Source of the DNA: Octopus bimaculoides
Taxonomy: Eukaryota
Direction of reading: 5' to 3'
NCBI RefSeq assembly: GCF_001194135.2
Contig: NC_068981.1
Location: 78,278,045 to 78,342,044 of the forward strand
Length of the DNA stretch: 64,000 bases
Below, one piece after another: positions 1 to 64,000 of the stretch. The first letter of the stretch is position 1; each line of letters starts with the position of its first letter. The position numbers and the translations under genes were made by a program. The notes beneath the pieces were generated by a model. It had not been told where the DNA came from. It ran no database searches and saw only the letters and a list, made by a program, of their open reading frames with translations.

Positions 1-63
1 CAGTTTAAATACTCTACACTATGTTTTGAGTATACTCTTCATTGTTCATTTACAGTCTGTAAC

Positions 64-123
<60 letters not shown>

Positions 124-1267
124 TTAGAAGTATATAAAATCAGGTGGTATAGGAAATAAATATATGGCTGGTGAAATAAATATATTCATCTCGTACCTCC
201 TGACTTTTTTCATATATATGTGTGTGCGTGTGTGTGTGTGGCTTAAATATCCTTGCCTCCACTCTGGTTTCACTGTATTTCACCAGACATACTCTCATGT
301 ATACATGCTGATGCACTTCTGAAATGAAAGTTTCTACAATCATCGAAAACTATTGACTGTTTCTCAAGTAGCATTGTATCTACTTTGAGAATTCCTGATT
401 TAAACATAGTTATCTGTTATTTGTGGTAAATTATAGAGAATTTTCTATGTAAAGAGAATTGTTATTCCTCATTACAGCTTCTTTGCATTCAAGTTTTCCT
501 TGTTATTGATGACATCATATGCTGTAGATCAACTCAGTTTTATATCAAGTATTTGATTAGTGCAGATTCCTTGTTCTCATTGTGCGCTTGTTTATTTGCA
601 ATGGTCTACAGATCATGGTTTTAACTGTCTTGCTAACTTACATAAGTGCTTCTATCAAACATTATGAACTGACAAAATAGTATAAAATTTATATCTTATG
701 ATGATTGCTAATCTAGCCGTAACATGCACACAGTTTTTACATTGCTTTATCAAACTAAATGGTCTGTTTTTAGCAAGACTACATGAATTATGTCTTTTAA
801 TGAAAATTCAGCTCTTTTGTTGATGACAGTTCTTCTCATGATTATTCTTTGCAGCAAATAAATAGTTTTTCTGTTTATATATAAATATATCTATTTATTT
901 CTTTATTGTTGTTTATGAAAAGCAATTCTTACTGTAAAGAATCTTTGGAATAATAATTTTATTGAAGCTTGACTAAAAAATGTTTCAAAATTGTTAAAGA
1001 GCTGCTATGCTGAGATAGATGCCAAATATTTATTTTCATCTCAAACATAATAATTATTTTTCACCTTGTTGCATGGCCACACATTTTCACAAAGGGTTTA
1101 GATTTTTATTAATTCACAAACTCTTATTGATCTCAGCAGGATGAAAGGCAAGGTTAAATCTCGCAAAATTAGAAAACTCAGAGTAAAGGCATGAAGCTAA
1201 ATACAGTGAAGTCTTTATATACAAACATAATTTGTTCTAAAGTCCTCTTCATTAACCAAATTATTCC

Positions 1268-1612
1268 TTAATGGGTAAAGACCCCCTTCGGTCATGAATG
1301 ACCATGGAATTGCACCTTGAAAGTTACCCTCTGAGGCACAAGTCTGAGCAAATTTGTTTATGGAAGACCATTAGTCTCTCATGCATACCTGCCTCCCCTC
1401 TGCACACCACCAGTGTTATCCAAGGGAAAGGCAAAAGGCCAATTCAGCTTGGGACCAGTGACGTTGCAACTCATTTCTACAGTTGAGTGAACTGGAGCAA
1501 TGTTTAATAAAGTGTCTTGCTCAAGAATACAACACACAGTCTGTTCTGGGAATCGAATTCATTACCTCATGATTGTTAGCTCAATGCTCTAACCACTGAA
1601 CCATGTGCCTTC
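1268..1612 (-). mobile_element. tRNA-derived SINE (core TTGAGCAAGACACTT family)
   Basis: Minus strand head AGGCACATGGTTCAGTGGTTAGAGC...GAATTCGATTCCC, followed by GTATTCTTGAGCAAGACACTTTA. Related heads at 42985-43105 (+) and 58625-58910 (-). Confidence 0.78.
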
Positions 1613-1759
1613 ACAAATTATTCCTTACACAAGTAACAAAAAGATGGGGGGTAATCCATTCCAAACCTTACCCAAACTTCACATAAAGGCATGACATGGT
1701 GTAATATTTGTCCTACCAGAAATCATCATTATCAAGATTCCTTAACTAATGCAGCCAAT

Positions 1760-2230
1760 CATTGAGGTGCCACTCGAGATGCTTTCATAGTCAGCTGTCA
1801 AAACTGATCTCTATTCTCTGTCCTGCATAGCAGGTTTGCTGTGTTGTGACCTGTCCAGTCCTTGATGTTCTCAAACCAGTATTTTCTGTCTGCCCCTCTT
1901 TCACTCCCACCCCTTCAACTGTGCCCTGGAGAATGGTTTTGGGCAGGGTGTTTTGGTGGGATACATGATCATACCAAGTAAGCTTCCATCTTTCTACCTG
2001 TACAACAAGTGTTTCCTGCCTGCCAGCATATTTGTTGACTTGATGCCTCACAAAACTGTTTGTTTTGTACTCTGTGTATGGGATGTGTAGCAGCCTTCTG
2101 AAACATTTGTACTCAAATGCCTAGATTCTTTACTCCATGTCAGCCGTAAGAGTCCAGCTCTTACACACATACAGAAGGATCAAAATCACCACAGTCTTGT
2201 ATATTCTCTGTCTTTTTGGAAAACTAATCA
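1760..2230 (-). mobile_element. RTE-clade LINE remnant (RT C-terminal region, with stops)
   Basis: Minus frames give YKTVVILILLYVCKSWTLTADME*RI*AFEYKCFRRLL and ERWKLTWYDHVSHQNTLPKTILQGTVEG. Confidence 0.75.
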
Positions 2231-3389
2231 TGAATGCATAAATATATGCTCATGTGTGTGTGTGTGCATGCATTTTCCCTTTCCCTTGCTTTTGTCAATC
2301 CCTGCTTATGTTTATACTCCAAAATATGGAAAGTATTATTTCATATATAACACGAAAATTTCAGGCTACATGAAGAGTGTACATGGGCTTTAATGAATCA
2401 TTTGTATACACTCTCCTGTTCACTTAAATGTGTGTGTGGTTTGTTGTTCAAATTTTTAGCTTGTTGCTCAATATAATTTTCTTCAGAAAACTTCTCACCA
2501 TACAATTTGTTCATTTAGTGTAGCATTCATATTTGTTCCTTCAGCTTTTAATAGTCTACTCATGGTTTTTTCAAATTTCAGCTCACTAAGTGAATGGGCT
2601 TCTGCTCACTTATAACTATGCTTAGTCTGCTCAGGGTATGTTGTTGAAATTTCACCTCACTATGCAAATGGACTCCTACACACTGATATTTATGCTTAGT
2701 AAGTTGGCAAGCGGCCAGAATCATAAGCATGTTGGATGAAATGCTTAGCAGTATTTTGCCCTTCTTTACGTTCTGAGTTCAAATTCCGCTGAGGTTGACT
2801 TCACTTTTAATCTTTTCAGGGTCGATAAATTAAGTACCAGTTGAATGCTGTGGTTGATGTAATCAACTCGCCCCATCCCCACAAATCTCAGGCCTTGTGC
2901 TTATAACAGAAAAGGATATTCATGCTTAGTCTGCTCGTGGTTTACTGATCAAATTTCAGCTTGTTATTTGAGTTTAGTTTTCTTGAGAAGAACTATTTGT
3001 ATATGGATACCTCATGTGTGCTACTCTATAATTTCTACCACTGCACTAAAAAATCATACATCTAGACAAAGTGCACACTGAATGGAGTACCTCTTTCAAC
3101 ACTCATAATGATAAACTGAAAGTGTTGTCCATCTGAAATAAGTGTTATATTTGTTATAGTTTAGAAAATAGCTATGACCTGCAGTGCGCAGTGATTTTCA
3201 TTTAATAATATTGTTGGCAATATTTTCCCTTTGGGCATCGGCTTGATAAATTTTGATAATTCTACTGTTCTCTTTCAAATAATACTGTTGGTATATTGTG
3301 ACAGCAAACTAATAAAATTCTCATCACCAATTTATTACAAAATACCATTATATCATTGTTTGTTGTCATGATTTAAAATGTATATAAAG

Positions 3390-3451
<62 letters not shown>

Positions 3452-3683
3452 CTGTGTGTGTATATGTATGTGTGTATATATATGTATGTATATATATTTA
3501 TATATATATGCGCATATACATACACACACATGCACGTTCATACACAGCAAATAATTTGATATCTTTCAAACTCTATATTTTGTACATTTAATTAACATGC
3601 AGCTTTCATCTTTATTGCATCAACTTGTAAATATACATACACACAAATACACACATATATATGACATGCGTATGTATGTGTGT

Positions 3684-3723
<40 letters not shown>

Positions 3724-3774
3724 CACATATATGTATATATATATTTACATATATACATACATCATGATCATGAT

Positions 3775-3830
<56 letters not shown>

Positions 3831-3936
3831 AGTGGAAGTGTATGAAAATATGTATATTTATTTTTCTAACCATGGTATTGAATTACAGCTTTTATAAAAA
3901 ATTTTTGTACTATGTCTATACTATCATTGTTGTTGG

Positions 3937-3999
<63 letters not shown>

Positions 4000-4833
4000 T
4001 TGCCTCAAATAATTGAGAATATTTTCTATTTTTTTCTTTTTATACATTTTTCTGAAAATTAATGTTACAAAGTGGAAAGCCATCAATAATTTTATATTTT
4101 TATATACCAACATTAGCAAAAATTATAGCCAGCTAATATAGCCAGCCTGCTTGAAGATAAATCACTATAATATGGACTTAGTTTAGAATAAATCAAACAT
4201 ATTACTGATTAACATATTAATGTATTTTCCTTTATTTAATTCTTTTGTTCATCTCAATACTCATTTTTGTATTAATTTCATACCCCTTACCAATGTTGCA
4301 TAATCCTAGCCATTTCTGCAGACATATGCATACATTAGAAGTATTGCAAATATCATATTTTATATTGACATGTGGCTACATGTGGCTATCCATTGCTGCT
4401 GCTGCTGCTGCTGTTGTTTAGCTTCAGCTCAGATTCAGTTGAGCAGGCTTATAATTAAAATTGTTTCATCCATGACTGTCGTATAGATTTTCTCAACCAT
4501 AGTGAACTTACATAGAGACTCTTTTGTTAACATCATTTTGTTGATGAGAATGAATGGTCATCTGAACCAATCCTAGTACATAACATAGCCTATATCAATT
4601 TTCTGAACTCTGAGACAGTAAAAAGTAAACGCATTGACTTTAGTGGGCTTTGAACCATCAGCTAATACATCCGTAGTTTGAATCTGTTCCAAATGTCTTA
4701 TGTTTCCAGTAGAGACATTTATATCAGTTTACTTTGTTTCTCTCTCTATATATATATATGTGTGTGTGTGTGTAAAGGTAAGATCCAAAGTTCACGGTGT
4801 AGGCAGTTAGTAAGCTTCTTGCGNNNNNNNNNN

Positions 4834-4880
<47 letters not shown>

Positions 4881-5267
4881 CGAGAGAGAGCATGAGTACA
4901 GACCAGTAGGCTTCTTAGGAATATTCTTACGGGGATATAGTTATGGCAGACCATATTTATGTAATGCTTAATCTATTAATCTGTTGATGAATCCTTTTCA
5001 TTTTGACCAGGAATTTCTATAGAGACAGTAATATTTTAAACTTATTCAGCACAATCCTAATATAGTCTGTAATTATATATTGTGTCATAACTAAACATTT
5101 AAACATTAATATTACATTAAGTACTGTTTCCTACCGGGTTATATATAAACCTGTTTGATGGATTGTACCTGTAATTCTCATTCAAAATTCCAGAGTTGTC
5201 ACAATTGCCATAATTCTGCTCAAAGATTACATTTTGGGTACATATGTTGCTGGAATAATCAGCCATT

Positions 5268-5479
5268 TTAACCCTTTAGTATTTAAATTATTCTGTTGAG
5301 TATGATGCTTATTTATTCACACTGTTTTGAAATAATCATAGCTTCAAAATTACAATGATGTGTTTATTCTTAGAATGACATTGCAGGATAGGTGTGAAAG
5401 GCTGGATCTAGTTAGTTTAAACATAAATAGGTAGAATAGTTTTGGCTGGATATAGCTGGCTCAAATGTTAAAGGATTAA
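5268..5479. mobile_element. piggyBac-like MITE (TTAA-flanked)
   Basis: TTAA|CCCTTTAG ... TTAAAGGA|TTAA. A second copy of the family lies at ~41340-41556, ending ATGGG|TTAA. Confidence 0.6.
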
Positions 5480-5519
5480 TTTGATTGCAAAATTGAATAC
5501 TTGTCATTAAAACAGCCAG

Positions 5520-5567
<48 letters not shown>

Positions 5568-6032
5568 ATGCGCGTGCATACATATTTGTATATATGTATT
5601 TATTTTTGCTTCCCTTTTCCCACCCACTCAGATAAGTGGGTCTCTCCTCTAAGCTCATTGTTACTTCCTACCTGTATTTACTGTAACCTTCACCATCATT
5701 CAACCCCACCCTGTTTTATCCATAACTTACTGTCCCTCGCACACCCTTGTGACCTTTAACATCCACCCCTATTCTCCCTGTTACTCAATCTTTCCATCAC
5801 TCACCTATCTACTTTTATTCAGCTACTGCATGTAATGAAATTAGAACCTGTTACTACAGACAATTTCTTTTCAAAATTTCTGTAGTCATTCACTATTCCC
5901 TCTCTTCTGAGCTAACCTCAACTGACATCTGTCCATTCATATCATTCCTTGATATTTACTATCAGTCATGCCTTGTTCACCATTCACTTCATTCACCTCC
6001 TATGTACATCTGACCAACTTCACCCTATGCTT

Positions 6033-6065
<33 letters not shown>

Positions 6066-7279
6066 TTGCAACCTTATCTCTATTGAGTTTCCTGTTTCCA
6101 TGTTCTCTTGTATTCACCTTCTTGGACATGTTACCCTGTGGCTATATTCTACCACCCCCATCACTACCACGTTTACCTTTTTTCCTGACACCAATTCAGC
6201 CACCTTCAATGATCCATGTTAAAACAACCTTTGTTAATACAATTATGTAGTTGTTGTTTAACGCCAGTTAAACTACAAAAGTATTGTAGGCATTATTTTA
6301 GGGCTGTGTGTTCTTTCAGAACAGCAGGGCATAATTTCATAGAGATTTGACTGCTATTTCCATAAGGTTGAGTGACCATGATAAGGTTCCCTTGTGACTT
6401 GTCAATTATACAATATTCTTATATTGTTGTGTTCCATATTAAAAGCCTTATAGCAGGTAGTTGTCACTGTACTTCCATAGTTCATCATCATCATTGTTTT
6501 AATATTCATTCTTCCATGTTGCATGGGCCAGACAGAATTCATTAGGGCAGATTTATATAACTGGATACCCTTGTTTCCAACCGATGTAATAGTTCCCTAT
6601 GACCAAATATTTTATCATGGAAACTGAAAGCAAGGGACTCTACTTCTATGACAGTTACACTCATAACTATTACATCCACAGTTAAGTATTAGATTAAATT
6701 AAATCAACTGCACCTAATATTTGTGGCCATTTACTAAACTCACAGATCAATAACTTCACAGCCTTTTGAGGCAGGGAATTAGCAGAAGCAGTTGAATGAA
6801 GTTGAAACAAAGGACAAAAGCAGTGATATCAGCAATAGGAAAAAATAATCTGAGGAAATGTAGTTTCCTTAGTTCTTTCGAAAGATCAGTAGCCACTATA
6901 TACTCCTCGGTACATTTCCCTCTCTTCAAATGTACAGGCCTTGTACCAATGTGAGAAATCAGATATACAATGTCTTCTCCCCCCCCCCCCCCGCTTAGTG
7001 TAGCAAAATAAAAACACCTTTTCCACGTGATAAGATTCCAGATATGTGGTTCTTCAGCTGTTTGAAATAACAGGCAAATCTCCCTCAAACCATATCCCAG
7101 TAGCTTAAAAATATTCAAAGAACACAATATAATGCAGAATTAGTCGCAACAGGATTGCCTTTGATTATATTGTCTGCTTGATTAGGTTTAACCTAGAATC
7201 AAATAGCAACACAAAGCCAATAAAATTCTTTAAGCACAATAAGTTTTAGAATCAAGACAGGGATGAGTTGTGGAATATA

Positions 7280-7483
7280 TATGAAGGGGTACTGAAAAGT
7301 TCCTGGCTTTAAGGGTATTGTAGAAGGCCTGGTTAGTTCTTTTTCAGGATTTAGAAAATCTGAAGGATCACTGCAATAGGTGTGTGAACCTGAGAGGGGA
7401 ATATGTTGAATAAAATCATTATTAACTGATCCTCCTGTATATTCCTTTACCTGAAGCCAAGAACTTTTCAGCATCCACTCATA
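7280..7483 (+). mobile_element. Internally deleted mariner (MITE-sized)
   Basis: TA-flanked TIRs TGAAGGGGTACTGAAAAGTTCCTGGCT / AGCCAAGAACTTTTCAGCATCCACTCA; interior encodes a mariner C-terminus remnant, CNRCVNLRGEYVE*. Confidence 0.8.
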
Positions 7484-8289
7484 GCTTGTTGTTTATCTCC
7501 ATTCTAGCATTCATTGAACAAATTTATGATGAAAAGTCTTCCAGCCATGACCAACGCATCTTTTTGTATATCATTGTTCAGTCAATACTTTTCTGAAAAT
7601 GTAGCTGTACTTGATATGACACATCAAGCTAAGTAAAATCGCTGCCTTCCATACATACAGGCTTGTCCTTTCAGGTGTCAATGCCACTTAAAAAGCGCCC
7701 ATGCCGGTGCTGCATAGACACACCTGTGCTGGTGGAGCATAAAAACCACCCAACACACTCTGCTAAGTGGTTGGCATTGGGAAGAGCATCCAGCTGTAGA
7801 AACCATGTCACAACAAACAGTTAGAGTCTGGATAACTCCCTGCTAGCCAGCTCATGTGAAACCATCCAACCCATGCCAGCATGGAGAGCGGATGTTAAAC
7901 AATGATGATGATGATGATATAGCATGCAATGTAAGATTTGGCTACTTTTTCTTGCAGGTGGGATAACTGTTCATAAGCTGTTTTTTGTCTGTGTAGGTTA
8001 TCACTAATTTACTTACCTTGTCTGGTTTTTCGTTGATGCAGAGTATCGTTTGTTTACTCATTTAGTCTATTTATTCTGGGAAGTTAGAGAGTTTATTACT
8101 GTAGGATATCACTAGATTTTTATCTAGTAAAGGATTACTAGCTTCTCTTCAATTCTGAGTATCACTAGCTTTTTGTCAATGTTGAATATCACACATTAAT
8201 GCAGAGTGTCACTAATTCACACAACTCCTCTAATTTTCGCCAATGAAGAGTATCACTAGTTTACTCACCTTGTACGTTTCTGCTTGGCC

Positions 8290-8377
<88 letters not shown>

Positions 8378-10479
8378 CTCTCTCTCTCTCAATTAAAACA
8401 TTGATAGTTGAGTGACTTTTACCACCAACATCACACACTTCCTGTAACACTATAGAAATCGTTGACTTCTCAGCCATTAGGTTAGTAATTGACTAATTTG
8501 ACCAACCTGTACTTTATATAAGCCTGATTTATAGACTGTTTAAGATGCAATTCTCTAGGATGGTCATTTCAAGCACATGTAGCTATACATTTTCTTTTGC
8601 CAGCATGGAAAACGGTCGCTAAATGATGATGATGAATTACAGTAATTGCTTTCTTTTTTTCTTTGCCAATCTCTATCAAACTTTACTGTCATTCTCCAAA
8701 CCAAGTTTTTATTTTACACTGTTTTCATTACAAACTACCACATATCTTGTTTGCATCCTTTTCTTTTCTTTTTAAGTCTTATGACTCTTTTGCAATTATT
8801 TTTCTGTTATCGTATCCTTGATATTTCTATTTCTAGTCTCATTTAAAAACAAGCTTCTCTTCCTACTATGAATTCATAAGTCTTATCTTTTCTTTATTTC
8901 TGTTGTTTTTTTCTATTTTGTTTTGTTTGTGAAAGTGAAACAGCAAATTGAGAAATATTTTATATTGTGTTAGGAGGTACAGTGCAAAAATAGTCGCAGA
9001 TCTTGAACTTTCAGTCACTAGTTCCTTCTTACAAAACCACACAGTCACTCTGCTTTGTAAGAAGTATTAGTTGCAAATTGTAATAATTAAAACTTGCTTC
9101 TATTAAAAGTGACTGATATGCTCACAGAAACATAGACACATCATACACATAACACTATTTTCTTTTAACAAAGATTCAGTTTTAATTATTAATATACAGA
9201 TACACAGAGAAGAATAGTAAAAGATATATGAGATACAGAACACGAAGTATTGAATTAAATTCAGTCATTTTTGAAAGAAATGTCTGTAGCTTATCAATGT
9301 CATCATTAGCATCGTTATCATTATCTTCATCACCGGTCTTTAATGCCTATTCTTCCATGCTGGCATTGCTTTAGAAGTATATGTTTCCTATATTTGGCAC
9401 CACACCAAATGTAACAAGGTAGGTCAGGTTTGATCAGCTAACAAGTATGGCAACAGTTTGTGTATTAGAGCATGCTTTAGTTGTTAAAATTTAATGTTAA
9501 ATTTCTTTGTACATCTCCTCTTCATTCTATATTGATGTTTCGTTAAAAGAACAACAGAAGTTGTCAGTGACAGAAAGAGTTAAGTGCCAGATTGAATACT
9601 TTCCAGTATTATATTGAAATCCTCTACATTTAAGTTCAAATAATGCTATGTTTGATTTGCCCATTCTTCTCTCTGGGCTTGTTAAAATAAGTAACCGACA
9701 TACACATTATATGTGTGTGTGTGTACATACACATTCTAAAGTAGATTTCTTAACTATATATACTCCAATCATTCATTCATTTAACATTTGTTTTCCTATG
9801 CTGTCATGACTTAGATGGTAATTGATTTTGAGGTGCAATATTACCGTTGCATGCTCTTCCTATCTCCAACCTTTGCATATTTTTTCATATATAGAATTTT
9901 TATATTCCTCAGATCTTTGAAAACATAGAGTGACTATTTATATCAACAAGGAATACTAACATCAGTACTGCTTCACTCTAATTATGACAACCAAATTATC
10001 AACATACATGCACTTACACACATGTGTGTGCATGTACACACATGCATAGTGGATTTAATACAGTTTCCATCTACCAAATTTGTTTACAAGGCTTTAACTA
10101 GCCAGGGGTAATAGCAGAAGACACTTGTCCATGGTTTTTTACTACTACTCCAATCTGATCAGTTCATTATAAATAAACTTGTAGCTTTATGTCAATCAAA
10201 GAAATGAGTGTTATCTATAAAGGTTACATCCAGCTTGTGTGTAAAATTAAGAATAGATTCAGACAATATTTGATAAACTTGGTTACCTGAGAACTTGATG
10301 CCTTTTATCTAAATAATAGTTTGTCTATAAATGGGTTTACTATAATTTTCAAAAGTGAATCTGGAACAATGGGGAGTTGAAACCAGAATCAATGAGAATA
10401 TCATGCAAGGTCTGAAGAACTGCAAGATGTAGGTTGGATATCAAGGAAGAGCTAGTCACCTCTCCTGCCAGCCAGAGGG

Positions 10480-11650
10480 TCTGGGGATTTTTTTTTTTTT
10501 TCTGCAAAAGTTAACATAATTGCATGTTTTCTTCTGATATGAAAGTGATTCCTAGAAAGTGTTGAAATGATACACCTGGGTTTGCAAGATGTATGATTTG
10601 TCTCCATCATTTAGAAGGCTGAGAGTCTGATTTATGGACATAGACAGACAGGGAACAGAAACAAATATACAAAGCAGATATTCTGTTCTTGACAGCTTAT
10701 GCATGTAAAATATTGTCAAATGTAACAGTAGCATTTAAAAATATATTCAACTAAACATACTTTTATTTGAAAATTTTCACAATAAATGCTTTGATTCAAA
10801 AGTGAATCTGGAACAATGGGGAGTTGAAACCAGAATCAATGAGAATATCATGCAAGGTCTGAAGAACTGCAAGATGTAGGTTGGATATCAAGGAAGAGCT
10901 AGTCACCTCTCCTGCCAGCCAGATATCAACAACTGCTTGGAGACAGTTGTGCACAATGTGAGCAGCAAAGCCAATGTCAACAAGATCCTTTCCAAGTTCG
11001 GTTTTAATCAGCTCAATATTTTGTTCATGCCTGTTTATACAGTTGTCTTCTCAAAATCCAACGACTTTTTTTGTCAACCCATAACAGTCAATAACCGATA
11101 CTAAGGCATTTGTCAGTATCTCATCCAAATCAACTGAAATGGCATGCATATCCAAAAATTTGACTTGTACCCTCTGACTTGGAATGTAATATCAAATAAT
11201 AAGTATTATTTCAACATCTTTTCAATTTAAAGCATCCACAGAAATCATCACAAAATTTGTCCCTGCTAGGTCATTAGCAAGCTCAGATTTTGCCATTGGT
11301 GAAATTACATTTAAAATTGTGCTAAACAAAACTTTAGATCTCAAAAAAGTTTTGAGACCAACTTTGGCAAACAGTCAGATGTCTTGAAACTCATTTGATG
11401 AGAAATTGTACAAGAAGTAAAAGTGGTTTCTATAGAGACAAGAAGCTCCAATTCAATTATTTCTGACATTTAAAATAAAATGTATCTAATTGTGATGAAC
11501 AGCAACAAAACACATTTTGTGCCTTTGAGATTTCAAATGATTTATTTGTATCCAATCTGCATTTATGTGCCACAGAGAACTCTGCAGAACAGTGACTGCA
11601 TTTTACCCTGTTAGAAAAGGGTAATCTTTCTTGAGTTGTTTTCATAAATG
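10480..11650 (-). mobile_element. Decayed hAT-superfamily transposase
   Basis: Minus frames give KCSHCSAEFSVAHKCRLD (N-terminal Zn-finger-like), HQMSFKTSDCLPKL, NFVMISVDALN, VQVKI, DIGFAAHIVHNCLQAVVDI (CxxH region, Cys lost) and, after an insertion, KAFIVKIFK. Confidence 0.68.
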
Positions 11651-14600
11651 TTCTTGCTCTTTTTTGACAAGGTAAAAATAAATCAAAATTTTTTCAAAAG
11701 AAATATGGATGAAATTTCAAAGTAAAGTGAAATATGAAATATATATTACAACTGGTTTATTCTCGGATATGCCAACACCAGGGGAAATTTACAGTCACTG
11801 ACATAGCAAGAAAACAGTGATGAATATGTAGATTAAATTGCTTATTTATGAAACAACAAACAAATTCATTGTTACTTAATCCAGAAGTTCATGTACATGT
11901 GTGCACATGAAAGGTGCATGTTTCCATAATTGTGTGTGTGTGTAAGGAAAAGAATTAAGTGTTGTTGTCAAAAATCCAGCAGTTATCTGTGGTTTGGTTA
12001 AGACAGACTAAAAGATAAAAGACAGAAATAAAAAGAGATAACTTGGTTATTTATCAGTAGTTAGCTGTACAGGATCCTCTTGTAACTTTGGTGAATTGTC
12101 TCTGGGACAAATTGAATTGTTGAAGTCCTACAATCTGTCTCTGTTTCTTATGTAAAACAGATGTTATGTAAAGTCTAACATTACCTGTTATTGATATGCA
12201 AATTCTTTCTCTCTATGCTTGTTTCTCTCAACCAATGAAAATTTCTTGTCTTTGCCAACCAGGGACCTTTTTTTTTTTTTTTTGTGCAGTCAAAGGTAGA
12301 GTTCTGAATATTATGGCTTATGCATGTGAATGAAACAAAGGGTTTTAGTTTCAAATCCTGTTTTAGGTTACTGCTACATGTTTCATGAAGTGCTGGGAAG
12401 ATTAATTAATACCTGATGACTTTTCTGACAAACCAGGATGAAAATCATGAGTAAATTTTTTCCAGATTTCAAAAAATCAGAGACATAATTTCAAGCTGAC
12501 TTGGATGCTGGAACAGTGTTAATAAATTGGGAAAGTTCTGTAACCCCACCTATAAAGGCACAACTAATAACATAAATGTATCTTGTACTTGTTTTAATGG
12601 CGAGTATTCTAGTTGATTAATTTTACCACGTACTGTTTGTATTAGTGTAAAAGTGACTGAATATTCTACAACCATATGTGCCCTTATTCACAGGTATGAC
12701 TGTGTAAGAAATTTGCTTTCCACCTACGTGGTTTGGGGTTCAGTCCCACTCTATGACACCTTGGGAAAGTGTCTTCTACTATAGCCCTAGGCCAACCAAA
12801 GTCATGTAAATGGGTTTATTTGATGGAAACTGAAAGCAGCTTGTGGTGTGTATATAGATGTATGTGTGTGTTTGTTCGTCCTCCACCACCATTTGACAGC
12901 TGGTGTTGGTTTTTTTTTACATATCCATAACTTAGCAGTCAGGCAAAAAAAGACCAAAAGAATAAGTACCCAGCTATAAAAAAAAAATATGTACTGGGGT
13001 GGATTTATTCAGCCAAACACTTAAAGACGGTCCCCAGCTTGTCCACAGTCTAATGACTAAACAAGTAAACCATAAAAGATAAATCAGGATAAAAAATATG
13101 AATCCTGGCTGGACCTTTGAATTACAGGGACAATCTATTTAACAGTTTCTCACTACACAGTTTTATACTCATGTCTTGGCTTGATTGGAGTCTATGCCCA
13201 AAACGTCACATAGTGCAAACTTAAGACCTCACAGTTATAAAGTAAACTGCTAATATATTCTAACATATCAACCTTCTATATCAACCATACATATCAACCA
13301 TACTGCCCTTTTTTCTGTTGTTGTTTAAGGCTATATTCTCAAACTCAAAATTTTACACATCAGTCTCCAACGGGCAACACTACTTGCTATTTGGTTCATT
13401 GAGAAAACACTTCACAGCTAAGAATGCATGTGTAGGATTAGTTTAATATTGAATAGTCTGTTTCACATCAGTCTTCACAAACATGCTCATAGCCATATGT
13501 AATATGAATTCAAGACAAGGTTAACAAAGATTATTATGAGCTCAAGTCTATGGTCGAACATTCCAGTATGATATTATGCATATTCTTGATAGCTAGCTGC
13601 AACTTAGGCAGCTAACTATTGTGCAATGCAGTGAAATATTAACAGGCTTGAACTCTTGGTTGATCAAGTATCTACAATACTTTATCCTCCAATACATCAT
13701 CTTCCTTCTCCCATCATTTTAACCATTTAACATCTTTTTAGATACGAGTGTGACAAAAATGAACATTTATTATCATGAAAAAATATAATAAAATAATGAT
13801 AGTCATTGAGTAAGTCTTACTTTTTGCTCTCTTGTATTCTTCAATGGCTCATTTGGAAGTGATTTTTATATTGGCAGTGAAGAGTTTATAATTCACCAGC
13901 ATACATAATTACTATCACATATTTTTATATGATTCTGCTAATTACTCACTTTCCCACATATATTGACATATATACACATGCACATTTACTGCTATATCTA
14001 CATTTTTATGCAAGTGACCATGATATATTAGTGCATTAGGTTTTATTGTTAAGATGTTCCAATAAAACATTACCAGTTAAGCTTCATTCACTGCAGTACT
14101 GGTTTGGTGATACATGCAAGGAAAGTAGAACAAATCAACTAGACTAGATTTACAATCTATTTCCCTACATCGTCTCCCCAGATCACATAGTTCTGGGAAA
14201 ATTTTACGCCATGGTTAACTCAGCCTTTTATCTTAGCATGGTTAATTTAAATAAAATGTACAAATACTATCTTCTGATCCAATCTCTTATAACCCTCATA
14301 AAATGGTAATGAAACTAAGAGAAAATATCTTAATTCAGATGAATATTATAAATTCTCATACCATTCTGTAATTTGTGCATGTATAGATAGATGTTCTGTT
14401 GTTTTTGTTCTCTATTTAATTCCTCAGTCAATATTAAATATCACTAGACATTACAGAGCTTTTATAGACAAGCTTTAGAGAGAAAATAAATTTATTTTCT
14501 CTGCATTTTGTTCTTTTAAAGTAGCTGATATTACTATTATTGTTAATGAGCATAACAATTTCCCATATTCACTCTCCTTCTATGAATCCCTGGTTACATG

Positions 14601-15313
14601 TTTGTGTAGGAAGCAGTCATTGTTCTTCTTCTTCTCTATTTATTTAATTTCTCAGTCAACATTAAATATTCCTAGTCAATACAGATCTTTTATAGACAAG
14701 CTTAGTATAGAAAGACATTTATTTTCTCCTGCATCTTTTCAAGTACTTCTAAAGTAGCTGATGTTACTATAGTTGATAAACATAATTTCCTATATTCACT
14801 CCTCCTATAAATCTCTGGTTACATGTTTGTGTAGGAAACAGTTATTGAACACTATAAATTAAAGAGAAGCTACACACATATACATCAAGTCTATAAGCTA
14901 GTGTTAATCCTTGATTATAAACTCTATCTATAATTTCTCTTCTGTTATGAATGTCTATATAGACATTAAAAAAAACTTATCGTTCCATTGTTTATATCAT
15001 ACACATTTTGAGCACATAGACATGGATGGTGGTGTATAGACTAGATGATACTTTTTGCTATTTAATTTGTGACCTCCTATGTCCAAGTTCAAATCTAACC
15101 TGAATAAACTTTGTTTCTTTTTGTTTCTTTAAGGTTGATAAAATGCATTATAAGTAATGTTTTGGCAGTTGATTCAGTAGACTACTCTTCTCTTTGACAG
15201 TTGTTTTACTGCCTAATCAGAAGAAATTAATGTTATTAGTATGTTAGAAACATTCAAGTGTATGAATCAGTAAATAAATATTGATTGACAATTGTTGAAA
15301 TATTTCAGTTCAT

Positions 15314-15526
15314 TTAACCTTTTCAATATTAACTTGCCTATGGTTTTGTGATACAAACTTCATGTCTTAAAGTGATTTAATTAAAGTCCTCCTTCAAAAT
15401 ATGTTAATTTATGTTCCAGACAAAGCTTTATAATGACAGTTATTTTAGTAAATTCTTTATTCTTTAAAAGATTAATTGAAACAAAAGCACTGTATTTCAA
15501 CAGAAATATGGTAACAAAATGGTTAA
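15314..15526. mobile_element. piggyBac-like MITE, different family
   Basis: TTAA|CCTTTTCAATA ... GGTAACAAAATGG|TTAA; degenerate TIRs. Confidence 0.45.
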
Positions 15527-16423
15527 TGCCTCTAATATCTGTGAGAAACAGACATATATGACAAATAGTTTAATTCTCCTAGCCACTAAATCCAGAGCAT
15601 AGGTCACATTTTGGTGTTTTGTTACAGTGGTTTCTCTTGTGTTGTTGATGCCCTTTGCTCTTTTATTTTTTATTCATTTATTTTCATTTTGGTAAATGCA
15701 TAAACATAGCAGCTTAGCCCTTGTCCTCTCTCATTAATTTGAAACCATCAAACTACTTAAACAATACCATTACTTGTTTATGTGATGAAGTATTAATTAT
15801 CAGCTGGTCAAATTTCTGGGCCTTGTTCTCTTTCTGAATTGAACTGCTTTATTAATATCATTAATGCCTCTAGGAAGGGCATTAAGGTCATAATATCTCG
15901 TTTTTCTCCTCTGTTGTTCATTGTGATGTAAATGTAATTGTGTTTCACTTCCCAACCACATGATTACAGGTTCAGTCCCATTACATGGCACCTTAATCAA
16001 ATGTCTCCTAATATAGTACTAGGCCAATAAAAGCTATGTGAGTGGATTTAGTTGATGGAAACTGAAAGAAGCTCATCATATGTATTTGTGTGTGTGTGTG
16101 TGCATATCTGTGTGTATTCATGGCTGTGTGAGTGTTTATGACTCTGTCATGCAAACAGTGTCCCTTGTTCAATTTCTGCTGTGAAAACATTCCAGACTAT
16201 GAAGAAATATTACCTTTCTTGAAAATAGTTGAGAGTTGGTGATAGGAAGGGTTTCCAGCCATAGAAAATCTTCTGTAATAAATTCTTTATGACATCTTCA
16301 AGCATCCCAAAGTAGTTGTTAAAACAGTATTTAATACAATATAACTACAAAATGAATTTACTACAATATTAATGGCATGGTTATGATTTCAACCCATGCT
16401 AGCATGGAAAGCGGACGTTAAAC

Positions 16424-16459
<36 letters not shown>

Positions 16460-18055
16460 CTCACTTGTCTTGTGATTGTTGTTGTTGACTGGAGAAAGTG
16501 TGATGTAGTCGCAATGCTACCCCAAATCTACCCTGATTATGCAAACCTATGATCAAATGCATTCTAGACATGATCACTCCATCATTTCTTTCAGACAAAT
16601 CCAGTGTGGCCTTCCCTTCCATTTTTTTTTGTTTTATATGAGGTTTGATTTGAAAGATATGTGGCTGTTTTTCCAGGCATGTGGAATAATTGTGTAGAGC
16701 ACACTTCATTGGCTCATTGTCTTACAGTTAAGTTGCTAGCTGTAGGAATGACAATCTCTGAGAGATCGTTGGTCTGAGAACAAATGTCCAGATTTAGCAG
16801 ATGAAGAACCCCAACAATACACACATTATTGTAAGTAAGAAGGATGTTTGCAGTGGTATAAAAATAATTGTTTGTTATTATATTTGCTTAATAATTACTA
16901 TTAAGAAAATGAAACAAAGCTACAAAAATGGTAAAAAGTTAAATTAAAAGTTGTATTTTTTTTTTTTCTTTAGTATTTTGGTTTCCATTTCTTTATGTTC
17001 AGGGTTCAGATCCTGTTAAAGTTGACTCTACCCTTCATGCCTCAAGCCCGAGTCAGTAATATAAATACCAGCAATTAAACTTAGTATAAAAATTTCTGAT
17101 ATTCTACCAATTTTAATAACCAATATTTGTCTTTGTCATTTATAGAAAACTTTAGCAGCACATAAGCTAGTTTAAAACAATTTTTGAAAGCTCACAGTCC
17201 AAATTGAGTGCTTTTTTCATTTTCCTGATCAAGTAACTCTCATTTGCTGAGGGCTTCAGACTTAATTATAAGAAATTATTACTGTCTTCCTTCTTTGTCT
17301 TTTGTTGCTTCATCTGGTATTAATTTCTAAATGAATGAAGCCCATTGCCAAATGTTGTTTCCTTAGTAGAAATTACTATGCTAATACCTTTGGGAAAAAG
17401 TGCAGACAAAACAATTTCCAATATCCTGTCTGCTATATAAGTTAGAAACCTTACACTTAATGACATAATCAAGAAACTTTTATTTTTCTTTAGCAATTGG
17501 AACTAAATTTAAGTAAAAAGAGACAAAACAACAGTGTGACTGTAGGTTTGACTCAGCTTTTGAATTATTCGACTATATAGATTTTGACAAAAACTTTTTC
17601 GCTTGCTACCCAGTGGAAGAAGTACTTTTATTGACTATTCATAGCCACTGTTGTTTTGATTAATGAAAATAATCCTAGCACCTATGGTTAATTTGATTAC
17701 ATCTTACATATTTGTAGGTAGATAGATGGATTTTAATACTGTTATTTTTAATGTTTGAAATAAATAATTGCTTAAGTAGGGTTATTTAATGTAGGAAACT
17801 ATTAATATTTCACTATGATTATAATTATTGTTAGTAGTAAGGTGATGAGCTGGAAAAATTGTTAGCATATTGAACAAAATGCTTAATAACATTTTGTTTA
17901 ATTTTTCATTCAGAGATCAAATTCTTTTGCTAAGGTCTACTTTACCTTTCATCCTTTCGGGATCAATAAAATAAGTACCTGTCAAATACTGGGGTTGATG
18001 AGATTGACCAGCTCCCTTCCCCCAAAATTCAGGCCTTGTGCCTATAGTAGAAAGG

Positions 18056-18105
<50 letters not shown>

Positions 18106-19047
18106 TAGTTAGTAGTAGGAGGAATGAGTAGAAGAGGTACTTCTAGTACAGAATAAAAGAGGTTACCAAAAGTCTGGAACACTTTTCGAGCAAGAAAATT
18201 TTCATCTGTAGTAAGAGTTAATTACTGGTAATTAACTAACCAACCTCCCTTCAAAAATTGATGGCCTTGTGGCTAAATTAGAAACAGCTGTTTTTGTTGT
18301 TATGGTTGTTACTATGATTATTATCACCATAACCTCTAACAAAGAATAGAAATTAAGAAAGACCTGTCGACTAATTACCAAGATGGTAACATATTCGCAT
18401 TAATTGTTACTAATTAAATATTCATTTCGAATTACAGAAAGCAATATAATGTTTGCCAACAATAAAAAAATAATGAAAGCCGGAGTGACAGTGACTTCTT
18501 AATACTTGAAATTGCTTCATTTATTCTGACACATCTTTTGTTATTGCATCTTGATTTCAGTTGGAAACCTACTTCAGCAAGTTTAGAAGATAGGAACTGG
18601 CAATGAAAAAATATGACACCTGCCATATATTACTTGTTGGCTAGCCAGCAAAACCACTCTATCTTGAATATCAGTCTGTCTGAATGTATGTCTCTCTTTG
18701 TTTCCGGCAGTCTTTTTATCTGTCTAGTCATTTCTCTCTCCCACTCTGTCTACCATATTTCAAATTAAATTTAATTCATGTTGCTAATGGTATTATTTAT
18801 GTTCATGTCATTTGTCTTGTTCTACTATCTGAGTCTATAGCGGTATGGAAAGATGACAATGGTTAAGAATTTCACTTTGCAGTGACATGGTTTTAGGTTC
18901 CATCCTAATGCATGGCAGTTTGGTTGAATATCTTCTGCTGTAGCCATGAGTTGCCCAATCATTTGACAGTGAAATTTGGTGGAAAGGAAATGTACAGGAG
19001 ACCATTATGTGCATATATACATATGCACAAATACATGTGTGTGTGCG

Positions 19048-19082
<35 letters not shown>

Positions 19083-19299
19083 GTGTGTGTGTATTTATGT
19101 ATGTATCTACACACATGCAAGTACACACATAAATATGTATACACATACACATGTGTGTGTTATCAGAACATTTCGAAAGTGCACGTGCTGTGATTGTACT
19201 GAACAATGAAAATGCATGTGGTGTTGATGATCATTTGTTGCAAGCCTTGTGACTCATCGTACAAATAGGCTTTATACTATCATTCATGTTCAACTATCA

Positions 19300-19810
19300 C
19301 GCAAGATTTTATATGATTGTGTTAGAATGGCTCTGCAATTTTTATGAAGGTGGACAAATCAGAGCAATGTGCCTGCATCAAATTTTGCACAATGTTCTAT
19401 TAATCTGCTGCTGAAACCCCTGAAACACTTCATAAGGCATTTGCTTGAACTTTCTTTTAATCAAAGACTTATTTTTGGTGGGTGGAAGGGGGAGGGCATT
19501 CTCATTTTAAAGCTAATACAGTGTTTGTTCAAAAGTATGAGAATTCATGGTGATCAGCTGCTTGCAAAAGCTTGTGAACTAATATATGGTGACTGCCAGT
19601 GAGTGATCCATCAGCTCTCTCTCTACCTCACTCACACACACAACTAGAATCAGTTATGGAGTCTTCCAAGAGAGTTTGACAGAAAACCTTCACAAGCTCA
19701 TGTTGTTGAGAATGTTGCCCTTATGTTCCCAAGGGGACTATCTTAAAGAGAATATTACCCAAATATAAATAATATGTGAAATAATTTTTTTTACTGAACT
19801 ACTTATGTAG
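19300..19810 (+). mobile_element. Mariner transposase remnant
   Basis: EQCACIKFC...AETPETLHKAF resembles a mariner N-terminus; GDYLKEN resembles the mariner C-terminal GDYFE motif. Confidence 0.55.
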
Positions 19811-19879
19811 CCTTTTTTTAAAGACCTGATTCATGAACATTTTGATACCATCATATGTCTATATTTTAGGGTAAACACT

Positions 19880-20800
19880 TGTGTGTTGAGAATGCTTTTA
19901 TACTCCATCTCCGAATATAGAAATCAGTGTTTCATCAGGTGATGAAGCAGCTCTGTAGGTTTTTGGGCCCCTGCCACCTTGACGCCAGAACTGCACAGGG
20001 TCAATATAGGCAACATAATTCCCACACAACAGCACAAACTTTGTCAAGTCAGTTGTTGTAATTTTGGACTACATGTTTCTACCATCCTCAGAGCTTGTTA
20101 TTATTGCAGCACTCATCCTCTTTCTTGAACCAAATGTACTGGCTTGCTTTCTCAGCGGCTTCTGACAATTTTCTGACATCATTTGTTTCCTTCACAGCTA
20201 GCCCAAGACTCCTTAGCATTGAGTGAACCCTGGTTCCAACAAATTGCATAATCTATATCTTATAGCTTGACTCAGAATTGTACAACTAGAAGTTTCACAA
20301 GCACAAAAAAAGGATCATTTGGATGCTTAATTCTGAGTGGTGAAGCATTCACAACTTTCAAATAAGGCTGATTCTCATTGGCTGACTTGGGTCTCACAGT
20401 GAAATTAGTATATTGGTGGCTACTAACTGCAACTGAATGGATGTCAAATCTAGCATTATGAACGGAAGCAATCTTGCTTGCTTTGGTTAGGAATTCCTGT
20501 AAAATTAGAAAATTCCTGTTAAGTTTATGGAATAGTATTAACAGCTAATGGCTTGCTGTTAGCCGCCAAAAAGTGCTGTTGGTGACAGTAAGATGACAGT
20601 TTTCTTCAGTTTGCTTGTTAAGGAATATGGCTGGCCATTGCAATATTCAGAGTAAAATTTATAGAATAGAGTTAACAGCTAATGGCTTAGAATTTAACAA
20701 ACAGAGTTTCTGCAGCTGTGTAACTTCAGATAATGCAATTCTGAATCATGCTGTAGATACAAGTATTTATACAAGTATTTGACTCCCATGTTGAGTGCTC
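19880..20800 (-). mobile_element. RLE-clade (NeSL/Hero-like) non-LTR retrotransposon 3' remnant
   Basis: Minus frames give YLQHDSELHYL (cf. YTWRHDSVL) and QFVGTRVHSMLRSLGLAVKETNDVRKLSEAAEKASQYIWFKKED...* (cf. LSEAAERSS.WLW.KR). Confidence 0.5.
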
Positions 20801-20882
20801 TTTTCTTTCATTTGTATACTTAAGTATGTGTGTGTGTATGTATGTATATATGTATGTGTGCCTGTGTAAGTCTGTATGTATA

Positions 20883-20959
<77 letters not shown>

Positions 20960-21327
20960 CTCTTTTACTCTTTTACTTGTTTCAGTCTTTTGACTGTGGC
21001 CATGCTGGAGCACCGCCTTTAGTCGAGCAAATCGACCCCAGGACTTATTCTTTGGAAGCCTAGTACTTATTCTTTTGGTCTCTTTTGCCGATCCACTAAG
21101 TTACAGGGACATAAACACACCAGCATCGGTTGTCAAGCGATGTTGGGGGGGACAAACACAGACATACAAACACATACACACATACATATATATATACATA
21201 TATACGACAGGCTTCTTTCAGTTTCCGTCTACCAAATCCACTCACAAGGCATTGGTCGGCCCGAGGCTATAGTAGAAGACACTTGCCCAAGATGCCACGC
21301 AGTGGGACTGAACCCGGGACCATGTGG
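20960..21327 (-). mobile_element. SINE with internal microsatellite and (TAAAAGAG)n tail, little diverged, 5' truncated
   Basis: Tail CTCTTTTACTCTTTTACTTG at 20960, CpG-rich body, internal (CA)/(TA) tract, B-box-like GGTTCAGTCCC on the minus strand near 21305-21315. Relatives at 12691-13083 (+), 35848-36245 (-), 36740-37045 (-), 38919-39706 (+, gapped), 49390-49540 (-). Confidence 0.8.
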
Positions 21328-22319
21328 TACTCATATTATTGTGCATGTCCAGAGATAACAAGAAAATTGGAGTAATGATTTGTGAAGTTTTAACTTTTAA
21401 AACATATCACTTTACTTTTAGTATTGTATATTCATATTTTCTATTTGTCTATATTAATATGTATCAGATAGTCTAATTCTCTTTCTCTCTTTCTCCATAC
21501 ATACTTACATGCTTGCAGACACACACACACACCCACACACATTAATAGAACCTTCACTAATCCAGCAAACTTGAGACCAGACAGGGATCAGAATAGAAGA
21601 TTTTCTAAACTAGTTGAGCTTCAAGTAAAAGAAAAAAATGGTAAAACAATGTCTACATTGTATTATTGATGCTGATACAACTTACATAGGAATAAACCTA
21701 ACTCATGTTTACCTAACTCCAAGCACTAGTCTTGTACTGTGATATAAAAATAAGTAGATTAGTAGAAAATGCGAAAACAAATTGGTCTACTGATAATCAT
21801 AAAACATTACCCAAAAGTTATGAATAAAAAAGCTGTCTTTTTTTTTTTACCTTAACTTTTGCTGCAAATCCACTTCCAGAATATATTTATCTTTCTATAT
21901 GCAGTCTAAATAAAAATTGGGTATTATCTTTTTATGATTTTTGTTTTGTTTTTTTCTAATAACCTTCTTTCTTCTGGTGTCAGCAAAAAATGTTATTTTC
22001 TCTATTTCTTAATATCATACACTGTTGATGAACTTGAACTATATCCTGCACATAAGGTCTCATTGGTATGCTACATCAGTTTTTTCCCAAACATGTTTAG
22101 ATTTTGCTACATTGCTTCTGCTGGGATTACTATCTTATCTTTTAGGAGGCATATTTATGCATAAAAAATAGCAATAAAAATGAATATTATTCCTACCTGT
22201 ACAACATCAACTGCCTTGATTAGCTATCACAGACATAAAGAATTAGATGTGTTACATTTGACCAACAGTCAGATATACACACATACATATATATGTAGTC
22301 ATGAAAACTAATGGCCTCT

Positions 22320-22620
22320 AGATTCACATCACCATCAGCCTCATCAATCAAGTCTTGATATTTGGTTAACTTCAGTTGGTGAGAAATATTATGTCTGTTC
22401 TCTCAGGTTACAGTGAATTCAGCCACATTGATTGTTTTTGCATTTCTGAATTGCTGAGATGTCTGGTTAGTGTGATATTATTGTCACATCCTCCAGAAAG
22501 CTGAGACTACTCTGCAGGTCTGCTTGCATTTCTGTCTGAGGCAAAATAGAAAATGAGTCTCTTAACAGTTCCTTTCACCTTAGCCATCTTGTCACTTTCC
22601 CTTAAATTGAAAAACAAAGC
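22320..22620 (-). mobile_element. RLE-type endonuclease remnant
   Basis: PDISAIQK...NVAEFTVT*ENRHNISHQLKLTKYQDLIDE resembles the PD-(D/E)xK motif PDI...ELTVPWE...AH..K..KY.DL; frameshifted. Confidence 0.45.
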
Positions 22621-23329
22621 TTCCAACCATACAAAATCTCATCCAAACCATACCAGGCCAGTATAGATAGACAGACTTTAAAAAACTGAAATGATATTCT
22701 TATAATATGAAATAAATTTTGACATTAAATTTAGTTTTAAGATCCTGAACTGTGTGACTTTTATACATGCTATTATTATTTAGTTCCTTCACGTCAGCGT
22801 TGTTTGAATAGAATTAGGATCAAAAGCACTCAGACTTGACCAAAATCTGGGGGGTTTTTTCTTATTTTTTCATGACCTTTGTAAGTCCTCCTGAATTGAT
22901 ATATGTATGCATGTGTGTATGTGTGGGGTCAATTCATATATTTGTTCAAACTTCCAAAGTTGAGACTTGAATAGTCTCATGATAGTTGTAGACCATACTA
23001 TATGGTTCCAACCAAATCATAACTGAACACATATAAACTACAACAAAAAGCAATAAATATTTTTAAAATTCCTGTTAAATCAGGTACTCAAGAAGAATTT
23101 CTATAAAAAAGGAATAAATGTACTTTAATTGACTTTTATTGGTGTTACATTTTTTCTCATAAAATAAAATTATTGTTAATTTCGCATTTAATGCAAATGT
23201 TTATGAAAGAATGGCCATGACTTGTAACGCTTATAAGTTAAGTACATTTAGAATGTGTATCTCTTTTTCTCTCTCTTTTTCTCAACATATATATACACGT
23301 ATGTATTTGTGTGTGTGTGTGTGTGTGTG

Positions 23330-23370
<41 letters not shown>

Positions 23371-23430
23371 TTGTGTGTGTGTATATATATATGTATTTAT
23401 TTATATATATATGTATGTATGTATTTGTGT

Positions 23431-24070
23431 AACATTAGAAGCATCAGTTGTGGCGTGCAAGAGAGACGATTGCGCTGGTATGGACATGTGGTGAGAATGG
23501 AGGAGGATAGCTGCGTGAAAAAGTGCCACACCCTAACAGTTGAGGGAACCCGTGGAAGAGGTAGGCCCAGGAAGACCTGGGCTGAGGTGGTGAGGCAAGA
23601 CTTTCGTACATTGGGCCTCACCGAGGCGATGACTACTGACCGAGACCTTTGGAAATGTGCTGTGCGTGAGAAGACCCGGCAAGCCAAGTAAGATCGTTGC
23701 CAGTGCCCCTGGACTGGTTCTTGTGCGGGTGGCACATGAGATGCACCATTTTGAGCGTGGCCGTTGCCAGTACCGCCTGACTGGCTCCTGTAGGATTTTC
23801 GAGCGAGATCGTTGCCAGTGCCCCTGGACTGGNNNNNNNNNNGGCACATAAAAGACACCATTTCGAGCGTGGCCGTTTTCGTGCGGGTGACACGTAAAAG
23901 CACCCACTACACTCTCTGAGTGGTTGGCGTTAGGAAGGGCATCCAGCTGTAGAAACTCTGCCAAATCAGACTGGAGCCTGGTGTTGCCATCCGGTTTCAC
24001 CAGTCCTCAGTCAAATCGTCCAACCCATGCTAGCATGGAAAGCGGACGTTAAACGATGATGATGATGATG
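23431..24070 (+). mobile_element. RTE-clade LINE, 5'-truncated 3' end with 3' UTR and (GAT)n tail
   Basis: VQERRLRWYGHVVRMEEDSCVKKCHTLTVEGTRGRGRPRKTWAEVVRQD...DRDLWKCAVREKTRQAK* is a typical RTE ORF C-terminus. CpG-rich (young); ends CCCATGCTAGCATGGAAAGCGGACGTTAAACGATGATGATG. Confidence 0.88.
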
Positions 24071-24189
24071 TATGTATGTATTTGTATATACATATATATA
24101 TATATATTTGTATTTATATATGTGTGTGTGTATATTTGTATATATATATATATATAAATATATATAATCAAATTAAAACATAGGGTAAA

Positions 24190-24690
24190 AAATCAGATAT
24201 TAATTAATATCGATTTGTTACCAGGAAGCTAGCACATTGAAAGAATCCGAGAGATTCAGAACGAAGACATTTGATTTTTACCAGTTCCTTGAACACTTCC
24301 ACATCAACATCATTTACATCTCTAAGATTACCTGGAAGAATGTTGAACAATTGCAGGCCCTTGAAACCCAGACTATTGCAGTACTATGTCCTTATGGGGA
24401 AGATGGGATCTTTGGTATGATGTAGTGCTGTCCACTTTGAGGATTGATATAGCTGTCAATTCCCAAATTGGGAGCTAAACCCTCAAAGATAGCAACGCTG
24501 TATTCCGATTTTAGCCTGGGCCGATATTGGAGTGCCTGAAATTTTATAGCATTGAATTGCATGTTATATTTGTTAGCCCATTTGTAAATTTCATTCAGGT
24601 CTTTCTGAAGTTTTATGAGGCCCTCTGGGTTCCTAACTGCCTGTGATACTTTTGTGTCGTCAGCATAACTGGTCAGATTGGCTGACTGTA
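24190..24690 (-). mobile_element. CR1/Jockey-superfamily LINE fragment (RT domain plus C-terminus, internally deleted)
   Basis: SYADDTKVSQAVRNPEGLIKLQKDLNEIYKWANKYNMQFNAIKF; downstream on the minus strand YCNSLGFKGLQLFNILPGNLRDVNDVDVEVFK. Confidence 0.78.
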
Positions 24691-24695
24691 CTGTG

Positions 24696-24756
<61 letters not shown>

Positions 24757-26135
24757 ATACATCCTTTTGTTGTTTACACCACTTGTCCTTGTCTGTTGTT
24801 GTTTTTTTCATAAATTCTCCCATATATATATATATATATATTAGACAAAAATAGATAACAAAGCCAAGAGGTAGATAGAGTGAGAGGAAGAATCTACATT
24901 TTAGCTTTTGGATAATGTAAGGTGTATAGTCATATGGTGTCTAAAAATATTAGCAGTTTTACAAAAATGACTGCTAAAATAAGTACTAGGCCTAAAAAAT
25001 AAAGCACTGAGATTGATTTCAAGGCAGTGCCCCAGCGTGACCACAGTTCAGTGACTGAAACAAGTAAAAGATTACAAGAAAAAGATAAAAAACAGCCAGA
25101 TTAAGTCTACTGTCTAAGAGACCTCTACACAGTTGCCATGTGCTCAGTTTCACTCATAAGACTCTGGTCAGTCTGAGGCTCTGATAAAAGACACTTGTTC
25201 AAACTGTTGTACAATGTGAATGAACATAGAATCATGTAGTTGCAAACAGAACTGCTTAAGTTCTAACTGTACACCCACCACTATGTGCTTAATCAATTTT
25301 AAGAATTATGTTGTATGGCTGCAACATCACCCATTATCAAAACAAACTTTCTCTTATTCTCTAAGAATAGTTTCTGCGGGGGGGGTTTTCAAAAGAAAAA
25401 AACTAGAAGATAAAAAATTTGTATAATTTATTGCTGTTGTTTTAGGGGATTTTTAAGGAAAAGGAGATCATTGGAAAATACCAACAAAATAAAAACAAAA
25501 GAGAAATCTAACAATGCACCCTTCTCTTATCAGGTAATTCTTTTATCAGTGATAGCAGGAACATCCAGAATTAAGTAACATCAACTTTAGAAAGATTGTA
25601 TCAAAAACAAAAAGTATGTAAAAAAAAAATGAACAAAACTTCAAGAAAATAACATCATTGAAGACAAAATATGAAAGAAAAGATAAAGTACTCTTAAATT
25701 GGCAAAAAAGCAATTCTGAAAAAAATTAAGTTCCAAGGTCATAATTTTGGTCTTTTATTCTAATGATAATAATAACAGTAAATTCAGATTATCTCTAAGT
25801 TTTAGTGTATGGTTTTAAGGATGACTATATATACACAAAATATACAGAACAGTTAATGTTTATGTGGATGTCCCCCCCAACTCTCAAAATAGCTTACTCC
25901 CTCTTGTAGACAATCAGACACACACACACACATACTTGAGTCTCTCACATAGAAATTGTGTGCTCATGAAATGTACAAATGTATTTTCATTGATGTTTGC
26001 ACGGAATAATGCCCATACATCATTTGCAACATTTCCTATTATTACTACCCTGATCAGACAAATTAAGCTCCCAAAATACTTTATTCTCCATGCCAGTCTC
26101 CACCACATGAAGGAACTTTAGACAGGTTGAATGTG

Positions 26136-26176
<41 letters not shown>

Positions 26177-26279
26177 GCGTGCGTGTGTGCATGCGTATGT
26201 ACATGTATTTTTCTGTATTTCACCAGACAAAAATTATATGGAGGTAAGACAGTTTATTGAGATAGGAAAAAAATAATAA

Positions 26280-27075
26280 TGATGATCTCTGGTTTAGGTA
26301 CAAGGCCAATAATTTTGATGGGAGAGTATTAGTATGCACCATCAACCCTAGTATTTGAGTGGTACTTTATTTTATTAGTCCCAAAAGGATGAAAGGCAAA
26401 GCTGAACTTGGCAGAATCTGAACTCAGAACTTCAAGAGTCAGAACAAATATTGCAAAGCATTTTTTTTCCAATTCAGTAATGATTCTACCAGTTCAACAT
26501 CTTAAATTATTGTTTCTAACTTAGGCACAAGGCCAGCAATTTTGAGGAATGGAGCTAGTACTTAACTCACTCGTGCTTTATTTTATCAACTCTGGAAGGA
26601 TCAATGGCAAAGTTGGCCTCAGTTGCATTTAACTCAAAACATGAAGATTTAGAAGAAATACACAAAGTATTTTATCAAGTATCTTATCCAATGCTCTACC
26701 AGTACTACCAATCTACTACCTTAATAATCATTATTTCTAACATTGATGCTAGACCATAAATTATAAGAAAGATCTATGTATAGATAAGTGAATCAACCAA
26801 GTACATAACCAGTGTTAATTATATCTACCATCTCTTACATCCCTCTAGTAGTGTTATATACTACCAGAAAATGTGAGGTAATGCCAACCCTATCAGGATT
26901 TGAAACCATGGTGTATATTTCAAGATGTAGCTGAAAATGGCAATGCAGTTAATCATCCAAATACTGCACTGCTATTTTTGTCATTCATAGTTTTCAATAA
27001 CAATTGATCCTAATTTAGACCCAAGGCTATCAGTTTTGAGAGGACTGGGTTAGCCAATTGCATTGACCCCAGTAT
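26280..27075 (-). mobile_element. Chain of about four decayed (ATT)n-tailed SINE-like copies
   Basis: Repeated reverse-strand 3' ends (GCACAAGGCCAGCAATTTTGAGG-like) near 26300, 26525, 26745 and 27020, each followed by GGATGAAAGGCAAAG / GAACTCAGAAC-like body motifs. Confidence 0.6.
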
Positions 27076-27270
27076 TATTCAGAAACATATGGTTAGCCCA
27101 GTGTGTGTGTGTGTGTCACCCAGTTGAGGGCACCTCGAGGTTGAGAAACATCTAAATCAAATCCACATCTCTCAACATAGTGGCCTAATATTGTGATTTT
27201 GAAGTATAAACAATGAACGGTAAGTACATTCATGTCTCAGTTCATCTAACTGTCAGGGTCCAGTACCATT

Positions 27271-27725
27271 TACAGTTCTATATTTAAGAGATGAGGAATC
27301 ATGTACATTATTTACATTAGACCGATATTTGTCCTCATCTTTGTTGTTAACACACCGTTTCGGCTGATATACCCTCCAGCCTTCATCAGGTGTCTTGGGG
27401 AAATTTCAAGCCTGGGTTCTCATTCCTAAGGTATTTTTCGATGCTATTATTATTATTATTCAGGTCACTGCCTGGAATTGAACTCGGAATCTTGGGGTTA
27501 GTAGTCCACGCTCTTAACCACTACTGCATATGCCCACGGGCATATGGCGTAGTGGTTAAGAGTGTGGGCTACTAACCCCAAGATTCTGAGATCAATTTCA
27601 GGCAGTGACATGAATAATAATAATAATAATAATAACATTGAAAAATACCCTAGGAATGAGAATCCAGGTTCGAAATTTGCCCAAAACAAGATGAAGACAA
27701 ATATCCATCAAATGTAAATAATGTG
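27271..27725. mobile_element. Fold-back element: head-to-head dimer of a tRNA-headed SINE-like unit with a hammerhead motif (copy 1)
   Basis: Palindrome 27303-27725 centred on GCCC-AC-GGGC (27532-27541). Each arm has a tRNA-like head (A box TGGCGTAGTGG 27545-27555; B box GAGTTCAATTCC on the minus strand 27474-27485), an (AAT)n tract and a body. Flanked by the 10-bp direct repeat CAGTACCATT (27261-27270, 27726-27735), a candidate TSD. Confidence 0.85.
27349..27394 (-). ncRNA. Minimal type I hammerhead ribozyme motif (variant at position 16.1)
   Basis: Minus strand reads GACAC-CTGATGA-A-GGCTG(gagggtatat)CAGCC-GAAA-CGGT-GTGTT: stem I, catalytic core, 5-bp stem II, GAAA. CGGT differs from the inferred family consensus CGTT. 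Confidence 0.6.
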
Positions 27726-28300
27726 CAGTACCATTAAATTTACATGTTTGCTCAAAATCCCAGAAAAAGCAGCCAAATCTCCCTCAAATCACGTCTTACT
27801 GACTCAAAAAAGTGGAAGGGAACTTGGTATATAACAGAGTCCTAGACATACAAAAAAGCTGAGCTGGTCAAGACTGAAACATCTTTAATCATAGGTTTGT
27901 GCATATCATCTTTAATAGTAAACCTTTGCACTAAACAACAATTAAGAATCATGTAGTTCAGACTTAGAAGAAAAAAATACAAAATTCATTAGAGATATGA
28001 AAGAGCAAGTTTCTACCAAGATATTTCATAGTTAAGTAAAAATGGTAAACAAAACTGCAAGAGTCATCAAGTGCTAATGTTCTTGAAATGGCCAAGTGCT
28101 ATGTTCAAAAGTTCATAAACATCAGAGTAATTTTTATCAGTTGTTTTATCATCATTTTGTCACAGACTTATTTGCTAATAGCCATAATCTTCAGTTGAAA
28201 AATTAACCTTCTGATTTGTGCATATATATATATATATATATTGCAGACTTATCTGGTAATAGCCATAATCTTTATTAGAAAAATTAACCTTCTGATCTGT

Positions 28301-28356
<56 letters not shown>

Positions 28357-28376
28357 NNNNNNNNNNNNNNNNNNNN

Positions 28377-28428
<52 letters not shown>

Positions 28429-29178
28429 TAACTGGGATGATTAGCAATATAGCCAGTCATCTCAGTCATTTGTCATTTCCTCAGAGAGAGTCAAGGTCCT
28501 GAGATTCTGTTGCTGTTGTTAAATGTGTGGATTGCATACTTCACAAGCTTCACTTATCCTTCTTAATGCCCAAGAACCATTTCCATCTTTCATTCTCCTT
28601 CACCAGCATTTTACATTGATCGTCCTGTTCCACCACCATATGTTTCTCCTCCTCATTCACTACATCTGCCATCTCTCATTCTTCATCATATTCACCCTCT
28701 CACCCATTCCCCCTTTCTAATGACCTTACACTCTCTACAATCTCTTACAACTTCTACATACCCGTACTTCATGTTCTCCTGTCCCATCACCACTTTTGTT
28801 ATCTCTTTCCATATAAAATGTATGTGTTTGTGCATGTTTGTGTGTCCTTGTCTTGGCATCACATGTTAGTTGCGAGTGTCACTGTCATGCAACCTGTGTC
28901 ATTCCTTTCCAATATTCTATGAAACATGTTGGGTCATGAAGAAATATTACCTTGCTTGGAAACAGGTGAGAGTTGATGGCAGGAAGGGCATCCAACTGTA
29001 GCAAATCTGGCTCAATAAACTCTGTCCATTGAAGCATGGAAAAGTAGACATTAAAATGGTGTATGTGTACATAAATGCACTCATGCACAATTACATATTG
29101 CATGTGTCTGTGTATATGTACAGACATGCAGAACTGCATGTAACATGTGTGTATAAAATATAGGTATATACAACTCTA

Positions 29179-29230
<52 letters not shown>

Positions 29231-30294
29231 TGAAATATATGTAGAAGACTGTGTATATATGTGTGTGTTGGATGCACACACATACTAAACTTTGATGCAA
29301 ATTTAATTCCAAAATTGTACTTAATTCTCTCAATAAAACAACAGAAAACCTCATTACTTAAGCACTTGTTGATTGTTTTATACATGATGTTCCCATTATT
29401 TAGTTTATCTATTGAAATTAAGATATCATTAGTTTTAAATTTTCTTTTCTTTAAATACTGCATTTCTATAGAACTTTACATAGCTTTTTAAATTCAAAAG
29501 TAATTTTCTTTTTCTTTATAACACAGACAATCTTCTTTCAGTCAAATCTTCTTTCCTCATCAACAGTTTAATATAAAATTCATTTAATGGCATGATCATG
29601 ACAAGGAAAAATAATGCTCCAGTCTAAGAATCATCATAATCATTTTCTACATTTGATTTGCATTTCTTTGTGGTACATGTGTGATTAGATGTACCTGAAT
29701 CCTGAGATACCCACATCTAGATGGCTCAAAATTCTCCCATCAGACATTAGGGCTGATTTAAGAAATATTCTATTCTTTGGTCTACTCCCATTGCAAATAT
29801 CTTTCATTTTCAGTTTTATTTAATGTTTATCCAGCATGCTTGTATTCATTAGATAATGTTGTTAATACAAAAACCAGAACCGGTCTGTGTTTGTCTCCCT
29901 TATTCTCTCTCTCTCTCTCTCTCTCTCTCACACCCTGTTTCCTAGCTCTTCAATCTTTTTTCTTCTCTCTCCTTTCTCCCCAAGTTCCATTGTAATTTGA
30001 AAGAACATTCCAAGAACACCTATATGCCAATCATGAATACTTTGGCAATACTTTCATACTACCATTACACAGTACATACTGCAGGCTGAATCTAAGTACA
30101 AGTCGTCTAATCTGACATGGTACAAAGGGAGAGAAAAGCTTGAGAATTTTAAGACTTTTCAATTATTATATAACTTATACAAGGTGACATGATCCCTTTT
30201 AATTATTTTTCATTGCTCTGTATCAAATCTTGAAGATAAAGCTCATATTTTTGTTAATGGAAAATATTAATTTGTTTTTTACCTTCTAGAAATA

Positions 30295-30798
30295 TTTTTA
30301 AATTTATCTATATATAATATATAAAATTTATCTATATATAATATATAATATATAAAATTTATCTATATATAATATATAATATATAAAATTTATCTATATA
30401 TAATAGNNNNNNNNNNNNNNNNNNNNNNNNNNNNNNNNNNNNNNNNNNNNNNNNNNNNNNNNNNNNNNNNNNNNNNNNNNNNNNNNNNNNNNNNNNNNNN
30501 NNNNNNNNNNNNNNNNNNNNNNNNNNNNNNNNNNNNNNNNNNNNNNNNNNNNNNNNNNNNNNNNTAATATATAAAATTTATCTATATATAATATATAAAA
30601 TTTATCTATATATAATATATAATATAAAATTTATCTATATATAATATATAATATATAAAATTTATCTATATATAATATATAATATATAAAATTTATTTAT
30701 CTATATATAATATATAAAATTTATCTATATATAATATATAATATATAAAATTTATCTATATATAATATATAATATATAAAATTTATCTATATATAATA
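30295..30798. repeat. AT-rich minisatellite, unit ~AAAATTTATCTATATATAATATATAATATAT
   Basis: Tandem copies with length variants on both sides of the gap at 30407-30563. Confidence 0.9.
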
Positions 30799-33728
30799 GT
30801 ATGGGTGTAATCCAGGCAGATGCCATCAGTAATTACTCAGGGTAGGCAGTTGGTGACCTTTATATAGTAAGACACACAAAAACTAAGTAAGACACAGGTG
30901 CTCGACTGAGTTGAAGGCAGATTTACTTCTGCTTTTATAGCATGCAAATAAAATGGTGTTGTAGGAGTGTACACAGCATATGTACTACAGCAGTACTATA
31001 CATAGCATAAATATTTAGATTGAAAAGCAGGGGTGAATTATGCCTAACCTTCAAAAAAATAAAATATTTTGCATTTTATACATAGCAACCAGAGTAACCG
31101 TCATAATTTTATTGAATTAGGTGCATATTTTGCCATAAAAGGAGAATGTTGCTATCAATCTATTTTATTCAGGGTAAGCACTGCCTACCTTGTCAACCTA
31201 GGTGGCATGTCCCTGGTGTGAAAGGTTTGCAAATCTGAACATTGACTGAAATTGTTTTTGTAGATGGTTTACAAATGGATGATATTTTCTAGAGTTAATG
31301 GAAAAGTTGTTATATGCTTGCTTGTCCTGTTAGAAATACAGTAAAATATCCATCAAGTCACATCTTATTGTTTGTTGTCATAAAAAAGTGAAATAAACAG
31401 ACAGGATGGTCACAACTGGGACACCACTGACCACAAGTCTGCTTCATTAGAGTTGATTTGGGTGTTGAATAATTTTCTAGAGCTAATCTATACAACTGTG
31501 TAAAGATTGACCATGCTGTCTGCTAGATTGACTGAAGGTTTTTGATTGGGTTTGAACTCAACATCTTTTGGCTCAGTAATCTAGCACTTTATCAAATGTT
31601 AGAATTCTTTTATTGTTCATCATGCTTTGCTGTATAAAGATGTCTATTTATACAATGCACTCACAGACACACTCACACATTTGCATGTATGTAAACCTCT
31701 CTATACATGTATGTGTGTACATGTTATTGGAGTGGGTTAAATTATATATAAAAAGCAAGTTACAGAAGACTGGTAAAGACGCTTCGTGCTATATAATTCA
31801 GTTACACAGTGTTTCAAGTTGAAATTTTATCAAGACAAACTTCTTTTCATCTCTCCATGGTTGATAAAATTAAAACTATCAATAAATTTAAGTAAAGTCT
31901 TTCAACTCTAGCCACTCTTTCTAAAAGGACCAATGGCCCAAGTAAAAGAAATCATTATTTAATGAACACATGACAGACATAAGTGAGTAAAATTTACTTA
32001 CAATCTAGCTTTCATTTCCAAAGTAATTTAAAATGAAGTCATTTCATTTCTCTTTATCTGATAGGCTAAATGTGTTAAGAGACAGAAAAATTGTGATTGT
32101 CATGATTTTCCATTTCCCAATACATACAAATTTTTCCACAATCAACAGATAGTTTCTGGAGCTTCATACTTTTGAGAAATCCTTATTTAATATAAATATT
32201 TAGATAATGGGAAGTTGGTATATATAGGCGAGATAGCTAAATTATTTATTTTATGAATATTGGTGCCTCATCAGCATTTTACATCTACTTTTCTATGCTG
32301 GCATCAGTTTAACTTTTCCTTCTGATGCATTGATTTACATCCATTCTGTCACAAACTCCTTTAATTACCTTTTTTGACACACAAAGATGTATCTGTTCTG
32401 AAACACAGATGTATTCAAATTAAAATCTCATGAAGATTTGTATGTTGTTTTTTTTTCTTGTTATAAAGAAGAAATTGAACATTATATTCAAATCAATAAA
32501 TTGTTAATTTTATAGAGTACCTTCCTACTGTAATACCTTCTGGTAATTATGTCAACGAAGCCATGAATATGCTGTATCAGTTAAAGGATACAAATTGCCT
32601 TCATCTCAGCTGGTTGTTCCACACTCTTATATACTTAACTATTCACACAGTTTGCTAATCCTTGTACATACATATTAATTTTGTCACTTTGTCAGCTAAG
32701 TGAATATTGTGTAGACCTCTTAGCTATAATTTTGTAAACTGTTGTAGACATTACATTATAACTTCGTCCAAAATTAGTCTTTCTGTGCAAAACTTTCAAT
32801 CTAGTTGTTTCCAGTGATGTATTATTTCATTTTGAGTGTGCTATAGGAAAGTTCCATCATTTTCTAGTATCAGTCAGACTTCATATGTGTGTACATTTCA
32901 GAGAGGTGAGCAAGTTATATACATGTGATCTCATGCTGTTTCTAGACCAATATCTGTAAATACTCTCCACCGTTATTGTGCAAATGAAAACCTCTCACTG
33001 TAGTGGTTGACCAACATTTGTATTTCACTTTGTAAGCAATTCAGCTATCAGTTCAGCTGTTTTTAATATGAAAAAGGAAATCATCTTAATAGTATTTTGT
33101 TTCTGTTTTTTTTTTTTCTCCTCTTCTTTCACTCAATTGTATCAATGTAAGAATGTGACTCAAATAGTTATATTATTTCTACACCTAATATTTAATATTT
33201 CCTCTTAGCTCATTACTTAAAATATTCCTTTATGTGAAAAACATATAAGGCCGAGTAACAGGAAGAGCTTTCATCCAAGAAAATAATCCTGCTTCAGTTT
33301 TCTCCCATCTAAGCCCTGCTACCTTGGAAAAATAGACATTATATGAAATGAACAGACAACCAAATTCCATATCCAGAGACTAATCTGTTTCTGTATGTTG
33401 TGCCTTTTCACCATTTGCTTTCTCTGACATCATTCTATTGAAACCTGTTTTTTTTTTTTAAATAACTAAATCATACGTATAATCCCATTTCATCATCATT
33501 ATTGTCCTCAAAATTATCATATTAATATAAATATGTAATAAATTTACATGGTATCAATATCAGGAATCCTGAGATCATCCACATTATATGTTAATATATA
33601 CATTCATCAAAATTTTCCAGTATCATATATAAAATGTATTTCATAGAAAGTGTCTCATACAAATTAGTACTACCCTATGGACCACATGGTCAGGAATGCC
33701 AACTTTACTGCTGTTATTATAGTCATTG

Positions 33729-34109
33729 AACGCAATGGCCCAGTGGTTAGGGCAGCGGACTCGCGGTCATAGGATCGCGGTTTCGATTCCCAGACTGGGC
33801 GTTGTGAGTGTTTATTGAGCGAAAACACCTAAAAGCTCCATGAGGCTCCGGCAGGGGATGGTGGCGAACCCTACTGTACTCTTCCACTACAACTTTCTCT
33901 CACTCTTACTTCCTGTTTCTGTTGTGCCTGTAATTCAAAGGGTCAGCCTTGTCACACTGTGTCACGCTGAATATCCCCGAGAACTACGTTAAGGGTACAC
34001 GTGTCTGTGGAGTGCTCAGCCACTTGCAAGTTAATTTCACGAGCAGGCTGTTCCGTTGGTCAGATCAACTGGGACCCTCAACGTCGAAAGCGACGAAGTA
34101 CCAACAACA
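33729..34109 (+). mobile_element. Young, full-length tRNA-derived SINE with a 10-bp TSD
   Basis: A box TGGCCCAGTGG 33736-46, B box GGTTTCGATTCCC 33779-91, CpG-rich body, (CAA)n tail; TSD ATAGTCATTG at 33719-33728 and 34110-34119. Confidence 0.9.
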
Positions 34110-34279
34110 ATAGTCATTGGGTTTTTACCTCTGAGTAGTGTGCATTATTCAGTTTTCAGTAAGTTTGTGTAATGTGAACTTTTTCTATTTTGCGCTGCCT
34201 TTTATCTTGCAAATCTTATGAATTAACTCCATTTTACTAATACAGACCATCACTAGTTTCCTTCAATTTTAGATTTCTT

Positions 34280-34316
<37 letters not shown>

Positions 34317-34775
34317 TTTTTTTCTGTTTTTCTTTTTTGTTAGGCTGATTGACATAAACGGGTTCCATTTTTAGTTTATGGTTGAATGGTCAGTAGTGGA
34401 AAGAGTATTCAGCTGTAAAAATATTTACTTTGACAAAAGCCAACCCTTTCTCCATCCTCACGCTTGCAAACATGATAAAATGGTGGTAAAACAGTTACAC
34501 CAACAACACGTATTATTAACTATTAATTATTTTAATTCATTTGTACCACATTCTTATCTAGAATGTTGATTAATTACCCGCTGTCCTTTCCTTGATTACA
34601 GATTTATGGGGTAAAAAAAAGTAAAAGTGCTGTTTTTATTACTGTATTTTTTTATTGCCAGAATACAAAGAAAAACTGGACATGAAAAGAATTGGACATG
34701 ATTGATAAGAATTTGACACTTTGAAAATTCTAATAAATTTTTAAAATTGTATGTCTTCTGTTTTTTTACTTCCAG

Positions 34776-35039
34776 ATAAACCAAGTCCTCCAGCATTCAC
34801 AGAAGAATTGAAAGCTGGTAGTGTGAAAAAAGTTGGAGAACGCCAGATACTTAGTTGTCGAGCTTTTGGACTGCCAACACCAACATATTCTTGGTTGAAA
34901 AATGGCCAAGTATTTAATGATACCACTAATAGCTATATTGAACTGGAGCTTAAGCATTCTGATGCTGGGGAGTACCGTTGTATAGCCAAAAACTCCCAAG
35001 GGTCTATCATCAGCAACAAAGTTCATGTCCAAGTTTCAT
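34776..35039 (+). CDS. sdk: Sidekick-like Ig-superfamily adhesion protein, internal exon encoding Ig1
   Basis: Acceptor tttttttacttccAG (AG 34774-34775) and donor T|GTAAGT (GT 35040-35041); phase 1 at both ends. Translation (D)KPSPPAFTEELKAG...LSCRAFGLPTPTYSWLKNG...DAGEYRCIAKNSQGSIISNKVHVQVS has the Ig C...W...DxGxYxC signature. The spliced Ig1-Ig3 sequence resembles Sidekick as I recall it (VQVAYMGSF, ITSYPRPQVTWF, APTIVVPP, CIASARP, LTISNPTSADTG). Family assignment is by recognition, not BLAST. Confidence 0.88.
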
Positions 35040-35110
35040 GTAAGTTTTTTAAAACTATTTTTACTGATGTACGTGTGTAATATTGTTCTATGTGTCATTG
35101 CATGCGTGTG

Positions 35111-35154
<44 letters not shown>

Positions 35155-36045
35155 GAAAAAAAAACTAACCTGTTAATGGCTGCTAGTTAGACTGTCAGAT
35201 ACAGACTAAAATGTATCACAGCACATATTTCTATATGTAACATGAGAAATATATGTCCATTTGATTAAGCAAGACTTTCACACATTACCAGTACACTATT
35301 ACTGGCTCACTGGTTAGTTGTATTGTCTCTTTGAATTTTCTTACACTCTTACAACAATCTCTACTCTTTTAAAGCCCAAAATAATTTACACTCATAATGA
35401 TGCTTATTCAATACACACCAAGGGGTAAGAAGTTTACTTCCCAGCCTCATGGTTTTGGGTTCAATCTCACTATAAATCACCTTGGGTAAATATCTTCTAT
35501 TGTAGCCTCGAGCCAACCAAAGCCTTGGCAATGATAAGTGACCAGGACTTTGGCTGTTGAGTCTCATGGAGGTGATGGCAAGTGACCAAGACTTTTGGTA
35601 ATTTGCTGTGCTTGAGAAGACACATCAGACTAAGTGAAATCAGTCGTGGCCAGTGCTGGTAACATATAAAAGGCACCTGGTACACTGTGTGGAGTGGTTG
35701 GCATTAGGAAGGGCATCCGGCTGTAGAAACCCAGCCAAAACAGACTGGAGCCTGGTGCACCTCACGAGTTCCAGTCAAACTGTCTAACCCATACCAGCAT
35801 AGAAAACAGATGCTAAACAATGATGATGGTGATATATATATTTTTTTTTTGACTGCAGACATACTAGAGCACTGCCTTAAAAGGCTTTTTGAAGAACTGA
35901 ACCCCAGAACTTATTCTTTGTAAGCCCGGTATTTATTCGATCGGTCTCTTTTACCAAACTGCTAAGATACAGGAACATAAACACAGCAACATCAGTTGTC
36001 AAGCAATTGTGGCGATGGCGGACAAACACAGGCTCACACACACAC

Positions 36046-36088
<43 letters not shown>

Positions 36089-39071
36089 CACAATGAGCTT
36101 CCCTTAGTTTCCATCTACCAAATCCATTCATAAGGCTTTGGTCAGCCTGAGACTATAGTAGAAGACTCTTGCCCAAGGTGTCATACAGTGAGACTGAACC
36201 TGGACCCATGTGGTCGGGAAGCAAGCTTCTTATCACAAAGCCACTCTTCTTTCCACACAGCCTATATATTTATATTTATATTTATATATATTTATATATA
36301 TAACATGTGTGTGTGTGTTTACATCTCCTGTAACTTGGAGGTTCAGCAAATGAGACCAACAGAATAATTACTACATTTTTAAAAAATGTATTTGGGTCAA
36401 TCTATTCAACTAAACCCTTCAAGGCAGTGCCCCAGCATGGCTACACTTCAATGACTGAAACCGGTAAAGGACAAAAGATAACTCCTTTCTCACTTTCGAT
36501 ATCCCTTACTAAGTTCTGTAATTAAACCTTCTCAGAACTGTCTTCCACTGTAATATTTTCTTCACCTTTCACCAATGTTTACCTTTATTCAACTCCAATT
36601 AATCATCAGTGTGACTAACACTCACACTTTACCGCACAACATGATCTTTGCAGTTTCACTTTCATAGTAGTAAATTAGAAATAAACACAGGTGCAGTGTT
36701 TCTGCATATATCTCATATTCTTTTTATCTTGTACTTGACTTCAACCATGCAAAGGCCTTGCCTTGAAAGATTTTAGTCAAAGAAATCGACTCCAGCACTT
36801 ATTTTTCCCACTTTTAAGTCTGATACTTATTCTATCAGTCTATTTTGCTGAACCACTTAGTTACAAGGGTGTAAACAAAGCATCATCACTTCTCCAGTGG
36901 TGTTGGGGGATAAGGACAGAAACAAAGACACACACACACTCATATGACAGACTTCCACAGTTTCCATCAACCAAATTAACTCACAAGATATTGGTCAGTC
37001 TAAGACTACAGTAGTGGACACTTACCCAAAGTGTCATGCAGTGTTGTCTTAATCACACAACAGTACCTGCACCTATCTCTGTCTGTGTGTTAGCTGAGTT
37101 GTTAATCAACAAGACTGTAAGGTACAAAGCTGATGAAATGAATCTTAGCTACTAGCATTGTTCAGAGAAGACATTGTTATTTTACCTCACTTAATCTCTT
37201 TACTCATGTTTGCTGACTGTAAACAAAACAACCTCACTATCAATAATACAAGCAGTGCCATATGCTTGTAATCAACTGTAAAAGCATGTCTGGGTTTCTG
37301 GACATGTCATGACATGTTATTTAATCTTTCTTAACAAAAACATTTGAAGCTATATCTTGGGCATTCATTGTTTGATAGACTATGGGGATTATTACCTTGT
37401 TTGGCAACAAGCAAGAGTTGGTGACCGGAGGGCATCCAGGCTTAGAAAATCTTCTCCAGTGAATTCCATCTAACCTATGCAAGAATGGAAAAGTGAGCAT
37501 TAGAAAGACAATGATGGCAAATGTAATTGAAAATCTGAAACCTTTCTCTCTCTTTTATTATGGTTAGTGAAGGGAAATATCCTAGCAGTAATTAAAAATT
37601 GCTACCATACAATTCACAGTAGCATATAAAGAGGAGAAAAGAAAATTAACTATTATAACAATGAAATCAATTTTTGTTTTAGTAATGCTCTGAACAGTTT
37701 TTGTATGATGAGTATAATAAATTAAATTAACTTTGATATACATTACTTGGTCCTAAGCAAGACCTTAAATTGCATCTTGTGGTGAAGTACCAGCTTGGGA
37801 GTTGAGGAGCATAGAGGAGTATAGAATTACCCTTTAGTCACTGTTACTACTTCCAGATCTGCTTTGGCCTGGGGTGGTGCAACCTGTTAAGGGCTCCAGT
37901 TATAGATCAAATAACAGAAGATGGTCCTGTGACAAAAGCATACAGGGCTCAGAAGAGGGCTATTCTCTAGATGTATGTATCACACAGGCTCACCAATGTG
38001 TGGACATAGCCTAATATCATGTGAGCCAGTTCCCCTGCCCAAAGATTGAATAGGCCCTGTGACTCAAAGGCAAACTCAGAAGAGCAGGAATCCAGCAGAT
38101 TAAATGACATAAACTAGCAGAAGGCAATAAGGAATATTGCTGTAAGTTTCCCTATGAAAGTCAGGAATCTTCAGTATGGCACATAAAGAGAGATCTACCA
38201 TAAGCTTAAACTGGCTATAACAGTAAATTTAGTATTAACATTTTTAATGCAGGGAGCATTAAAAAGTAAACTAGAAGTAGTTACACTGTGAGGAAAACTA
38301 CAATTCAGTGCTAATAATGTTTCATTTAGCATGCACAGAAGACAACTCTTAACATATTTTCATCTTTCTATGAGATTCAGTGAAGCATAGAGTGTACCTT
38401 ATATCTTCATGGACTTCTGAGATAGAGAAAGATGGAAATTATTATTAAATAGTTATATTGAATTAGTGTCTTCATCTTGGCTGTTTTTGTCACAACATTT
38501 TGGCCATTGTACTTATCAGCTTTCTTCAGGGAACTGTTCTGTTTGGTGACATTCTAAGAATTTCGATCAAAACCCTTTCTCCATTGTCAGTACAAGAATA
38601 TTCTCTTACTTGTGTTGATGCTTGCTTGCTTTCATTTCAATCAGAGTATATATGTTTAGAATGAATGCACTCTAATGCTTATATTCACTATCTCCCATTA
38701 TCCTGACATCATATGTAGAAAAAAAAAATAACTGGATTAACAAAAAAAAATTTGGCCCAAAATTTCGAGAATCTTCACAAATGCAAGAGATCCATGAAGA
38801 AAGTAGTGGGGATCAATGGCCAAAACATTACGACTATTACAAACAAGATAGGAACACTTGTCTGAATATATGAGTGTATATTCACTATATCTGTCAAAGT
38901 TATGGAATAAAGATAAGTACAGGTGTAGTTGTATGGTAAGAAGCTTACTTCCCAACCGCATGGTTCCAGTTCAGTTCCACTGTGTGGCACCTTGGGCAAG
39001 TGTCTTCTACTATAGCCTAAGGCCAACCAAAGTATTGTGAGTGGATCTGGTAGATGGAACCTGAAAGAAGC

Positions 39072-39105
<34 letters not shown>

Positions 39106-39769
39106 NNNNNNNNNNNNNNNNNNNNNNNNNNNNNNNNNNNNNNNNNNNNNNNNNNNNNNNNNNNNNNNNNNNNNNNNNNNNNNNNNNNNNNNNNNNNNNN
39201 NNNNNNNNNNNNNNNNNNNNNNNNNNNNNNNNNNNNNNNNNNNNNNNNNNNNNNNNNNNNNNNNNNNNNNNNNNNNNNNNNNNNNNNNNNNNNNNNNNNN
39301 NNNNNNNNNNNNNNNNNNNNNNNNNNNNNNNNNNNNNNNNNNNNNNNNNNNNNNNNNNNNNNNNNNNNNNNNNNNNNNNNNNNNNNNNNNNNNNNNNNNN
39401 NNNNNNNNNNNNNNNNNNNNNNNNNNNNNNNNNNNNNNNNNNNNNNNNNNNNNNNNNNNNNNNNNNNNNNNNNNNNNNNNNNNNNNNNNNNNNNNNNNNN
39501 NNNNNNNNNNNNNNNNNNNNNNNNNNNNNNNNNNNNNNNNNNNNNNNNNNNNNNNNNNNNNNNNNNNNNNNNNNNNTTGATGTGTTTACATCCCTGTAAC
39601 TTGGCAGTTCAGCAAGAGAGATGATAGAAGTACTAGGCTTAAAATATAAATCCTTCAAAGTGGTGCTCTAGTATGGCCGCAGTCGAATGGCTGAAACAAA
39701 TAAGAGACTACTAAGTTGTCTACTTATTGTCGTAGGTAAATAAAGCTGTTTGGAGAATGTTCCTTCCAT

Positions 39770-41150
39770 TAGACTCCCTAGGACATGCTTCTCTACTCAC
39801 TAAACTTTTCAATCTCTTACTCTCTCCAGGGTTGTACCCTGGCACTTGGAAGCAGGCTTCAGTGTGTCTCATTACAAAGAAAGGCAACACTTTTGGCCCA
39901 ACTAATTAATGTTCACTTGCTCTCACTACCAACATTTCTAAGGAAATGGAGACAGCTATCAACAATAACCTTCTCCATTGCCTTGAATCTCTATCCTCAA
40001 TGATGACCAGAATGACTTCTGCAGAGCCAATTCTACCAGTGACTTATATTTTTATGTCACTCACCTGTGGGATCTCACTGTAGGGAAGATTGGAAGATTG
40101 CCTTCACCAGTGTTTTTTGTCCTTGACACTAGCAAAGCTTTCAACCATGTCTAACATGTGTATTCTCTCTCAAAATTTTCTGCCTATGGGCTTCACTTAC
40201 CTCTCATCCCTGAGATTCATAGTTTCCTATCTGATCATACCATTACAGCATGTGTTGATAGAGCTCTTTCTGCCCTACTCTCAATCAACTGTAGTTGTCC
40301 TTTTAGTTTTGTCCACCACTCTCTATCATCTATCCATCAATGACCTATTTGTACTACAGATACCTGTACCCACTCTTACATTGATGAAATGGCTCTTCAT
40401 TCCTCCCTAACATCCCCCAACCATGCATCATCCACATGCAGGCTAGACACCACATACCAAACCTGCACTGATTCCATAAAGAGAGACCTTGAAAGAATCT
40501 TTCAGTGAGGCCATACCAGTCATGATTTTTTCAGCACCAAAAACAAAAAAAAAACTCTCAAGCTCTACTCATATCAAGAAAATGCTATCACTCTATGACT
40601 AAACATGAACAGCACTCAGTTAGAGCCCTCGTAGTCACTCTAAATGTTGGGCCTTACTATCACTGAGGATCCCTCCTGCTGGAAGCACATTTTTGGCTTA
40701 GCTAGAACCACATATTTGTGACAATCCTTTTACTTCAGAACCAGAAAAATATTTTAGTTCCTGTTGGCTTTTACATTTTACAATGATCAAAATGCTCACA
40801 GTGGAATATTGCTCCTGCTTCTAGAATGGTGCTGCTTCTACACACAGATATCCTGAACCACAACTAGGGAAGAGCCATTTAACTAATTAGAATTCAATCA
40901 TAAAAGGGTATACTCAAGTCTCTGGTCCACTTGTTTTGCTACTATACTGGCTTCTGCTCCTTAGAGCTGGCAGGTCTCACACCGTCATCATCCTCATTCA
41001 CTCATATTCCTTCTTAGTATTCTTGATGCATGCAATTCCCTCATCTCCACACTAATCATTATACCCAATTCTTTCTCCCTAGAACGTTGGACATTTGGAA
41101 TTTTTTTCCAGTTCATATCTTGTTTGGGGCTGTTCAACTGCAATACTTTT
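39770..41150 (+). mobile_element. Decayed CR1/Jockey-superfamily LINE RT
   Basis: Fragments LLTKLFNLL...WKQASVCLITKKGN...PTN, VLDTSKAFNHV*H (cf. LDISKAFDRVWH), VLSTTLYHLSINDL and SYIDE; many stops and frameshifts. Confidence 0.72.
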
Positions 41151-42826
41151 AATAGAACATCAGTTGCATAAACCTTATCTCAGCCTTGAAAGGCTTGCAG
41201 AGTATTCTGGGGGTGCCAAATGCATGAAAAAAAAAACAGTAAAGTTAATATCAGCATCAAAACATTAACTTGAAATAAATTATCTGCTAAGGTTAAAACA
41301 ATATTAATCAATGGCTTTTGCAGTTTTTTTTCCTTCTAATACTCTATTGTTTCTCTACAAATGTAAAGCTTATTTATTCACACTGTTTTAAATTAATCAT
41401 GTATTATCTTGTAGCTTTGAGAGTTCAACAATGTGATTTTTGCATTGTTAGAACGACATTGCAGGTTGGTGTGAGAGGTTTGATCTGGCTGGGTTGAGCA
41501 TAAAATAGATAAAATATTCGAGCCAGATATGGCTAGTTTAAATGTTAATGGGTTAATAATTAAATAGTTTTGCACATGATTGTGATATTAGAGTACTGCT
41601 ATTGTGGTCTCTTTGTTTTAGTTTCAAATTCCACACAGATTAACTTTGGCTTTCATCCCTTAAGAGCTGATCAAATAAGTATTGGGGACACATTCACGTT
41701 GAATCAATTCAACTATATTTCTTCTCATAAACATTTATGAAATTGCTCGAGTATTTTTGTGTGTGCTTTATTTGCATTGTAACTTGTAAAAGGAAGTGTA
41801 TTAAAAGAGTTCTTAGCTGGAATTATCTAAATAAAGTTGTATCTTACAAAAAATAGAACAGCAGCTATATATTTTTTTCTCTAGTTTCTGCTATTATAGT
41901 AATAAATCTTGTTGGTATGTTTAAACCCATTATCTTTTTGTCCATGAACTTTTTCTTGACAAGCTTATCAATTGGATAAGCCACGGCCTACAAAAATTAT
42001 ATAATCTTCAGCAACAGAATACATTCTGAAAGTTACTTGTAGAAAACATAAATAAATAAATAAATAAGTAAATAAATACAGATATATATAAAACTTTAAA
42101 GCAAATTTTTACAGATTTTAATATTTCCTATTCTTTTTGCTTTGCTTACTGATATCAAAAAGTTTTTAAAAGAAAAAAGAAGAAATTCGTTCTTCAGAAA
42201 AATTTTATATTTATTGTAATTCTATAGTTCCAAACACAAAACATTAAACACATTGTTCAACATTTGATATTCTTAACATTTCGAGTCAATAAAACTGTTA
42301 GACTTTTACAAATTACCAGAAACTTGACCAAGTAATTATAATAGTTCCATAAAAAGATCTATATAGATTAAGTCATTCTTGCTTTGGCCCCACCATTATC
42401 ATTATTTAAGGAATCCTTACAGCTGTTTATAACTTTTAATGAAAGAACTTGGATGACACTAATATCTCATGAAAGCTACAATTCCAATAATTCAGTTTAC
42501 AGACAGTTTCACCTTTTCCATTGAAGTTTTAAACTCAAATTTGTAGTTGTTATCACTTGAAATTTCTTTAATTTTATTTGAGCTTGACTTTGCGTTTTTT
42601 TATGCCTTGTGATTTTTCAAGTTTAAATCCTGTTTGAATCAAATCTTCATTCTTTGGCATCAATTTAAAATATAATATTGAGTTAATCAACAATAAACCT
42701 GCCTTGGTGAAAACAAAATGCCAAAACAATTCTGCAAAGTTATAAATTCATTCAATATCACAAATAGCTGTTTGTAGAAAAGGACTGAACACTTGAATGC
42801 TTTCCTTTTTATCATTTTATCAAGTA

Positions 42827-42875
<49 letters not shown>

Positions 42876-42984
42876 CATTATTATTATTATTATTATTTCA
42901 CATACACAGAACAGATTAGACTGTTGGAAAAGAAAAATTCCTTATATTGGGCTACAATATTATTATTATTACTATTATTGTGAA

Positions 42985-43105
42985 AGCGCATGGCCTAATG
43001 GTTAGGCTGTTGCACTCATGATTGTTAGAGTATGAGTTCAATTCCCTGACTGGGTGGTGCATTGTGTTTTTGAGCAAAACACTTCATTTCACATTGCTCT
43101 AGTTC
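42985..43105 (+). mobile_element. tRNA-SINE 5' part (same core family as 1268-1612)
   Basis: GCGCATGGCCTAATGGTTAGG...GAGTTCAATTCCC...GTGTTTTTGAGCAAAACACTTCATTTCAC; truncated where an ATT-tailed SINE begins. Confidence 0.7.
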
Positions 43106-43109
43106 CCAT

Positions 43110-43326
43110 TAAAGGCAGCAAACTAGCAGAATCATTAGTATTCTGAGCAAAATTCTTAGCGGTATTTTGCCTGTCTTTACATTCTGAGTTCAAATTCCGC
43201 TGAGGTCAACTTTGTCTTTCATCCTTTCGGGGCTCAATAAATCAAGTACCAGTGAAACACTGGGGTCAGTGTAATTGACTAGTCCCCTCCCCCAAAATGT
43301 CAGGCCTTGTGCCTTTAGTAGAAAGG

Positions 43327-43360
<34 letters not shown>

Positions 43361-43600
43361 CACCAAACTGGCAGAATCATTAGCATGCCAGACAAAATGC
43401 TTAGCAGTATTTCGTCTGTCACAACATTCTGTGTTAAAATTCTGCTGAGGTCGATTTTGCCTTTCATCCTTTGAGGTTCAATAAATCAAGTACCAGTGGA
43501 GTACTGGAGTCAATGTGATTGACTGTCCTCCTCCCCACAAAATCCAGGCCTTGTGCCTATAGTAGAAAGAATTATTATTATTATCATTATTATTATTATT
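43110..43600 (+). mobile_element. Two head-to-tail copies of an (ATT)n-tailed SINE-like element
   Basis: Each ~240-bp unit reads GGCAGAATCATTAG...GAGTTCAAATTCCGCTGAGGTC...CAGGCCTTGTGCCT.TAGTAGAAAGGATTATTATT. Other copies at 2700-2920 (+) and ~17840-18105 (+). Confidence 0.8.
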
Positions 43601-44000
43601 ATATAGAGAGAAGAGTTCTTTACTTGTATACGATTGACATAATCCATCACTAAGATAAACATAGCTGACGTAATCCATCACCAAGGCAAACTTAATGACG
43701 AAAAGCGTTACTCAAAAGCAACAGTTGTTTATTTGTAGTTGAACTATATTTCTGCATCTCGTGTGCCTTCCACAGGTTCAAAATAAACATGTCAGTCTAA
43801 TTCATTTTTTAGTTTATATAGAACTGAAGTAACTCAACAGAAGTTATATAGATATAGAGAGAAGAGTTCTTTACTTGTATACGATTGACACAATCCATCA
43901 CTAAAGTAAACATAGCTTACGTAATCCATCACCAAGGCAAACTTGTTGGCCTTGTGCCAAAATTTGAAATCATTATTATTAATACAGAAATCATTATTAA

Positions 44001-44186
44001 TTAATATTTAAGAGATGAGGAATTATGTACATTATTTACATTTGACGGATATTTGTCCTCATCTTGTTTGTTGTTAACATGTTTCGGCTGATATACCCAC
44101 CAGCCTTCATCAGGTGTCTGGAGAAAATTTCAAACCTGGGTTCTCATTCCTGAGGTATTTTTTCAATGTCATCATCATCATCATCA

Positions 44187-44255
<69 letters not shown>

Positions 44256-44501
44256 TCACTGCCTGGTATCAAACTTGGAATCTTATCTTAGGGTTAGTAG
44301 CCACTATGCCATATGCTCAAGTTCAATTCCAGGCTGTGACCTGAATAATAATAATAATGACATTGAAAAATATCTCAGGAATGAGAATCCAGGTTCAAAA
44401 TTTCCCCAAGACACCTGATGAAGGCTGGAGGGTATATCAGCCGAAATGTTGTGTTAACAACAAACGAGATGAGGACAAATATCCGTCAAAAGTAAATAAT
44501 G
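44001..44501. mobile_element. Fold-back tRNA-SINE/hammerhead element (copy 2), centre partly deleted
   Basis: Arms ~44030-44266 and ~44328-44501 are near-perfect reverse complements apart from the (ATT)n length. It shares the left-only extension ATTTAAGAGATGAGGAAT with copy 1. Confidence 0.88.
44410..44455 (+). ncRNA. Minimal type I hammerhead ribozyme motif on the sdk sense strand
   Basis: GACAC(44410-14)-CTGATGA(44415-21)-A-GGCTG/CAGCC stem II(44423-42)-GAAA(44443-46)-TGTT-GTGTT(44451-55). A mirror copy lies on the minus strand at ~44076-44118 with a small deletion after GAAA. Confidence 0.62.
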
Positions 44502-44574
44502 CATTATTATTGTTATTGTTATTATTATCTATTTACTTATTGATTTATATCTTTTCTCACATCTTTGCTTGTAG

Positions 44575-44865
44575 ATATCAGCTCTTTTGATATGACCTCA
44601 ATACCTCAAACAATCAGGGCTAATGTTGGAGACGCCATTATTTTACCTGTACCTCCTATAGAAAGTGTGCCTTTTCCTGAAATAACGTGGTTCAATGGGA
44701 CAAAAAGCTTAAAAGCTGAAAGTAAACGTTATGACTTTACTGTAAACCATTCATTAGTCTTATTGAATTTGTCTCCTCATGATGATGGCAGGACCTTCCA
44801 TGTCAGAGCCAACAACACGCTAGATGAACCAGTTTCCAGTGAATCTTTCACTATTTTCATTACAA
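44575..44865 (+). CDS. sdk: Sidekick-like protein, internal exon encoding Ig2
   Basis: Acceptor ctttgcttgtAG (44573-44574), donor A|GTAAGA (44866). T from the previous exon + AT = Tyr, giving YISSFDMTSIPQTIRANVGDAIILPVPPIESVPFPEITWFNG...SLVLLNLSPHDDGRTFHVRANNTLDEPVSSESFTIFIT. Lacks the canonical Ig cysteines, as does Sidekick Ig2 in my recollection. Confidence 0.88.
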
Positions 44866-46484
44866 GTAAGAAATTATCTTTGTTAATTGTTGTCATGTTA
44901 CATTTTTATTTTTCTTCCTTGTCATCTCTTTTTGTTTTATTTATTTATTTATTTATTTTTGTTGTTGTACCATAACTTTTTTCAACTCCAATTCTTCCAA
45001 GAATGCTTTTATTTAAGTATTCAGAACTTAAATTCTGATCTTGAAGAGAAATTTCATAATCATCATCTAACATCTATGTTCCATTCTGGCATGAGTTGGA
45101 TGGTTTGACAAGAATCCAATGAGTCAAGGACTGCATCACTGTCTGCTTTGACATGGTTTCTATGGCTGGATACCCTTCCTAATGCCAACCACTTGACAGT
45201 GTGTACTGGGTGCTGTTTTCCTGTCACTGGCACTGTTGAGGTCACCATGTAGCTTGCATGTCAACAAACACAGAGAGAGGATAATAGATTTCAAGAGACA
45301 TACATTAGTCTAGTCTTGTTGTGTTCAACTTTAGTTATTTCACTAAACCTCTCATAATTCTTAGTCATTTTGAAAATTAAGCATAAAAATGTGTAGTACT
45401 AGGAAACCAGCCACATTGTCATAATTTCAAAGTTTATAACTTTTCTTCTTAGCAATCTCTTCTTGTTCCAGTTTATCTGAGTGTGGTTAGTCATAAAAAG
45501 GCATTTAACTGTAATAGGAATTGTTTTCACATAGAACAACATATATGAAATAGAATGGAACCATATTTTAATGATTCTTTCAATGAGAAGCTGGAAAATC
45601 ACATGGTTTCACTCTCTTAACATGTTATGGATTAGAGTATCAAGAATGTTAATATACTTGCTAGCAGACTGGCCTATGTAGGTCGGTAGATAAGCTAATG
45701 TGGTCATTTGGTGTTGCAGCGACATTAACCAAACTCTCAAATCCCTCCTGTCAACTTAAACTGGAGACTCTTGAGTTATTGTATGTCTGGATGATAAGAA
45801 CAAATAGTCAAAGACAGAATGTCTCTCCTCATAAGTCTGCCTCTAACAATATCAGTATGGTTGATGGAGGTGGAGCAACATAAAAATTAATGGAACACCC
45901 TTAGGATGAGTTGATAGTTTAAATATTTTGGAACCATCACAATATTAGATAGGAAAATTTGATAAAAATTTCATTGCAAATTATATTTATGCCTTGAGAG
46001 AATTCAACAAAAAATGGAAGCCTTTCCTAAAATACATCATTATGTTAATTATAAAGAACTAATGGCTGTTTCTCTGTTGGTTTATGTGATGAGCATTCAT
46101 TACTTGATCATGTGAATTCCTATTTGTAAAATTAACTTGTAAGTGGTTGAATATTCCAGTTACATGTCCCTTTAACATTCTTCTAGGATAAAATAATCAT
46201 AAGGCTGTGATAAGGCTGGACCTTTAATTACAGGTACAATATAGAGAGAGAGAAAAGAAGAAATGACTCCACTACTGAGCTGCACTTAATTTATCAATCA
46301 TGTATGGATGAATGACTAAGCTGACTTTAGTGCAATTTGAACTCAGAGTACATTAAGCCTTAATTAGTACCACTAGACATTCTATCCAATGCTGCAACTA
46401 ATCTGCCAATTCACCACCTTAAAGTATAATTAGGAATGTTATAAGTTATGTTGTATACCAGGTATAGACATAACAGAACAAAGT

Positions 46485-47235
46485 ATTGATAATATCCATT
46501 ATGCAGATGACACAGTCTTCATTGTCACAACAAGTAAAGATATTTAAACATTACTTAGTACGATTAATGAAGAGAGTAAAAATATGGATCCAGATCTTCA
46601 AAAAATAAGCAAATAAGAGAGATACAGACAATATTAATCTCAAAAATCCTGTAAATTTACAATATAATAATTAATGGAACACTCTTGAGATAAGTTAATA
46701 GTTTTAAATATTTGGGAATCATCATTACATCAGATTGGAAAGAAATAAGTCAAGGATTAGATAGGCCAGTGTTGCTTTTGATGAGGTCAATCATATATTG
46801 CTAACTGAAAGGCTATCAATAATTGTAAGAAAAAAGGTCTTTTGAAGGTACATGGACCCCATCTTTACATAAATTTGAATGACTTGAAACATCAACTAAC
46901 AAGTTCAAAGCCTTATTATAATTACAATCACATAGTTCCTTAAAAGAATGATGAAGGTGACTTTTACTGATAAACTGATAAACAGTGAGGTCCTTAGAGA
47001 AGCAAAGGCCACCAGAAAGCTTTTCAACAATGTAAGAAGAAAACAGGCTCAGTTCATTGGAGATTATATATTGAAGGTGGGGAAAAAAGCAGCCTCGAGT
47101 AGATGATGACAACTAGGTAACTGGAAGGAAGAAGGAGCTAGGGAAGACAGAGAGATGGCTACCAGAAAAAGCAACCCAACAGGACAAAAAGGCATAAAAT
47201 TTCAGGATCACCAACACATGTAGGCATGACACGCT
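46485..47235 (+). mobile_element. Old RTE-clade LINE remnant
   Basis: HYADDTVFIV (YADD at 46500-46511) and VNSFKYLGIIIT, with stops and frameshifts; GGAAGAAGGAGC-AGGG-AAGACAGAG (GRR.RGRQ-like) near 47125-47150. Confidence 0.7.
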
Positions 47236-48195
47236 GAGCAAGAGAGAGTTATATCATTGTTTCTCATAAGGGAAGCTTATAAAAGTTAAAACAGAGGCAG
47301 TCAAACTGCATGGTTAGTAATAAAATTAAAATAGCTTTAAACTTTTAAACACTTGCAGCACTATGATGAAGAAAGAAGACTTATATGAATGCAAACTCTA
47401 TTTTTATTTCTCATTCATAAAGAGGGAGTGCTAGAGCAAATGAATTCATTAATACTTTTAAGTGGAAGTCCAATATTAGTTTCTTTTCAACGACATTTCT
47501 ACACCCGTAACTAATGATTAGGAGTTCAATACTGTGAACTATTGAAACCATCAGTTATTTTGTTTCTACTGCTCACACTAATGAGCTATATACTTCCACA
47601 CTATACTAATTTTTTGCTAGTTTGACCAGTTGGAAATATATATATCTTTGCTGAGACATAATACAATGTTAGCAATAGAAGATGAACCATCAACTAGGCT
47701 AATTGTGATTCTATTATAAATATATATAAAGTTGTCATTTCAATGATGTTTCTTTTTATCAAGCTGTTGATTGTTTTAGTTTTATCAACAAAACCATTCC
47801 TACTTCAATGCTCAAGAAATAAAAATAAAATAAGATCTGCATATTAAAAACAAAAAGTCAAAAGAAACAATCTTCAAGTAAAAGCATTTTTTCCTCTGTG
47901 TTTTTCTTGGCGGTGGTGTTGGTGGTGGTGTTATTTGCCTGATTTTATTTCTATTCAATTATTTGATAATAGTCACTGTAACTTGTTTTTCTCTTAAATT
48001 ATATTTGAAAAATATTTAAAATCTTTTTGTTGGTTTTATTTTCTTATGTATGAAGCAGTTTTCAAAAAAATTTTCTCCTTTTGTTTTTTCTTTTTATAAG
48101 AAAATAGCTCTTCTAGAACATAAAAAAAAATATATTTTAAATGAAATTAATGATAAAATTAATGACTTTTAATGTTAATATTGACTAATTTTCAG

Positions 48196-48301
48196 ATCCT
48201 AGAAATATAGAAAGAATTGCTCCAACAATTGTTGTTCCTCCCGTTGATACAACTACTAACAACAATGAAATCACTCAATTTATCTGTATCGTCAATGCTA
48301 G
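48196..48301 (+). CDS. sdk: Sidekick-like protein, 106-nt exon encoding the N-terminal half of Ig3
   Basis: Not in the ORF track. Acceptor aattttcAG (48194-48195), donor AG|GTAACC (48302); phase 1 in, phase 2 out (2+34x3+2 nt). Translation (N)PRNIERIAPTIVVPPVDTTTNNNEITQFICIVNA(R) contains APTIVVPP and the first Ig cysteine. Confidence 0.87.
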
Positions 48302-49555
48302 GTAACCTGAAAGTTTTCTATTTTCTTTCTCTTTAAGTGTTTTTTTTTTGTTTTTGTTTTTCTTCAACTAGTGTCTTGTTTGTTGTACACATAAAACATT
48401 TGCACACTTTTAAGAGTATCACTTAGATGGATTTGCTGACATTTCGACTGATTGATTTCATTGAAGCATGTAAGGTTTCTTGTGCAATTCTTATTCTAAA
48501 GTTGACTCTCACCTAATAATAGATATTTTATGGATTGAACCAGTCATGAAAAGGAATGTGGGAATGGCAAACCATTTGTGTAACAACGGTTAGTATTGGA
48601 AGAAATGATGGAAATATGTTGAAATAAAAGAAAACAGATGTTAAAGCCTTGGAAGTGGAGGTGATAATGAAGTAAGTGAAGACGATGGAAAGATAGAGAA
48701 GAAGTAGGAAGAGTAGGGGAGTGACTGTGGTTGTTGGATTTTAGGATATTGATGATAAAGTTAGCTTTAACTGACAGTTAATGAAACTGAAGGAATGCAG
48801 ACTAGGCATGATTCTGAAAATTTTAGCATAGGCACTAAACTAAAGATAAATCAAGTCTGAAAGAATTGTACATCAACAGGACTCCAAATGATATGTTTTC
48901 TTGCAGTATAATGTTTTTCTTATTTCCTGTTCGGAGTGTTGAAGGGTGTCACATGAGAGGTCATGCGAGGTGAGTGTAGCACTTATACAATGGTCATTCT
49001 TTTGCAATGAAATGATTGCTATCCCAACACCCCCACCTGTATATTTTCAGTTATCTTCTGGAACACTGGTATCTGAAGTAATATCTTTGGACAGTTTATA
49101 TGTGACCAAGTAGAAGAGTGCAACAGAACACATATGTGCTGAGAGAATGAAAGTAGGCTTTAAAATCCTCACCATGTAAGCAGGAGAGATGATTGAGAAA
49201 TGTGATAGGAATGAACAATGAGTGCTGGGTAAAAGAAAAATTGCCATCCACTAACAGTTCAAATTAACTGTAGTTGTAGAAGACCAAGGGACTTTGAATG
49301 ACCTGTACAACCCATGCCAACAGATATTAAGATGCTTGTTGGCATGGAGTGATGACTGAGTTCAAATATCAGACTGCAGCTATATTTAAGAACTTTCTTC
49401 ACAGACAAGGTTTCTAGTTGACCATATAGACCCTAGTTGTTATTTCAGTCTGGTATATATTCTATTGGTCACTTTTGCTAAACTAATAAGTTTGGGGAAA
49501 ATAAATACATCCAACACCAGTTGTCAAGCAGTAGGAGAGGACAAGCACAATAACA

Positions 49556-50178
49556 AGCATACGGAGAGATGATTCAGGAAGTGGATGATTTTGTGTACTT
49601 GAGATCCACAATCAGCACCAGTGAATCAAACACACCAGAGATACAGAGAACATCTGGGAGAGTCATGGCGTGTCAATGCTGCTGAAGATAAGGTTATTTC
49701 GGTCTGCCGCTTTCTCTGTTGTGATGTACGGCTGCGAGTCATGGACAATGTTGAAGGCAGACGAGAAAAGAGTGAGCGCTTTTGAAATGTGGTGTTACCG
49801 CAGAATCCTTAGTGTGTCGTGGACGGAAAGAAGGACAAACAACTGGGTACAAGAAAAGCTCTGTTGCGAGATGACACTTCGGCAAAACATCATGAAGAGG
49901 AAGCTATGGTTCTTTGGCTACGTCATGCGCCGGGGTGGACTTGAGCGAATGATCATAACTGGCAAAGTGAACGGCAGACGTAAAAGAGGCAGACNNNNNN
50001 NNNNGGCAAAGTGAACGGCAGACGTAAAAGAGGCAGACCACCCACTTCTTGGCTGAAAGACATCGCAGCCACAGGATTGTCTTTATTCTCAGCTGTCCAT
50101 AGGGTAGAGGACAAGAGAAGATGGCAAGACATCGTGATGACCATAGCATCGCATAGTGCAACACCTGACTAGAAGAAG
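49556..50178 (+). mobile_element. RTE (BovB-like) LINE 3' fragment
   Basis: EVDDFVYL..., MYGCESWTMLKADEKRVSAFEMWCYRRILSVSWTERRTN...GKVNGRRKRGRPPTSWLKDI; AGAAGAAGA tail; CpG-rich. Confidence 0.85.
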
Positions 50179-50513
50179 ATATGTATATTTGAAAAAAAAT
50201 AATAGAAATTGCTTTTCTGATAATTTTTCCACTTTAATAATTAGATATTTACAAATCATGAATTTGTTGTGAGTTTCTCATTTACAAGCAGTTTTCAAAC
50301 TGATAGAGCTTGTTATACACTGTGCAGATAAGACTGTTGAAATACAAGCACACTCTTTCACACACACACACCCACACACATATATATCTATGTAGACATA
50401 CACAGATAAGGGGAAAGGAGAAAGAAGTAGATCAACAATAAAATTCTAAGTTGGTCAGTTTTAGTTCGAAATGGTGCCATAAAGTGTCTGTTTAGTAGCA
50501 GCACACATATGGA

Positions 50514-50552
<39 letters not shown>

Positions 50553-50565
50553 CAAAGTATGTGTT

Positions 50566-50636
<71 letters not shown>

Positions 50637-50795
50637 CTATACATATATACACATGCAAATATATATATTATTAATACACACTTGTACTCACACATATATA
50701 TGTAAAAATGAGAAAATGACTATTCACACACACACATGTGTATACACACATATACATCACAAAGATTTTTCCTATTCATTTATATGCATACTCAT

Positions 50796-50826
<31 letters not shown>

Positions 50827-51583
50827 CGTGTGCATGTATATATAGATACATANNNNNNNNNNAAATGACTATTCACACACACACATGTGTATACACACAT
50901 ATACATCACAAAAATTTTTCCTATTCATTTATATGCATACTCATATACATGTGTATATATATATATATATATACACGTGTGCATGTATATATAGATACAT
51001 ACATGCCATACATACACACACATACAGACATGTACTCACACACACACACGTGTGTGTGTGCGTGTATATATATATATAAACACACAAACACGACTACCTA
51101 TAAGTACATATGTATATGCAAAAACATCAGTACACACACCAGTGTATATATACAAATACATACACGCACAAAGAATCACACAGACACATCATATATGTAA
51201 ACACATATGTATATGCATACACATGTTAGCTATGTGTCTTCACTACATCAAACTTGTTCCTGTCTTCTCTATCACACTTAAACCTCTCAACACCTTTGTT
51301 ATTATATTCCCTCTCAGTTGAGGGGTTGTGAGTTACACAATAACTTCATTGGTACAAGTTCCATAAAATTAAAAGGCATCTAGTATGCTTGGTAAAATGG
51401 TTGACTTTAGGAAGGCCATCTGGTCAAAGAAACCACACCCAAACTGAGACACTGGAAGAAGAATATGATCATCCAAACATTTTAGATCTTGTCCCAACAC
51501 ACAAAACATGCCAACATGCAAAGTAGGCATGAAATTACGATGAAGATACACATACACATGCATATACACATATATATACACAT

Positions 51584-51639
<56 letters not shown>

Positions 51640-51974
51640 NNNNNNNNNNNNNNNNNNNNNNNNNNNNNNNNNNNNNNNNNNNNNNNNNNNNNNNNNNNNN
51701 NNNNNNNNNNNNNNNNNNNNNNNNNNNNNNNNNNNNNNNNNNNNNNNNNNNNNNNNNNNNNNNNNNNNNNNNNNNNNNNNNNNNNNNNNNNNNNNNNNNN
51801 NNNNNNNNNNNNNNNNNNNNNNNNNNNNNNNNNNNNNNNNNNNNNNNNNNNNNNNNNNNNNNNNNNNNNNNNNNNNNNNNNNNNNNNNNNNNNNNNNNNN
51901 NNNNNNNNNNNNNNNNNNNNNNNNNNNNNNNNNNNNNNNNNNNNNNNNNNNNNNNNNNNNNNNNNNNNNNNNNN

Positions 51975-52150
51975 CAGCAGACCTAAATGTGCTGCTGCCT
52001 GGGGTGGCCCTTCAGTTTGCTGCCCCCAACAGAAATACTTATTGCCTACAGCAGACCTAAATGTGGTGCTGCCTGGGGTGGCCCTTCAGTTTGCTGCCCC
52101 CAACAGAAATACTTATTGCCTACAGCAGACCTAAATGTGGTGCTGCCTGG
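51975..52150. repeat. GC-rich 74-bp tandem repeat (at least 2.4 copies, beside a gap)
   Basis: Units start at 51975, 52049 and 52123 (CAGCAGACCTAAATGTG...GAAATACTTATTGCCTA). Confidence 0.92.
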
Positions 52151-52725
52151 TGTTGACCACCCTCTTCACCTCCCTCTAGCTACACTAGTGGAACCGGAAC
52201 CCTGAATAACAATGAAGAAGCAAACTTCTTAAAAGAGTAACGCACTGGTATACTGATATAAATGTTGTACAAATAGCAACAAAATTACTACAATGAAATT
52301 GGAGTCCACTTCAGTTTTTGTTTTCTCTTCAGTTTATCTCAACTTTGCAGTTTTCCCATTTTATTTGTAATTGTTCATTTTGTGTGAAAGAGATAAGTTC
52401 ATATTTGGAGTGTTTTATAAGACTATATTAAAATAATACTTACATTTATCAGCCAGAAAGAATCAAGATTTTTGATTTCTATTAGATCTATGAACAACTC
52501 CGATATAACTCATGAGTGCTTTTCTTTCCTTGATGTAGACAGACATCTTATGGAATTCTGTTTGAAACAGACTAAATATATTTACATATATTGAAGTTAT
52601 TAATTTATATGCTGTGTTATATGTGTTCAATCATTTTCTATGCTTTGTAGTTTTTCATTCTTCTTCTTTTATTTTTTATATATATTGTTCTAAACTATGA
52701 TTTTTACCTTTTTTTTTTACATCTT

Positions 52726-52760
<35 letters not shown>

Positions 52761-52815
52761 TACATTCATATATATATATAGAGAGAGAGAGAGACAGACA
52801 GAGAGAAACACACAG

Positions 52816-52846
<31 letters not shown>

Positions 52847-53309
52847 TATGAACACTCACAAGCACACTTATATAAACACATGCACATACATACATATATT
52901 CATCATTATTTCACTGTCCACTTTTCTATACCCGCATGGAAATTTTGTATGTATCTATGTATGTGTGTTTGTGTGTGTATTGATATATATATATATATAT
53001 ATACTATATTATTATATATTATATTATATATACTATATTATTATATTATATATATATATATATATTATATTATTATATTATATATATATATAATATTATT
53101 ATATATATATATATATTATATATATATTATTATATATATATTATTATATATATATTATTATATATATTATATAATTATATATATTTATTATATTATATAT
53201 ATTTATTATGTTATATATATATTATAATATATATATATTATAGCATGAAAGATAGACGTTAAACGATGATGATATATACATATTATATCTGTTTTTGTTT
53301 TATTTTCAG

Positions 53310-53509
53310 ACCATTAAAATATAACATCTCATGGTTCCGAAAAGTGAAAAACGAAAGTATCTTACTTACTGGGCCTAAATACATTCTATCAAAATATAAA
53401 CGGAAATTAAATATTAAAAATCCTACTACAGCCGACAGTGGCATCTATGAATGTGTAGTGAAATCAAACTACCCCACTGTCAGAGCATCAGCTCGTCTTA
53501 CCGTACTAG
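53310..53509 (+). CDS. sdk: Sidekick-like protein, exon encoding the C-terminal half of Ig3
   Basis: Acceptor gttttattttcAG (53308-53309), donor G|GTAAGT (53510). AG+A = Arg continues the frame: (R)PLKYNISWFRKVKNESILLTGPKYILSKYKRKLNIKNPTTADSGIYECVVKSNYPTVRASARLTVL, with the Ig W and DSGxYxC motifs; phase 1 out. Confidence 0.88.

Positions 53510-64000: not shown

What the first reader, a model, noticed from the sequence alone, without database searches (positions are those of the whole stretch)
44001..44575. ~470-nt hairpin with a sense-strand hammerhead just upstream of the sdk Ig2 exon
Seen: the second fold-back copy ends at 44501, 73 nt before the exon start at 44575, so its long stem sits beside the likely branch-point/polypyrimidine region. 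Its + strand hammerhead (44410-44455) is in the pre-mRNA orientation. After GAAA, this arm has TG and the left arm has CA, where copy 1 has CG. This is the pattern expected from CpG decay of an ancestral palindromic ACGT. Established: long intronic dsRNA is an ADAR substrate, and coleoid cephalopods edit neural transcripts extensively. Inference: the hairpin could be hyper-edited, modulate Ig2 exon inclusion, or keep an intronic ribozyme inactive.
Basis: partly seen in the sequence, partly recalled or inferred. Interest (0 to 1): 0.72.

Follow-up and report, generated by a model that had tools for sequence, protein, structure and literature searches.

The report
Hammerhead-bearing palindromic retroposon in sdk intron
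The 470-nt hairpin with a hammerhead motif upstream of the sidekick Ig2 exon is a real, lineage-specific insertion of a small palindromic retroposon of the Penelope-like type, so it is an ordinary mobile-element relic and not a conserved splicing or ribozyme switch.

Summary
Window 44030-44501 forms a long hairpin (RNA MFE -279 kcal/mol, z = -24.9). Positions 44410-44455 (+) satisfy a full minimal type-I hammerhead descriptor, which found 3 hits in the window and 0 in 200 shuffles. The hairpin ends 73 nt before a sidekick Ig2 exon.

The hairpin is a mobile element spanning 43981-44501, flanked by a 10-bp target-site duplication (CATTATTATT). A related octopus contig carries the empty site, with the exon 96% identical. 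A sister copy (27271-27725) has its own 10-bp duplication.

Each arm is a roughly 270-nt unit:
- A/B-box (tRNA-type) head at the palindrome centre
- (AAT)n tract
- body
- minimal hammerhead with helix III reduced to palindromic A-CG-U
- 3' stem-loop

The two units lie head-to-head, and only one end carries a 35-49-nt tail. This is the published insertion architecture of Penelope-like elements, whose hallmark is this type of minimal, dimer-dependent hammerhead.

This copy has decayed (CG>UG), has no partner in cis, and is about 91% base-paired with the opposite arm. Predicted pairing at the branch-point/polypyrimidine zone is the same with and without the insertion.

Hyper-editing is plausible but generic. 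A dedicated role in splicing or ribozyme control is not supported. I class it as a new member of a known kind, of low-to-moderate interest.

The parts
43971..43980 (.). Left target-site duplication, CATTATTATT
   Evidence: An identical 10-mer lies at 44502-44511. The related-species contig L001 has a single copy.
43981..44029 (-). One-sided 49-nt 'tail'. It is the 3' extension of the left-arm unit and includes a 13-nt extra copy of the target (GAAATCATTATTA, 43987-43999).
   Evidence: It has no counterpart on the right arm. Copy 1 has the homologous 35-nt tail at 27271-27305.
44030..44306 (-). Left arm: one retroposon unit in minus-strand sense, with its 3' region at the outer end and the remnant of the tRNA-like head at the centre.
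   Evidence: Alignment A1; nhmmer E = 3e-73.
44073..44118 (-). Decayed minus-strand hammerhead. The core is intact, but it reads CA instead of CG after GAAA, and a 3-nt deletion removes N17 and the helix I strand.
   Evidence: Core match at 44082-44113 (-). It fails the full descriptor. Alignment.
44171..44251 (.). Expanded (ATC)6(ATT)21 microsatellite within the left arm. The right arm has only (AAT)5 at 44344-44358, so this tract forms the asymmetric internal loop of the hairpin.
44307..44501 (+). Right arm: one retroposon unit in plus-strand (pre-mRNA) sense. It ends at ...GTAAATAATG, the same truncation point as in copy 1.
   Evidence: Alignment A1; nhmmer E = 1.3e-68.
44410..44455 (+). 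Minimal type-I hammerhead motif. Helix I is GACAC/GUGUU. The core is CUGAUGA, followed by an unpaired A. Helix II is GGCUG(G)/CAGCC with G10.1-C11.1. GAAA follows, then A15.1-U-G-U16.1 (ancestrally ACGU) and U17. Predicted cleavage is at 44450|44451.
   Evidence: Descriptor hit with 0/200 shuffle hits. The isolated 46-mer folds into helices I and II (-12.7 kcal/mol). In the intron context it is paired with the left arm with probability 0.91.
44502..44511 (.). Right target-site duplication, CATTATTATT
44512..44574 (+). Remaining intron, with the polypyrimidine tract and the AG acceptor.
   Evidence: 87% identical to the related species.
44575..44865 (+). Sidekick Ig2 exon (291 nt, phase 1-1)
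27271..27725 (.). Sister fold-back ('copy 1') of the same family. It has the TSD CAGTACCATT (27261-27270 / 27726-27735), an intact palindrome centre near 27536, an A+B box at 27545-27599 (+), a hammerhead core only on the minus strand (27358-27389), and a 35-nt tail at 27271-27305.

Best explanation
The hairpin is a single insertion (43981-44501) of a short non-autonomous retroposon. The element integrates as a head-to-head inverted dimer.

Each arm is a roughly 270-nt unit containing:
- a tRNA-type Pol III promoter head (A box starting at unit position 8, plus a B box)
- an (AAT)n tract
- a body
- a minimal type-I hammerhead
- a 3' stem-loop

Only one outer end carries an extra 35-49-nt tail.

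Shown here: transposition as a unit (10-bp target-site duplications in two copies), absence from the orthologous site of a related species, the hammerhead descriptor match, and the promoter boxes.

Inferred: the element is mobilised by a Penelope-like element (PLE). Three features of PLE insertions are all present. These are an inverted adjacent copy, a tail at one end only, and a helix-III-less hammerhead with a palindromic 15.1-16.1 segment near the 3' end. The palindrome centre coincides with the expected 5' end of the Pol III transcript. This suggests that the reverse transcriptase reached the RNA 5' end and then copied back along its own cDNA or a second template, stopping about 35-49 nt short of the end.

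In the sdk pre-mRNA the two arms pair into a self-contained duplex of about 200 bp in total. This duplex buries the single, already mutated, partner-less hammerhead, so no self-cleavage is expected. The duplex is a likely incidental ADAR substrate. It is not expected to affect Ig2 exon recognition.
For: - Hairpin stability: z = -24.9.
- Exact 10-bp TSDs at both copies.
- Empty site in Logan contig L001, with the exon 96% and the introns 87-89% identical.
- Same arm structure, same right-arm truncation point and same one-sided tail in both copies.
- A third, old head-to-head pair with the right geometry at 38414-38533 (-) / 38788-38862 (+).
- A+B box composite at 27545-27599, with 0 hits in shuffles.
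- Minimal hammerhead descriptor: 3 hits versus 0 in 200 shuffles.
- The motif has the published min-HHR traits: short helix I, an unpaired nucleotide after A9, G10.1-C11.1, and palindromic 15.2-16.2 (PMC4209133).
- The same paper reports dual min-HHRs 100-700 bp apart on opposite strands.
- The PLE insertion architecture (inverted adjacent copy, 30-40-bp tail at one end, HHR near the 3' end) is described in PMC8557442.
- PLEs are recently active in Octopus (PMC13282606).
- Arm-to-arm identity (91%) is similar to intron identity between the species.
- Hammerhead pairing probability is 0.91, and pairing of the splice-site zone is unchanged.
Against: - No Rfam hammerhead model scores the motif, so the call rests on a descriptor I wrote after seeing the sequence.
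- Only three hammerhead-bearing arms are available, so no covariation test is possible.
- Of the three arms, only 44410-44455 passes the full descriptor. Copy 1 has G at position 16.1.
- No PLE reverse transcriptase lies in the window. The only RT fragment (24392-24823, minus strand) has a LINE-like YADD motif. The PLE link is therefore architectural, not genetic.
- ARAGORN and the Rfam tRNA model do not recognise the head as a tRNA.
- The upstream flank in the empty-site contig is only 31 nt long.
Confidence: 0.8

Rival explanations
1. In this view the hairpin is a regulatory RNA structure. Through ADAR hyper-editing or steric effects next to the branch point, it would tune inclusion of the Ig2 exon.
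For: - The duplex is long and nearly perfect, and it lies 73 nt from the acceptor site.
- The exon is phase-symmetric (291 nt), so skipping it would keep the reading frame.
- Octopus neural RNA is heavily hyper-edited at dsRNA (PMC5625713).
Against: - It is a transposon insertion with TSDs.
- It is absent from a related species that keeps the exon and acceptor region.
- The arms decay at an intron-like rate.
- Predicted accessibility of 44535-44574 is the same for the filled allele (0.53) and the empty allele (0.57).
- The hairpin does not pair with the 44502-44574 segment at all (0.0 expected pairs).
Confidence: 0.07
2. An active intronic self-cleaving ribozyme that cuts the sdk pre-mRNA at 44450|44451.
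For: - The full catalytic core is present, and helices I and II are intact.
- The motif is in the sense orientation relative to the gene (exons at 34776-35039, 44575-44865 and 53310-53509 on the + strand).
Against: - There is no helix III. Motifs of this type show no detectable cleavage as monomers and only weak cleavage as dimers in vitro (PMC4209133).
- C15.2 has mutated to U.
- There is no second plus-sense copy in the intron. The old 38788-38862 copy has lost G12 and C3.
- The left arm is transcribed first, and it pairs with the motif with probability 0.91.
Confidence: 0.03
3. The same insertion, but mobilised by a LINE (an RTE/CR1-type SINE partner) and not by a Penelope-like element. The inverted dimer would then arise by twin priming or template switching.
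For: - The element has a tRNA-type A/B-box head, as classical SINEs do.
- 10-bp TSDs are compatible with LINE target-primed reverse transcription.
- LINEs and SINEs dominate octopus repeats.
- A LINE RT fragment lies in the window.
Against: - There is no poly(A) or simple-repeat 3' end.
- A full-length inverted partner plus a tail at one end only recurs in both copies with the same truncation point. This is the described PLE signature.
- The min-HHR is a PLE hallmark.
Confidence: 0.15
4. A fold-back DNA transposon or MITE with long terminal inverted repeats, for example a Mutator-like element with 9-11-bp TSDs.
For: - The inverted arms are long.
- Both copies have TSDs of equal length (10 bp).
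Against: - The two termini are not inverted copies of each other. The left terminus is (AA)TACAG..., and the right terminus, reverse-complemented, is CA(CA)TTATTTAC...
- The left end carries 35-49 extra nucleotides of variable internal length.
- Pol III promoter boxes and a hammerhead point to an RNA intermediate.
Confidence: 0.05

Closest known systems
Minimal type-I hammerheads (min-HHRs) of metazoan Penelope-like elements (Cervera & de la Pena 2014, PMC4209133)
   Same: - Type-I topology
- 5-bp helix I
- Unpaired nucleotide between A9 and 10.1
- G10.1-C11.1
- Helix III reduced to A15.1-NN-U16.1 with a palindromic 15.2-16.2 (ancestral ACGU)
- Position near the element's 3' end
- Dual copies a few hundred bp apart on opposite strands
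   Different: - No PLE ORF or pseudo-LTR is attached.
- The carrier has a tRNA-type promoter head.
- The present copy has U15.2, so the self-pair is a G-U wobble.
- Activity is untested.
Penelope-like element insertion architecture (Craig et al. 2021, PMC8557442)
   Same: - An inverted copy abutting the 5' end, which creates flanking inverted repeats
- A 30-40-bp tail at only one end
- A target in or near a microsatellite for copy 2
   Different: - The whole unit is only about 270 nt.
- The inverted partner is essentially full length at its 5' end, so the result is a near-perfect palindrome and not a partial one.
Schistosome Sm-alpha / Sj-alpha SINE-like retroposons with hammerheads (Ferbeyre et al. 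1998, cited; the promoter detail is from my own knowledge)
   Same: A short non-autonomous retroposon that combines Pol III A/B boxes with a type-I hammerhead.
   Different: - Sm-alpha carries a canonical hammerhead with a helix III hairpin.
- Sm-alpha is arranged in tandem or dispersed copies, not as an obligate inverted dimer.
- The host phylum differs.
Metazoan non-LTR retrozymes (PMC7761336; bioRxiv 10.64898/2026.07.22.740005)
   Same: Non-coding, hammerhead-bearing and thought to be PLE-dependent.
   Different: - Retrozymes are direct tandem repeats with a hammerhead in each unit, and they produce circRNAs.
- Here the copies are inverted, so no tandem dimer or circle can form.
Palindromic or inverted repeats as ADAR hyper-editing substrates (Porath et al. 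2017, PMC5625713)
   Same: A nearly perfect intramolecular dsRNA within a pre-mRNA, of the kind that is hyper-edited in octopus, frog (palindromic Harbinger repeat) and lizard (Penelope).
   Different: Editing at this locus has not been examined.

Membership tests
Hammerhead ribozyme (Rfam families Hammerhead_1, _3, _II, HH9, HH10) | A covariance-model match at or near the gathering score | tested here: not met
   There was no hammerhead hit at gathering score over the whole window. There was also none at E <= 10 on 43900-44650, 44385-44480 or 56480-56760. This is expected if helix III is absent, but the test still fails.
Hammerhead ribozyme (general) | Catalytic core C3-U4-G5-A6-N7-G8-A9 and G12-A13-A14, an A15.1-U16.1 pair, H17, and three helices in type-I order | tested here: met
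   44410-44455 (+) passes the descriptor. Shuffled windows gave 0 hits in 200 trials. Helices I and II appear in the MFE fold of the isolated 46-mer. Helix III exists only as a self-complementary 4-mer.
PLE-type min-HHR | Short helix I (4-5 bp), an unpaired nucleotide after A9, and G10.1-C11.1 | tested here: met
   Helix I is GACAC/GUGUU (5 bp, including one G-U). A44422 is unpaired. Helix II is GGCUG/CAGCC, matching the features listed in PMC4209133.
PLE-type min-HHR | Palindromic 15.2-16.2, which allows a dimeric helix III | tested here: inconclusive
   The present copy reads AUGU (self-pairs only with two G-U wobbles). The left arm reads ACAU and copy 1 reads ACGG. ACGU is inferred as ancestral for copy 2 from opposite CpG-decay products. 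Three sequences are too few to fix the family consensus.
PLE-type min-HHR | Self-cleavage, as a dimer | not testable with these tools
   This needs in vitro transcription or RNA-end mapping.
Penelope-like element (non-autonomous derivative) | Insertion architecture: an adjacent inverted copy, a 30-40-bp tail at one end only, and TSDs | tested here: met
   The two arms lie head-to-head. Tails of 35 nt (27271-27305) and 49 nt (43981-44029) occur at the left end only. Both copies have 10-bp TSDs. The description is in PMC8557442.
Penelope-like element (non-autonomous derivative) | Sequence shared with an autonomous PLE (RT plus GIY-YIG) of the same genome | not testable with these tools
   No cephalopod genome collection was available. 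No PLE ORF lies in the window. Pattern scans of the metagenome and viral collections found nothing.
tRNA-derived SINE | Internal Pol III A and B boxes at tRNA spacing at the 5' end | tested here: met
   TGGCGTAGTGG...GATCAATTTC lies at 27545-27599, with the A box starting at unit position 8. Shuffles gave 0 hits. A B-box remnant GTTCAATTCC lies at 44321-44330.
tRNA-derived SINE | Recognisable tRNA cloverleaf homology | tested here: not met
   ARAGORN found no tRNA in the window. The Rfam tRNA model did not match even at E <= 10.
Non-LTR retrozyme | At least two direct tandem units, each carrying a type-I hammerhead | tested here: not met
   The copies are inverted, not tandem.
MITE / fold-back DNA transposon | Terminal inverted repeats reaching the very ends of the insertion | tested here: not met
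   The outermost 35-49 nt on the left have no inverted counterpart on the right.
ADAR hyper-editing substrate | A long, nearly perfect intramolecular dsRNA in a transcribed region | tested here: met
   The arms are 90-96% complementary, with pairing probability of about 0.93. The hairpin lies inside the Ig1-Ig2 intron of a plus-strand gene.
ADAR hyper-editing substrate | Clustered A-to-G mismatches in RNA reads | not testable with these tools
   No RNA-seq data were accessible.

The most novel reading that the evidence does not exclude
This family may be an undescribed class of cephalopod retroposon. It would be a Pol III-promoted, hammerhead-bearing SINE that a Penelope-like reverse transcriptase copies by obligate snap-back, so that every new insertion is born as a near-perfect palindrome of about 450 nt. 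If it is abundant in neural gene introns, such elements would be a built-in generator of long dsRNA. They could explain part of octopus's exceptional dsRNA and hyper-editing load.
Probability: 0.2. Interest if true: 0.55.

Novelty: new member of a known kind. Interest (0 to 1): 0.3.

Why it matters
The result removes a tempting over-interpretation. The hairpin and the 'intronic ribozyme' next to a neural adhesion-gene exon are the footprint of one transposition event, not an evolved switch.

It also documents something I found no report of in the papers searched here. A Penelope-type minimal hammerhead sits on a small element with tRNA-type promoter boxes in an octopus, and the element inserted as a ready-made palindrome three times within 64 kb.

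If a genome-wide census shows the family is common in introns, it would give a concrete source for the unusually high density of long dsRNA that underlies octopus hyper-editing. It would also provide a natural system for studying how Penelope-like reverse transcriptases generate inverted copies.

Tried and rejected
- Rfam searches, at gathering score on the whole window and at E <= 10 on three sub-regions, gave no hammerhead or tRNA match. They returned only sub-threshold microRNA-family hits that reflect generic hairpin shape. I rejected these as family assignments.
- ARAGORN found no tRNA in the window.
- I tried to collect more genomic copies through spurious ORFs. The 74-aa antisense open frame across the element found no candidate in the protein collection.
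- Exact-pattern scans for the 32-nt core in metagenome contigs and viral contigs found nothing. No family-wide consensus or covariation analysis was therefore possible.
- A Pfam scan of the ten longest ORFs found no PLE RT or GIY-YIG domain. It found only a weak LINE-type RT fragment.
- I considered an alternative helix III built on the TGTTAACA palindrome just downstream. I rejected it because no U16.1-H17-helix I strand follows it.
- I considered that the hammerhead core is conserved above background. One change in 32 nt across three arms, against about 4 expected, is not significant, so I make no such claim.
- A 9-bp 3' stem-loop is predicted in both copies, but it is only marginally better than shuffles (z = -1.4 to -1.8). 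I treat it as descriptive only.

Full report
**1. Observation**

The inverted repeat is real. Its arms are 44030-44079/44452-44501 (50 nt, 96% complementary) and 44082-44162/44366-44446 (81 nt, 90%). As RNA, 43981-44574 folds into one long hairpin at -279 kcal/mol, against -115 +/- 6.6 kcal/mol for dinucleotide shuffles (z = -24.9).

The right arm ends at 44501. The AG acceptor lies at 44573-44574, and the exon runs 44575-44865 (291 nt) before a GT. Its open frame matches Pfam I-set (E = 3.7e-7). Its best solved-structure matches are sidekick-1/2 at chain residues 109-184, the second Ig domain.

Neighbouring plus-strand exons match sidekick collinearly. Exon 34776-35039 matches residues 10-94 (Ig1), and exon 53310-53509 matches residues 247-288 (Ig3).

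**2. The hammerhead motif**

The pattern CTGATGA-N(6-34)-GAAA occurs 8 times in the window, against 1.8 expected by chance. The three copies of the 32-nt core, which differ at one loop base, lie at 44415-44446 (+), 44082-44113 (-) and 27358-27389 (-).

No Rfam hammerhead model reports any of them, even at E <= 10. I therefore wrote a descriptor for a minimal type-I hammerhead with these requirements:
- helix I of at least 4 bp
- CUGANGA
- 0-1 unpaired nucleotide
- helix II of at least 4 bp
- GAAA
- a self-complementary A15.1...U16.1 segment
- H17

The descriptor hits 44410-44455 (+), plus two sites of a different family at 56663-56703 (+) and 56540-56580 (-). It found nothing in 200 dinucleotide shuffles of the window.

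The motif reads GACAC|CUGAUGA|A|GGCUG(G)...CAGCC|GAAA|UG|U|U^GUGUU. The predicted cleavage site is 44450|44451. The isolated 46-mer folds with helices I and II in its MFE structure.

These features match the min-HHR of metazoan Penelope-like elements described by Cervera & de la Pena (PMC4209133):
- helix I of 4-5 bp
- a conserved G10.1-C11.1 pair
- no helix III beyond the core nucleotides
- palindromic 15.2-16.2, so that two motifs form a dimeric helix III

That paper reports no cleavage as monomers and only weak cleavage as dimers in vitro.

In hammerhead sense, the right arm has UG, the left arm has CA and copy 1 has CG. This is consistent with an ancestral A-CG-U for this copy. Copy 1 has G at position 16.1. 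The left arm has a 3-nt deletion that removes N17 and the helix I strand. Only the plus-strand copy still passes the descriptor.

**3. Anatomy of the element**

I aligned the four arms: copy 1 left and right, and copy 2 left and right. The alignment shows a common unit of about 270 nt. From the palindrome centre outward it contains:
- a head with Pol III A and B boxes. TGGCGTAGTGG...GATCAATTTC lies at 27545-27599, with the A box starting at unit position 8. The composite pattern gave 0 hits in shuffles.
- an (AAT)n tract
- a body
- the hammerhead
- a predicted 9-bp 3' stem-loop (weak z-score)

ARAGORN and the Rfam tRNA model do not recognise the head as a tRNA. 'tRNA-type promoter' is therefore supported, but 'tRNA-derived' is only inferred.

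In both copies the right arm stops at ...GTAAATAATG(TG). The left arm continues for 35 nt (27271-27305) or 49 nt (43981-44029).

In copy 2 the centre has lost most of the head. The left arm's microsatellite has expanded to (ATC)6(ATT)21 at 44171-44251. Copy 1's right arm has lost the hammerhead through a deletion of about 54 nt near 27683.

**4. It is a transposon insertion, and it is lineage-specific**

Exact 10-bp direct repeats flank both copies. CAGTACCATT lies at 27261-27270 and 27726-27735. CATTATTATT lies at 43971-43980 and 44502-44511.

A protein search with the exon peptide returned one hit, which came from a 955-bp Logan contig (SRR11869391, locus L001). In that contig the exon is 96% identical, and the flanking introns are 87-89% identical.

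The contig runs from CCTTGTGCCAAAATTTAAAATCATTATTATTA (window 43950-43980, 1 mismatch) straight into the sequence that follows the right TSD in the window. It carries a single CATTATTATT. That is an empty site.

Arm-to-arm identity is 91% in copy 2 and 87-91% in copy 1. Identity between the two copies is 92-94%. All these values are similar to or slightly higher than the interspecies intron identity. This fits a burst of insertions around or after the species split, followed by neutral decay.

**5. Mechanism and family**

Craig et al. (PMC8557442) describe PLE insertions as follows:
- often preceded by an inverted 5'-truncated copy, which forms inverted repeats flanking the unit
- a 30-40-bp tail at only one end
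- hammerheads near the 3' ends, within pseudo-LTRs

Cervera & de la Pena also noted dual min-HHRs 100-700 bp apart on opposite strands. The fold-back has every one of these features, in two independent insertions.

An older, degenerate pair lies at 38414-38533 (-, nhmmer E = 8e-7) and 38788-38862 (+, E = 1.8). It has the spacing expected for two heads between the arms. PLEs are present and recently active in Octopus (PMC13282606).

My preferred model is a non-autonomous, Pol III-promoted element mobilised by a PLE. Because the palindrome centre coincides with the expected transcript 5' end, I infer that the reverse transcriptase turned back at the RNA 5' end and copied its own cDNA or a second template. 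This last step is inference only.

The termini are not inverted copies of each other, which argues against a MITE or fold-back DNA transposon. The lack of a poly(A) or simple-repeat tail, together with the recurrent tail and inversion, argues against an ordinary LINE-driven SINE. Without the genome this alternative is not excluded.

**6. Consequences for sdk**

In a partition-function fold of 43850-44650, the arms are paired with probability of about 0.93, and the hammerhead with probability 0.91. The 44502-44574 segment makes no pairs with the arms.

The mean pairing probability of the branch-point/polypyrimidine zone (44535-44574) is 0.53 with the insertion. It is 0.57 in the joined-flank (empty) construct. 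The hairpin is therefore predicted to be self-contained.

The plus strand of this intron has no second intact hammerhead of the family to act as a dimer partner. Self-cleavage is therefore not expected.

Hyper-editing of the duplex is plausible on general grounds. Octopus CNS showed the largest hyper-editing signal and an exceptionally high fraction of loci able to form long dsRNA in Porath et al. (PMC5625713). That would be a generic property of such insertions, and it could not be tested here.

**7. Comparison with known systems and novelty**

The closest known systems are:
- PLE min-HHRs and the PLE insertion architecture
- the Sm-alpha/Sj-alpha hammerhead SINE-like elements of schistosomes
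- metazoan non-LTR retrozymes, which differ in being tandem rather than inverted

Rfam Hammerhead_1 loci have been counted in a squid genome (235 loci, PMC6962438). My literature searches found no description of a hammerhead-bearing palindromic retroposon in cephalopods.

I rate it a new member of a known kind. It has modest interest in itself. It would be somewhat more interesting if a census shows that such ready-made palindromes are common in neural introns.

**8. What could not be done**

No cephalopod genome or RNA-seq collection was available. Attempts to retrieve further copies failed. As a result, family-wide conservation and covariation of the hammerhead, the identity of the autonomous partner, and editing, splicing or cleavage at this locus all remain untested.

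Noticed in passing
window 56444-56608 / 56635-56805: This is a second, unrelated fold-back. The arms are 78% identical overall, and about 95% identical in the inner 63 nt. A more canonical type-I hammerhead motif sits on each outward-reading strand at 56540-56580 (-) and 56663-56703 (+). It reads GGUG|CUGAUGA|AAGAG-CAAUAA-CUCUU|GAAA|palindrome UAUGCAUA|U|A^CACC (the minus-strand copy ends CAUC). Here the hammerheads lie near the palindrome centre. Rfam does not call them. There are no other copies in the window. TA/TG microsatellites lie on both sides at some distance.
   Followed up: partly
window 38414-38533 (-) and 38788-38862 (+): This is an old, degenerate relative of the same family in the same head-to-head orientation. 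The cores have decayed to CUGAAGA...AAAA and AUGAAGA...AAAA. The roughly 254-nt spacing matches two head halves. The plus-strand half is not significant on its own (E = 1.8).
   Followed up: partly
window ~27683: The right arm of copy 1 has lost about 54 nt, including the whole hammerhead. That copy therefore has a hammerhead only on the minus strand.
   Followed up: yes
window 43987-43999: The left tail of the insertion contains an extra 13-nt copy of the target sequence GAAATCATTATTA, which also occurs at 43966-43978. It lies between a shared TACAG motif and the conserved tail, which suggests a complex resolution of the integration intermediate.
   Followed up: partly
window 43113-43600 and 42991-43045: Two tandem units of about 244 nt belong to a different, apparently abundant SINE-like repeat (...AGGCACAAGGCC...) with (ATT)n tracts. 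A separate tRNA-like head with an A+B box lies at 42991-43045 (+). The region upstream of the insertion is a patchwork of repeats.
   Followed up: no
window 24392-24823 (-) and 23311-23691 (+): A LINE-type reverse-transcriptase fragment (Pfam RVT_1, E = 0.0015, with a YADD motif) is interrupted by (TA)n. A nearby ORF has a LINE-like C-terminal region. Neither is a Penelope-like RT.
   Followed up: partly
window 39106-39576, 30407-30564, 51640-51974, 56959-57142, 60238-60951 and five 10-20-nt runs: These are runs of N (assembly gaps or masked stretches). One lies inside the same Ig1-Ig2 intron, so part of the intron's repeat content is not visible.
   Followed up: no
window 44241-44354 and 27483-27590: Sub-threshold Rfam hits to microRNA precursor families (mir-607, MIR5380, MIR860 and others) cover the palindrome centres. 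They reflect generic hairpin geometry and are far below the gathering scores.
   Followed up: yes
window 34776-35039 and 53310-53509: These are plus-strand exons encoding sidekick-like Ig1 and the C-terminal half of Ig3, with AG/GT boundaries. They fix the gene's orientation and the 9.5-kb intron that hosts the fold-back.
   Followed up: partly
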